Positions 1-64,000 of a stretch of DNA of 64,000 bases are shown piece by piece. Within the stretch, counting starts at the first letter, position 1, and every line of letters starts with the position of its first letter. Under the pieces are notes generated by a model. It did not search any database. It worked only from the letters and a program-made list of their open reading frames with translations, and was not told the origin of the DNA. The DNA comes from a virus. Lineage: Duplodnaviria > Caudoviricetes. The translations under genes were made by a program, and so were the position numbers. The stretch is taken from positions 21,643-85,642 of the IMG/VR virus record IMGVR_UViG_3300026549_000063. One strand, written 5' to 3'.

Positions 1-1484
1 TCCCAATCAGCATCGTTCTTAATACCGTAGCAATTATTCTTCATGTGGATTTCAACATCATCCACCAAAATTTCATAATCACCGAATTCGTCAGGCTGAA
101 CATTTTGATTTTTAACTATCTCAAGAAAATGCTGATACATCTCAGGCTTCATGATAACATCAAGATCCTGAGGGTTGATATCCATACCGTGAGCTCTTAA
201 TGCGCCAGTACCTTCGATAACGTAATTCTCTGCCGGATAATCATCAAGTACATGAACGTACGGATTGTCATCACGATATCTATCAGAACGAGCCAGCATC
301 TGTTTGAAGTCATCGATATCTTTGAACTGATAAATGGTATCTCCTGTATCATAAACCATAAACAGATAATAGTTATCTGTAGTAGGAGAACCATCTGGGC
401 CTCTGACTGGTTTAATAGATACAGGCTCAAAATGCATGGTGTTATCACGGAAGTCATTGATGATATCGTTTATTCCATCAGCAGTAGTAAATCTAGCTAT
501 GGTTCTATCATCTACTTCTACGTATTCACGTTTAAGTGTTTTAGAGTTAATAAGAGCAACAGTATTACTCTGCCCTGCACCAAATGTACCTACAAAGAGC
601 TGAGTAGTCATGACATTTACTATCACAGGAACCAGCGCTTTTAATCCTTCAAATAAAGGTATCAAAGCTTCATCGATACTAAATACATTAGGAGAATCTG
701 GTGACTTAGTTGCAGTTAATAGAGGAGAAGTAATAACGTTACGTGAACCGTAAACAATATCTCTTGCAGCATATTTACCCTGAGCAAATCCATGCTTGTC
801 ATCTATCATGTTTCTGATGTATTCATAGATTTCCTGCAGTTTATTCTGCATCTGGTAACGTATAGGATCAAAGATAGGATCATCTGTTCCATTGTCAGGA
901 AGAGATTTTGTTAACGACAATAAGTTAAGGTACAGTTTATTTATTTTTTCAGATTCAGGCCTACCGTTATGAATTCTAACATCTCTTAATGCAGCTGGAA
1001 GAATAATAAACTTGGTAATGAACAAACGATCTTTATACTTGTTTATTAGTTCTATTTTGTCATTACGCTGAGCTGATTCAGTTCTAGCAAAATTTATCTC
1101 TAACAGATGAGATATAAAGAATTGATATCCTGTATCTGAATTAGGATCATCTCTAGTGGTTCTAACGAAATCTTTAGTAGCAGGATCAAAATAAGCATAC
1201 TGCTTACCGGCAGCTATATCTTGATAAAACCCTTTAAGAGTCAATATCTGTCGATAGAGATGTGGGGATACCAACGTAGTACGTAAATACACAAAACCAC
1301 GCCGTATCAGTCGTTCTCTAGATCCTAACTGTCCAAATATAACTTCGGAGTATAAGCCATCCGGATGAAATCTCTCAGTGGAGGACTCGTACATTGCATG
1401 AGATGTCACAGGTAAGCACTGCTTACGTTCAACGTATTCATCCGGATTGATCATTGTTATGTTAAATGGTGCTAGCTTAGCCAT
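1..1484 (-). CDS. Phage multisubunit RNA polymerase beta-prime N-terminal subunit (partial, 3' end outside window)
   Basis: Hand translation is open from ATG 1484 (RBS GGGAG) to the window edge. Motifs PDGLYSEVIFG..RERLIRRG, ILPAALRD, INKLYLNL and KHGFAQGKYAARDIVYGSRNVIT match beta-prime conserved regions. Lying beside the giant tail lysin suggests the virion RNAP (phiKZ gp180/gp181-like order, from memory). Confidence 0.9.
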   Translation of the reverse strand, partial: MAKLAPFNITMINPDEYVERKQCLPVTSHAMYESSTERFHPDGLYSEVIFGQLGSRERLIRRGFVYLRTTLVSPHLYRQILTLKGFYQDIAAGKQYAYFDPATKDFVRTTRDDPNSDTGYQFFISHLLEINFARTESAQRNDKIELINKYKDRLFITKFIILPAALRDVRIHNGRPESEKINKLYLNLLSLTKSLPDNGTDDPIFDPIRYQMQNKLQEIYEYIRNMIDDKHGFAQGKYAARDIVYGSRNVITSPLLTATKSPDSPNVFSIDEALIPLFEGLKALVPVIVNVMTTQLFVGTFGAGQSNTVALINSKTLKREYVEVDDRTIARFTTADGINDIINDFRDNTMHFEPVSIKPVRGPDGSPTTDNYYLFMVYDTGDTIYQFKDIDDFKQMLARSDRYRDDNPYVHVLDDYPAENYVIEGTGALRAHGMDINPQDLDVIMKPEMYQHFLEIVKNQNVQPDEFGDYEILVDDVEIHMKNNCYGIKNDADW

Positions 1485-1605
1485 GTGCAGCTCCCAAATA
1501 AGAAAAATATTTCGATGATTTATATCATATACAAATGATACAATGTGCGCCATTCGATGACGCACCGTTGTAGGTCTTTAGACAAGTTTTGTTTAGGTAG
1601 AAATT

Positions 1606-2424
1606 ATGAGCGCATATTCTGATTTTCTGGATAAACACGATGATCTTATCACTAAGGTTAATGACGCTATCATGTATAGCAAATTTCACGCTATTAAAGA
1701 AGTGTACATAGATTTAGCCCTACTGAAAGATACCAGATTGGGGCTTATACTAGCTACCGATAAAGAAGCATTACCGTATATAAAAGCCAATCTGGATAGA
1801 TACCAGATGAGACCCAATCGTAGTTTTACCTTTGCTTTCCCTAAACTAAAATATAAAGAAAGCGAATACCAGAAAATGTATAAAGATGCCAAATACAGCA
1901 GAGACATCTTTAATTGCAGTCCCGATACTTCACTATCCGGGATGATTAAACGTATCTTCATTATGCTGTATGACAACAATACCCGTGTCAGATATTTTGA
2001 TAAAATACATGTTACTGTCAACACATATCCCTTACAACAGAACGACTTAACTAAGACTTACTGCAATATCTTAAACAATATTTCGGATGGCAGAGCTGTA
2101 GTAGAATTTATCACCACTGATCCGCGTACCATAAATGAAGATAAATGGAGATCTATGGATCTAATGTTTATCGATAACATCAACTATACCTGCGATGTTA
2201 AAGGCACTTTGTATAAACCGTTAATAGAAGAAGCTTCTATGCCTTTAACTCAAATCTATGCACCGTATAGCTGCGAAGACAGTATGCTTCATCAGTGGCA
2301 AAGATACAACGTAGATTTTACCGACAAAGAGACTATGAAGTTACTATTTCAGACTACTGAACTAGTAATGAACACTCTCTGTCATTTCCTATTTGCATCG
2401 TTTGACGTTGCTACCGATAAGTAG
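1606..2424 (+). CDS. Hypothetical protein
   Basis: 272-aa ORF, co-oriented and tightly linked to the giant tail gene; no motif recognised. Confidence 0.75.
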   Translation: MSAYSDFLDKHDDLITKVNDAIMYSKFHAIKEVYIDLALLKDTRLGLILATDKEALPYIKANLDRYQMRPNRSFTFAFPKLKYKESEYQKMYKDAKYSRDIFNCSPDTSLSGMIKRIFIMLYDNNTRVRYFDKIHVTVNTYPLQQNDLTKTYCNILNNISDGRAVVEFITTDPRTINEDKWRSMDLMFIDNINYTCDVKGTLYKPLIEEASMPLTQIYAPYSCEDSMLHQWQRYNVDFTDKETMKLLFQTTELVMNTLCHFLFASFDVATDK

Positions 2425-2438
2425 GAGGATTATTCATT

Positions 2439-5400
2439 ATGAGTTTCTTTGATAAAAAGAGTAAAGACCCGACTTCGAAGGATGCGAAACACGAATTTGA
2501 CAGAGACAATCTGGATTCGGAACTCGACGACCTTCTAAACGACAACTTTGATTATCAGTCCGATGAAGATATAGTCGATCCAGATAAACGACATCCGATA
2601 ATCAAAAAGCTAAGAGATGTGGGTATAGATGTCGATGCTATCAAGAGTAATGCTCTTGAAGGTGCCGGCGAAGGTATCAAAAACGCTATCGATAAATCTA
2701 TGCCTAATGTATCGAGAACCTGGGAAGGAGGACAGAATTTACTATCAGAACTCGATACTCTCAAAACTGAATCACTAGATAAAATTATTCCTGCCTATAA
2801 CGCAACTATGCGTAGTGCCAAGAGAATGGCAACTAGTTTAGCAGGAAGATTACCGTTCAAACTCGATAAGAAAATAGCTGCACTTATCGATAAAATACAC
2901 GAACCTGATGAAGGCGGTTACGAGCCTAAAAGTAAAGATCAGATAAGAGAAGAAAGCCAGAAGAACGCCATGGCCGCAATCTTCCAGGCTGAACAGCAGG
3001 AACGTGTAGAAGATAAGCGTGAAGCCACTATAGAAAAAACCTTTGATAGACGTGTCGGTCAGATACACCATCAGGAAACCGCTAGTATTCTTAACGTCAT
3101 TCGTAATCAAAGTGTTTTTCAGACAGCATTTACTCGTGGTACATTTACTGCTTACCTTAAGAAAGATCTAGAACTTAAATACAAACAGTTATATGCAACT
3201 CAAGATTTACTTGAATCGCATAAACTGATGGTTAAATCTTTCCAGGAGCGTCTTGATGCTATTCGCAAGAATACTGCGCTTCCTGACGTCGATAAGATAA
3301 CCTCAACCGAACTAATCAAAAAGAAAGTCAAAGAAGGTCTACTTAACACAGTAGGCAATAAACTCGGTTCATATTTCGGCGATATGCGTAAGAACATCAT
3401 GGAGCAGTATGTAAAGCCATTCATCAGTCAGATGGAAATGGGTACAACCGCGATGGATATGCTCGGCGGAAATATGGACATGATGCTCGGCAAAGCCCCA
3501 GAGGAATTTCAATGGAGCGATGTGGGCAGAATGGGCTTGAACTTTGGTGTTAAGAAAGTATTTAGCGGGTTTACTAAGCAGCTCACTAACAAAATGCTGG
3601 ATAGCCTAGATCCTGCTACCAGAGCAAAAGTAGAAGGTTATCTCTCGCTTGGCGAAAACGGCATCAAACTACTAATTAACGATTACGCAGCTGGCAGAAT
3701 AGGTGATCCGGACAAACTGTCAGGACTCAAAGATTTCTTAGCTAATATTACTCCTGATCTTCGTCAGTCTGATGAAATATCTACTTCTAATTATGCAGAT
3801 TTAGATAAAGGTGGTAAACTATCTAATCGTACAATTTTAACCATCGAGAAAATTATCCCTGCATACCTAAGGTCACAGACTAAATATCTCGAAATATTAG
3901 CTACTGGCAACACTAATGCAGAAGAACAAGTTTGGGATTTTAAGAAGAATCAATTAACTACCACCTCCGCATATGTCGAAAGCGTACAAAAAGAATTAGC
4001 TGGTTCCAGAAATACACTTCTGTACGAACGCCAAGGAAACCTAAACTCCGCCAGAGATCTTCTTGAAACAAATTTCAAGAAACAAAACGCAGCTTTGTAC
4101 AAAGAAATGGATAAACAGTTAGCCAACTATGCCGACGGTATAACTGCTGTCATGGGTGGCATGGCTGCCAGCAACTACGCAATCGATCATGGCGGAGACG
4201 AAATACTTCTTGACTTCCAAAGAATTAAATCCAGCCTAGAAGCTGAAAATACTGATTACGAAGATAACGCTTTATTCAAAGCAGCCTACGGAAATGTAAA
4301 ACCAGACAAGGTACTGAATGTAACTGAATGGTTCATCAAATTGCTGACAGATCCTAAAACCAATGAACTTAATAAAGGTATGGCTCTTCAGCTCAGAAAT
4401 AAGATAAATGAGATTTCAATAAACAGTACCAATCGTGAAGCTAATGTCATGTTGGCTACCATGGCTGATCAAGACGCTAGCATCTCTAAGAAAGTCAATG
4501 TAACTCACACAGATAAATATGGCCGCACTTATATCGATCGTAATAAAGTAAACAATTTACGTGAACAATATAACGGTAGTTTAACCGCTAAAGAAATTGC
4601 TGGATCGACACTTAATACAAAAGCACAAATGCGGCGGGAAGCTTACAACAGAATGAGTGCAGCCGATCAGGCTAAAGAAGATCGTGCAATAAGAAGAGTT
4701 GAAAACTTCCTATATACAGACGAGGGTAAAGAAGCTCTTAAGAAATTCCTGACTGAGGATAGAGCAGGCAAAAAGATATTCAAGGAATACCAGCGTAATA
4801 ATCCTGGCAAAACAGTAGATGAAGCCATAAAAGATAACGATCCTGATCTTCTTAACGAAGTTAAATATGCGCCTGGCATGCGAGCTAAAGCTGCTGGTAA
4901 AGCTGGATCGTTCTTTGAAATGATCGGTAAATTCTTTGGTGCTGAAGGTCTTGAAAATATTGGTGCTGCGGCTGCTGACAAAGCGTATGACGTAGCTATG
5001 AGCAATGCGCTTAAAGTTATCAACAAATTCGGTAAATCTCTTGGCGATATTCGTTCGGTATTTGTAGATGAGAATGGACATGTCCGAAAACTTGATAACA
5101 TCGACGAAACCGTAATCACTAACTGGCTTATGTCCGTACCGGATAAGGTTAAGTTTTTACAGTTAGTTGAATCTAATAGAGAGCTACAGATAGTAATAGA
5201 TCAAATGCCCGATTTTGCCTGGGAAGCTATTAACTACCTCAAAGCTAACCCGGATGAATTCGATAATCTTTCGTCTGATGAAGCAGGCATAGACAAATTA
5301 TCTAACAACATAGAAAATTTCGAAAATAATGAACAAAATAAGATCGCTCAAGATTTTACTCAAACTACTAAATCAAAGTCTTTAAGAAATCTTAATAGAT

Positions 5401-8400
5401 CTTACAGAAAAGCCAATGTTCGTGCTCCTAAAGGTCCTAAACCTTCAGGCAGAAATGGTAATACTCAGCCTAATGGCGGTCTTAATACTGCTGCGTTTAA
5501 TAATCTGGTTACACTTACTCAGACTCAGAACGCAACTGTAGACTTCATCAAGAGTGATGTATCTAAGATAGCAGCTCTACTAGATCAGCACTTCGGAGGA
5601 AATGGTGGAGCTGGTAATACTCAGCCTAATGGTAATGGTCCTAACGGCCCTAGTGGTTCTCCTACTCCTACGTCTATCGATCTTAGTACCTTAAGTGGTT
5701 CGCTTAATATCGATAACGTAGATATGCGTACTGGTATCGGAAATCTCGATAAGAGTGTTTCTAAGATGCTAGACTTCATGAAGCACAATACCGATACTTT
5801 AGATAACCTTTATAAAACTGCCGAAAAGATTACTACTGAGCACAAGAAATCTTCCAGAGAACGTGGTAGATCTAACAACAAAGCTATGCTGTCTGTAGTA
5901 AAAGCTATAGCGGCTGATGTTGTTGAGATCAAAGAAAATACTGGCAAGTCAGCAAATGATATAGCAAGTATCCGTACTAACACAGATCCAACTGAAGCTG
6001 CTGCGCAGGATAAAAAGAAAAAGAAAGGACTGTTTAATACTATCTTCGTTCAGCCTCTTGCGGCTGCTATCAAAGGCAGTGTAGCTGGATTGTCTTTTGC
6101 TCTTAACAACGCTACTTCGATGATCTATACTCTATTCACCGGTAAGAAACTTAAAAAAGGTTTCGGTGATTTTGGTAGTAAGCTAGGTAGTGCTGGACAC
6201 GGTATTGTTGATCTTGGCGGAAGTGCGATTTCATCTGTTATTAAATTCATCAAGGACATCCATCCATTTGAGAAAGTAACTAAAGTTGCATCCACTGCGT
6301 TTAATGCTGCAGCTGGGCAAGTAGCTCAAACATATTCTGGTTTAACTAGAGCCTACGACGATGTCTATAGTTCTCGTCAGCAAGATAAGTCTAAACCGCT
6401 TGTTTCTGGCGAAGCATTTCGCGATGGACTAGTTGTAGATGCTAAAGGACACAAAGTAAGAACTGTTTACGATATCAAAGGCCCCTGCTATCAATGGGAT
6501 AAAGAAAACAACCGTATCGGCAATATGCTCATTTCTTCTGAAGATATCACTGAAGGAGAAGGACTAATATTTGCTGATGGTAAACCAATTAAATCATCCT
6601 TCTTATCTAGGTTTGCTTCTAAGGTTCGTAGAGTTGGAACTATAGCAACTGATGCTATTTTTAGTTTACCTGGGCTAGTAGGTGGAGCTCTCAAAAAGGC
6701 TATGAAGCTCACTAGCTGGTTATTCACAAAAAGAGACCCGTTCATTGATGTTTACATCATTGATAAAGATACTGCTGAATTTAAGAAAGTAATTAACGGA
6801 AAAGATCTTGTAAATAACAAGACTACTAGAAAGTATGTAGTTAAAGGATTTGGTCCAGGTGATTGGGTCCCTGTTAAATCTGCATATGGCATCGAGAAAG
6901 AAGTTTATGAATTTAAGGATGGTAGCTATCAGGTTATCATTGACGATGACGATTTGAAAAACGGTTTGTACGATGCAAACGGTAATAGGCTAACTAAGTG
7001 GCGAGGAGCATCAATAGCCGGCAAAGCTGCACAGGTTGCTGGTAAAGCCATGCGAATAGCCGGATCTCTGGCACTTAAAGGCGTCAAGCTTGCAGGTAAA
7101 GCTATCAAAGGCGCAGCTGGAAAAGTTATGAAACTGTTCCGTGGTGGATTACATGTATTAGGTGAAAGCGGAACTGCTGTAGGCAAGTTCATCACCTCGG
7201 CCTTCTCCTCGGTCGTTTCCACATTGACAGGATTCGGTATAACCAGGAATGACCTTATCGACATCATTGGCGATAGGTTAATAGACATCTACGAATTACT
7301 AGACGCACGTATGCCAGGTGGTTCCGTTGCAGGCGATAACGACGGTAGCGGCTATCGTGACGGATCATATCGCGATTACCAAAAACGTAAAGAAGAAGAA
7401 AGGAAGAAGCGTAAACAGAAACAAGAAGAACAGGAAAAGAAAAAGAATAAAGATAAGGCTGAAATGGCAGCTGACGGCGAACCCAATGATGGTCCTGAAG
7501 AAGCCGATGAGAATAACTCATCTGGGGAAGGCGGGAGCAGCATTTGGGATTGGATGATGGCAGCTTCCGGTATCAGCGCACTTAAAGACACCGCCGGTGG
7601 ATGGTGGGAAAAGAAAAAACAGAATGGATTAAGACGTGCCCGAATAGCCAGACGCAGAGCGGGTAGAAGACTCAGAAGCATGGGTCGAGCTGCAGGTCGT
7701 GGCATTCGCGGCGGAGCCCGCATGATGGGCCGTGCAGCTGGCACTATGCTCGGTGGTGTAGGCAGAGCTGCCGGAGCAGTACTAGGCGGAGCCGGAAGAG
7801 CAGCTGGAACTGTATTAGGAGCTGGAGCAAGAGGAGTTCTTGGTTTAGCCGGTGGAGCACTTAGACTAGGCGGCGGACTACTTGGACTTACTGGGCGCGT
7901 TGCAGCTGGATTACTTAGCGGTCCTATAGGCTGGGCACTTACTTTAGGTACAGTTGGATACTACACTTATAAATTAGCATCTGACAGCGGTACTACTAAG
8001 CTATTCCGTATACCGAGAGCTAAAGCTTATGGTTTAACGACCAAACAGTGGGAAGCTTTCGAAGACCTTGAAACCGATACTTATAACGCCTGGAAGAATG
8101 GCCAAGAAGGCGTTGATAACGATCGTCTTGAACAATTTGGTGAAAAGATAGATTTCATTGGCGGAATGGGTTACTTCGATGCCGGGGATGACGATAGCGA
8201 AGCAAATAAAATTGAGTTCTTAACTCAATGGTACCGTGCGAGATTTTTACCTGCTTATAAAGACTATGTAAAGATTATTTGCCAGGTAACAAACAATGAT
8301 GGAAAGAAACAGCCTAAAGCTGACGATGTCGATGCATCCAAAGCTTATGCTGTTAAACAGGCTCTTGACAAAGCTTTAGAGAAATATGCAAGCGGTCCTG

Positions 8401-11400
8401 CCAGCAAGCTTGTTCCTAATAAGCAATGCTTTATTAAGTGGTTGGCAGACAGACGTAAAGATGCAAAATTTAGAGAGAAAGAAGAACAACGCAACCGTAA
8501 CAAAGAATTCAGTAAATCTAACTTTAGCCGTGCAGGAAAAGATTTTAGTTACAGCTGGAACGAACTGAAGCACGGCAACTTACTGAACGCAACTTATGCA
8601 TTTGGTAAAGGTATAAGAGATTCTATATTTGGGCTATTCGGATCTATTGCCGATATGGCTAAAGACTTCTACTCTGAAGATGTTAGTTCCTACGATCAAG
8701 CTTGGCGTGAAGCTAAGTTAGTAGCATACAACTTCAAGAAGAAAGAAGCAGCTATAAATAGAAATAAAGAAGTTGGTATCCCCTTTGGCCCCATTGGTAT
8801 CGCCTTTGACCTCACCCGGAGTCTTGTGACAGGAATAACCACTACTGATAAGATAGAATTCCTGGATAACCTTGAAGATAAAGCCAGACCTATCGTCGAC
8901 CAGGAACGTCCTGATCTTGATAGAACTGAGTTAACTGAACTTGCAGATGAACTCATTCCAGATGAAGAGATAAAAGCTAGTGCTAAGAAATTCGGAGGAA
9001 ATACTAAAGAAGTTGAAGATGCTAAGGTAGACTACATCTCAACTTGGTGGAATAGAATCTTTATGCCTATCTTCACCATGTACCTTAGGGCTCTTCGTGC
9101 TGTTACTAAAACTGATATTGGTGATAAGCCTCACCTTAACAGTGTTCCTAAGGAAATCAGAGCACAGACTATCGATGCATTTAAGAAGGGGGCATCTGAC
9201 TACAAGAGTAAGAATAAGCTATTCGATCTCATTCCTACTGCTAAAGGTTATGCTGAATGGTACATGGCTATCGATAAGACTGCTATAGATTCAGCTACTA
9301 CAGTAAGAAGATCTAAGAGCGTTGGAGAAAAAGTAACTGAAGCATTCCAGGGAACTGGGCATCAGTTCGGTGAAGCTTGGGATAAACTTTGGGAGGGAGA
9401 TTTCAAAGGATCCTGGCGTTCACTCACTAAGGGAACTAAGAAACTACTTACAGGTATCGGGAAATCTATCACGGGTATTGGCGAATCTATCGGAGATTAC
9501 TTCTACGGTAGAGGAAGTAATACTGTCGAGAAGAACTCATGGCGCGAATTAAGGTATAAGTACTACAACTATCCTAATGCTACTATTGGCGTAGAAGATC
9601 CCACAACTAAAGCTAGACTAGCTGCTATCGAGGAACTCGAAAAGAAAGCTTTAGCTACCGTTGAGGAAGGCGAAGATGCTGCCAACAACCTAATCAATAC
9701 TGGGCTAGACGACAAAGTACTTGAGAAATTCGGTATTACTATCGGATTCATCAGACCTAAAAAAGGAATTGCTAACTCGAGAGGAAGACGGGGTAATGTA
9801 CGTGCACAGGTAGATTACAGCGATAAGGACAACAAATGGGCTAAAGACTTTATCAGATACTGGGTAGAGCATGTATTCTTACCAGTATATAAGGACTACG
9901 TAACCATAGTCAGTATATACACCGAAAGAGAACCTGGTGATAATGTCAACCCTGATGATATCAAGAAAGAAGAACGCGAAGAGGCAATGGAGTACTTTAA
10001 GAAAGCTGCATCGCCTAAAGCCGCTAAGTACAAAGATTACCCGATGAGTAGCAAAGGCTACGTTAAGTTCATCAAAGAACTCTTAGCCTATGAGAAAGCT
10101 ACAGCCGAAGGTAAGGGCAATGCTCCTGTAACTTCAGCAGTTTCAGCTACTCTTGCTGCAAATAGCGAAAAAAATAAGAATGAGGTAACTAACAGGATAA
10201 ATAGCGTTACAACTGGTATGGGTAAAGATGGTGATAAAGGCGTAGCAGAAGCTACTACTAAAGCAGCGTCCACACTCGATCAGGATATCGCTATAGTAAC
10301 CAGATCTTCCGGATCTAACCCGAAATCCATGGCTGCTTATCTTGGTGTTCCTGATGCTGAAGATAAGAAGATTCCTGCTAAATGGAAAAATATCTTAACC
10401 GCTGGTTCTATCAAGACTCAATTCTTCCAGGCAAGATTAAGATCTTACTCTAACGTTCTCGGTACTCCTCCCGGAGTATATCTAGGCGATACCTTTAAGG
10501 ATAACCTTGAAGGAAAATGGTTCAGAGCTTTCCGTGATTTATTCGACAAAGTTACTTCTGGCCGTAATGCTCAGGATTCTCTTGAAAAGAGTCTATTTGA
10601 CTATCAGAACAACGGTGCTAGCTCAACCTTCGCTGAGAACGTAAGCAAACTGGCAGCATTCACCTTCTTCCAGCTTGGTAACCCTGATGCAGTAAGAATA
10701 GCTGCTTCTAAATGGGAACATCCTAGTTGGATGGATCCTGATGGAAATAGAACTAATCCGGATATCAGTAAAAATATCGATGATTGCATTCAGTATATTA
10801 ACAATGACCTCAAGAAAATGGGAAGAAAAACTGAGGATGACGTTGCTGTTGCTGACTGGCTTGAAAGTGTTGTTGACAAACTTAACAAATGGGCTAACAT
10901 TGTTAGAGAGTGGGTATCCTGGGTTATCAATCCAGTATTTGCGTACTACACTTCTTTCGTCAATAAGCTAACTGGCCATGATGATACAGTAATGCCCGAT
11001 CCTACTGCTATCCCTGCAGCGCAGCGTAGAAATGCTTTAATCATGTTCCTTACCAGAGCCGAGAAAATTTGCTCCAGCGCATCTCGCCCTTATTTACGCG
11101 ATTTCAACTTAGGAACCGGGTTGTTCAATATTCCTGTAGCGCAAATCATGGAAGCGTACGATAAGTTCACTGCCAAAGATAACACTGCGAATAATATCGG
11201 AACTAAGGGTTCTATTAAACGCAACGGTGCTCCTGGATCTGATAAGAACACCAATAAAGATAACGATAAGAGTAAAGATAACGCAGCTGAACCTGCTAAC
11301 AACGAAGGAGCTGCTGGTAAGAGTGGTAGTACTCAATCCGGTACACAATCTCCTAACGCTAATGGAACCGGTGCAAATCCTGAACAGACTATGAGCGATC

Positions 11401-14249
11401 TTGCTAAGCAGTCGTATAAGTACGATCCTAAGGATATACCTACTTCTGCTGAAGCATTCAAATACTTCGCTAGAATTTACAACTCTGATAGGAATCAACT
11501 TACTGCTGACATTATTTCGCTAGTAGACAAAGAAGCTAAAGCTATCGATGACTACTGGAGTTCCAAGGGAATAGAATATTCCGAAGCAGCTCTTACTAAG
11601 TGGTTTGATGATAAGAAAGCTGCTGCTGAGAAGACAGCTGATCACAAAGCCATGGCTAATGGTGGTGTTATTGACTGGCTCAGAGGCGGTGTAGTCAAAG
11701 GCAGAACTGATATCGGAAACGTTACGGTTGGCGAAGCTGGTGCTGAAACTGTATTACCTCACAAGGGCGGTGGAAGATTTAACCAACTTCTAACTAACGC
11801 TATACGTTCCACTTACGGTGCTAGGACAGCAAGCGCAGTTGACGATATACTTAATGGCAAGAGAACTATCAAAGCTTTACTTAGAGATGGCTTAGATGAT
11901 AGAGGCCTTAGAGGTATAACGTTATCTCCTACTGACTTAATCCTGTACAATCTGTACAAGAAGTTCTTCCCTAAGCCTAGTGAAGTACTAGCCGGATCGG
12001 CTAATGGCGATAAAACTGAAACTGAAGATTCTACCGTAAACGACACTTGGTTAGATAAACTCAAACGAGGAGATGTAGCCGGTGCGATAAAAGATAAAGC
12101 AACTGAGATCTATGAAGGTACGACTAGTAAAATAGCACATGCAGCCGGACGTATCTTTGGTAAAGATACTGAAGCTGTAATAGCTAAGGAAAATAAAGCC
12201 AGAGTAGCAGCACAGGCAGCTGTCAGTGACGATAGTACCCTTAAACTAGGTGCCAGAATCTGGAAATACTTCACTAGCCACGGCTGGAGCGAATCTGCTG
12301 TAGCTGGACTGCTCGGTAACTTACAGAAAGAATCTGGTGTTGAATGTATACGTGTTCAGAATGATGTTTCCAGAGACCGTAAGAAGAGTATCGATTACAC
12401 TAACAGTGTAGGTTCTGTCAGAGATCAATTTATCAAAGATAGTAAAGGATACGGCTTAGCACAATGGACAACCTCGAATAGAAAAGCAGGTCTTTGGGAT
12501 CTTGCTGTAAGCAGAGGTAAATCTGTCGGTGATGCTGATGTTCAGATAGAGTTCCTCTTTACTGAATTTGAGCGAGGAACACCAGCTGATAAAGAACCTG
12601 GCAGCAAACTATGCAACGTAATTGGAAAGAACTCACTAGCACAACTTAAGAAGAGCCAAGATGTACAAGAAGCTACTTGGATAGTTCTTAGTCAGTTTGA
12701 GAAACCTTATGTAATATTACACGGAAAGGAAGAAGCGAAAGCAGCTGAATTACAGGAACGTTACACTAACGCAGTAGCCTGGTTCACCAGACTCTCGAAA
12801 GGTAAAGTTAATGCTATTAAGACAGAAGATATGCCTGAAATTCAGACTGACGATAATACCCGTGACGCAGCCGGTGGTGTATCTTACAAAACCTCAGCTG
12901 ATATCAGTGCTTCGGATAATGCTCCATCAAGCGTAGCTGGAGCTGTAAGTGGTATCACAGGATCTGGTCAGCCTTCAGTTAGTTATACTAACGGGCAAGG
13001 TGGAGCAGGAGTAGGCATTCTCAAAGAAGAGAATCTACAACTGTCTTCTGCTGATCTACCTGCAGATGCAGCTGATGCTCTAAACAAGCTGCGTGGTCTG
13101 CGTACGATGAAAGGCTCTACTACTATCTACGGCGGCGGTGGCTGGAAATCGGTAGCACAACTCACACCTGAACTGATCAAACGTCTGTATATAGCTGGTA
13201 AACTCTACGAAGATGATAAAGGTGATAAAGCCAGAGGCTGGACTATAACTTCAGCTTACCGGTCTTATCAGGATCAGGCAAGAATACATGCAAGGCAGCC
13301 TGGTAACTCGGCTTTACCTGGTCGTTCAGCACACGAATCGCACTACGCTGTAGATCTCGGTGATGCTAACGGCGGTGGCGTCATGGGTAAAGGCTACAAC
13401 GTAAGAAATACTGTTGCAGATGAACTGGAACCGTATCTCAACGCTGTTGGTATAACCCGTGTCTATAAGCCTAAGCATAACGAAGAACAACATTTTGAAT
13501 TAAAGAGAAGCGGATTACCCGATATCTCGAAGTTTATCAATACGGCTAATGCTAAATCAGCTATAACCGAAAGTAAACAAGAGATAAATAAAGAACCTAA
13601 GACAGATAGCTCACCGACAGATAGTAAGGAAGATGCTGCTGTTAAAGCTGCTAATAGTACAGGTAAAGATACCTCTATAGCTGAGCCGGAAGTTGCATCT
13701 GCAGCAACAGGAGTAACTTATCCAGATAGTTATAGCGGTGAAACTAAACAGTTAGTTGCAGACAGAGCCGCAGCTAATGCAGCTGCTGATGCTGCAGCGA
13801 CTACTTCAACTACAACTGATACTGCAACCCAGCAGATACAATCCAATGCTCCTAAGATAACAACAACTAGCGTTGCCAACAACGTAGCTGAGGTTAACAA
13901 CGGAAGTGCTGGTATGCTTACAGCTCTTAATTACCAAAGTACTATACTTGAAGCAATTAAGAATTCTGTAACTAATATCTGCAAAACTATGCAGCCCGGT
14001 GATACTAAGAATAACAACAGTAGTTCTACTACTGTCACTAAGCCTGCAACTAATAGTAATGATTTAGCTAATGTAATAGTTAACGCTATGAGAGAAGGTT
14101 TCGCAGCGATGAGTGAACAGCTGGCGCAGGTACTTAAGGCTAATACCCTTACCACATCAACTGGAAATACATCTATGCAGCCTACTACTAGAAAAGTGCA
14201 AATAAAAGAATTTCCTGTAAATACAGCTAAAACAAAACAACATAGATAG
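2439..14249 (+). CDS. Giant tail/tape-measure-like protein with phage-tail-lysozyme and M15 peptidase domains
   Basis: 3936 aa, RBS AGGAGG, long helical Ala/Gly/Lys-rich body. Has an ANGG...GEAGAE motif, a lysozyme-like GWSESAVAGLLGNLQKES...GYGLAQWT block (~12250-12790) and an M15-like ITSAYRS...SAHESHYAVD...HFE block (~13240-13500). Confidence 0.85.
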   Translation: MSFFDKKSKDPTSKDAKHEFDRDNLDSELDDLLNDNFDYQSDEDIVDPDKRHPIIKKLRDVGIDVDAIKSNALEGAGEGIKNAIDKSMPNVSRTWEGGQNLLSELDTLKTESLDKIIPAYNATMRSAKRMATSLAGRLPFKLDKKIAALIDKIHEPDEGGYEPKSKDQIREESQKNAMAAIFQAEQQERVEDKREATIEKTFDRRVGQIHHQETASILNVIRNQSVFQTAFTRGTFTAYLKKDLELKYKQLYATQDLLESHKLMVKSFQERLDAIRKNTALPDVDKITSTELIKKKVKEGLLNTVGNKLGSYFGDMRKNIMEQYVKPFISQMEMGTTAMDMLGGNMDMMLGKAPEEFQWSDVGRMGLNFGVKKVFSGFTKQLTNKMLDSLDPATRAKVEGYLSLGENGIKLLINDYAAGRIGDPDKLSGLKDFLANITPDLRQSDEISTSNYADLDKGGKLSNRTILTIEKIIPAYLRSQTKYLEILATGNTNAEEQVWDFKKNQLTTTSAYVESVQKELAGSRNTLLYERQGNLNSARDLLETNFKKQNAALYKEMDKQLANYADGITAVMGGMAASNYAIDHGGDEILLDFQRIKSSLEAENTDYEDNALFKAAYGNVKPDKVLNVTEWFIKLLTDPKTNELNKGMALQLRNKINEISINSTNREANVMLATMADQDASISKKVNVTHTDKYGRTYIDRNKVNNLREQYNGSLTAKEIAGSTLNTKAQMRREAYNRMSAADQAKEDRAIRRVENFLYTDEGKEALKKFLTEDRAGKKIFKEYQRNNPGKTVDEAIKDNDPDLLNEVKYAPGMRAKAAGKAGSFFEMIGKFFGAEGLENIGAAAADKAYDVAMSNALKVINKFGKSLGDIRSVFVDENGHVRKLDNIDETVITNWLMSVPDKVKFLQLVESNRELQIVIDQMPDFAWEAINYLKANPDEFDNLSSDEAGIDKLSNNIENFENNEQNKIAQDFTQTTKSKSLRNLNRSYRKANVRAPKGPKPSGRNGNTQPNGGLNTAAFNNLVTLTQTQNATVDFIKSDVSKIAALLDQHFGGNGGAGNTQPNGNGPNGPSGSPTPTSIDLSTLSGSLNIDNVDMRTGIGNLDKSVSKMLDFMKHNTDTLDNLYKTAEKITTEHKKSSRERGRSNNKAMLSVVKAIAADVVEIKENTGKSANDIASIRTNTDPTEAAAQDKKKKKGLFNTIFVQPLAAAIKGSVAGLSFALNNATSMIYTLFTGKKLKKGFGDFGSKLGSAGHGIVDLGGSAISSVIKFIKDIHPFEKVTKVASTAFNAAAGQVAQTYSGLTRAYDDVYSSRQQDKSKPLVSGEAFRDGLVVDAKGHKVRTVYDIKGPCYQWDKENNRIGNMLISSEDITEGEGLIFADGKPIKSSFLSRFASKVRRVGTIATDAIFSLPGLVGGALKKAMKLTSWLFTKRDPFIDVYIIDKDTAEFKKVINGKDLVNNKTTRKYVVKGFGPGDWVPVKSAYGIEKEVYEFKDGSYQVIIDDDDLKNGLYDANGNRLTKWRGASIAGKAAQVAGKAMRIAGSLALKGVKLAGKAIKGAAGKVMKLFRGGLHVLGESGTAVGKFITSAFSSVVSTLTGFGITRNDLIDIIGDRLIDIYELLDARMPGGSVAGDNDGSGYRDGSYRDYQKRKEEERKKRKQKQEEQEKKKNKDKAEMAADGEPNDGPEEADENNSSGEGGSSIWDWMMAASGISALKDTAGGWWEKKKQNGLRRARIARRRAGRRLRSMGRAAGRGIRGGARMMGRAAGTMLGGVGRAAGAVLGGAGRAAGTVLGAGARGVLGLAGGALRLGGGLLGLTGRVAAGLLSGPIGWALTLGTVGYYTYKLASDSGTTKLFRIPRAKAYGLTTKQWEAFEDLETDTYNAWKNGQEGVDNDRLEQFGEKIDFIGGMGYFDAGDDDSEANKIEFLTQWYRARFLPAYKDYVKIICQVTNNDGKKQPKADDVDASKAYAVKQALDKALEKYASGPASKLVPNKQCFIKWLADRRKDAKFREKEEQRNRNKEFSKSNFSRAGKDFSYSWNELKHGNLLNATYAFGKGIRDSIFGLFGSIADMAKDFYSEDVSSYDQAWREAKLVAYNFKKKEAAINRNKEVGIPFGPIGIAFDLTRSLVTGITTTDKIEFLDNLEDKARPIVDQERPDLDRTELTELADELIPDEEIKASAKKFGGNTKEVEDAKVDYISTWWNRIFMPIFTMYLRALRAVTKTDIGDKPHLNSVPKEIRAQTIDAFKKGASDYKSKNKLFDLIPTAKGYAEWYMAIDKTAIDSATTVRRSKSVGEKVTEAFQGTGHQFGEAWDKLWEGDFKGSWRSLTKGTKKLLTGIGKSITGIGESIGDYFYGRGSNTVEKNSWRELRYKYYNYPNATIGVEDPTTKARLAAIEELEKKALATVEEGEDAANNLINTGLDDKVLEKFGITIGFIRPKKGIANSRGRRGNVRAQVDYSDKDNKWAKDFIRYWVEHVFLPVYKDYVTIVSIYTEREPGDNVNPDDIKKEEREEAMEYFKKAASPKAAKYKDYPMSSKGYVKFIKELLAYEKATAEGKGNAPVTSAVSATLAANSEKNKNEVTNRINSVTTGMGKDGDKGVAEATTKAASTLDQDIAIVTRSSGSNPKSMAAYLGVPDAEDKKIPAKWKNILTAGSIKTQFFQARLRSYSNVLGTPPGVYLGDTFKDNLEGKWFRAFRDLFDKVTSGRNAQDSLEKSLFDYQNNGASSTFAENVSKLAAFTFFQLGNPDAVRIAASKWEHPSWMDPDGNRTNPDISKNIDDCIQYINNDLKKMGRKTEDDVAVADWLESVVDKLNKWANIVREWVSWVINPVFAYYTSFVNKLTGHDDTVMPDPTAIPAAQRRNALIMFLTRAEKICSSASRPYLRDFNLGTGLFNIPVAQIMEAYDKFTAKDNTANNIGTKGSIKRNGAPGSDKNTNKDNDKSKDNAAEPANNEGAAGKSGSTQSGTQSPNANGTGANPEQTMSDLAKQSYKYDPKDIPTSAEAFKYFARIYNSDRNQLTADIISLVDKEAKAIDDYWSSKGIEYSEAALTKWFDDKKAAAEKTADHKAMANGGVIDWLRGGVVKGRTDIGNVTVGEAGAETVLPHKGGGRFNQLLTNAIRSTYGARTASAVDDILNGKRTIKALLRDGLDDRGLRGITLSPTDLILYNLYKKFFPKPSEVLAGSANGDKTETEDSTVNDTWLDKLKRGDVAGAIKDKATEIYEGTTSKIAHAAGRIFGKDTEAVIAKENKARVAAQAAVSDDSTLKLGARIWKYFTSHGWSESAVAGLLGNLQKESGVECIRVQNDVSRDRKKSIDYTNSVGSVRDQFIKDSKGYGLAQWTTSNRKAGLWDLAVSRGKSVGDADVQIEFLFTEFERGTPADKEPGSKLCNVIGKNSLAQLKKSQDVQEATWIVLSQFEKPYVILHGKEEAKAAELQERYTNAVAWFTRLSKGKVNAIKTEDMPEIQTDDNTRDAAGGVSYKTSADISASDNAPSSVAGAVSGITGSGQPSVSYTNGQGGAGVGILKEENLQLSSADLPADAADALNKLRGLRTMKGSTTIYGGGGWKSVAQLTPELIKRLYIAGKLYEDDKGDKARGWTITSAYRSYQDQARIHARQPGNSALPGRSAHESHYAVDLGDANGGGVMGKGYNVRNTVADELEPYLNAVGITRVYKPKHNEEQHFELKRSGLPDISKFINTANAKSAITESKQEINKEPKTDSSPTDSKEDAAVKAANSTGKDTSIAEPEVASAATGVTYPDSYSGETKQLVADRAAANAAADAAATTSTTTDTATQQIQSNAPKITTTSVANNVAEVNNGSAGMLTALNYQSTILEAIKNSVTNICKTMQPGDTKNNNSSSTTVTKPATNSNDLANVIVNAMREGFAAMSEQLAQVLKANTLTTSTGNTSMQPTTRKVQIKEFPVNTAKTKQHR

Positions 14250-14254
14250 TAACT

Positions 14255-14294
14255 ACAAGGACTAGGGTTAAATTCCCTAGTCCTTGTTTTTTTT
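14255..14294 (+). terminator. Intrinsic terminator
   Basis: 13-bp stem ACAAGGACTAGGG/CCCTAGTCCTTGT followed by a T-run. Confidence 0.85.
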
Positions 14295-14334
14295 ACTATT
14301 AAATAGGTAATTACCCTATAAGAGGTATAAGTAA

Positions 14335-15534
14335 ATGGCATTAAGTGCTTTATTCCCTGGTATGGAAGCATACCTTGATGGTGATGTTGAGATCAACAAC
14401 AATGTTACTACCCCTGAAGATGATGCAGTAGCAGCTGCGGATCAGTCTGCTGAGATAGCTAATGATGTAGCTGATGCTAATGTAGAAGCTAAAGACTCTG
14501 AAGTACAAGCTCAGATGCTTATACAGATGAGTAAGCTATATACTCATGTTAAGACTTATGGTATCGACAGAACATTTGTATCACTGTATAATCAAAACGG
14601 TGAGTTAGATCGTATGTGTGGTATAAGATTCCCTAGTTGTGAATCTATGCCAGCTACTGGTAACCCTTATAGTCAGTATTCTTCTAGATTTATAGCTGCT
14701 ATGGAAGATGGTAATAAAGGAATTTGGGCAAGTATCAAAAAATTCTTTGCAACTATCTGGCATTGGCTTAAAACAACAGCTCAAACTGTTTGGCAAAAAA
14801 TAAAATCTCTCTTTGGCGTTAAAATTAAAGAATGTGATAAAGTTATTCTCGAGTTCGATAAGAAATGCGGCATGCTTGATGAAATTCAAGTTAAAGGGCT
14901 GTTTACCGTTGATAGGCTATCTGGCGCAGTCAAATCACTAGATAGCCTAATAAATTCATTGAATAATGATGACTTTATCGGGTCCCTAACACTATTATAT
15001 CAGTACACTGATAGCGTTAAAAAGCAAATGGCGGATGGCAACCATTCCGGTACCGATAATACAATTAACAAAATAACTTCTTTGGTCAAAGGAGAATTAA
15101 CTGAGCAGATAAACAATAGTATAAAACTACTGCAAGATCTAATTTCATCAAGTTCATTTGGTATTGGTAGTGATGAATCCAAAACAATGTCTGGCAAAGA
15201 AATTATTACACGTGCCAAAGAAATTATTGCGCACACTAAGAAGTCACAAACAAACGGATTTGAAGCTTTATTTAAGTTCTGGAATGAAGAAGCCGAGAAA
15301 TTACTAAAAGAAGCCAATTCTTTTATCGCGGCAATAGATCCTATGAAAGGCGGTGCCGGAGACAGTAGTGAAACAGTAGCTGCACAAGAAGCTGCCAATG
15401 CAATGATTACACTAGCAAAAAATATGCAAGAAAGATTAGAGAAACTTCAGAAAACCAGTATGAAAGGCTTGGATATGGTTAGTACCGTTATCGATGAGCT
15501 CAAAAGAATAATGAATACTTATAAGAATAAATAA
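14335..15534 (+). CDS. Putative internal head protein
   Basis: Acidic N-terminal region with GME and AME motifs resembling phiKZ head-protease sites, then a helical body. Confidence 0.55.
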   Translation: MALSALFPGMEAYLDGDVEINNNVTTPEDDAVAAADQSAEIANDVADANVEAKDSEVQAQMLIQMSKLYTHVKTYGIDRTFVSLYNQNGELDRMCGIRFPSCESMPATGNPYSQYSSRFIAAMEDGNKGIWASIKKFFATIWHWLKTTAQTVWQKIKSLFGVKIKECDKVILEFDKKCGMLDEIQVKGLFTVDRLSGAVKSLDSLINSLNNDDFIGSLTLLYQYTDSVKKQMADGNHSGTDNTINKITSLVKGELTEQINNSIKLLQDLISSSSFGIGSDESKTMSGKEIITRAKEIIAHTKKSQTNGFEALFKFWNEEAEKLLKEANSFIAAIDPMKGGAGDSSETVAAQEAANAMITLAKNMQERLEKLQKTSMKGLDMVSTVIDELKRIMNTYKNK

Positions 15535-15714
15535 TTCAATTTAGCTAAATCAGCAGATATATCTAGAGAGATCCCTATCCGGGATCTCTCTACTATAAAT
15601 GTTAATAGCGGTAAAACCAAAGATGCCAAAAAGCTGAATATCTCAGGTTTAATTTTCGCCCATCACTAACAAAACTATACTTTAGACATAATACTTACAT
15701 TGGAGAATTTGGCT

Positions 15715-17913
15715 ATGACAGAAAAATCATCAGAGATTAAATTCAATGAAAGGCTGTCAGATGGCGGTGACTGGCTATCTGAACCTTACATCATAAGTTT
15801 AGGTAAAAATTTTGAAAACCTAGAAGATAATTTCAAGAATATAACTAATGATTACGAAGGCGGCAACGGTAAAGAAAATTCTGTAGATTTCTTTAGTATG
15901 GCTGGCGATAGCACGAAAGATGATAGAACGCTTGCTCAGAATATGGTAAAACGTCCTTATCACCAGGATACTAGAGTTGGTGCTAATGACGCTATTAACT
16001 GTCTTTGGCAATTTAACAGAGATGATGACATTGTTCATCCTGTGTTAGTAACTGAAGGCCCTATAGGATCTAAACAACAGATAGGTATGGGCCGTGTATA
16101 TGCGTCCACTACTCAATACAATCAGCAAATATGCTGGTTCACTTTCGGCATACCCTATTTCACTAACCTTGGAAGATTTTATCAAACAGCATTCGATCAG
16201 GATCTCATAGGGTTAAACAATAACGCTATGGTCAGTACTGCTGAAAAAATAGGTCGTATCTTTGGAGGAGCTGTATCACTTGTTGTTACATTGCCTTGTC
16301 TACTCTTCAAAGGACCTTACTTAATGGGTAAGTTTACAAAAAAATACCCTGTTAATAGGTTCTACGAACTTCGTACTACTATGCATATGTATTATGGCTA
16401 TGTTGATAGTATACTGGCACGATGGTTAGTCGATACTGGTTTATGGTTTAACGGAGATTTTCAAGGTGGTACAGATGGTACCGGTTACGTACCTGCTGCA
16501 TTGCGTTGCACTGGCGCAAGTATTTGGGATATACTACGACGTAGAGCAAGAGTAGCTTCAACAAGTGTAAGCAGAACTAATTCTGGTGTACGGCCAGATA
16601 TGATGAATGTAGGACTAGATGCCTTCTATGAAGAACGTGATAAAGATTTAACAACTATTCCTGGAATGTATCAGCATGGTGCCGGAGGAGCTTCTGGTAC
16701 ATTAACTGAAGAAAAAATGAACAAGTTATTTGAGGTTAACGATCCTACTAATAATGATAATGATCTTAATAAAGTTCAGGAAAAAAGTAAGTCTTCGCCT
16801 CAGCAATCGGCAAATGGTAAAGCGGCAGGAGCATATGTAGCTAATGAAAATGCTAAAACATCATCAAGCAGCGGAGGTGTACTAGCAGGCGTAGGATCAG
16901 CAAGTGATAACTTAGATTACAACAATTATGTAAATAAGAGTACAGAAAAAACGCTGTTCTCTCCTGAGCCTAAAGATTGGGCATCTGAATTCTGGCACTC
17001 CATGTTAGGTGCTAGTGAATTCTTAGGATTCCGTATAACTAACAGTACCGATGCATCCGAATCATTTAGTAACTCTACTCAGGAATCAGCATTTGCCAGA
17101 GCTTACAACGAAAAAGTATCATCTGCTATGCATGTTCAGAATGATATCGCCGGAGGCGCTCAAGGAGCTGTGTCTGCAGATCAAAACTTCCTACAGAAAG
17201 GTGTAGGCATGGTAAAAAATCTGATTGGTGGCGTTCTTGGTGCACTTAAGTCATTCGACTGTTTAGGTATAACTGATTTAGGGCAAGCCCTCATGCAAGG
17301 CTCGTGGATAGACATACCTGAACAATATAGCGGATCTGATTTTAATAAAAGTCACTCACTATCTATACAGCTAAGATCTCCCTACGGGGATATGGTTAGT
17401 ATTTATCAGTCTATCATTGTACCTCTTGCCTGCTTGTTAGCCGGAACACTTCCGCGTGGTTCTGGAGAAAATTCCTATACGCAACCGTTCCTTTGTCGTG
17501 TATATTGCAAAGGTATGTTCGCCGTACCCATGGGCATCATCGATAGTCTATCTATTAAACGTGGTGACAGCGAATTCGGCTGGAACTACAATCAGATACC
17601 TCTATGTATAGATGTTTCACTATCTATTAAAGATATGTCTCCTATCATGTATCTAGCATTGAATGATAGCGTATACGGCGGAATCTTTGCAACTGATTCA
17701 ACTTTCAACCAATATCTAAATACTTTGTCTGGTATGGGACTGTTTGATCAGATTTCGGCATTCTCTAGAATAAAAAGAAATTTAGCTTACACCGCTCATA
17801 GACTTCGCAACAAAATATTTAACCCAGCATATTGGAGTTACTCTATTTCACAGTGGAACGTAGTCCAAGGCGTTGCTGCCGTACTACCGGTAACCTCCAT
17901 ACCAAAGAACTAA
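15715..17913 (+). CDS. Putative baseplate hub / tail-tube initiator structural protein
   Basis: ATG at 15715 after GGAG. C-terminal PFLCRVYCKG...GIIDSLSIKRG..GWN...IDVSLSIKD resembles tube-fold baseplate proteins. Confidence 0.55.
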   Translation: MTEKSSEIKFNERLSDGGDWLSEPYIISLGKNFENLEDNFKNITNDYEGGNGKENSVDFFSMAGDSTKDDRTLAQNMVKRPYHQDTRVGANDAINCLWQFNRDDDIVHPVLVTEGPIGSKQQIGMGRVYASTTQYNQQICWFTFGIPYFTNLGRFYQTAFDQDLIGLNNNAMVSTAEKIGRIFGGAVSLVVTLPCLLFKGPYLMGKFTKKYPVNRFYELRTTMHMYYGYVDSILARWLVDTGLWFNGDFQGGTDGTGYVPAALRCTGASIWDILRRRARVASTSVSRTNSGVRPDMMNVGLDAFYEERDKDLTTIPGMYQHGAGGASGTLTEEKMNKLFEVNDPTNNDNDLNKVQEKSKSSPQQSANGKAAGAYVANENAKTSSSSGGVLAGVGSASDNLDYNNYVNKSTEKTLFSPEPKDWASEFWHSMLGASEFLGFRITNSTDASESFSNSTQESAFARAYNEKVSSAMHVQNDIAGGAQGAVSADQNFLQKGVGMVKNLIGGVLGALKSFDCLGITDLGQALMQGSWIDIPEQYSGSDFNKSHSLSIQLRSPYGDMVSIYQSIIVPLACLLAGTLPRGSGENSYTQPFLCRVYCKGMFAVPMGIIDSLSIKRGDSEFGWNYNQIPLCIDVSLSIKDMSPIMYLALNDSVYGGIFATDSTFNQYLNTLSGMGLFDQISAFSRIKRNLAYTAHRLRNKIFNPAYWSYSISQWNVVQGVAAVLPVTSIPKN

Positions 17914-17918
17914 ACAGA

Positions 17919-17948
17919 AGCAGTGGGGTTCGTACGAACCCCACTGCT
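17919..17948. terminator. Bidirectional terminator (perfect 30-bp palindrome)
   Basis: AGCAGTGGGGTTCGT|ACGAACCCCACTGCT between convergent genes. Confidence 0.8.
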
Positions 17949-17953
17949 GATCT

Positions 17954-19492
17954 TTATTTCTCTACCCCATCGGCTTTATCAGTTTCCTGATCACCACGAT
18001 CCGTATCCATACAAACTTCATAAGCTGAAGCTATATGTTTAAGTTCGTCTATAAGTTCATCGCATACAGTAAGCAGAGTCTCTCTGCATTTAGTTATATA
18101 TGAAAACCTAGCAGAGTATACTTCCACAGCTTTCTTATTCTTCGAAACTACTTTCTTAATAGTATTACCTAATTCACCGAACATAGCTGCAAATTGTTTA
18201 GTGCGTGCAGGTGACACTATCTCGCCAAGATATTCAAGCTCTTGAAAATAATTAGATATAACATCAGGAGTATAACCTAGTTCGTAGACAGTTCCGCCTT
18301 TACGGGCTTTATTAAATCCTTCGAATTTAGCTCTATCGTCAGTAGCTGTCATATTAACGCCTATTAGTTTGAATTTAGCTGTTAAAACAGTCATAATCTT
18401 TTTGAAATCATCACCGCTAACTTTGTCAACATTCACCGAACTAATAGCTTTGGAAATTTCTATGCAGCCCTTACTCATACCTACCCAGTTCTTAGCAGGA
18501 AGAGCATCTACCTTCATGCTTTTAAGTTTCTCTTCGTCAACGTAGCTAAGATACTTCTTAAACTTCCATCTGTAAAACTTAGCAAGAGCTTTAGTGGTCA
18601 TCATACCTTTAACAGCACGTTTACCGGCTACCGAAAGATAATTAGCACATTTCTTAACAATAGGAACGGCTCCCTCAATCGTATCTCCTACAACTGATAC
18701 AATATCTTTAAGAAGTCCGCCTATACCGTAATTTGCAGTTTCTGGATCATTGAAAGTAGGAACATACTCCTCTAGACCAAATTCATACCACTTAGGCTTA
18801 GTATCATAAGGACTCATCATCTTAGCGTAGAATGAAGAACCTAAATCCCCTCCCAGATCTCCGCCAAGGTCATCACCACCACCAAGATCTCCTCCACCTA
18901 GATCTCCACCAGTACCACCTGATCCATTATTAGTATTGTCTACAGTAGGTTCAGCCGGTTCTACCTCGCTGTCTATGATAGCAGCGTCAGCTGCATCAGC
19001 AGTTCCTGGAGAACAGCCGGCGCAACCAGGATCTGGAGTCCCAGCCTGCGTGCCATATTCAAATTTTATCATACGAGTATGAAGTATATCGTACACCGAC
19101 ATCCGATAAAATGCAGTAGCTATCTTACTTTTATCTTTATCGTCGTCTTCGTCAGTAGCATGAAGATCAGCTGCTACGCTGGCAGTATCCTCATCTTCAG
19201 CCGAAGTGTCTTCAGTATTTTTATCTGTATCTTCTGTAGCTATAGATTCATCTGTACCGGTATCAGTGCCTAAATCGGAAGTATCGTCGGTTGTATTATC
19301 ATCGTCATTATGCTGTTCACGATACTCCTTATCGTCATCTTCATCATCTTTTTCTTCATCTTTTATCTGGTCTTCAGCTTCAGTAACTTCTTTGGGTTTT
19401 ACAGTGGGAGCTGGTGTTTCTGAGAATGACTGAATCTGTTCATTCTCTTTATCTTCTAGCTCAAATAGAGCCATCATAGTTGATTGATCCAT
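17954..19492 (-). CDS. Acidic low-complexity virion (probable internal head) protein
   Basis: D/E-rich N-half, GGDLGG repeats, ATE and GLE candidate cleavage motifs. Confidence 0.5.
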   Translation of the reverse strand: MDQSTMMALFELEDKENEQIQSFSETPAPTVKPKEVTEAEDQIKDEEKDDEDDDKEYREQHNDDDNTTDDTSDLGTDTGTDESIATEDTDKNTEDTSAEDEDTASVAADLHATDEDDDKDKSKIATAFYRMSVYDILHTRMIKFEYGTQAGTPDPGCAGCSPGTADAADAAIIDSEVEPAEPTVDNTNNGSGGTGGDLGGGDLGGGDDLGGDLGGDLGSSFYAKMMSPYDTKPKWYEFGLEEYVPTFNDPETANYGIGGLLKDIVSVVGDTIEGAVPIVKKCANYLSVAGKRAVKGMMTTKALAKFYRWKFKKYLSYVDEEKLKSMKVDALPAKNWVGMSKGCIEISKAISSVNVDKVSGDDFKKIMTVLTAKFKLIGVNMTATDDRAKFEGFNKARKGGTVYELGYTPDVISNYFQELEYLGEIVSPARTKQFAAMFGELGNTIKKVVSKNKKAVEVYSARFSYITKCRETLLTVCDELIDELKHIASAYEVCMDTDRGDQETDKADGVEK

Positions 19493-19604
19493 AGACTTAA
19501 TACACCTCGTATTGTCTATAACGAAAGTCTATTTTATAGCATGTAGTCCACAATTTGACTATCGTATACATGTGCGCACTGTTTATACTAAATAGGACAA
19601 AAAT

Positions 19605-19784
19605 ATGGAATCAAATACCGAGAAGCTAGTCAAGAGAACACTGGCTTACTTAATGAAATGCGATATGACTAGATCTGCTATTTCTAGCATAGGCGCATCT
19701 AACAGCGTCGATAAGACTTCATTATCGGCTATGATTTACGACTGCGTAACTGCTGACAAAAACTCCAAGGGAGGTAAACGCTAA
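19605..19784 (+). CDS. Small hypothetical protein (59 aa, not in ORF track)
   Basis: AGGA RBS, MESNTEKLVK...KGGKR, stop overlaps the next start (TAATG). Confidence 0.7.
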   Translation: MESNTEKLVKRTLAYLMKCDMTRSAISSIGASNSVDKTSLSAMIYDCVTADKNSKGGKR

Positions 19785-21397
19785 TGAAATTTGAAGAAGT
19801 AGACAGCGGCGTATACAGTGAAATGCTGAGCAGCGATATCGAGCAACTTGAAGATACTGAAGTCAAGACCAGCGATCCACAGCTTAAAACCGCATTAGAG
19901 GTTATCATCAATACTACCTTCCGTAACCTTAAACTTAGTGATAATGATCTCAGGCGAATCGATGATCCGCATAAGCGTGCTGCATTCATTGTACAACGTG
20001 TAGCTGATGCATATACTAGAACTAAGAAGAATACTAATCTTCAGCCTTGCTTCGCTATCGTCAACGCTACTACCGATGCTATCGGTGGTCATATCAGTTC
20101 TACTTTCTCTACCCTTAGTGGAGAAGTAGCCAGAGAAGCTGATGCAGTGGAGAAGAAGATAGATGACAAGACAGAGAAAACTGTACAGGATGCGAATAGT
20201 ACCGAAGATACTCTTGGGAAAGGCAAAGACCAGAAGAAACTGGCTCTGAAGAGAGTTAAATGGGATGCCTTACTAAATAGATTTGGTGGTACTGAGGTCA
20301 TCGCCAGCAACCTGAAAGATTACACTAAGATGACTCCTACCTTTAATGTTGATGAAGCTATCGCTATCGGAGATAGTGTTAACAACACTGAAGAGGATAT
20401 TCAGTTAGATAAAGATACTGCTAATGACGTACAGAATCGTGTAGCTGAGAATATCAGTGTTCCTAAGGAACAGGAAGATGAGCTTAAAGAAGCTACTGCC
20501 GATATGTATAAAGTTATCACCAGTAACTACCACATGCACAACTTCATGTACAGCATGTATCTTAAAGATCTTAATAACAGGAAATATGGTAAAGCTATTC
20601 TCAACTTTACCCAGGGCGTAAGAAAATATCTTCCTATCCTTCAAGCTTATAAGAAAACTGAACTTAATGTAAGTGATACCTACTTTAATAAGTTACATAA
20701 GAACATGGATACTGTTCTTATGAATTTCGAGATAGGCGCATACGCTATGGCTTCACTTCGTAAGAAGCTTATGGAGAACAACACCATTCTTCTTGATGAA
20801 GGAGTCGTTAACCCTGATGTCGAATCTCAGGAAGCTGACGAAGGTAAGCCTATCACCGAAGCTGCTATGAGCGTCTATTACGATGGGTTCTGCAACAGCG
20901 ATGATAGTCGTATTCCTACTCTGGGTATTAAGGCATCTGATATACGTCTGTACAAGGATAGAGCTTCCGATATCGTAAAACAGAAAGAGCTTGAGTTCAA
21001 AGCTAATTTAAGTAAGTACCAGAATAAGGCTAAGCAGATTGCTACCGAACAGGAACTTCACGCTTACCTTGAGTCTCTCGATGATAGCTTTGTCCCTAGA
21101 GGATTAACCAGATCTGATTTCGTTAGAGGACACGATAGTAGTACTGTTCAGAAAGTACTGCACAACATGCAGGCCAACTCTGACCAAAATCTACAGAGCC
21201 TTCTCTACGACTTCATCATCGATGTCAAGTATCCCAATAGCAAGCTTAAAACTGTCAACCAGATGTTCAGTGAAGCTGCTGCAGATGTCATGCGTGAACA
21301 TGAAGAAGACGGAGTAGACGAGAAAGACCTTAAGATGGTAGATAGTACTGTCGCTACTAAGCTAGCTGTACAGACTATCAACGATATCATCTTCTAG
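19784..21397 (+). CDS. Hypothetical protein, probably structural
   Basis: 537-aa ORF with RBS GGAGG inside the structural module. Confidence 0.7.
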   Translation: MKFEEVDSGVYSEMLSSDIEQLEDTEVKTSDPQLKTALEVIINTTFRNLKLSDNDLRRIDDPHKRAAFIVQRVADAYTRTKKNTNLQPCFAIVNATTDAIGGHISSTFSTLSGEVAREADAVEKKIDDKTEKTVQDANSTEDTLGKGKDQKKLALKRVKWDALLNRFGGTEVIASNLKDYTKMTPTFNVDEAIAIGDSVNNTEEDIQLDKDTANDVQNRVAENISVPKEQEDELKEATADMYKVITSNYHMHNFMYSMYLKDLNNRKYGKAILNFTQGVRKYLPILQAYKKTELNVSDTYFNKLHKNMDTVLMNFEIGAYAMASLRKKLMENNTILLDEGVVNPDVESQEADEGKPITEAAMSVYYDGFCNSDDSRIPTLGIKASDIRLYKDRASDIVKQKELEFKANLSKYQNKAKQIATEQELHAYLESLDDSFVPRGLTRSDFVRGHDSSTVQKVLHNMQANSDQNLQSLLYDFIIDVKYPNSKLKTVNQMFSEAAADVMREHEEDGVDEKDLKMVDSTVATKLAVQTINDIIF

Positions 21398-21442
21398 GAA
21401 CAGAGGTAGGCGCCAGCCTTTGTTTTTTTTTTGAAAAAACCA

Positions 21443-21476
21443 TAAAAAGCAGGAACTCCCTAAAGGAGTTCCTGCT
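21443..21476 (-). terminator. Intrinsic terminator
   Basis: 12-bp stem AGCAGGAACTCC/GGAGTTCCTGCT with a U-run on the minus strand. Confidence 0.75.
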
Positions 21477-21497
21477 CTATCTAGCTTTTTATTTTTT

Positions 21498-24437
21498 TTA
21501 CGAAGAATAAGTATTCGATGCTAACGTATTAGGAGTAAGAGTAACATAAGTTACATCTATCTGCTTACGTAACGAAAGAATATTATCTTCAGTAAGTACT
21601 AACTGCCTACGAATAGAAGGCTGGCTATCCTCATCAGTTACTACAAAGGTCTGTAGAGCAACATTATCATTGATACCGAGTAAGTCAAAGTGATCAATGT
21701 AGTCGCTTACCTTCTCCTTGACTTTCTCAAAAATATCGAGCATAGAAATAGTCTTACTCTCGATAGCCTCTTCAATGAAGGTGCAGAGCATCTCAGTAAT
21801 CTGATTCTGGATAGATTCATCCTGCTTAACGTAAGATGCAACATAGCACACAATACGGAAGCTGAGTTCAATATTCTGCTTACTAACAGCGCCATCGCCA
21901 ATATTAACATTAGCAGTACCGATAGACTTGACGCATCTAAAGTAAAGCTTGGTACGTTCAAGCAGTTGATCCTGCATGGAAGCAATAGTATTAAAATAAG
22001 CATTAAGCGAAGCATAGATATTACTCTGGAAATCGAGTTCAGCTTGTCTATCAGAGAAGAACATCTTAGCGTCGATAAACATCATCGTGATGAAGTATGT
22101 ATCTACACCAGCCGATACAACTATCGGGTTACCATACGAGTCACGGATAACATCACCGGCCATATGTTCGAATCTAACTTTACCAGTTTCATCGGTAATA
22201 GCTTCACCTACTTCATGTATCTTCTTGGTATACATCTTTCCGTTTACATCAGTATACGTTTTGATGTAACCATTTTCATCTTTCTCGTAAACGTCTTCAG
22301 TATACTTAGCCGGAATATTAGTTTCATATCTGGCATAGGTATTAGCACCTAAAGTAACTTCAACGTTATTGTAAATAACATTATTGATATTAGTTCCAAG
22401 AGTAATAGTGAAGTACTGACGGGATAGACCTATGTATAGCTGTTTATATTGATCGGGTACACCCGTAATGATACTATCGACTGGTTCGGATACATCAGTT
22501 ACTGCCGACCTTGATACCATGTATACTACATGGAAATCGGATACTAAGTTTATCAGATATTCGTAGTTAGTATAAGTATCTTCATCGTTAGTATAAGTAA
22601 TACCAATCTTATTATCTAAAGTAAGATGATAGGTTGTAGGTATCTTAAACTTATAGATAAAGATATTAGTAGCGGGGTTAAATGAAACATATTCACAGGT
22701 AGTTCCAACCCACTTATCGTCAGATTTAACCATCACATATAGCAGAATATCATTTACCGATAAGTTAGTAACATCATCGGACGCAGATACGGATAAAGTT
22801 ACCTCATAGTAGCCGATGTTATCGTGATTGATGGTAGCTGCGTAGGATACAAGTTTATATGTAGTTTCGTAGTTATCCTCAACAAAGATGATCTTATCAA
22901 CTGTAGGAGTCATCAGGTTATAAGTATCAGCTCTAGGATAATTACCATTCATCGATACTCTTACATGATACGGAGATTTAAGATAACCTGCAGTATTAAG
23001 AGTGGTTGCAAGAACATCCTTATCCAGCGAAACTAGTTTATTTAATTCATCATCAACTAACGGAATAGCACAGTTAGCATCTTGATTATATTTGTAAATA
23101 GTAGTAGGCAGAATAGTAACTGACGAATCAGCTGAGCAATTAACTAAAGTAGAATGTTTACCGTCAGTAACATCAGTACCTAATAGCTTCAGAGGTATAG
23201 TAGTAGACGGAACTATAGAGCCAGTACTATCTCTGATTACTTTATAAGCGTAGTAAATACGATCAGTTACATTATCCAGAGACTTATGTACATAGAAACC
23301 ATTATCTTCAAGCATAACGCTGATATCGGCTTCTGAGATAGGAACTCTATCGTACAGAGTATCCTGAATAACTCTCTGTCTCAGAGTAGATACACTAATA
23401 GCATTGGAGCCGCCTGTGATACGATCACCGCTAAGCTGAAGGATGATATCATACGGCATATTCTTAAATATATTAGTAAACGTACTATCAGTTCTAGCAT
23501 TGTTATTATACGTTACACCGATATCTGTATCAAGAAGATTAGAAGTATCGATATCCAGTACACCAACAGTAGTATACACCTCTATCAATAATTTACTTCC
23601 CATCATACCGTTATCGAAGTAAACCTGAGGTATATTCAGAACTAATTTGTTTTTATCCGGATGTATCTGAAGATACAGAGTAGGAACAGTTGCATCATAA
23701 ACTATCTTACTTTGAGTTTGGGCTAACTCTGTATAAGTTCCATTCTTATAATTGAAAACTCTAAGAGCATAGAATTTATCATTATAGTTGATACTCTTAA
23801 CGAATCCAGTAGAAGAAACTATAGTTTCTACAATAGAAGATTTACTAAATTGATATATCGGGAAATCCAATATCAGGTAATCAACACCCATATACTGAAT
23901 CTCGTATTTATCTACGATATTCTTAGATAATACATGAAGAGGATTGGACTCACTAGTATCGTAAGCTACAGTGAATGAACCAGTATAATTATTGATAAGA
24001 ATTTCAATCGGATAATAGATACCGAAATTATACTTAGCCACCAAGAAAGTAGTATCGCTAGGAATAACTAGTTTCTTATAGTTAGCATTGTATTCAACTG
24101 CATTATCCAGTAGAAACTTCTTCGGTAAAAACATACGAAGAGCGCTTCTGGCTGGCGTACTATACATGCGCAGATAATCAAAATCTGACATATGGCCATA
24201 AAGATCTTCCATGCTCTCAGCACGCTTAGGATAAAGAGCTGGAAGCTTAGCATCCATGGCGTTAATCACTTGAGCTGCTATACTTGAACCAAACTCAAGT
24301 AAATGACAGAATGGTGCGTTAGGATCTGCAATGGTAATAGTGCCATTGAGTCTGCTCTCAATTTCATTAAGTGCCTTAGCTGCTATATTAGTTGGGTTTC
24401 GTAAAGTACTGATAAGCAGCGATTTATCGTCAAACAT
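21498..24437 (-). CDS. Baseplate wedge protein (T4 gp6/baseplate-J-like)
   Basis: About 980 aa. N-terminal RNP...IADPNAPF..LLE and the baseplate-J-like GGSNAISVSTLRQR motif. Confidence 0.7.
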   Translation of the reverse strand: MFDDKSLLISTLRNPTNIAAKALNEIESRLNGTITIADPNAPFCHLLEFGSSIAAQVINAMDAKLPALYPKRAESMEDLYGHMSDFDYLRMYSTPARSALRMFLPKKFLLDNAVEYNANYKKLVIPSDTTFLVAKYNFGIYYPIEILINNYTGSFTVAYDTSESNPLHVLSKNIVDKYEIQYMGVDYLILDFPIYQFSKSSIVETIVSSTGFVKSINYNDKFYALRVFNYKNGTYTELAQTQSKIVYDATVPTLYLQIHPDKNKLVLNIPQVYFDNGMMGSKLLIEVYTTVGVLDIDTSNLLDTDIGVTYNNNARTDSTFTNIFKNMPYDIILQLSGDRITGGSNAISVSTLRQRVIQDTLYDRVPISEADISVMLEDNGFYVHKSLDNVTDRIYYAYKVIRDSTGSIVPSTTIPLKLLGTDVTDGKHSTLVNCSADSSVTILPTTIYKYNQDANCAIPLVDDELNKLVSLDKDVLATTLNTAGYLKSPYHVRVSMNGNYPRADTYNLMTPTVDKIIFVEDNYETTYKLVSYAATINHDNIGYYEVTLSVSASDDVTNLSVNDILLYVMVKSDDKWVGTTCEYVSFNPATNIFIYKFKIPTTYHLTLDNKIGITYTNDEDTYTNYEYLINLVSDFHVVYMVSRSAVTDVSEPVDSIITGVPDQYKQLYIGLSRQYFTITLGTNINNVIYNNVEVTLGANTYARYETNIPAKYTEDVYEKDENGYIKTYTDVNGKMYTKKIHEVGEAITDETGKVRFEHMAGDVIRDSYGNPIVVSAGVDTYFITMMFIDAKMFFSDRQAELDFQSNIYASLNAYFNTIASMQDQLLERTKLYFRCVKSIGTANVNIGDGAVSKQNIELSFRIVCYVASYVKQDESIQNQITEMLCTFIEEAIESKTISMLDIFEKVKEKVSDYIDHFDLLGINDNVALQTFVVTDEDSQPSIRRQLVLTEDNILSLRKQIDVTYVTLTPNTLASNTYSS

Positions 24438-24455
24438 AAAAATCAATCTCCCCTA

Positions 24456-25853
24456 TTAAACTCTTCTATATAACTGATTAGCTGCTTCAGAGATATTCTT
24501 CTGTTGTAGAGCTTGAAGTTTAGCAGCAGTTTCAGCAATATCGTTCTTTATCTGATCCATTTCATTAGTCTTAGGAATAAGACGAGGATCTTCTTTCCAT
24601 ACCAGACGAATACCACCTATCGCTCCATCCTCCTCAGCTCCTATAATGTACGGAAGGCCTACAAAGTTCTTGTATACATCGGGACGGGCACGATAAGAAT
24701 CTATATATCCAGATTGATCAGACGATTTAGCGGAATGTCGCTCTTCATCTATATGAGTAGCTCCAGTCATATCTTCTGAAAGCGTAGTCCAGCTTTCAAT
24801 ATTCGGATTGTAACGTTTCATCAGTTCACGAAAATCATAAATGATACCAGGATCATTATACTCTATACAGTTAGCCGTAAACGGTATAGAGAAGTTCTTA
24901 GCTGCTGATATAGTAACCTCGCCCTGATTGATATTAAATATCGATCCTACCGGAGCTGATTTAGGAAAACACCCAGTAGCTTTGCTCCACCAGAGAATAT
25001 TTCTACGGGTATTATCTGTAATGAATCTATAGATAGATACGGTATAGTTTAAGCGTTGTTCGTAAATATCATCAGGATAAGCCATTACCACATTCTTAGC
25101 CTGAAGTGCCATATATAAGCACCAGTAGAAGAGACAGGATAAAATGACTGAGCCCTGTATATCTACAAATTCAAGGGAAAGCTCCTGAGTACGGTTAAAC
25201 AGTTCAGCACCTTTAACAAAGGTCATATCTCCGCTATGGAAATCTTCACCCATAGTGACAGTTTCCATATTGAAATCAGGGTAACCTGAGATACCACGTA
25301 AGCCATTACAGAGCGGAGTAAAGAATGGATTACGAATATCAACTAGCACATTTTTAGAAGCTGCTTCAAATATTGCTTTTTGATCTGGAGTAAGCGTCGC
25401 ATTAGAATCAGCATATGAAAATGGTATATCGCCTCTGGAAATACAAGTGTCAAGCAACATGCGAATAGCAAAAGCTACTGACTTAGGATACTTTGTAGCT
25501 AATAATGACAATACTGGATGCTGCTTAAGGTTACCAGTAGTCATATTCAATCTAGGTCTGGTTATAAAAGTATAGCCATAATTCAGAGTATTGATTGGAA
25601 CATATGCAGTTCCATGGCGATCTAGTTTAGATATGAAATTTTGTATAGAATTGTTATACGCACCATTACCCATAGACTTGGCGGAAGCATCAAGTATCTT
25701 CTCACCAAATTCCTTCACCAGACCTGCATTATGTAGAAAAGTACCAGGTGTACCATACAGCACACCATTTTGTTTATAAGACCAAATATCATCTATATCT
25801 GTAATATTAACACCAGATAATATGTAGTCAGTATCACTGGAACTAGTTGGCAT
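24456..25853 (-). CDS. Tail/baseplate structural protein (tube-like fold)
   Basis: YTFITRPRLN...NYTVSIYRFI...GCFPKSAP..F..N..EYND pattern; co-oriented with the wedge gene. Confidence 0.55.
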   Translation of the reverse strand: MPTSSSDTDYILSGVNITDIDDIWSYKQNGVLYGTPGTFLHNAGLVKEFGEKILDASAKSMGNGAYNNSIQNFISKLDRHGTAYVPINTLNYGYTFITRPRLNMTTGNLKQHPVLSLLATKYPKSVAFAIRMLLDTCISRGDIPFSYADSNATLTPDQKAIFEAASKNVLVDIRNPFFTPLCNGLRGISGYPDFNMETVTMGEDFHSGDMTFVKGAELFNRTQELSLEFVDIQGSVILSCLFYWCLYMALQAKNVVMAYPDDIYEQRLNYTVSIYRFITDNTRRNILWWSKATGCFPKSAPVGSIFNINQGEVTISAAKNFSIPFTANCIEYNDPGIIYDFRELMKRYNPNIESWTTLSEDMTGATHIDEERHSAKSSDQSGYIDSYRARPDVYKNFVGLPYIIGAEEDGAIGGIRLVWKEDPRLIPKTNEMDQIKNDIAETAAKLQALQQKNISEAANQLYRRV

Positions 25854-25967
25854 ACTGATGTCTCCTTATCTAAAAGTCATAACATATGATTTTCGGGTAA
25901 TCAAAATATCATTCCGTATTTTTTTACATAGCAACATATATATTTTGAGACAGTTGACTGCATCTCT

Positions 25968-26027
25968 TTAGGTACGTACAGCAATCTTAATATTTCAAGC
26001 TTCCTACGCTAAAAGAAACGTATCTAG
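25968..26027 (+). ncRNA. Candidate structured RNA unit A (ACAGCA motif)
   Basis: Terminal stem TAGGTACGT/ACGTATCTA; loop begins ACAGCAA; internal TTTCAAG; ends TCTAG. Confidence 0.55.
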
Positions 26028-26051
26028 TCTTACCTCAATGTAGTCAGCTAA

Positions 26052-26161
26052 TAGGCACGAACAGCATCTTTCAAGTTAACTAGCAGAATAGGGAGGCTCC
26101 GCTTGCTTACGCGCGTGGGCAGGACCTCCTCGGAGCTGTCCCTTGATAAAACTGTGTCTAG
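26052..26161 (+). ncRNA. Candidate structured RNA unit B (ACAGCA motif)
   Basis: Terminal stem TAGGCAC/GTGTCTA, then ACAGCA, inner TCAAG/CTTGA stem and nested GC-rich hairpins; ends TCTAG. Confidence 0.6.
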
Positions 26162-26168
26162 CATCTCA

Positions 26169-26212
26169 ACATACGCTCTAGCAATAGAGCGTATGTCTCT
26201 CATTTATTTTTT
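26169..26212 (+). terminator. Terminator-like hairpin between the RNA units and the vWA gene
   Basis: 12-bp stem ACATACGCTCTA/TAGAGCGTATGT with a GCAA tetraloop and a U-rich tail after a short spacer. Confidence 0.65.
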
Positions 26213-26228
26213 GTTAGGAGACAAAATT

Positions 26229-27830
26229 ATGTTTGCAATAAAAACACTCAACGATAAGGGTGGCATCGGTTACGAGTCAACTGGTTCTAATCTACTGGAT
26301 CTGTTTACTGATATTGGTAACTCCAGAGAGCATCTCATCCCTAGAGTAATCACTAACATCGACAACATCTGCAACTCAGCCGGAGATAATGATCATCTTT
26401 ACGCCATGGTTGCTGTTCTGCTGGCGTACATGAGAGATCGTATTAACGGCTGTGGGCACAGAGCTTCTTTCTATCAGGCATTCACCTATTTTCTTACCAG
26501 ACTGGCTGAAAATAAAGGTTTCTATTACGCCAACGGTTTGATTACTCAGCTGCTTAAGGTAATGGTAGACGAGTATGGCAGATACGATGATCTTTTCGAA
26601 TTAGTAGAAGCCGCTAATGAGATCCGTAAAAGCAGTACCTCTATGAGTGCTTCTTACAAAGCTACTCTGCTAACCGGAATCATTTACGAATACGCTTACA
26701 GTGTCATGAACAAAGACATTGAAAGCGATAAAGTATCATTACTTGGCAAATGGTTGCCAAGTATCAATACTTCTTCTAAGCGTACTCGCAAGATGGCACA
26801 GGATTTTCTTAAGTGGATAAGTGCTAAGCATAAGAAGATATCTCCATCGGCTTACCGTAAGATTTGCAGTAAGCTTAGAAAAAAGATCAACATCGTTGAG
26901 CACGATCTCATGCAGAGAACCTATGAGGATATAGACTACTCCAAAGTTCCTTCTCTAGCTCTTCTTAAATACAAGAAAGCCTGGATAAGGAACGATGAAG
27001 AACGTTATCGAAAATATCTAGAGGATGTAGCTTCTGGTAAGAAGACTATACATACTGACACGGTTACTGTGGTCAACCTAATCAAAGCTTTAGAAACATG
27101 CAAGCCTTATCAGCAGTTAGATGAAGATACCAGTGCCACTGTTGATCTAATGTGGGCTAATCTTAAGAAGCATCCTACTAAGTATCTGGTATGCCGTGAT
27201 GGTTCCGGCAGTATGTACTGTAAAAATGAATACAGTAGTGTACGTCCTATAGATGTAGCAGATGCCCTTACGCTGTATTGTGCTGAAAATAACTCTGCGT
27301 ATAAAGACCTCTTTATCACCTTCGGTGAGGATGTTCAGGTAGTTAGACTACATGGTGAAAAATTTAGCGATCGGGTAAATGAACTTCGTCGATACGACGA
27401 TTGCCGTACTACTAATTTCGCTAAAGTATTCGCTGCTATTCTCAGTTACGCTGAGGAAAATCATCTTACTCAGGATCAGTTACCTGAAGGTATCATTGTT
27501 ATCAGCGATATGCAATTTGATTCCGCATTTAACAATACCAATGCTTCTGTTTTTCAGAGCATCAAGAGACATTTCGAACGTAGTGGGTACACTATTCCGA
27601 AGCTTATCTTCTGGTGCGTAACTGGCAAAAAAGCTTTACCTATTTGCAACGACGATACCGGAGTTACTATGCTTTCTGGCTGGAATCAGAATCTAATTCA
27701 GTATTTCGTATACGGAGAGGATATCACTCCTACTGCTATCGTTAAGTCGGTACTTAACAGCGAGAGGTACATACCTATCCTGCAGGTATTCGAACAAGCC
27801 AGGCTTGCGCAAAATATGCTAAGGTCCTGA
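26229..27830 (+). CDS. DUF2828-type TROVE-like/vWA domain protein (Ro60-related architecture)
   Basis: ATG 26229 after AGGAG. Helical N-half with LLGKWLPS and KVPSLALLKYKKAW; vWA MIDAS DGSGSM, FITF, TNF..VF, ISDMQFD, LIFW. Confidence 0.85.
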   Translation: MFAIKTLNDKGGIGYESTGSNLLDLFTDIGNSREHLIPRVITNIDNICNSAGDNDHLYAMVAVLLAYMRDRINGCGHRASFYQAFTYFLTRLAENKGFYYANGLITQLLKVMVDEYGRYDDLFELVEAANEIRKSSTSMSASYKATLLTGIIYEYAYSVMNKDIESDKVSLLGKWLPSINTSSKRTRKMAQDFLKWISAKHKKISPSAYRKICSKLRKKINIVEHDLMQRTYEDIDYSKVPSLALLKYKKAWIRNDEERYRKYLEDVASGKKTIHTDTVTVVNLIKALETCKPYQQLDEDTSATVDLMWANLKKHPTKYLVCRDGSGSMYCKNEYSSVRPIDVADALTLYCAENNSAYKDLFITFGEDVQVVRLHGEKFSDRVNELRRYDDCRTTNFAKVFAAILSYAEENHLTQDQLPEGIIVISDMQFDSAFNNTNASVFQSIKRHFERSGYTIPKLIFWCVTGKKALPICNDDTGVTMLSGWNQNLIQYFVYGEDITPTAIVKSVLNSERYIPILQVFEQARLAQNMLRS

Positions 27831-27854
27831 TAAATAATGGCCTCACTTACAGAG

Positions 27855-27881
27855 TTCACTAACTTTTCACGTATATATTAC
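27855..27881 (+). promoter_or_regulatory. Putative early (virion RNAP) promoter
   Basis: TTCAC-N12-TATATATTAC; core matches the phiKZ early motif TATATTAC. Confidence 0.7.
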
Positions 27882-27962
27882 TAAGGTGAGAAGGAGTTAC
27901 ATCTATGTAACTTCGTGAACAAAGTGAGGCTCGTTATAAACATCTGTTTGGAGACGCTCGTT

Positions 27963-28154
27963 ATGGAAAATAATAAAAATAATAGTAAACTTAATACAAA
28001 AGAAGAACAGTCGAAAGATACCCCGGTAAGTATCGGCGATCTAAGTAAAATGCATCCTTACGATGACTGGAATAAAAGTATTTATCAGCACACCATTTTG
28101 GCTGTCAAAAAGTTTATCAAAAACATCTTTACCAATTCTAATAATAATAAATAA
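27963..28154 (+). CDS. Small hypothetical early protein
   Basis: GGAG RBS, downstream of an early promoter. Confidence 0.55.
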   Translation: MENNKNNSKLNTKEEQSKDTPVSIGDLSKMHPYDDWNKSIYQHTILAVKKFIKNIFTNSNNNK

Positions 28155-28220
28155 ATCCCATAATTCTCCCTTGAAATTTTGAGCCCGACTACTTAGGTAG
28201 TTCGGACTCTTTTTACAAAA

Positions 28221-28260
28221 CTCATTATTTTTTTGTTTATATATCATTTAAGTGCAAAGG
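28221..28260 (+). promoter_or_regulatory. Putative early promoter
   Basis: CTCAT-N12-TATATATCAT-TTAAGTGCAAAGG; 24 bp identical to the copy at 39037. Confidence 0.7.
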
Positions 28261-28323
28261 TTGAGCTAGGATGATCTAGCTCAGATGTTTAACAATTTAG
28301 GCTAAATGCCTAAGGAGAACAAT

Positions 28324-29118
28324 ATGAAAAGAGTATGGAACCAATTCCCCTGTATCGTTGCAGTACCCAGTGTAAGAACTTTCTTCTCAAAGCATCCTGA
28401 GCTCAAAGAAAAGTATCCTCAGATTAAGGATCGCTGTCCTTGCCTGCCCAACGATAGGGCTACAGATTTCTACATCTCTGTAGACGGACAGAATTACTAC
28501 TTTGTCGAAGTATGGACTAATGAGACCCATCAGAGAGCGGAGGTTTCTCCGGAGCTGGCTAGAGAACTTGCCAAGCACGCTCTTCCTATCCTGGAAAAGC
28601 AGGGAGAACTTCAGTTATGCCGCTGGCATGATAGCGAAACTGTTCACTTCAGAATCGAGCCAGTAAACTACATGCACACTCGACGGAGTCTTCGTATTAA
28701 GCAGAACCTTTATTGGCGATGCTTTGGAGAAGCGTGCAAGGTTCAGATTCTCGACTACGGCGAAAAAAGGAAGCCTGCACCGCTGAGCCAGTACGACAAG
28801 TACTGCATCCGTCTCGAGAAGAAGCGCGAAAGATTAAGCGCTCAGTCTCTCAAGAGAGATATCAGGCGTGTTACTAATAACAGCCCGGAATGGATTGTAA
28901 AGACCTTTACAATCGGAGGAGATGTAAAGGCAATCATTCACCGGGAGAATGGGAAATGGATAGAAAGGAGATGTACCGGTATTGCTGGTAAGAAGGAAGA
29001 AGTTTTGAAAGACTATCCTCTCTCCCTTACTAGGAAGGAGGTACTCAAGTGTCTCCGCCAGTACAAAGCTGAAGGCTATCGTATTTTCAGAAATGAAAAG
29101 TATGTAGACCGCATCTAA
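28324..29118 (+). CDS. Hypothetical early protein
   Basis: ATG after AAGGAG; basic protein, no recognised motif. Confidence 0.75.
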   Translation: MKRVWNQFPCIVAVPSVRTFFSKHPELKEKYPQIKDRCPCLPNDRATDFYISVDGQNYYFVEVWTNETHQRAEVSPELARELAKHALPILEKQGELQLCRWHDSETVHFRIEPVNYMHTRRSLRIKQNLYWRCFGEACKVQILDYGEKRKPAPLSQYDKYCIRLEKKRERLSAQSLKRDIRRVTNNSPEWIVKTFTIGGDVKAIIHRENGKWIERRCTGIAGKKEEVLKDYPLSLTRKEVLKCLRQYKAEGYRIFRNEKYVDRI

Positions 29119-29137
29119 CCAGATCTCAGATGTCAGG

Positions 29138-29208
29138 CTAGCGGAATTTAATTCCGCTAGTTTATTTTACAGTCTCAGCTGTTAACAGCTGAGACTGTTT
29201 TTTTTTTC
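29138..29208 (+). terminator. Tandem terminators
   Basis: CTAGCGGAAT/ATTCCGCTAG hairpin, then a perfect 30-bp palindrome (29169-29198) with a T-run. Confidence 0.75.
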
Positions 29209-29264
29209 GATACATGTTTATTTTAGTTATATCTTATATGAATTCACAAAGGAGATATGAGCAA

Positions 29265-29795
29265 ATGATTAACGTAGCTGGTATAGTTCACAACGATTTA
29301 GCTAATGGCCCTGGAATAAGATGTACTGTTTTTGTTCAGGGCTGCAGACATCATTGCAAAGGCTGTCATAACCCAGAAACGTGGAAACGTGGTGTTGGAA
29401 AAGATATGACTGCTGACGATATCTTTCAGGAAATAACCAACAATAAACTTGATACTGGAGTAACTATCTCTGGTGGCGAACCAGTAGATCAGTATAAAGA
29501 ACTTCTTCCATTGATAGAGAAACTAAAGCGTGTTAACTACGGCTTAATGCTCTATACCGGTTATACTGCAGAAGAGTTGGAGCAATTTGCTAATCGTTCT
29601 ATTGACTTTGTAAATTTTTTACGCCCATTCGAATATATCGTCTGTGACCCGTTTATTCTGAAAGAACGTGATCTAACCTTGAAGTTCAGAGGCAGTCGTA
29701 ATCAAAGAATCGTAACGACTGAGTATCTGGGCAACACTGCACCTTATCTTAGATTCATCAACATAACTCAGAAATTTGACGAAGAACAAGGCTAA
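29265..29795 (+). CDS. nrdG: Anaerobic ribonucleotide reductase activase (radical SAM)
   Basis: NGPGIRCTVFVQGCRHHCKGCHNPETW (CxxxCxxC), GVTISGGEP, FRGSRNQRI. Confidence 0.95.
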   Translation: MINVAGIVHNDLANGPGIRCTVFVQGCRHHCKGCHNPETWKRGVGKDMTADDIFQEITNNKLDTGVTISGGEPVDQYKELLPLIEKLKRVNYGLMLYTGYTAEELEQFANRSIDFVNFLRPFEYIVCDPFILKERDLTLKFRGSRNQRIVTTEYLGNTAPYLRFINITQKFDEEQG

Positions 29796-29849
29796 AAATT
29801 AGGCAATGCTATAGTTCAATTCATAACAAGTAAGTATTGGAGGTGCTGT

Positions 29850-30290
29850 ATGTTTAACACCGAAAAGATTATACGACTACTATTATGGATGTCTATACAC
29901 GATGATAAAAAAGTTCCTAAAGACTACTGGATAAATCCTGATAGATATATAAGACGCCCTGAATTAGCTTACTTCATTCGTTCTCAGTTATCTTTAGAAG
30001 ATTACTTAGAAAATCTGGTACGTAATAACGCAATAATTAAACGTACCTCGGAAACTCTAAATTTAACTTTAGCTACTATAACCGATAGGCTGCTGCAAGC
30101 AGCAGCTTATACTGAGCGTGATAAATTTGATGATACCATTGATGATATCTGTTGTGCTTTTATACGGCTTGAAGAGATACTTAATATCGACTATGTTAAA
30201 AATGCTTTAAGCAATGACTTTGCTGGCTGTATAAATAAACTACTTAATTTACCTTCTCAGCGACTTTTAGACGGCAACTATTTACTTTAG
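29850..30290 (+). CDS. Hypothetical protein
   Basis: 146-aa ORF with GGAGG RBS. Confidence 0.7.
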   Translation: MFNTEKIIRLLLWMSIHDDKKVPKDYWINPDRYIRRPELAYFIRSQLSLEDYLENLVRNNAIIKRTSETLNLTLATITDRLLQAAAYTERDKFDDTIDDICCAFIRLEEILNIDYVKNALSNDFAGCINKLLNLPSQRLLDGNYLL

Positions 30291-30300
30291 CACTTAGTAT

Positions 30301-30330
30301 ACTACTCTGACTGATATCAGTCAGAGTAGT
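30301..30330. terminator. Perfect 30-bp palindrome / terminator
   Basis: ACTACTCTGACTGAT|ATCAGTCAGAGTAGT. Confidence 0.65.
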
Positions 30331-30463
30331 TCTCTATATTCTTTACAATTTTTTGTTAATCGGTTCGTCATCTTCTAGTAAGCTTAATGGATAGATTAAC
30401 TGATTATTATTTATCCTTAATGTAATGTGACCAAACGGTGAAAATATCGAGGTATTTTAACAA

Positions 30464-33403
30464 ATGGAAAACTTTTTTCAAAACCTCAAAGTAAAGAAGC
30501 GCGATGGGCGAATCGTTAATTTTGATGCTGATAAAATCAAGAATGCAGTCAATGCTGCTGCTAACTCTCTGAAGGTAAGTTTACCAGCAGCTGCTCTGGA
30601 GACTATCGTTGAAGACGTATTAGCCAGTATCGCTAAAGATTTTAAGCCTGATACTCCTTACGATATCGAAAATATTCAGGATAAAGTTGAAGACTCTCTT
30701 ATTCGTGGTAACTATAGCGAACTTGCTAAGATCTATATCCTGTACCGGGATAACCGAACCAGGGCACGCAACACCAACAGCGTTGTCAACAAAACTATCA
30801 CCGATTTGGTAATGGTTGACAGTAAAGATCTGGATGCTAAGCGTGAAAATGCCAACATCAATGGCGACAGCACTATGGGTGCTATGCTCAAGATAGGCGG
30901 TACTATCACTAAAGAATATAATCTTAATAATCTGATTAAACCAGAGTACGCTAAGATGCATCGAGACGGTATCATTCACATTCACGATCTCGATTTCTAC
31001 GCTCTTACGATGAATTGTTTACAAATACCTCTGGGACAATTACTTGATCATGGATTCGCTACCGGGCACGGATACCTTCGTACTCCAGCTAGCATTCGCT
31101 CAGCTGCTACTTTAGCATGTATCGCTATCCAGAGTAATCAGAACGACATGTTCGGCGGACAGGCTATACCTACTCTTGACTATGACCTTGCTCCGTATGT
31201 AGCTAAGTCATATGTACGTAATGCATCTAAGTATCTCGAAGCTCACTGTGATTACGATTTAGATGTTTTCAAGAATAAGCTAATTAAACCTGCTGATAAA
31301 TACATCACTAAGCATGGTACTATTCTTGACAGTAACGGCATGGAATTCCTTAACGATTTAATTGACGGTATTCGCTTTACAGTACACGGTGTCGACTGCG
31401 CAGTTAGTCTCTCAAGCCTACACAAATATGCACGCAGAGAAACTGAAAATGATACTTTCCAAGCTATGGAAGCGATGGTGCACAACCTCTGCACGCTCAA
31501 CTCCAGATCAGGAGGGCAAGTCCCCTTCTCCAGCGTCAACTTCGGAACCTGCACAACAGAAGAAGGACGCATGGTTTCTAAGAATTTACTTCTGGCTGTT
31601 GATCGCGGCCTTGGCAATGGTGAAACTGCTATTTTTCCAATTTCTATTTTCAAAATGAAAAAGGGAATCAACGATAGAGGAAGTATCAACTATGATCTCT
31701 TCCAGCTAGCGTGCAAGGTCTCAGCCAAGAGATTATTCCCTAATTTTGAGAATGTAGACGCTCCGTATAATCTTAAGTATTATAAGCCAGGACATCCTGA
31801 AACTGAAATTGCTACCATGGGTGCTATAGCTGAAGGTAAAGTAACTCTCTATACTACTCATGGTAAAGTCTATACTGGCGATATTTCCGGAGCTGGTAAG
31901 TGGCTTATTGATCATAAGTTCACAACTACCGAAGATTACAAGGTATTTGATAAAGATACTAAATATCTTGATCTTAAGCCTTTCGTATTTATCAGCGATA
32001 GTATTAAAGGCTGCAATACCAAAGTTAAACGTTTCATGATTTTTGATACTAATGAAACTACTAAGTGGGTTAGAATATGCTACGCAGTTAACAAGTATGA
32101 TGTAACTGGTACATTAGTTGGTCATGTTGCTTACAAAGAACTTCTGGTAACTGACGATCATCCTCTTCCAGTATTCACTGGAAATATGAAAGAGATGCAT
32201 AAGAAGAAGTTCACCAGAACTCTGGCTAAGGATCTTAAGAAAGGTAATCTTATTCCAACCAACGCTGTAGCAGCTTATGAATTCCCTGGATCTCCTGCTA
32301 AGTATGTCATGCTCGAAGTTACTCATATACTTCCTGTAGAAAAAGATATACCTGTACATGGATACGATTTCGAAACTGAAAGCGATAGATTCGATGTAGG
32401 AAATATTGTAAGCCATAACTGCAGAACCAGAACTATCGGTAACGTTTATGATCCTGAGCATCAGCAAGTATCCGGCAGAGGTAATCTATTCTTCACTACC
32501 CTGAATTTACCTTATCTCGCTCTAGAAGCTAAAGAAGCTAATCCTATCAACACTTATGACAAGTTCATGACGCTGGTTGATCAAAATATCGATAAGATCA
32601 TCGATCTCTCTATTGATCGCATGAAGTTCATCAGCAACCGTAAAGCTAAGAATTATCCATTCCTCATGGGTCAGCATCTATATATCGGAAGCGAGGATCT
32701 TCTTAGTGAAGACAAAATCGCCGAGGTTCTAAAACAAGGCAGTATGACTCTAGGATTTATAGGCTTAGCCGAAACACTTAAAGTATTAACTGGGCACCAC
32801 CACGGTGAGTCTATTGCCTCCCAGAAAATGGGTATCGCTATAGTTAAGCATATGAGCGACCGAATGAAAGAAGCTGCTCAGAAATATAAGCTTAATTTCG
32901 CTCTAATGGGTTCACCTGCTGAAGGCTGCACCGGAAGATTACTCAGATTAACCAGAGCCAGATTCGGAACTATTGAAGGCGTAACCGATCATGAATATCT
33001 AACTAATTCCTTCCATGTACCGGTATATTACACTATTTCAGCTTGGGATAAGATTCAGACTGAAGCTCCTTATCATCAGTACTGCGATGGTGGTTGTATC
33101 AGTTATATTGAGCTTACTGAAGATGCTACTAAGAACCTTAGAGGTTTTGAAGCATTAGTAACTGCTATGGCCGATGCTGGTATGAATTATTTTGCCATCA
33201 ATCATCCAGTCGATCGTGATCCGGTTTGCGGCTATGTTGGATATTTCCCTGAGAATACTTGCCCTCGGTGCGGAAGACATGAAGGTGAAGGAGTTCCAGT
33301 AAGAAAATTACTTTCCTTAAAATCTTACGCTCCAGATCCTGAATATGCTGTTCGTTTTTCCGATGTCGAACAAGATGAAATGATGTCCAACGAAGTTCTT
33401 TAA
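30464..33403 (+). CDS. nrdD: Class III ribonucleotide reductase large part (ATP cone, intein-containing, lacks glycyl-radical motif)
   Basis: ATP cone KVKKRDGRIVNFDADKI; RENANINGD, IHIHDLDFY, QSNQNDMFGGQ, MG/CRT, GRGNLFFTTLNLP, YLTNSFHVPV, DPVC...CPRC; no RITGY. Confidence 0.95.
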   Translation: MENFFQNLKVKKRDGRIVNFDADKIKNAVNAAANSLKVSLPAAALETIVEDVLASIAKDFKPDTPYDIENIQDKVEDSLIRGNYSELAKIYILYRDNRTRARNTNSVVNKTITDLVMVDSKDLDAKRENANINGDSTMGAMLKIGGTITKEYNLNNLIKPEYAKMHRDGIIHIHDLDFYALTMNCLQIPLGQLLDHGFATGHGYLRTPASIRSAATLACIAIQSNQNDMFGGQAIPTLDYDLAPYVAKSYVRNASKYLEAHCDYDLDVFKNKLIKPADKYITKHGTILDSNGMEFLNDLIDGIRFTVHGVDCAVSLSSLHKYARRETENDTFQAMEAMVHNLCTLNSRSGGQVPFSSVNFGTCTTEEGRMVSKNLLLAVDRGLGNGETAIFPISIFKMKKGINDRGSINYDLFQLACKVSAKRLFPNFENVDAPYNLKYYKPGHPETEIATMGAIAEGKVTLYTTHGKVYTGDISGAGKWLIDHKFTTTEDYKVFDKDTKYLDLKPFVFISDSIKGCNTKVKRFMIFDTNETTKWVRICYAVNKYDVTGTLVGHVAYKELLVTDDHPLPVFTGNMKEMHKKKFTRTLAKDLKKGNLIPTNAVAAYEFPGSPAKYVMLEVTHILPVEKDIPVHGYDFETESDRFDVGNIVSHNCRTRTIGNVYDPEHQQVSGRGNLFFTTLNLPYLALEAKEANPINTYDKFMTLVDQNIDKIIDLSIDRMKFISNRKAKNYPFLMGQHLYIGSEDLLSEDKIAEVLKQGSMTLGFIGLAETLKVLTGHHHGESIASQKMGIAIVKHMSDRMKEAAQKYKLNFALMGSPAEGCTGRLLRLTRARFGTIEGVTDHEYLTNSFHVPVYYTISAWDKIQTEAPYHQYCDGGCISYIELTEDATKNLRGFEALVTAMADAGMNYFAINHPVDRDPVCGYVGYFPENTCPRCGRHEGEGVPVRKLLSLKSYAPDPEYAVRFSDVEQDEMMSNEVL
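31823..32419 (+). mobile_element. Ala1 mini-intein (199 aa) in nrdD
   Basis: Splits MG|CRT. Starts with Ala; block B VTDDHPL; block F GYDFET; ends SHN followed by Cys+1; no LAGLIDADG motif. Confidence 0.9.
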
Positions 33404-33483
33404 TATCTATGCGGTTATAGATTCTATTTCTATAACCGCATATTCCCACTAACCTATTAACCTCCTGGAGGATTTTGCTACCT

Positions 33484-33648
33484 ATGACCAAAGATACACT
33501 TATTGGAACCGGAGTTAATTTCACTCACATCGCTCGTATCACTGGATATCTTGCACGTATCGATCGTTTCAACAGCGCCAAGCTGTGTGAAGTCAAAGAG
33601 CGTGTTAAGCATAGTCTCAGTGCTCCGCAGGTTGCTAAAGCTGCTTAA
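33484..33648 (+). CDS. nrdD: Stand-alone NrdD glycyl-radical domain (54 aa, not in ORF track)
   Basis: GGAGG RBS. MTKDTLIGTGVNFTHIARITGYLARIDRFNSAKLCEVKERVKH carries the RITGYL motif missing from the large ORF. Confidence 0.9.
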   Translation: MTKDTLIGTGVNFTHIARITGYLARIDRFNSAKLCEVKERVKHSLSAPQVAKAA

Positions 33649-33806
33649 TTAACTAAGGTTTTTTATCAAGGTCAATAGTCAGGAGGTTTTCATACCTCCT
33701 GACTTACTAACTATATATAGTGTGAAATGCCAATATTTTATGACTGCATCTAAGCCAGTACTGATATATTGGCTAGATATCAAAACTAATCTTCGAGGAT
33801 TTTCAA

Positions 33807-34886
33807 ATGGCCGATACACTTATGTCAGATGCAAAAACTACGTTATCCGACATAGTTAACACTATGCACGATATTTCTGACTCTACTAACTCATCGCTAT
33901 TCAGATTTGTTAAAAGATCAACAGTTATCAGTAGGGTTTACATAGATAACACTCTAGCCAATGAAGAAATTATAACGCCTATCATGCTTAACGTCATGGA
34001 TCTGTACGTTGGTCTTATCATGACTGCGCTCAATCTCAATAGTTATATACAGGGATGCACCCGTGTACGTGACGTATTATCCACTGTAGCTACTGAAGAC
34101 TTTAAGCCTGTAACTAATATTCACAAAGAACTTGATAAATATTTCGCTCTTAAAGGTGCTGCAGCCATGCCTGCCATGGAAGACGATGCTGTAAGAACTG
34201 CCGAGCTCAGTAAAACTTCCAGTGTTCAGCCTCTTCCAGTTGGTCGTGTAGTAGACGTTAAAATGTCCGGGACGGATAAAGACGGCAATCCTAGCAAAGG
34301 CAGCAATGTTCAGGTACTTGTACAGCTTCACCCGATGTTCGTTCCGCCTGAGGTATCTGCTCAGTTCATTGCCATGAACTTTAAGCCTTCATTCTCACAG
34401 CGTTGGCTGCAGATGACTTCTGGAGAGATTTCATTCTGGAGTGACTTCCTTCTGGGTAATGATCTTAGACGCCAGAAGTATAACGCTATGCGTAAAGATA
34501 AGAACGGCGTTCTTAAGGATATGGAAGACCGTAGGTCTAACGCGGTTTCTAACCTGTGGCTTAAGTTACTCGGAGTTGAGCCTGATAGGCAGAATATTGC
34601 TAACACTATTCTTATTTACGAAAGTAAGAACTTTAAGAAAGCCTGCAGCAACTCAGGTATTAACTTCCAGAATTACAGCAGTAGACAGAAGTTCTTCGAA
34701 GCTACTATGTCCATGATAGTTATCTCTGTTGATATCATGTACAGCAAGATCAGTATGTACTATAACGGCATCAACACTTCCAGTGAGCTTACCTTCGATC
34801 AGTGCAAGCGTAACTCCAAGACTGAAGGCGTTGACATCATGACCATGATGAAACAGTATGCTCAGGGTATGGCACCGAAGTTCTAA
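33807..34886 (+). CDS. Putative virion head protein
   Basis: GAGGA RBS; ATE and AME candidate cleavage sites; resembles a head-protein pair I recall from phiKZ-like phages. Confidence 0.5.
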   Translation: MADTLMSDAKTTLSDIVNTMHDISDSTNSSLFRFVKRSTVISRVYIDNTLANEEIITPIMLNVMDLYVGLIMTALNLNSYIQGCTRVRDVLSTVATEDFKPVTNIHKELDKYFALKGAAAMPAMEDDAVRTAELSKTSSVQPLPVGRVVDVKMSGTDKDGNPSKGSNVQVLVQLHPMFVPPEVSAQFIAMNFKPSFSQRWLQMTSGEISFWSDFLLGNDLRRQKYNAMRKDKNGVLKDMEDRRSNAVSNLWLKLLGVEPDRQNIANTILIYESKNFKKACSNSGINFQNYSSRQKFFEATMSMIVISVDIMYSKISMYYNGINTSSELTFDQCKRNSKTEGVDIMTMMKQYAQGMAPKF

Positions 34887-34904
34887 TCAGGGAGATTTTA
34901 ATAA

Positions 34905-35888
34905 ATGCTATTATTAACTAAGATAGCTAAGTCTATCAGCGATTGGCGCAATAAAAATCGTATTGCGCATCTAAAACGTTCCGACGTTGAAGATATCATC
35001 GATCAGAATATCAAACTACATTCTGATATTGGAACTACTCTTAAGGACTTCACCACTCAGGAGATGAATGACTGGATGACTAACAAAGTCAGACCTGCTC
35101 TTGATGCATCTCACGATGAATTCCATACCTGTCTTGATGAGTACTACAAATATCTGGGCAATACTGCTATGTCAGCTGAAAGGAAATGCCCGTTATCCAG
35201 TATCCGCTCAGCTAATTCTATCTACGCTAAGATACTAGCTGAGATTAAGCCTAAGCTTGATGACTTCATCCAGAAGGAAACTGTAGACATCTACGAAACC
35301 AAGATGAGTGGTCTAGCTGTTCTTGGTATGCTAAGAGACAGTAACCTTATAGCTAACTACAGCATGTATCTGTTCACTTATCTTACCCGTATCAGTAACG
35401 GTACTGCTGATGGTATTCCTAGGTATCGTAATGTATTCCTTATGGAGAATGCCGAGAAAGCTGGTAAGATAGTTTCTATGGTACTTGAACATAGAGGAGA
35501 CTATAACTTCCTTGACGACGTATCCCGTATGCGTCAACAAGGTGCTGATTTAGTACTCGGTGTAGATAACAAGATAGACTTCGATCAGCGTGCGGCTATG
35601 CACTTCTATCCCAGCGATATGCTTGACTCTCTCCTTGGAGCTCTATCACACCTTAACCTGTTCGATGCTATCGGTAATGCCTGGATATCCTACAAGGTTA
35701 GCAAGAATAATAAGATCAAAGAGTCTCGTGAATGGATGATTAACCACGTAGCTATCATTCGTATGGAATTAGCCAATAAGGATCAGTCTAGTCCTGAGTA
35801 CACTAAACTGCTTAACGTTGTTAAAGCGTACGATGCTAAGATAGCTGAATACGATAAAGAAATTCATGACTTTGAAGATGGAGACTAA
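34905..35888 (+). CDS. Putative virion head protein
   Basis: Co-oriented partner with a C-terminal coiled coil (YDAKIAEYDKEI). Confidence 0.5.
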   Translation: MLLLTKIAKSISDWRNKNRIAHLKRSDVEDIIDQNIKLHSDIGTTLKDFTTQEMNDWMTNKVRPALDASHDEFHTCLDEYYKYLGNTAMSAERKCPLSSIRSANSIYAKILAEIKPKLDDFIQKETVDIYETKMSGLAVLGMLRDSNLIANYSMYLFTYLTRISNGTADGIPRYRNVFLMENAEKAGKIVSMVLEHRGDYNFLDDVSRMRQQGADLVLGVDNKIDFDQRAAMHFYPSDMLDSLLGALSHLNLFDAIGNAWISYKVSKNNKIKESREWMINHVAIIRMELANKDQSSPEYTKLLNVVKAYDAKIAEYDKEIHDFEDGD

Positions 35889-35891
35889 TCT

Positions 35892-36884
35892 ATGCAACTC
35901 TTTGACGTGATGAGGCCTGCTGGTCCTATGGCTGGTTGCCAGGACGATATCGCTCATTTATCCATGCATAGAGATATCGTCCTCATCGAGTTACTTAAAC
36001 AGGCTGATATACGTAATACTACACTGTTCATCGCAGCGCAGTATGCTAATATGTTCAATACGGTCTGGAAAGATAACCCTGCACTTATCCATCAGTACTT
36101 CAGTACTCATCAGCGTGAACTTTCTATGTTCATCAAGATGAAGATGGATCGTGTAGTTAACCGGTTACTTGATCAGGCTAGCAGATTTAGCACTAACAGT
36201 AGATTCCTAAGTACTGTTGAACTGGATGCAGCTACTGCAGCATCTATCGACAACATGCTCAGCGAACTCAAGAATAGAGCTAACGATAAGGATATCAGTA
36301 CTGCACTGATCACTACTACCGATGATTTACTCGCCGGTAAACCAGTAATAAGAACTGGTATCCTTACTGATTTAGAAGTATTCGAAATAGCTATCCGTGG
36401 TAATAAAGAAGCGTATAAAGCTAATGAGCAAAACTATAACTGGAGAAATCATCCGACTACCCAGTTACCTTTGCTCATAACCGAGCTGTACAATACATTA
36501 ACCGGAATAGTACGCAATGTAAGATATAAATCAGCTAACGTCTGCTACAATTACAAAGAGTGGGCTACACTACTAAGTATCATTTACATGCTCTATACTG
36601 ATCCGCATTACTACAGAGACTTTACTGACGAAGCTATATGGCTATCAGACAAAATACCTCCTGGAGAAGGGATACCTCCTGAAGAAAGGAATCCATATGT
36701 TAATATGTTTACTGGATTTACTCCTGAGGAAGCTATCTGTGACTGTGGCCATCTTGGTGTAACTGTAGAGTCATATGAGAAAACCCACAGAGGTATACGT
36801 GAACGTAATGATAACCCGTTGGTTAAAGCTTATCTGCAGCTTCAGTACGCAGTGAACAGATGTAGCACTCCTTCTCTTGAATAA
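35892..36884 (+). CDS. Hypothetical protein
   Basis: 330-aa ORF in the same operon. Confidence 0.7.
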   Translation: MQLFDVMRPAGPMAGCQDDIAHLSMHRDIVLIELLKQADIRNTTLFIAAQYANMFNTVWKDNPALIHQYFSTHQRELSMFIKMKMDRVVNRLLDQASRFSTNSRFLSTVELDAATAASIDNMLSELKNRANDKDISTALITTTDDLLAGKPVIRTGILTDLEVFEIAIRGNKEAYKANEQNYNWRNHPTTQLPLLITELYNTLTGIVRNVRYKSANVCYNYKEWATLLSIIYMLYTDPHYYRDFTDEAIWLSDKIPPGEGIPPEERNPYVNMFTGFTPEEAICDCGHLGVTVESYEKTHRGIRERNDNPLVKAYLQLQYAVNRCSTPSLE

Positions 36885-36888
36885 ACTC

Positions 36889-36922
36889 TAGGTAGGCTCT
36901 GGGATATCCCAGAGCCTACCTA
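36889..36922. terminator. Perfect 34-bp palindrome / terminator
   Basis: TAGGTAGGCTCTGGGAT|ATCCCAGAGCCTACCTA, then a T-rich tail. Confidence 0.8.
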
Positions 36923-36929
36923 TTTATTT

Positions 36930-36956
36930 TTCATTTTACTAATATTTATATATTAC
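36930..36956 (+). promoter_or_regulatory. Putative early promoter
   Basis: TTCAT-N12-TATATATTAC. Confidence 0.7.
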
Positions 36957-37005
36957 TAATGTGTGATAGTTGTAACTTCTACAACTGTATAACAGGGAGA
37001 GAATT

Positions 37006-37791
37006 ATGCTAGACAAAAATGAATTGCAGAAACTGATTGAGGCACCCCTTGAGGAAAAATGCTTCATCACCGATCCGTTTCCGGCAGATAACGGAGTGTC
37101 TCAGCGGTTCCAGGTTGTTAAGAAATATGATCCGAAATTAGTCAACCCGGATCTCTGTGGTCTCTGCGAGTACCTCAAAGATTCGCATGGAATGAGACGA
37201 GTTCTTGTTGTTGTTCTTTTGCCGAAAGATAAGCCAATCGATTTCAGTAATGAAGTCAGACGAAACGAACTCGGTGCTATTATCTGTCATGAATTTGGTC
37301 ACGCTGCGCAGTATTTAGCAGGAAAGTCAAAATACAAATCAATAAGGCCTCATGCATATGCACTTGTAGATGATAGTGAAAAGGATGCTGATACTCATGC
37401 ATTCCTTTGCGGTTATGGAAAGGCTATGGTTAGCCACTTCAAGCGTATATTAGCTGAGAAAAAAGACGATGAGATGTGGCATATTCATAATGCAGACGTA
37501 CCTATGCGCATTCGTGGGCTCGAGTACTTATTAAAAGAATCAACAGTAACCAAAGAAGAGGGTACCAGACGTTATGGCAGATATGTTATCGACTGCCATA
37601 GAAGAATACTAAGTTATACCTTAGCTTGCAGTAATGGCAACTTCACGCGAGTAAGGTGGAAAATCAGATCAATCACTTTCGGAGAAGAAAACATAATAAG
37701 CGTTGATTTATTCGGAAGAATAAGCGGTAATCGTATTTGGGACGAATTCAAACATATCGTTGCTTTTCGGAACGAATATGAATTTGTTTAG
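37006..37791 (+). CDS. HExxH zinc-metallopeptidase-like protein (paralog 1)
   Basis: ICHEFGH...EKDADTHA..GYG. Confidence 0.7.
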   Translation: MLDKNELQKLIEAPLEEKCFITDPFPADNGVSQRFQVVKKYDPKLVNPDLCGLCEYLKDSHGMRRVLVVVLLPKDKPIDFSNEVRRNELGAIICHEFGHAAQYLAGKSKYKSIRPHAYALVDDSEKDADTHAFLCGYGKAMVSHFKRILAEKKDDEMWHIHNADVPMRIRGLEYLLKESTVTKEEGTRRYGRYVIDCHRRILSYTLACSNGNFTRVRWKIRSITFGEENIISVDLFGRISGNRIWDEFKHIVAFRNEYEFV

Positions 37792-37800
37792 GAGTTGACT

Positions 37801-38406
37801 ATGAGTGACATGAGGAAAATGATTAAAGCCAAGAAAAAAGAAGCTTGGCTTAGGAAGATGGCTATCGTAGCTCTTGATCAGCACGCAAGAATGGCTAGAG
37901 CCCAGCATATTTCAGAGAAAGATTTTGTGTCTGCGCCATTCGACACCACGTTCAATGGCAAGAATCTTATCGACGACGATAAGCTGGTCTACTATAAAGT
38001 CAAAGCTTGGCAAAAAGCGTTCAAGGAACCGGTTCTTAATCTTGCTAATTTCAACACCGATGCTGACAAAGCTGAAGGCAAGATTATAGGTTCCTGGAAT
38101 CGTCTCACTAGTGTAGCTGCTAACACCCTGTCTAACTGGGCTAAGGCTGGTGCTGACTATCAGAAATGGATGCGTGAATTCCATTTTGAATCTCAGCGCG
38201 ATTACGGTTTCCAACTCGCTATGGAAGAATGTCATACTTTCTGGTACACTGATGATTTATGGCATGCCATTAAGACAGCGTGCAAGATTCATTGTCAGTA
38301 CGGCAGAGGAGCTCTCTTCTTTGTCAGGCTTGATGAACTGTCACTGGATCTTAATCACAAGAACGACATGAGAATTTGGGAGCAGTTTTACGGAGGTACA
38401 AAGTAA
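37801..38406 (+). CDS. Hypothetical early protein, paralog of 39112
   Basis: AGGAG RBS; shares KAW..A and A..IH..G...LF blocks with 39112..39762. Confidence 0.7.
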   Translation: MSDMRKMIKAKKKEAWLRKMAIVALDQHARMARAQHISEKDFVSAPFDTTFNGKNLIDDDKLVYYKVKAWQKAFKEPVLNLANFNTDADKAEGKIIGSWNRLTSVAANTLSNWAKAGADYQKWMREFHFESQRDYGFQLAMEECHTFWYTDDLWHAIKTACKIHCQYGRGALFFVRLDELSLDLNHKNDMRIWEQFYGGTK

Positions 38407-38408
38407 TC

Positions 38409-38954
38409 ATGGCAAAGAAAACAACGGAACTTCCTGCATCCGAAGAGTCTAATGATCAACTTTCGGGTGCAGTAGATCGTGTTGCGAAAGCCCTAGACGA
38501 AGGGCTAGCTAGGGTAGAAGAAGAAATGGACACTACCTTTCGTATAATGGACGTACACAAAGATGGTTTAAGAGACGTCATAGCAGAAACTATCGATAGT
38601 ATCCCCGAAGAATATGAAAAGCGTGGTGCTTGTCGGTGGTACCTCAGAGAGTATTACGAGATGACTGTATGGATCCTCTCTAATTATCTCGCGAAAGGTA
38701 TATCGCGTATCCGCGGAAGAACTTATGACCATTACGGTGATCCTGACAAAATCATCGAGGTTCTTCAGTACGCTATGTACGATGAGCTAATCAATGATGA
38801 CTTTCCTGAAGGAGCCTATCAGAGTGCTGAGTACGCATTCAAACGAAACAACGACGAGATGGGATTCAGAATCAGGGTAGAGAAATTCAAAGCGGAATTA
38901 CTAAAGTTCATGTATTGCTGTGCCAAAGATCTCTATGAGCATTACCACAAGTAA
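38409..38954 (+). CDS. Hypothetical early protein
   Basis: ATG 38409 after GGAGG. Confidence 0.7.
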   Translation: MAKKTTELPASEESNDQLSGAVDRVAKALDEGLARVEEEMDTTFRIMDVHKDGLRDVIAETIDSIPEEYEKRGACRWYLREYYEMTVWILSNYLAKGISRIRGRTYDHYGDPDKIIEVLQYAMYDELINDDFPEGAYQSAEYAFKRNNDEMGFRIRVEKFKAELLKFMYCCAKDLYEHYHK

Positions 38955-39020
38955 CTGTTAGTATAATCTTTAACTGTGTAGAGTACTGGTCTGCAGGCCA
39001 GTACTCTTTTATCTCAAAAG

Positions 39021-39060
39021 TTCATCATTTTTTCGATTATATATCATTTAAGTGCAAAGG
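39021..39060 (+). promoter_or_regulatory. Putative early promoter
   Basis: TTCAT-N12-TATATATCAT-TTAAGTGCAAAGG. Confidence 0.7.
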
Positions 39061-39111
39061 ATGGATTGTGTTGTTTGCAGTCCTATTTATCAACTAACAT
39101 AGGAGTAAACT

Positions 39112-39762
39112 ATGAATTTTGAAATCGTTAACTACCACGATCTTATGTCATGGTATTCTGATGCTGCTGACGATGCAGCTCAGGATCTCGCCTTTGAGTT
39201 CATCGGCCAGATGGTCCGTGACGGCGACGATACTACCGTCCCTACCATCATGTACATTGACCAGGCCAAGAAGTTCTACGGGCTTGGACTGGGATTCTTC
39301 ACCATCAGCGACGAGCAGAAACTCGGCCGTTGCATCAAGGCATGGAAGCGTGCCTATGAGGCTTACTACGCTCCCGACGACGGCACTGATGAAGAAGCTC
39401 CTGAGAGCCCTGAAGAGGCTACTGCCAACCGGGCAGATGCCTGGGACGAGTTCATCTCGGCTTACATGGAAGCTGAGAAGTACTACGCTGAGTGTGCCAA
39501 GAACCTGTTCAAAGACTTCATCACTAAGCCTGAGCTTGGTGGTGACGAAGTCATGGCGGCAATAGCAGCACGCCGCTATTTCGACCAGGCACTCCTGGCA
39601 ACAGATGTATACTCTGCTCTCATGCACGCCGACCAGATACACACTGGTAAATCTCACCTGTTCATGAACAGGATGATTGCATTCATGGCGGGTAAGGCAA
39701 GACGGTGTGATGCCAAGGTGCTCGAGTGGTATAAAGAGTTTAAGAAAGCTGATGCTAAGTAG
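39112..39762 (+). CDS. Hypothetical early protein, paralog of 37801
   Basis: AGGAG RBS; visibly more GC-rich than the genome background. Confidence 0.75.
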   Translation: MNFEIVNYHDLMSWYSDAADDAAQDLAFEFIGQMVRDGDDTTVPTIMYIDQAKKFYGLGLGFFTISDEQKLGRCIKAWKRAYEAYYAPDDGTDEEAPESPEEATANRADAWDEFISAYMEAEKYYAECAKNLFKDFITKPELGGDEVMAAIAARRYFDQALLATDVYSALMHADQIHTGKSHLFMNRMIAFMAGKARRCDAKVLEWYKEFKKADAK

Positions 39763-39849
39763 TATCTAGCCAGCTTTAACCTATTGGGTAGTGGTAGCGA
39801 GTGGGGGCGCTGCTGCTACCTTTCTTTTTGGATTATGGGAGAATGAATT

Positions 39850-47356: not shown

Positions 47357-49276
47357 TCACTTCTTAGACTTATCGTCAACTACTACTCCGCCAGCTACGA
47401 TGATCTTATTCGTATTGATGAACTTGAGTAAGAGTTCCTTGGAACGCTTAAGTAGTTCAGTATAAATAGCCATCGGGTGGGCTACAGGATAATCTACTTC
47501 TCTACCGTCATCATTGATGACTTTGATAAATTCTTTAAGTGAGCAAGTTGCATCAGCTAGCACATTAAAGTAAATGTCTCTATCATCCTGCATAGCTTTA
47601 AGTACTGTATCAGTAAGCTTAGATCTAGTGTAAAGAGCGGCAAGAACAGCACCTATACCAGTACGCATAGAGTCTGAAATGATATACCTGACATACTCCT
47701 CTGCCGGTAAAGCAAATTTATCATCTTCGGTAGCATAAGATTTCTTAAAACGTTCTACCAGCTCATCGTAATAAGAAGAGATAGCATACCACATCGGCAG
47801 AGGGCCATTGACAGTGAAGCCATGCTTCAGTGATGACATGATGGCACCAAGTACATCCTGTACCACATCAGCATTAGCTACCTGATCATGGACTGTTCCA
47901 CCAAGCTTAAGAGTAGGTCTATGAGGACAAGCTAAACGATTAAGCATCTCGGTAAAATACTTTAATGCATCACCGTTGGGATTGTGGCCATTCTTATACA
48001 GATCTATCTGTTTCTCCAGTCCTTCTCTGACACCCTTATAGTACTCAGTAGCTTTATCAGGGTGCGCATAAAAAGGATGTAAGCAACTCTCAGGCTCACG
48101 CTCCACAGTATCATAAATGTAAATATAGCCATTCTGGAAATGAATCTTCTTAGCTACGAAGGTATAAGCATCAGTCATCTTATCGCCAGCATAGGCAGTA
48201 TCGAAAGGTTCACATCCACAGATGGCGTTAGCCAGTATCAGTTCCCAAGGATACTCCGCTCCAGCGATATGAAGATCCGACATGTATACCCAAAGTGTTA
48301 TCGGCTTCTGTCGTTTAGTATTAAGATCGTTGATAGCTTTGACTACGTTAGGATCAGGAGACTGTGTAATAAATACCAGCGGCTTGTCAGTCGGGTAATT
48401 AGTAAAGTACTCCATCACGTTAATTTCTTTGAATGTTCCGTTAATCAGCGCATCACTGTAAATGAAAACCCTAACATCTTCATCTAGGTACTCAGTACCT
48501 AGTGCATAATTTAGGATGCCATTAGTGATAGTACCAAGAGAACATCTCAGCTTAATATCATGCTCAGGTACTTCTACTGAAAACTCATCAGCACTCTCCT
48601 TACGGCTGTTAGTATAAGAGATGAACTCCCATGCTACCTTAGGAGAAGCTTCGAAGATAGACTTCATAGCCTTAGCCAGTACGATGTTACCACCAGAACT
48701 GGATAGAGCCTGCATGAAAGCTACGATACCTGCTGCTTTAATTAGTTCTGCTTCATTCGTGGGGTCACTGCAAAGTGACTCTACGGTGAACTTATAATTA
48801 TCTAGACGCTTCTGAACTTCATCAAAGATATCTTTAGCAATACAGCTATAAGCGTATCCAGAAAGAGATACATTAGTATCAAAAGTATCCAGCACATTAC
48901 GGAGGAACGCTGCTGCAAACAGCATAGAGGTAGTAGTGCCATCCTTGGCATAATTATCTACTCTTCCTCCGATGTAGGTCAGCATATTCTTAATGTACTT
49001 CTCCAGAGGAGAGATACAATCTATCGAGTTGAGTATACGTATACCGTCCCTGGTAAAGATACTCGGTTGGAAACTCTCATTAACGCCATACTCACTAATG
49101 AGCATAGCGTAACCAGATTTAGGACCACAGTGATCGGTCAATATAGCACAACAACGATCTAGCATATCAAGGATATGCTTCTTGCTATCCTTCATACTGA
49201 CGATATTGGTTATACCGTAATTGGTATTGACTATTGACCTGGCACTGGGATCGGCAACTTCAGGCTGTTTATTCAT
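47357..49276 (-). CDS. Divergent GroEL-like chaperonin
   Basis: LTDHCGPKSG, FTRDGIRIL, YAKDGTTTS nucleotide-binding motif, VQDVLGAIMSSLKHG. Confidence 0.8.
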   Translation of the reverse strand: MNKQPEVADPSARSIVNTNYGITNIVSMKDSKKHILDMLDRCCAILTDHCGPKSGYAMLISEYGVNESFQPSIFTRDGIRILNSIDCISPLEKYIKNMLTYIGGRVDNYAKDGTTTSMLFAAAFLRNVLDTFDTNVSLSGYAYSCIAKDIFDEVQKRLDNYKFTVESLCSDPTNEAELIKAAGIVAFMQALSSSGGNIVLAKAMKSIFEASPKVAWEFISYTNSRKESADEFSVEVPEHDIKLRCSLGTITNGILNYALGTEYLDEDVRVFIYSDALINGTFKEINVMEYFTNYPTDKPLVFITQSPDPNVVKAINDLNTKRQKPITLWVYMSDLHIAGAEYPWELILANAICGCEPFDTAYAGDKMTDAYTFVAKKIHFQNGYIYIYDTVEREPESCLHPFYAHPDKATEYYKGVREGLEKQIDLYKNGHNPNGDALKYFTEMLNRLACPHRPTLKLGGTVHDQVANADVVQDVLGAIMSSLKHGFTVNGPLPMWYAISSYYDELVERFKKSYATEDDKFALPAEEYVRYIISDSMRTGIGAVLAALYTRSKLTDTVLKAMQDDRDIYFNVLADATCSLKEFIKVINDDGREVDYPVAHPMAIYTELLKRSKELLLKFINTNKIIVAGGVVVDDKSKK

Positions 49277-49279
49277 ACG

Positions 49280-49720
49280 TTAATTTTCCCTGGATATTTT
49301 TCTCTGTTTGTCATCAATTTGGGCCTGTATGTCACTCATATGCTTGACTTTAACACTGTTTTCCTTAATGATGAAGTCACGCAAATAGGAGAATGAAGCG
49401 TAGTCGAAATTGTCCATGATATCAACTACGCTTAAACCAGTCTGCTTAAATACATCGTTGTAATAGCAGAACTCAAGCACCTCATCCAGTATACGCCTAC
49501 AAGGCATACGGTTATCTTCAACATCCAGATGGAACAAACCGAGAGGTTTGCCTGGAACATAGAACTCTCGGTTGAAATAACTGGTATTGAAAATCTGAAC
49601 AAGGTGCTCTTTGGCTAAGCCGTGAATACTGGCAAGTTGATGCCGGTCTACGAATTGGAAGTATTCGTAGAAGTATTCTGTAAACGAGCTTGCTCGCTCT
49701 GCTGAGAGCTTATTCTCCAA
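49280..49720 (-). CDS. Putative tail-assembly/baseplate-hub chaperone second part (possible -1 frameshift extension)
   Basis: Only a weak TTG start; overlaps the upstream ORF in the -1 frame. Confidence 0.55.
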   Translation of the reverse strand: MENKLSAERASSFTEYFYEYFQFVDRHQLASIHGLAKEHLVQIFNTSYFNREFYVPGKPLGLFHLDVEDNRMPCRRILDEVLEFCYYNDVFKQTGLSVVDIMDNFDYASFSYLRDFIIKENSVKVKHMSDIQAQIDDKQRKISREN

Positions 49721-51342
49721 AGTTTCATACGCCCTAGGGTAAAAAAAGCCTGTACAGGATCGTACGGAACATAACCCTCGAACGAAGTCTCAGGCTTAGT
49801 GTGACACTTCGGGCACTCTTGGAAGTAGAAAGCGATGTGAGTGATCTTAGTCTTCCTGATGTAGTCCTGAAGCTTGGTAGCGAATTCAGGAACACGTTGC
49901 TGCATCTCATCAAGGATAAGATCAAAAGTTTCATTATTCTCGCCATTAGGATCGTTTTCTACTACGAAAGTAGAAGTAGTCTCACCATTGACGATATATG
50001 CACACTCAACCGACTTGATCCAAGGACGGTAGCACCTATTCTGGTTGAAGGTGATGTAGCGCATAACAGCATCACGATCAGTCTTACTAACTGCCTTATT
50101 CAGATCCTTGTTGAATGCATCACCTACAGCAAGGTGGTCAGCGATAGTGCACTGCTTAAGGTTGAACTTATAACGTCTGATCTCACCCTCGGTATCAGAA
50201 ACATCGCAAGTAAAGCTATCATCGAAGTTAGCTATCTTGAGATAGTTCTCGATATCCTCATCGCCTACATACTTCTTCTGATTAACCTTGAAGTAATCTA
50301 TCATCTTGTCGTTGATAAGATCACGGTTAAGACGCTTAAGCTTACCAAGGTCTATCTTCTCAGAATGAATATGGCCGCAGTTAGGCTCACCGCAGATGTA
50401 GTTAACAGTAGTACCTGCAGGGTACATCAGGCATGCAAGAGTCCACACGATAACCGGATAGTCCTGAAGTGAAATCTGACGCATAAGCTTATCAGTGTCA
50501 CTCCAGTCCTTATAGTTACTGCCGATGATGGCTGCAGGAAGGATCTTCTCTACGATGTTCTTATCTAGCAGAAGACTAGAGAACAGATAGTACCATCCGC
50601 CATACTCCTTGCCGTACTCGTAGTCATCGTGAACAGTCTCCTCGATATACTGATCAAGCAGTCTAAGAGGGATGTTCTTAAGAGTCAGGGTGATACCTGA
50701 ATTCCAGAGGATAACCTTACGTACTCCACTACCGATAGTAGCGAAAACACGATAGGCTTCAGCACCGGAGAAGAGCTTATGTGATCTGCCCTCCTCGATA
50801 TGCTTAGACGAAACACCAGCAGTTCCTTCACGGATGCCATCGATCTCGCTGACAAGATGAGCGGGGTTAGTCTTAGCTAATGCAGCCTTACCATCGTTGT
50901 TGCCAGAACCGAAGTAATCTATGGAACTTCTTGCTGACTGATATTCGGAAGTGTAGTCCTCAACCTGCTTGGTGAAACTTCCAACACCTTCCTGAGCAGC
51001 ATGAGAAATGATACGCTCGGAATAGTCGTATACATCATCGACTTTGCTAAGAGGTATACAAAGTCTTATCTTATCGATATTACCGTTACCTCTGTTAGCA
51101 GTATTGGAGTCTCTGTATTTACGATATTCTTCTATGACGCTATCGATATTGATACCGTTATCGCCTTTAATAGCAATAGCCTTTTCTTTACCGTACGCTA
51201 CATCGTCTTCAGAGATACTAACTTTAGCAGTCTTAACTTCAGCCTTAGCTGTATCAGCCGGCTGTTTTGTGAGTGTGGGATCTTTTTCTGAAGCGTGACT
51301 AAAATCGCTATCAGTATATCCCATCGGGTTATTAGGATTCAT
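49648..51342 (-). CDS. Putative baseplate-hub assembly / tail chaperone protein with Cys pairs
   Basis: CGEPNCGH and CPKC motifs; ends PYDPVQAFFTL. Confidence 0.55.
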   Translation of the reverse strand: MNPNNPMGYTDSDFSHASEKDPTLTKQPADTAKAEVKTAKVSISEDDVAYGKEKAIAIKGDNGINIDSVIEEYRKYRDSNTANRGNGNIDKIRLCIPLSKVDDVYDYSERIISHAAQEGVGSFTKQVEDYTSEYQSARSSIDYFGSGNNDGKAALAKTNPAHLVSEIDGIREGTAGVSSKHIEEGRSHKLFSGAEAYRVFATIGSGVRKVILWNSGITLTLKNIPLRLLDQYIEETVHDDYEYGKEYGGWYYLFSSLLLDKNIVEKILPAAIIGSNYKDWSDTDKLMRQISLQDYPVIVWTLACLMYPAGTTVNYICGEPNCGHIHSEKIDLGKLKRLNRDLINDKMIDYFKVNQKKYVGDEDIENYLKIANFDDSFTCDVSDTEGEIRRYKFNLKQCTIADHLAVGDAFNKDLNKAVSKTDRDAVMRYITFNQNRCYRPWIKSVECAYIVNGETTSTFVVENDPNGENNETFDLILDEMQQRVPEFATKLQDYIRKTKITHIAFYFQECPKCHTKPETSFEGYVPYDPVQAFFTLGRMKLWRISSQQSEQARLQNTSTNTSNS

Positions 51343-51356
51343 ATTACCACCTTTAA

Positions 51357-52217
51357 TTAAGGATTTAGAAGATTCTTATCTAATTCTATATTTAGCTGAA
51401 GCGGAATAAGCCGTACGTTAGGTCTGATACTTCGTACCGTAACCAACTCATCGATATATTCGTACATAGCCTGTATGCTCGATCCATCATCCGTCCAAAA
51501 ATAAGACGACAGTGAATACGGAACTCCAACTTTACTCAAGAATTGTTTGTAGCTAGGTATCGATAAACCATCAAACATCAGAGAATACATGTCGATGTTG
51601 GCAAACAATCCTTTACATGGCTCCAGGAAATCTTCCGATTTCAACAGGATTCGATATGCTGCATCATCTCTCTTGATAAGTGGTAAGATATCAATAGAGT
51701 TATGTTCATAAACATTGCGGTGCTGTTCGTTACCGATTTGCTCCGCATAGTTGCACCATGCAAAGAGTTGAGACAGAACATGAAAATCTTCGATACGCAA
51801 TCCGACAAGATGTTTCAACTGATCGTACTTAACTCCTTCAGGTATCATAAATATATACTTACCTTCGATGTCAGAAGACACCTTAATTTGTTCAAGCTTG
51901 AAGTTGTTCCAGAGTGCCATCAGACGAGGTATGTGTATACCGTACCATACCTCGTCTGGTATATGCAGCAACTGTTTCATGCTTCGGATAAACTTACCGC
52001 CATCTTTGAATTTCACTATGTGAAATGACAATTCCCCAACAGCATGGTTAGTCAATCTATCGCCATGAGCAAGTCCTTTTCTTCCGGTAGAACTATTGGA
52101 CAGTATGATAACATCATCAGCGATGTTAAAATATGCATAGTTCATACGTCTTCCACTAATACCGGATAGATACAATCTAGCCGTAGCCTGTAAATCCTTA
52201 ATCGGTTCGTCAGTCAT
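51357..52217 (-). CDS. Hypothetical protein
   Basis: 286-aa ORF with GAGG RBS. Confidence 0.7.
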   Translation of the reverse strand: MTDEPIKDLQATARLYLSGISGRRMNYAYFNIADDVIILSNSSTGRKGLAHGDRLTNHAVGELSFHIVKFKDGGKFIRSMKQLLHIPDEVWYGIHIPRLMALWNNFKLEQIKVSSDIEGKYIFMIPEGVKYDQLKHLVGLRIEDFHVLSQLFAWCNYAEQIGNEQHRNVYEHNSIDILPLIKRDDAAYRILLKSEDFLEPCKGLFANIDMYSLMFDGLSIPSYKQFLSKVGVPYSLSSYFWTDDGSSIQAMYEYIDELVTVRSIRPNVRLIPLQLNIELDKNLLNP

Positions 52218-52271
52218 AACTTACCTCATTAGTCTCTATCAGAAAAATTGCCACGGTTATTAAGTATCTAT

Positions 52272-52448
52272 TCAGGAAGCAGATGAACCATTCTGCTCAT
52301 TAAGGATTTTATTAACAGTATCAGCATCGACACTGACTTCCTGGTCAGTATTGGTATTACCCTTAGCAGCAGCAGGAGTAGCTACCACGTCTACTTCCTG
52401 ATCCTTAAAGGTATTGCCCTCTGCAGGATTTGATTTAGTAGTATTCAT
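52272..52448 (-). CDS. 58-aa hypothetical protein with internal repeat (not in ORF track)
   Basis: GGAG RBS; GNTFKDQEVDV / GNTNTDQEVSV. Confidence 0.6.
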   Translation of the reverse strand: MNTTKSNPAEGNTFKDQEVDVVATPAAAKGNTNTDQEVSVDADTVNKILNEQNGSSAS

Positions 52449-52450
52449 AG

Positions 52451-53773
52451 TTATTTCTCCGGTTTATTAAGAGCGAGAGCTGGTGCAAAGTACGCATCAA
52501 CGACGTAGCCAACAATATTAGCCTCAAGACCAGTATTTAGCTTAGTAGCTGGTGAATCTGCTGCATCACTAGTAGGCTCAAGAAGTACAGCTCCATAGCC
52601 CTGCATGATTGAATCCTTAAGATTGATCTGAGAAGTGAAGCTTAGTTTACCATGAATGTAATCAGTATCGGTTAAGCTAGAGAGCAGGACTGAATCAGAT
52701 TCGCCAAACGTCTTCAAGTCTTTCTTAAGATCAAACTCATACTCAAAGAATGCACCACGAACATCTGGTCCTACACGATCTCTGATCTCGCCCTCAGGAA
52801 GAGCCTTGAGTAGAGAAGCATCTAGCTCTCTAGTAGCAAACTCAAAGAGCTCCTTAGTTTCGTTATGCTTAAGCTCAACGATAACCGAACCTATCTTAAC
52901 GCTATCATCTACTCCAGTTCCAATAGAATTGCTAGAACTAAGTTTAATCAGATTGGCACTGCAGTTAGTCTTGATAACCCCATCGTGAAGAAGAACGCCA
53001 TCGGTATCATTGGCGGTGATCGGAACAATCTGGCATTTCTTAGCAATATCAAAAGGGTTAACAATTACATCAGACTTACTATCAGCCTGCGCATTGATAA
53101 CTTTATTAAGAGCATCGGCATCTGCTTCGATAGTTACATCATGAAGCGACTGAGACTCAGGAGTGCGATCAGCTTCATCGGCTACTTCGCTAGGAGTGTA
53201 GTCAGGATCAGTCTCTGTCTGGTTCTTAGCTTCCTCTGCGATAGGGTTAGTCTCATGATGTTCAATACCCTCAATAGTGTCCTTGACGGTAGTGTAATAA
53301 GACTCAGCCTTGTTAACAACATCTCCGAGACTGGTAACTATTCCGCTAAGCATCTGGGAAGCATCAAGAGCCGAAGTTAAACGATCAGCACCCGCAGCCG
53401 GGTTATCCTTAAACTTGTCAACTAACTGAGCAAGTGATTTAAGTTTAGACTGAACATCATTATCCAGTTCAGCTAGACAGTCATCATAAACCTTAGTATT
53501 AAGCTTCTCATACTTCTCAGGATCTTCGTTCTTAAGATCAGTTATACGCTTGATCTCTCCAACGATACCAGCTTTGATCTGCTCCTTACGATAAACAAGA
53601 TTACCGTAGTCGTTAAGAACAGTATTAAAGAACTGAGTAGTATCCTTGAACAGACTCCATTCAGTCTTAGCTGCCTTACGTCCAACAGCATTGGATATCT
53701 TGCGTGCAGCCTTCTCCTTACGAATACGCTCTCTACGTGCAACAGCTTTTTTGATTTTGTGATTAGTTGTCAT
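52451..53773 (-). CDS. Hypothetical protein
   Basis: Basic N-terminus, helical middle, beta-rich C-terminus. Confidence 0.75.
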   Translation of the reverse strand: MTTNHKIKKAVARRERIRKEKAARKISNAVGRKAAKTEWSLFKDTTQFFNTVLNDYGNLVYRKEQIKAGIVGEIKRITDLKNEDPEKYEKLNTKVYDDCLAELDNDVQSKLKSLAQLVDKFKDNPAAGADRLTSALDASQMLSGIVTSLGDVVNKAESYYTTVKDTIEGIEHHETNPIAEEAKNQTETDPDYTPSEVADEADRTPESQSLHDVTIEADADALNKVINAQADSKSDVIVNPFDIAKKCQIVPITANDTDGVLLHDGVIKTNCSANLIKLSSSNSIGTGVDDSVKIGSVIVELKHNETKELFEFATRELDASLLKALPEGEIRDRVGPDVRGAFFEYEFDLKKDLKTFGESDSVLLSSLTDTDYIHGKLSFTSQINLKDSIMQGYGAVLLEPTSDAADSPATKLNTGLEANIVGYVVDAYFAPALALNKPEK

Positions 53774-53847
53774 CAGTGACCTCATTGAAATAAATTTAAC
53801 TGAGTACGCACTGTATCATGATTAAGTGGTATACAAAAATAAAAAAT

Positions 53848-53875
53848 GGTTAGCTCCCGATATCGGGAGCTAACC
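53848..53875. terminator. Perfect 28-bp palindrome / terminator
   Basis: GGTTAGCTCCCGAT|ATCGGGAGCTAACC with a U-run on the minus strand. Confidence 0.75.
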
Positions 53876-53919
53876 GAAGTTGCAATCTAAGAGGTGATTT
53901 ATGACTTTGGAGTTATAAT

Positions 53920-55017
53920 TTAATCTATACCGTACTTGCGTACGAAGCTGGCAGGCAGCTTGTAACGCAGCTCATGGAGCATCCGGTTAACGATCTTGCC
54001 GGAGAACCTACGAGATACCTTGGAGGTAGCCCTGCGGTGATGGCAGGCAGCAGTGATAAGGTACTGCATCTCGGCTGCGGTATCCTTGTCAACACCCTCA
54101 TCAACCTGAACTTCCTCAGGCCTAACAGCATCAGAGCTCTCGGTAGGAGTGTCCTCCGGACTCTCAGGATCACCTTCAGCTGGAGCATCCTCTGCAGGAG
54201 CTGCGCTATCATCCTCGGTAGGTGCCGGAGCGGTATCGTCAGCGGGTGCAGGCTGAGCATCATCATCTTCCATCTTCCACCAGGCAGTGGTCGGTGAAGT
54301 GCCTTCAGCAGGAGTCTCACTGTTCTCGGAAACAGCGGTGGAGATGTAGTCTCCACTCTCAGGGGAGGCTTCGATAGGAGTATCGATAGCCGGAGTTCCA
54401 GCGTTGTAAGCAGGATCATCAGCAGTACCACCGGCAGGAACACTGTCATCCATCCTCCACCAAGCGGTAGTCGGAGAAGTACCGTCAGCCGGGGTTTCGC
54501 TATTCTCAGAGACAGCAGTCGAAATATAATCACCGCTCTCAGGAGAAGCCTCAATAGGAGTATCGATGGCAGGGGTACCTGCATTGTAAGCAGGATCACT
54601 GCTGTCGCTGGTTACAGCCTCAGCACAGAGATGAGCTGCGCGAGCATAGAGAGCTGCACGGCTCTTACGAGGCCTAAGCTTGTAAGCAACGAGTTTATTG
54701 ATAACATTACGAGTAGCTGCAGGAATGAGGTGAAGAGCTACGGCCTTATCGGTAACATCCTCTGCAGTATCATAAACCTCACTGGTTACCTCTGCAGGTT
54801 CCTTATTTTCGGCCTGAGCTTCATCGATAGTATTATCGATGACTTCTTCCATGATGGCTTGGAATGCAGCCATTCTGGCTTTCATACACTCCTTCTCAGG
54901 AAGACTGCCGATAGTACTATCGTTTGTAAAATCGGTTTCTCCGCCATTCCAAGGTCTGGGCTCAAGCTCACCAGGATTCATATTACCCAGATCTTCCATA
55001 ACAATTCGTCTTCTCAT
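53920..55017 (-). CDS. Acidic virion/scaffold-like protein with a 60-aa tandem repeat
   Basis: ATG 55017 after GAGGA; VME and KME motifs; duplicated DPAYNAG...AWW block. Confidence 0.65.
   Translation of the reverse strand: MRRRIVMEDLGNMNPGELEPRPWNGGETDFTNDSTIGSLPEKECMKARMAAFQAIMEEVIDNTIDEAQAENKEPAEVTSEVYDTAEDVTDKAVALHLIPAATRNVINKLVAYKLRPRKSRAALYARAAHLCAEAVTSDSSDPAYNAGTPAIDTPIEASPESGDYISTAVSENSETPADGTSPTTAWWRMDDSVPAGGTADDPAYNAGTPAIDTPIEASPESGDYISTAVSENSETPAEGTSPTTAWWKMEDDDAQPAPADDTAPAPTEDDSAAPAEDAPAEGDPESPEDTPTESSDAVRPEEVQVDEGVDKDTAAEMQYLITAACHHRRATSKVSRRFSGKIVNRMLHELRYKLPASFVRKYGID
54262..54597 (-). repeat. 180-bp-period coding tandem duplication
   Basis: Copies start at 54597 and 54417; near-identical protein, many synonymous differences. 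Confidence 0.9.
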
Positions 55018-55029
55018 TGTAATCCTCAC

Positions 55030-56060
55030 AGATTAGAAAAAATACACACGTGTATAAATTTACAGCGCTTATGCGCTCAAAGTATGGTTATCCAGCGAAT
55101 AGCTGGCTGATTATATCATAACTCATGAGTTGCTTGACGTAGCACCACATAGGTGGTGCCGCTCAGACCAACTGTCCAAGCAGACTTGTTTCACATCATA
55201 GTGAATTGTGTTTTATAAATTATTTCACAAACACTAGTCACATGTACTCATGATTATACTTCGTATCCAAAACATAGTTCTGTCGAAGAATATAATCACA
55301 TTCTAATCCGGTGGTATCCGAAGGAGAACAATCCATTACTGACCTAGGTAGTTAATTTCTTTCAGAGGTTATAGGCTAAGAAATACAGGCTGTTATTCAA
55401 TAACTTGAGAGTCCTCCCAAAGGGACTCTCAAGTGAGAGCTAGGATAAACGAGAAGTTGAAACAGTAAACGATACACGACACACGATACGTCTGAGATTT
55501 TGATGTTAGCAGAGAATCCGTTATCCATCTCAGACGTGAGACTAAATCATAATGTTGTCCCATTAAAAAATACTGTCGAAGAAATAGTGATTCTCGGTAG
55601 ATAACTGCAAAACCCAAGGTTTCCTTGGCTTTCTTGTTATCTCTAATTTTAAGAACTTATCCCATGAGAATCACTATATATTCTAATATTTTATTTTTTA
55701 ATGGGACTTTTTTCGATTTTCGAAAAAAGGACCTTTTTCTTTTAAGATATTTTCTTTTTAGGTTTGTTAAGGGGTTTTATTTATGAATATACGAAGTATA
55801 TACGTAGTATATACTGAGTATATGAAATAAATAAAAACCTTCGGTTTTCTTTTCTTCTTCTTTCTTTATGTTACTTTCTTTCTTCTTCGTTTCTTTTTGA
55901 AAATTGATCGCAATACTATGCAACGCAAAAACCTGGATCGAAAATTGTAAAAAGTTCATCGAGATTGAAATTATATATTACCACATTGATGTGGTTTTAG
56001 TTGACCGGTCGTATAGATTTTAATTTTTTGTTGTTAAGTTAAAACTTATGATCGATTTGC
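55030..56060. other. About 1-kb non-coding divergence region (candidate origin or ncRNA)
   Basis: No credible ORF; several inverted repeats; strongly T-rich 55680-55900; transcription diverges here. Confidence 0.45.
55955..55981 (+). promoter_or_regulatory. Putative early promoter of the DNA polymerase gene
   Basis: TTCAT-N12-TATATATTAC. Confidence 0.7.
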
Positions 56061-56091
56061 TTTGAGAATAACAAATATCAGGGTTGCAATC

Positions 56092-64000: not shown

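Follow-up and report, generated by a model that had tools for sequence, protein, structure and literature searches.

A predicted nucleotidyltransferase domain, and with it a putative second active site, inside the RNA polymerase of an uncultured phiKZ-like giant phage

Can the catalytic subunit of a multisubunit RNA polymerase house, within its own chain, a second enzyme of nucleotidyl transfer? The question is raised by one edge of a 64,000-nucleotide stretch of phage DNA (the window; positions 21643–85642 of a single 85,642-bp IMG/VR record, which CheckV estimates to be ~30% complete and which fits a piece of a ~280-kb genome), where an initial annotation, made from the letters alone, had proposed that a nucleotidyltransferase (NTase)-like domain is set into a beta-prime subunit of the phiKZ type. 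To our knowledge, no multisubunit RNA polymerase (RNAP) has a further active site for nucleotidyl transfer within the chain of its catalytic subunit, and the literature that we searched describes no NTase in an RNAP of this kind, be it from jumbo phages or from elsewhere; the annotation, too, had remarked that such an insert was unfamiliar in phiKZ-type enzymes. The architecture that we describe here thus appears to be new: an RNAP of an uncultured phiKZ-like giant phage with an additional domain and, in that domain, a putative second active site.

The gene lies on the minus strand, starting from an ATG at window position 1484 (MAKLAPFN..., the same start as in homologs). Its open reading frame runs past the left end of the window still unclosed, and this accounts for its absence from the ORF track, as had been pointed out at the outset; another 631 nt of the record, to G000:C1:21015, complete a protein of 704 aa (P0002, read from the whole record). 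Typical beta-prime blocks had been recognized N-terminal of the NTase-like stretch, and residues 3–399 indeed match PHROG 2986 ‘RNA polymerase beta subunit’ (E = 5e-134). A tblastn search with P0002 matched 313 jumbo-phage records, phiKZ gp180 among them (37.5% identity, E = 2e-51), and the family profile also matches the AR9 nvRNAP beta-prime N subunit (7s01_d, E = 7e-6). With both the family match and the catalytic DxDGD motif present, the polymerase subunit belongs, on sequence evidence, to the phiKZ gp180 family.

Adjoining this gene, and divergent from it, is a giant gp181-like tail-lysin or ‘tail fiber’ gene (a 3936-aa ORF, window 2439–14249), a divergent pairing that is also found in phiKZ, Noxifer, Bosolaphorus and PhiEaH1. 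In phiKZ, gp180 is a subunit of the virion RNAP (PMC8287921, PMC10612078), of which ~10 copies per virion are ejected along with the DNA (PMC10612078); the ejected vRNAP and the injected DNA then stay together in the early compartment (PMC10612078, PMC13282480). From the orthology to phiKZ gp180 and the synteny with the gp181-like giant lysin we infer, by analogy, that the present subunit is packaged in the virion and ejected with its polymerase; the virion-type assignment proposed at first sight follows from the same orthology.

Table 1. Features of the polymerase gene and its insert. Positions are window positions unless a record coordinate is given; A1 is the alignment with the phiKZ, Noxifer and Bosolaphorus proteins.
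Feature	Residues	Position	Strand	Basis or remark
gp180-type beta-prime N subunit	1–494 of 704 aa	3..1484	minus	ORF and translation
N-terminal anchor EALIPLFEGLKALV	272–285	630..671	minus	taken as E. coli beta-prime CGLPKKMALELFKP (366–379)
12-aa clade-specific expansion, PVRGPDGSPTTD region	~358–369	369..419	minus	gap in phiKZ, Noxifer and Bosolaphorus (A1)
In-window part of NTase-fold insert	404–494	3..275	minus	absent from homologs; AF2 pLDDT 89
NTase motif I, I423-E-G425-T426...D440-L-D442-V443	423–443	156..218	minus	strand 1/helix turn and strand 2
Candidate third-carboxylate strands Y-E471-I (72–74) and V-E478-I (51–53)		51..74	minus	model strands E76–79 and E82–86
Rest of insert, including the most conserved C-terminal helix	495–548	G000:C1:21483–21644, left of window		
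Catalytic DHDGD	641–645	C1:21192–21206, left of window		aligned with bacterial NADFDGD

Comparison with the homologs shows that the NTase-like stretch is an insertion. In alignment A1, 145 aa of P0002 (residues ~404–548) have no counterpart in phiKZ gp180 (490 aa), Noxifer gp196 (556 aa) or Bosolaphorus gp165 (538 aa). We compared the spacing between common anchors across 49 loci (43 ORFs recovered from IMG/VR loci) and 12 database proteins: P0002 has 176 residues between the anchors (residues 385–560) and the 18 insert-bearing sequences have 151–177, whereas the remaining 37 have 28–40, the range seen in phiKZ, Noxifer, Bosolaphorus and 33 IMG/VR homologs. The segment is thus not collinear with ordinary beta-prime sequence. 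The extent first given to the domain, window positions 1–270, needs amending in one respect: the domain is present, but only its residues 404–494 fall within the window, the remainder lying to the left. The short clade-specific expansion listed in Table 1 stands upstream of the NTase insert. A tblastn search with the insert against 50,697 GenBank phage records returned nothing below E = 1; matches to Dickeya phage, on the strand opposite to the annotated gene, were set aside as chance.

The distribution of the insert is simple. In a tree of the polymerase core, from which the columns of the insert had been taken out, all 16 rows that bear it group in a single clade (SH-aLRT 97) and account for one change on the tree, with contig L013, which is without the insert, as sister to that clade; the insert was almost certainly gained once, in a single clade of uncultured phiKZ-like phages, whose complete genomes measure ~260–290 kb (262 kb for the contig of P0022, 287 kb for L012). 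Since then it has changed much as the rest of the subunit has. Relative to the closest sequences, the 99%-identical L007 and L008, the insert shows 15 synonymous and 0 nonsynonymous differences, and the core 42 and 9; relative to L009, insert and core have nearly equal dN values (0.133 and 0.132); and in closer relatives the identities of insert and core are 80.7 versus 80.0% and 53.8 versus 55.8%. Such equal constraint implies that the domain is maintained as strictly as the polymerase itself, and we have little doubt that purifying selection acts equally on it and on the polymerase core.

Structure prediction gives the insert a recognizable fold. AF2, run on the insert with a 19-sequence alignment, returned a model with a pLDDT of 89 and a pTM of 0.83 (pLDDT 35 only from the single sequence), in which a strand, the G-T and a helix are followed by the DLDVI strand, a helix, a pair of strands, another helix, a second pair of strands and two last helices; the predicted structure holds the Pol-beta alpha/beta core of helix, strand 1, helix, strand 2, helix and further strands. 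Foldseek against the PDB matched TM1012 (E = 1e-4), MenT1, a mimivirus poly(A) polymerase, LnuA and ANT(2'')-Ia, and the top matches are all Pol-beta-superfamily NTases, whether from Foldseek, from VIA-align applied to those matches or from an independent scan of 48,161 PDB representatives; on these three counts the NTase fold predicted from the letters alone stands. The structural neighbours include MenT1, MenT3 and MenT4 and viral poly(A) polymerases, with LnuA and ANT(2'') as two of the four closest, and ESM-Atlas features point towards ANT(2''), DUF6036 and DUF7277 clusters.

Sequence families are another matter. PDB sequence searches retrieved no NTase, whether the query was the full-length protein, the insert, its free-standing homolog or an insert-only profile; the VEGF matches that they gave (E = 0.2–0.8) were discarded as noise. 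Pfam and PHROGs yielded for the insert only sub-threshold matches to DUF7277 and phrog_33558. DUF7277 (PF23942) reached 16.5 bits (E = 0.014), short of the gathering cut-off of 27, in an alignment that spans G[ST]...DxD, and matched below threshold in 5 of the 19 members; the insert thus falls outside that family, to which this sequence likeness may make it a distant relative. Neither does it belong to DUF1814/AbiEii/MenT, with no Pfam match to that family in any of the 19 members and a position internal to an RNAP gene, or to the sequence families of ANT(2'') (PF10706) and LnuA. By its predicted fold and its motifs the insert belongs to the Pol-beta NTase superfamily, within no defined sequence family, and we are confident that it is a complete domain of ~140 aa, of the TM1012/LnuA/ANT(2'')-Ia/MenT1 type, nested in a surface loop of a gp180-type subunit.

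The G-[ST] and DxD residues expected of such an enzyme are in place. Both peptides to which the initial annotation drew attention are on the minus strand, NYVIEGTGALRAHGMDINPQDLDVIMK as residues 420–446 (window 147–227) and DDVEIHM as residues 475–481 (window 42–59). DSSP of the model assigns E26–29, H31–36 and E46–50 at motif I, and D440 and D442, on strand 2 and 13 residues past T426, are the two predicted metal-binding aspartates. G425, G433, D440 and D442 are invariant in the 11 full-length members; the turn reads G-T or G-S in every one of these and in the free-standing homolog; and, L011 apart, every member preserves G[ST] and DxD, although insert identity drops to 28%. Of the Pol-beta signature as first put forward, the G-[ST] and DxD elements hold, whereas the strict hG[GS] pattern goes unmatched because E424 precedes the glycine. 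The relaxed motif G[GST]-x9-13-D-h-[DE]-h has 3 occurrences among the genome's long open frames, where shuffles predict 2.3. Taken alone the motif is at chance level; its support comes from conservation and fold.

For the third carboxylate there are two candidate strands, centred on E471 and E478, with H480 and K482 coming after the second. Every confidently aligned member has an acidic residue at one or both of these positions: E478 is missing in P0004, and E471 in P0005, P0006 and P0007. L012 keeps only a probable equivalent of E471, and L011 has lost the segment with both candidate strands. The most conserved element of all is the C-terminal helix R529-x-K531-D532-K-x-K535, outside the window, in which R529, D532 and K535 are invariant. 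Given the conservation of G-[ST], DxD, an h[DE]h strand and the C-terminal R-x-K-D-K-x-K helix, we infer that the domain is catalytically competent. L011 departs from this pattern: its DLD has become ELT and its helix 3 and strand 3 are deleted, with G425, G433, R529, K531, D532 and K535 retained.

The location of the insert within the polymerase can be approached through two flanking anchors. The N-terminal one, I-P276-L-F-E-G-L-K-A-L-V-P286, keeps P276, F278, K282 and P286 unchanged throughout the family, and its Pro-to-Pro spacing of 10 is that of E. coli C-G-L-P369...P379; the C-terminal one, T574-R575-Y-P577-V-L-N, is taken as the match of E. coli N424-R425-A-P427-T-L-H and is likewise invariant in the family. 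The insert lies after the LP..L..P anchor and ends 26 residues before T574-R575-Y-P577. In E. coli beta-prime, residues 381–414 form the dock, one side of the RNA exit channel (PMC4499122), and the insert would accordingly lie within the dock-equivalent segment, beside that channel. This placement depends on short motif anchors because hhalign of the family against E. coli beta-prime 300–520 aligned confidently in the catalytic region only; moreover, ~115 extra residues are already present in the dock-equivalent segment of all gp180-type proteins, which leaves the geometry of the insert relative to the channel uncertain.

Does the domain also occur apart from the polymerase? An exhaustive phmmer search with the insert against 1.84 billion representatives gave 6 matches, all either gp180-type or a small free-standing form. 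The latter, P0007 (145 aa, phmmer E = 2e-7), belongs to a cluster of 18 members of 142–148 aa, from many contigs of up to 122 kb, one of 42 kb among them, and keeps G-[ST], both aspartates and the conserved C-terminal helix. On the one contig examined, the P0007-type gene stands among small unannotated genes and shows no link to RNAP genes; a gene with a Tad3 (anti-Thoeris) Pfam domain (E = 2e-18) lies 3.5 kb from it, and a weak FtsJ-like methyltransferase two genes upstream. P0008 (82 aa) was rejected as a second free-standing form and is taken as a fragment, being mostly identical to part of inserts such as that of P0023. Word-indexed searches with P0007 and the insert-only profile revealed no further free-standing relatives, nor did a search of viral contigs with P0007 find any.

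Foldseek against viral models found similar free-standing proteins of ~125–215 aa in RP12, PhiEaH1, RSF1, EL, 201phi2-1, Noxifer and Phabio. Five records searched with the insert-only profile, those of the phages PhiEaH1, Noxifer, phiKZ and Bosolaphorus and of L013, the sister contig, gave no match; in an unfiltered hmmsearch with the insert HMM, PhiEaH1 gp184, a protein of 156 aa whose gene does not adjoin the vRNAP genes, ranked first with a marginal E of 0.017 among 600 ORFs. It appears to be the BFVD entry W8CZP8 found by Foldseek, the two being matched by phage and length only.

What might an NTase do in such a place? The initial annotation had named the tailing or capping of transcripts, the NMPylation of host proteins and a dead insert as candidates. 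We lean, tentatively and at less than even chances, towards a domain that acts in cis, alongside early transcription, and whose substrate would be the 3' end of the RNA that its own polymerase makes. The NTase would take an NMP from an NTP and join it to the 3'-OH of that RNA; the released transcript would gain a short non-templated tail as it passes out through the exit channel, and the ejected polymerase would be a combined machine for transcription and RNA-end modification. RNA is favoured as the acceptor because the structural neighbours include MenT1, MenT3 and MenT4, with their tRNA 3' ends, and the viral poly(A) polymerases, and because the probable dock position is beside the exit channel. 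A related version, in which an NTase at the dock adds non-templated nucleotides or a cap-like one to early transcripts and would so form, in a bacterial virus, a counterpart of the poxvirus virion transcription apparatus, here fused into the catalytic subunit, is possible but, in our estimate, less likely than not.

Several observations sit poorly with action on RNA 3' ends. The domain is acidic in 13 of 13 members (pI 4.7–5.7, net charge −3 to −12) and, unlike poly(A), CCA and TUT enzymes, has no added RNA-binding module; the neighbours LnuA and ANT(2'') use small molecules; the dock assignment comes from short motif anchors; and the free-standing homolog is without linkage to RNAP genes. Finally, L011 keeps the domain with ELT in place of DLD and part of the core deleted, and this retention of a degenerate domain implies that some role outlives the loss of catalysis.

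Alternatively, an active NTase may merely ride the packaged and ejected RNAP, and so be at hand from the first moment of infection to nucleotidylate a small molecule, a host tRNA (as MenT does) or a host protein, an arrangement that we consider doubtful though by no means far-fetched. Among small molecules one could envisage a nucleotide of host immune signalling, or else a cationic metabolite, by comparison with the action of LnuA and ANT(2'') on antibiotics. The acidic pI would be expected of an enzyme that binds cationic ligands, and the closeness of LnuA and ANT(2'') to the insert agrees with the passenger reading, as does the free-standing homolog in its small accessory-gene array with Tad3 nearby; small free-standing NTase-fold proteins are, moreover, common in cultured phiKZ-like phages. 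An ejected dose of ~10 vRNAP copies per phiKZ virion could serve for delivery (PMC10612078), but the phiKZ vRNAP stays with the injected DNA (PMC10612078, PMC13282480), which limits its access to host macromolecules and argues against these as targets, while leaving small molecules and the polymerase's own RNA within reach. Mere delivery is further disfavoured because insertion inside an essential subunit would seem a harder route than fusion to a terminus, which any of many packaged proteins could have offered, and because the constraint on the insert equals that on the RNAP core over deep divergence.

It is also conceivable, but improbable, that the domain transfers no NMP at all and that its fold is kept as a structural or regulatory element: a switch that senses NTPs or nucleotides, a surface for assembly, packaging or ejection of the vRNAP, or, at the dock, the place where an initiation factor binds. 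L011, with its domain and six conserved residues kept despite ELT and the loss of helix 3 and strand 3, fits such a role, as does the missing E478 of P0004. In cellular RNAPs, moreover, factors bind to the dock, as TFIIB does in Pol II. Against this reading stand the G-[ST] and both aspartates, invariant in the other members and hard to explain without nucleotide and metal binding, and the presence of the same residues in the free-standing homolog. A small remaining share of probability goes to some role other than these three. That the segment is ordinary beta-prime sequence with a chance NTase-like motif could draw on the chance-level motif count, on the want of a Pfam NTase family above threshold and on the lack of a PDB sequence match, but is refuted by the absence of the segment from all homologs outside one clade, by its confident NTase fold and by a free-standing homolog of the segment alone, and we give it hardly any credence.

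If the domain is active, whether on the polymerase's own transcripts, as we tentatively prefer, or on another substrate, it points to an unrecognized step at the very start of jumbo-phage infection: either a modification of early RNA or the work of a pre-made enzyme before phage gene expression. The finding also links small, uncharacterised NTase-fold proteins, a familiar presence in cultured phiKZ-like phages, to the machinery of early infection.

Set beside known systems, the subunit combines familiar parts in an unfamiliar way. With phiKZ gp180 and its orthologs it shares 30–37% core identity and the same blocks, including R575/P577 and DxDGD; those proteins, however, are 490–556 aa long with 28–40 residues at the site, whereas members of the insert clade have ~650–710 aa and a 145-aa NTase. 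TM1012 (2ewr/2fcl), LnuA (4fo1/4wh5) and ANT(2'')-Ia (5cfs/4xje) are, like the insert, small single-domain Pol-beta NTases, at 10–11% identity, but they are free-standing rather than embedded in an RNAP; LnuA and ANT act on antibiotics, and TM1012 is a protein of unknown function. The MenT1, MenT3, MenT4 and AbiEii (DUF1814) toxins resemble the insert at the level of the fold only. The three MenT enzymes act on tRNA 3' ends, while the insert has no DUF1814 match, no antitoxin partner and an acidic rather than tRNA-binding character, and is embedded in another protein. In poxviruses the virion transcription apparatus has its own poly(A) polymerase or capping enzyme; the virion poly(A) polymerases of poxviruses, asfarviruses and mimiviruses are separate and much larger proteins with RNA-binding parts, in contrast to the minimal, covalently inserted domain described here. 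That an RNAP subunit of a jumbo phage can bear an accessory enzyme domain has a precedent in the HD phosphohydrolase fused to the C-terminal part of beta in Bacillus (AR9-like) jumbo phages, the sole such fusion reported in a comparative study of 224 jumbo phages (PMC7824862); it differs from the NTase insert in its fold, in the subunit that bears it and in being terminal rather than internal.

The gene for the virion RNA polymerase beta-prime N-terminal subunit may be prone to interruption at its active site. The annotated phiKZ gp180 coding sequence terminates in ...LGAD*, its stop falling within the catalytic DFDGD motif, and is followed by gp179, which, judging from its sequence, resembles a homing endonuclease of the HNH type; the gp180 gene therefore appears to be split by an intron at the active site. 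Several proteins of the insert-bearing clade (P0005, P0013 and P0016-21; 647-658 aa) likewise have their C-terminus directly after DHDG, and several IMG/VR ORFs of only 477-489 aa, shorter than their relatives, may be cut in the same manner. This pattern suggests that insertion of introns or homing elements at the DxDGD-type catalytic motif is recurrent.

The inserted nucleotidyltransferase (NTase)-fold domain is degenerate in one homologous locus (L011), where ELT stands in place of DLD and ~25 residues (helix 3/strand 3) are missing, while the C-terminal R-L-K-D-K-D-K helix is intact. The best-ranked match of the insert HMM is Erwinia phage PhiEaH1 gp184 (motif ...SGAALVVHG...TDIDI...). Its gene sits downstream of SbcC in a series of hypothetical genes, and the protein is equal in length to the BFVD PhiEaH1 entry W8CZP8, which Foldseek matches to the insert model. 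Comparable small NTase-fold proteins also occur in RP12, RSF1, EL, 201phi2-1, Noxifer and Phabio. On the contig carrying a free-standing NTase homolog, a gene 3.5 kb away encodes a protein with a significant match to Tad3, a type I Thoeris inhibitor domain. An FtsJ-like methyltransferase match on that contig (L071:4887-5402) is weak (E 2e-3, under the cut-off).

Locations of the RNA polymerase neighbours and of the related loci (L numbers, homologous or neighbouring loci; G000:C1, the IMG/VR record)
Feature	Location	Strand	Details
3936-aa ORF	window 2439-14249	+	divergent from RNA polymerase gene
272-aa ORF	window 1606-2424		phrog_3328 (unknown function); between 3936-aa ORF and RNA polymerase gene
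DNA methyltransferase	L001:7054-7911 = G000:C1:19054-19911	-	phrog_56, E 7e-79
Terminase large subunit	L001:3282-5426		phrog_2, E 1e-38
phiKZ gp180 region	L002:1489-4026 = AF399011.1 186721-189258
Degenerate inserted domain	L011:5219-5557	+	IMGVR_UViG_3300021255_005860
Free-standing NTase homolog	L071:6616-7053		contig Ga0256405_10009359
Tad3-domain protein	L071:10592-11578	+	328 aa; Pfam Tad3, E 2e-18, 66.8 bits
PhiEaH1 gp184	NC_023610.1:150888-151358	-	156-aa hypothetical protein

Around the RNA polymerase gene itself, the DNA methyltransferase gene lies ~1.1 kb downstream. The 3936-aa ORF, which appears from its sequence to have C-terminal regions resembling a lysozyme or peptidase as well as long low-complexity linkers, occupies the place of phiKZ gp181, a tail-associated endolysin encoded by a 6.7-kb gene, but is far longer.

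What the first reader, a model, noticed from the sequence alone, without database searches (positions are those of the whole stretch)
25947..26161. Tandem Y-RNA-like structured RNAs directly upstream of a TROVE-like/vWA gene
Seen: two units of different length (60 and 110 nt) share an architecture while their stem sequences differ. Each has a 5' stem strand, then ACAGCA, then TTTCAAG, then an A-run, then the 3' stem strand ending TCTAG (AGGTACGT/ACGTATCT and TAGGCAC/GTGTCTA). A third 5' half-site (GAGACAGTTG-ACTGCA-TCT) lies at 25947. Unit B has nested stems (TCAAG/CTTGA, GGGA/TCCC, GCTCCG/CGGAGC, CTTGCTTAC/GTGGGCAGG). Known: Ro60 proteins (TROVE plus vWA) bind Y RNAs through a 5'/3' terminal stem and are encoded beside them. 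Inference: a phage ribonucleoprotein system of a DUF2828 protein and its own RNA family, possibly for RNA repair, quality control or counter-defence. This is my strongest candidate for an undescribed system.
Basis: partly seen in the sequence, partly recalled or inferred. Interest (0 to 1): 0.85.

Follow-up and report, generated by a model that had tools for sequence, protein, structure and literature searches.

The report
Partner RNAs of phage Ro60-like protein
Just upstream of a giant phage's Ro60-shaped protein gene lie two small RNA genes from a widespread, apparently undescribed RNA family that accompanies this protein in very different phages, which points to a second kind of Ro/Y-RNA particle whose protein is already known to defeat a bacterial defence in one phage.

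Summary
Units A (25968-26027) and B (26052-26161) share a "handle": a closing stem, then unpaired ACAGCA(A), variable cargo, the 3' strand ending CU(A/U), and a G.

A covariance model built only from other phages picks exactly these two sites in the 64-kb window and in the whole 85.6-kb record. In 82 other loci encoding homologs of the protein, all 127 model hits lie on the gene strand, just upstream or downstream of the gene. Stems covary and the core is invariant.

The 533-aa DUF2828 protein is predicted to fold as a full-length Ro60 ring with a vWA domain. Its homolog, Bas63 gp130, is a published anti-Ppl counter-defence protein.

- The "third half-site" is the 5' strand of a 12-bp outer helix around unit A.
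- TTTCAAG is a remnant of the A/B duplication, not a family feature.
- A strong terminator hairpin (26169-26196) separates the RNAs from the gene.

The RNAs are not Y RNAs by Rfam and lack GNCGAA. The handle most resembles the Dictyostelium Class I RNAs (sub-threshold match). No paper or Rfam family describes it. Protein-RNA binding is inferred, not shown. This scan has found the same family before on other DNA (at least 20 genomes).

The parts
25923..25951 (+). Putative promoter and transcription-start region (uncertain): an AT-rich block, TTTACA...TATATATTTT, just before the first helix.
   Evidence: L004 has a similar block before its first helix (alignment). The sigma-70 consensus scan found nothing here, and the motif does not recur in the window. 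Inferred only.
25952..25963 (+).
   Evidence: It pairs with 26038-26049 in the minimum-energy and centroid folds of 25940-26210. L004 and L099 have an outer helix of unrelated sequence at the same place.
25968..26027 (+). Unit A, a handle RNA of 60 nt. Stem 25968-25977 / 26018-26027, core ACAGCAA 25978-25984, cargo of 33 nt.
   Evidence: R1 hit of 34.7 bits, E 7.7e-5 in the window and 3.3e-6 locally. The stem contains G-U pairs, which form only in the + strand RNA.
26038..26049 (+). 3' strand of the outer helix around unit A.
   Evidence: The analogues in L004 and L099 have different sequences.
26052..26161 (+). Unit B, a handle RNA of 110 nt. Stem 26052-26059 / 26153-26160, then G 26161. Core ACAGCA 26061-26066. 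The cargo is a long G+C-rich hairpin (26091-26142) with an internal loop, ACCUCCU, at 26124-26130.
   Evidence: R1 hit of 20.6 bits, E 0.076 in the window and 0.0032 locally. Fold. A homologous unit B' lies in L004 at 2813-2916 and a third in L099.
26169..26212 (+). Terminator-like element: a perfect 12-bp hairpin (26169-26196) followed by a T run (26203-26212).
   Evidence: z -3.94. L004 and L099 have a hairpin plus T run of unrelated sequence at the same place.
26216..26221 (+). Ribosome-binding site AGGAGA of the DUF2828 gene.
   Evidence: Read from the sequence. It lies 7 nt before the ATG at 26229.
26229..27830 (+). Gene for the Ro60-like ring protein (533 aa): DUF2828 plus DUF7788, a vWA domain with an intact MIDAS motif DxSxS.
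   Evidence: Pfam. PHROG 850 'RNA-binding protein'. AlphaFold2 model with pLDDT 81.5 and pTM 0.84. The top 12 Foldseek matches (ranks 1-13; E 6.5e-9 to 3.6e-5) are all Ro60, Rsr or phiLo Ro60. D324, S326 and S328 are invariant.

Best explanation
Bases 25947-26212 are a small non-coding RNA operon on the + strand. It encodes two 'handle' RNAs, followed by a terminator-like hairpin and then the gene for a Ro60-shaped protein of the DUF2828 family.

Each RNA is closed by a stem joining its 5' and 3' ends. The 5' strand is followed directly by unpaired ACAGCA(A). The 3' strand ends CU(A/U) and is followed by a G. Between the two strands lies a freely variable cargo.

Shown here:
- These RNAs are members of a large covarying family.
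- That family sits beside DUF2828 genes, always on the gene's strand, in very different phages.
- The protein is predicted to be a Ro60-like ring with a vWA domain.

Inferred:
- The protein binds the handle much as Ro60 binds the conserved stem of Y RNAs. The cargo then serves as a tether or a decoy. In relatives the cargo includes tRNA-like arms, a whole tRNA-shaped element, and exposed CCUCCU loops that resemble the 3' tail of 16S rRNA.
- In this sub-lineage the RNAs and the gene are probably one transcription unit. No more than about 30 nt lie between the hairpin and the start codon, so the mRNA most likely arises by read-through of the terminator. That would give more RNA than mRNA.
- The double helix around unit A is a plausible processing site for a double-strand-specific RNase.
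- The likely role is to protect or remodel the RNA pool during infection, or to counter a defence, as shown genetically for the homologous Bas63 gp130 against Ppl.
For: Family membership. Model R1 was built from other phages only, and it finds exactly units A and B in the window and in the whole record.

Association with the gene.
- In 582 kb around 82 homologous genes, all 127 hits at E <= 0.1 lie on the gene strand, clustered within about 900 nt upstream or about 500 nt downstream of the gene.
- Whole-genome scans give 3 hits in FelixO1 and 1 in Bas63, all beside the gene.
- Units lie directly next to the gene in SEP9, JoeDirt and Listeria phage cka15.

Structure.
- There are 176 distinct ACAGCAA sites on the gene strand against 33 on the other strand, where chance predicts about 35.
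- On the gene strand 72% have a stem of at least 7 bp in the right geometry, against 28% after shuffling. On the other strand there is no excess.
- All 7 stem pairs show changes on both sides. The U-A/A-U swap at the base occurs in 26 versus 25 seed sequences.

Conserved layout. In L004, L099 and the window the order is outer helix around unit A, then unit B, then terminator, then gene, with complete turnover of helix sequences.

Protein.
- The top 12 Foldseek matches are Ro60 proteins over the full length, and the MIDAS motif is invariant.
- Bas63 bas63_0130 is a homolog (E 4e-41) and counters Ppl (PMC11482910).

Sequence conservation. A strain whose protein gene differs at 5.5% of bases has 1 change in the 375 intergenic bases.
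Against: - There is no expression or binding data for this phage, or for any member of the RNA family.
- Bas63 gp130 restored T7 plaquing on a Ppl strain when expressed alone (PMC11482910). The protein therefore does not need the phage RNAs for that activity.
- Each unit folded alone is not more stable than shuffled sequence.
- Unit B scores only 20.6 bits and has ACAGCAU rather than ACAGCAA. Its L004 and L099 counterparts have variant cores, AUCAGCAG and CCAGCAA.
- The low divergence of the intergenic region may partly reflect a recombination boundary, because the tail tube gene on the other side differs by only 1.6%.
- The excess of G-U over A-C in stems is small (11 versus 4).
- No promoter was identified.
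Confidence: 0.65

Rival explanations
1. The units are mainly a cis-acting leader of the DUF2828 mRNA. The structured leader and the terminator form an attenuator, and the protein, or another factor, binds the handles to set read-through into its own gene. They have no role as free RNAs.
For: In the window, L004 and L099 the units and a strong terminator sit directly before the ribosome-binding site, with no room for a separate promoter.
Against: In most other phages the units lie downstream of the gene or scattered among tRNA genes, in arrays of up to 5 or 6. A leader cannot explain that. Cargo that mimics tRNA parts has no obvious use in an attenuator. The two roles could coexist here.
Confidence: 0.15
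2. The hairpins are RNA processing or stability signals of phage tRNA and small-RNA operons. A host or phage RNase or modification enzyme recognises them. They lie near DUF2828 genes only because that gene usually resides in the tRNA region.
For: Many loci place the gene inside tRNA arrays. Some units enclose tRNA-like elements.
Against: In the window the tRNA cluster is 18 kb away on the other strand and holds no unit, while both units sit at the DUF2828 gene. The same is true of L004, JoeDirt and SEP9, where units adjoin the gene without tRNA genes beside them. The whole FelixO1 genome has units only just after the gene, not throughout its tRNA region.
Confidence: 0.12
3. The repeats act at the DNA level, for example as binding sites, recombination sites or homing-endonuclease targets, or they are a chance resemblance.
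For: They are inverted repeats in an intergenic region between divergent genes. Homing endonuclease genes lie near some loci.
Against: All 127 hits are on one strand relative to the gene. The core is asymmetric. Stems covary while their sequences are free. Both window stems contain G-U pairs, which would be A-C mismatches on the other strand. Chance is excluded by the independent model and by the strand comparison.
Confidence: 0.03

Closest known systems
Ro60 (Rsr) with Y RNAs: vertebrate Y RNAs, Deinococcus Yrn1, and YrlA/YrlB of Salmonella, mycobacteria and TROVE-encoding phages (PMC4201824); Thermus phage phiLo Ro60 with Yrl1/Yrl2 (PMC12135203)
   Same: - A ring-shaped HEAT-repeat plus vWA protein, by predicted fold, is encoded beside small RNAs on the same strand.
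- Each RNA is closed by a 5'/3' stem with a conserved motif on the 5' side.
- Several RNAs occur per locus.
- Some family members carry tRNA-like modules.
- In M. smegmatis the RNAs lie upstream of the gene and are cut from one precursor (PMC4201824).
   Different: - The protein is a different Pfam family (DUF2828 plus DUF7788) with 12-15% identity to Ro60. It has no TROVE hit, and its vWA_Ro60 score is below the cut-off.
- The conserved RNA motif is unpaired ACAGCAA, not GGUCCGA or GNCGAA.
- There is no Rfam Y RNA hit.
Class I RNAs of Dictyostelium (Rfam RF01414; PMC7919456)
   Same: - The design is the same: a short closing stem, a conserved motif that contains ACAGCAA directly after the 5' strand, a variable A/U-rich interior, a 3' strand followed by (C)UG, and a length of about 60 nt.
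- The genes lie in clusters.
- RF01414 aligns to a phage unit in exactly this register (L070:2425-2485).
   Different: - That match is far below threshold (17.5 bits against a gathering score of 41.5, E 2.2).
- RF01414 finds nothing in this record.
- Class I RNAs are eukaryotic, have their own promoter element, and are reported as unique to dictyostelids.
- Their known direct binder is the RRM protein Rnp1A, not a Ro-like protein (PMC7919456).
- Whether Dictyostelium has a DUF2828 protein was not tested here.
Bas63 (Escherichia phage JohannRWettstein) gp130, an anti-Ppl counter-defence protein (PhageMaP preprint, PMC11482910)
   Same: - It is a homolog of the window protein (28% identity over residues 166-515, E 4e-41).
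- Its authors describe it as Ro60-like.
- One R1 unit lies in the unannotated gap between tRNA-Met and tRNA-Asn just downstream.
   Different: - It is a distant relative in a FelixO1-type phage, where the units lie downstream among tRNA genes.
- The authors guessed that some annotated tRNAs might be Y RNAs and did not describe the handle RNAs.
- gp130 worked without phage RNAs in T7.

Membership tests
ACAGCAA-handle RNAs next to DUF2828 genes (no published name; defined here by model R1) | [quoted passage not shown] | tested here: met
   Unit A has a 10-bp stem and unit B an 8-bp stem, both with the UAGG...UCUA base.
ACAGCAA-handle RNAs next to DUF2828 genes (no published name; defined here by model R1) | Unpaired ACAGCA(A) lies 0-3 nt after the 5' strand, and a G follows the 3' strand. 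| tested here: met
   Unit A has ACAGCAA and unit B has ACAGCAU. A G follows the 3' strand in both. The G is present in 57 of 57 seed units, although it was not used to choose them.
ACAGCAA-handle RNAs next to DUF2828 genes (no published name; defined here by model R1) | A significant score with a model built from other genomes. | tested here: met
   Unit A: 34.7 bits, E 7.7e-5. Unit B: 20.6 bits, E 0.076 over the window and 0.0032 over the locus. There are no other hits in the record.
ACAGCAA-handle RNAs next to DUF2828 genes (no published name; defined here by model R1) | The units lie within about 1 kb of a DUF2828 gene and on its strand. | tested here: met
   The units end 68 nt before the start codon, on the same strand.
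Y RNA / YrlA (partners of true Ro60) | A Ro-binding motif, GGUCCGA or GNCGAA(N)G, near the 5' end (PMC4201824). | tested here: not met
   No GNCGAA occurs in 25947-26212. CGAA occurs once, at the stem/core junction of unit B, and is not conserved in L004.
Y RNA / YrlA (partners of true Ro60) | A match to the Rfam Y RNA or YrlA models. | tested here: not met
   No such hit at the gathering score or at E <= 10. None was found in 20 related loci either.
Y RNA / YrlA (partners of true Ro60) | The partner protein is a Ro60 ortholog with a TROVE domain. | tested here: inconclusive
   By sequence there is no TROVE hit, vWA_Ro60 scores E 0.0078 (below its cut-off), and a PDB profile search finds nothing. 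By predicted fold the protein matches Ro60 over its full length (TM 0.53-0.63).
Dictyostelium Class I RNA (RF01414) | A score at or above the Rfam gathering score of 41.5 bits. | tested here: not met
   No hit in the record at E <= 10. The best hit among the relatives tested is 17.5 bits.
Dictyostelium Class I RNA (RF01414) | A short closing stem, a conserved motif ending ACAGCAA next to the 5' strand, and a length of 42-65 nt (PMC7919456). | tested here: met
   Unit A meets all three (60 nt). Unit B meets the stem and the core but is 110 nt long.
Dictyostelium Class I RNA (RF01414) | The dictyostelid upstream promoter element DUSE and a eukaryotic host. | not testable with these tools
   This is a phage record, and no eukaryotic genome was available for searching.
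Ro60-like DUF2828 proteins (PHROG 850) | DUF2828 and DUF7788 domains above the Pfam cut-offs, and a vWA domain with a MIDAS motif. | tested here: met
   PF11443 at 95 bits and PF25043 at 127 bits. PHROG 850 at E 4e-92. DxSxS is invariant.

The most novel reading that the evidence does not exclude
DUF2828 rings and ACAGCAA-handle RNAs form a second, phage-borne class of Ro-type particle. A constant handle docks on the protein, and swappable cargo mimics parts of the translation apparatus: tRNA arms, anticodon loops and the CCUCCU tail of 16S rRNA. The cargo acts as decoy or adaptor against host RNA-targeting defences. The Dictyostelium Class I RNAs, so far thought unique to social amoebae, would be the eukaryotic branch of the same RNA family.
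Probability: 0.3. Interest if true: 0.9.

Novelty: new variant of a known kind. Interest (0 to 1): 0.8.

Why it matters
Ro60 and its Y RNAs are a classic but still poorly understood RNA-surveillance particle. A parallel system with a different protein family and a different RNA handle would give an independent view of how such rings use RNA adaptors. This one is spread through FelixO1-type, Listeria, Staphylococcus, mycobacterial and giant phages.

It would also put a molecular frame around a published counter-defence protein, Bas63 gp130, whose mechanism is unknown. It would explain unannotated gaps in many phage tRNA regions. And it would offer a testable origin and protein partner for the unexplained Class I RNAs of Dictyostelium.

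Several carriers are cultured laboratory phages, so the idea can be tested directly.

Tried and rejected
- **Rfam.** A gathering-score search of the window, a permissive search of the locus, and a search of 20 related loci found only tRNA, tmRNA, HEARO and RAGATH-18. None overlaps the units.
- **DNA similarity.** A blastn search of the locus against 50,697 phage records found nothing.
- **Promoter.** The sigma-70 scan gave no promoter for the RNAs. A search for the AT-rich block before the first helix showed no recurring phage promoter motif.
- **Folding of single units.** The results were not significant, so the case rests on comparison with other loci, not on folding energy.
- **TTTCAAG as a family element.** Rejected.
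- **The third half-site as a unit.** Rejected.
- **Units downstream of the gene in this window.** None were found.
- **PDB search by sequence profile.** No Ro60 was found. Only the comparison of folds did.
- **The look-up of encoding contigs.** A metagenome scan gave L096-L102 instead.
- **Codon positions.** The count is invalid because an indel breaks collinearity, and it is not used.
- **Literature.** Searches for DUF2828, for Ro60 with phage and Y RNA, for ACAGCAA, and for Ppl found no description of this RNA family.

Full report
**Setting.** The window is bases 21643-85642 of an 85.6-kb IMG/VR virus record that CheckV estimates to be about 30% complete. It is therefore a fragment of a very large phage. 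The finding lies in the 375-nt gap (25854-26228) between two divergent genes. A tail tube gene (24456-25853, - strand, PF23971) is on one side. A 533-aa gene (26229-27830, + strand) that carries DUF2828 and DUF7788 is on the other, with only a sub-threshold vWA_Ro60 hit. Public gene calls start this gene at a TTG at 26103 (575 aa, P0001), which reads through unit B and the hairpin. Homologs align from the ATG at 26229, and AGGAGA precedes it.

**The observation.** Both units are as described.
- Unit A is 25968-26027. Its stem is UUAGGUACGU / ACGUAUCUAG, followed by ACAGCAA and a 33-nt cargo.
- Unit B is 26052-26161. Its stem is UAGGCAC(G) / (U)GUGUCUA, then a G. The core is ACAGCA, and the cargo is a long G+C-rich hairpin.

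Folded alone, neither unit is special (z -0.65 and -1.08). The second is a perfect 12-bp hairpin (26169-26196) followed by a T run.

**Comparison with other loci.** An alignment of close homologs (A1) brought in 80 IMG/VR loci that encode relatives with 28-44% identity.
- In the 500-600 nt upstream of the gene, ACAGCA occurs in more than half of these loci, with up to five copies in tandem. It is always set the same way: (U/A)AG-stem, 0-3 nt, ACAGCAA, 20-130 variable nt, the complementary strand ending CU(A/U), then G.
- Stem sequences differ freely while pairing is kept. Examples are AGGCAC/GUGCCU, AGAUGAG/CUCAUCU and AGUUGAU/AUCAACU. The base pair also swaps between UAGA...UCUA and AAGA...UCUU.
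- The seed units were chosen for having a stem, so I ran a test without that choice. The gene strand holds 176 distinct ACAGCAA sites against 33 on the other strand, where chance predicts about 35. On the gene strand 72% have a stem of at least 7 bp in the right geometry, against 28% after shuffling. The other strand shows no excess.

**The covariance model.** Model R1 was built from 57 units, none from this window.
- In both strands of the window it finds unit A (34.7 bits, E 7.7e-5) and unit B (20.6 bits, E 0.076) and nothing else credible. The same holds for the whole record and with filters off.
- Over 582 kb of related loci, all 127 hits at E <= 0.1 are on the gene strand. They cluster just upstream or just downstream of the gene.
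- In cultured phages it finds the following:
  - three units right after the 'RNA-binding protein' of Staphylococcus phage SEP9;
  - two units after the 'Ro-like RNA binding protein' gp52 of mycobacteriophage JoeDirt;
  - two of the three tandem units that lie before CKA15_055 of Listeria phage cka15;
  - three units in the whole FelixO1 genome, all just after ORF86;
  - one unit in Bas63, in an unannotated gap between two tRNA genes after bas63_0130.

**The sub-lineage of this window.** L004 (44% protein identity, also divergent from a tail tube gene) and L099 (40%) have the same order of parts as the window. An outer helix encloses unit A, then come unit B, a hairpin with a T run, the ribosome-binding site and the gene.
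- The outer helices are unrelated in sequence: AGUUGACUGCAU, GGAAUU-AUAACAC and CAUGAGGA. So are the terminator stems. The structure is what is kept.
- The cargo is not kept. Unit A of L099 encloses a tRNA-shaped element with an 8-nt anticodon loop.
- A strain whose protein gene differs at 5.5% of bases (L096) has one change in the 375-nt gap. That fits strong constraint. However, the tail tube gene differs by only 1.6%, so a recombination boundary may contribute.
- TTTCAAG is absent from L004 and L099. It lies in a block that A and B share by duplication.

**The protein.** The AlphaFold2 model is confident (pLDDT 81.5, pTM 0.84). Its 12 best PDB matches are all Ro60 proteins aligned over the full length: Thermus phage phiLo, human, Xenopus and Deinococcus Rsr, at 12-15% identity. 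A sequence-profile search of the PDB finds none of them. The MIDAS motif DxSxS is invariant.

**Experimental knowledge about homologs.**
- Bas63 gp130 is the product of bas63_0130, which I confirmed as a homolog. It counters the Ppl defence, and it also helps T7 when moved there (PMC11482910).
- The cka15 homolog was detected in purified virions, and its authors speculated about Y RNAs without locating them (PMC12282133).

**Mechanism.** I read the locus as an operon for two handle RNAs plus their Ro-like protein.
- Shown: family membership, the tie to the gene, and the predicted fold.
- Inferred: the ring binds the handle, and the cargo is the working end. This rests on analogy with Ro60, which recognises conserved bases on the 5' strand of the Y RNA stem (PMC4201824).
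- Inferred: the mRNA arises by read-through of the terminator, because no more than about 30 nt separate the hairpin from the start codon.
- Across 117 units the cargo is enriched for T-arm motifs and for CCUCCU (5 found, 0.2 expected; none of 300 shuffles reached it). Its reverse complement is not enriched. In unit B of the window, ACCUCCU sits in an internal loop. In unit B' of L004 it sits in a hairpin loop. This was noticed after the fact and is only a lead.

**Against the model.** gp130 works without phage RNAs in T7. There are no transcript or binding data.

**What it is not.** These are not Y RNAs: there is no GNCGAA motif and no Rfam hit.

**Closest RNA design.** The Dictyostelium Class I RNA (RF01414) comes closest. 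It aligns to a phage unit in the same register but far below threshold (17.5 bits against 41.5), and it finds nothing in this record. PMC7919456 reports Class I RNAs as unique to dictyostelids.

**Novelty.** I found no paper or Rfam family that describes the handle RNAs. Notes of this scan report the same family on at least 20 other genomes, and one note covers this same locus.

**Limits.** E-values from R1 are rough because of the shortened calibration.

Noticed in passing
window 26124-26130; L004:2870-2885; L073:4531-4627; L007:4482-4584: A subset of handle RNAs expose CCUCCU, which resembles the anti-Shine-Dalgarno tail of 16S rRNA, in their cargo. Across 117 units there are 5 occurrences against 0.2 expected. 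The reverse complement is not enriched.
   Followed up: partly
window 26103-26228: Public gene calls (P0001, 575 aa) start the DUF2828 gene at a TTG inside unit B. They therefore translate through the RNA and the terminator hairpin. Homologs and the ribosome-binding site support the ATG at 26229.
   Followed up: yes
window 25868-25900: A near-palindrome, AAAAGTCATAACATATGATTTT, lies in the 5' leader of the tail tube gene (- strand). It is conserved, and a perfect palindrome, in L004. It may be an operator or a leader hairpin.
   Followed up: no
window 46132-46189 (- strand): Rfam reports a partial tRNA match (model positions 8-63, 53 bits) inside the tRNA cluster that ARAGORN does not call. 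It may be a truncated or unusual tRNA-like gene.
   Followed up: no
L046:2471-2534: A RAGATH-18 RNA (67 bits) lies about 500 nt upstream of a DUF2828 gene, next to a 112-nt tRNA-like gene. The anticodon arm of that gene is built from ACAGC/GCUGU and holds a 48-nt insert.
   Followed up: partly
L083:3291-3782 (Listeria phage cka15, record 26236-26727): The most highly transcribed region of cka15 (PMC12282133) is a different, unannotated non-coding stretch about 1 kb upstream of the three handle units. I did not examine what it encodes.
   Followed up: no
L083:7654-8865 and 10425-11299: In cka15 the DUF2828 gene is followed within 5 kb by an RtcB-type 'tRNA splicing ligase' and an 'RNA ligase'. 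This recalls the rsr-yrlBA-rtcBA operon of Salmonella. I did not search the window for RtcB.
   Followed up: no
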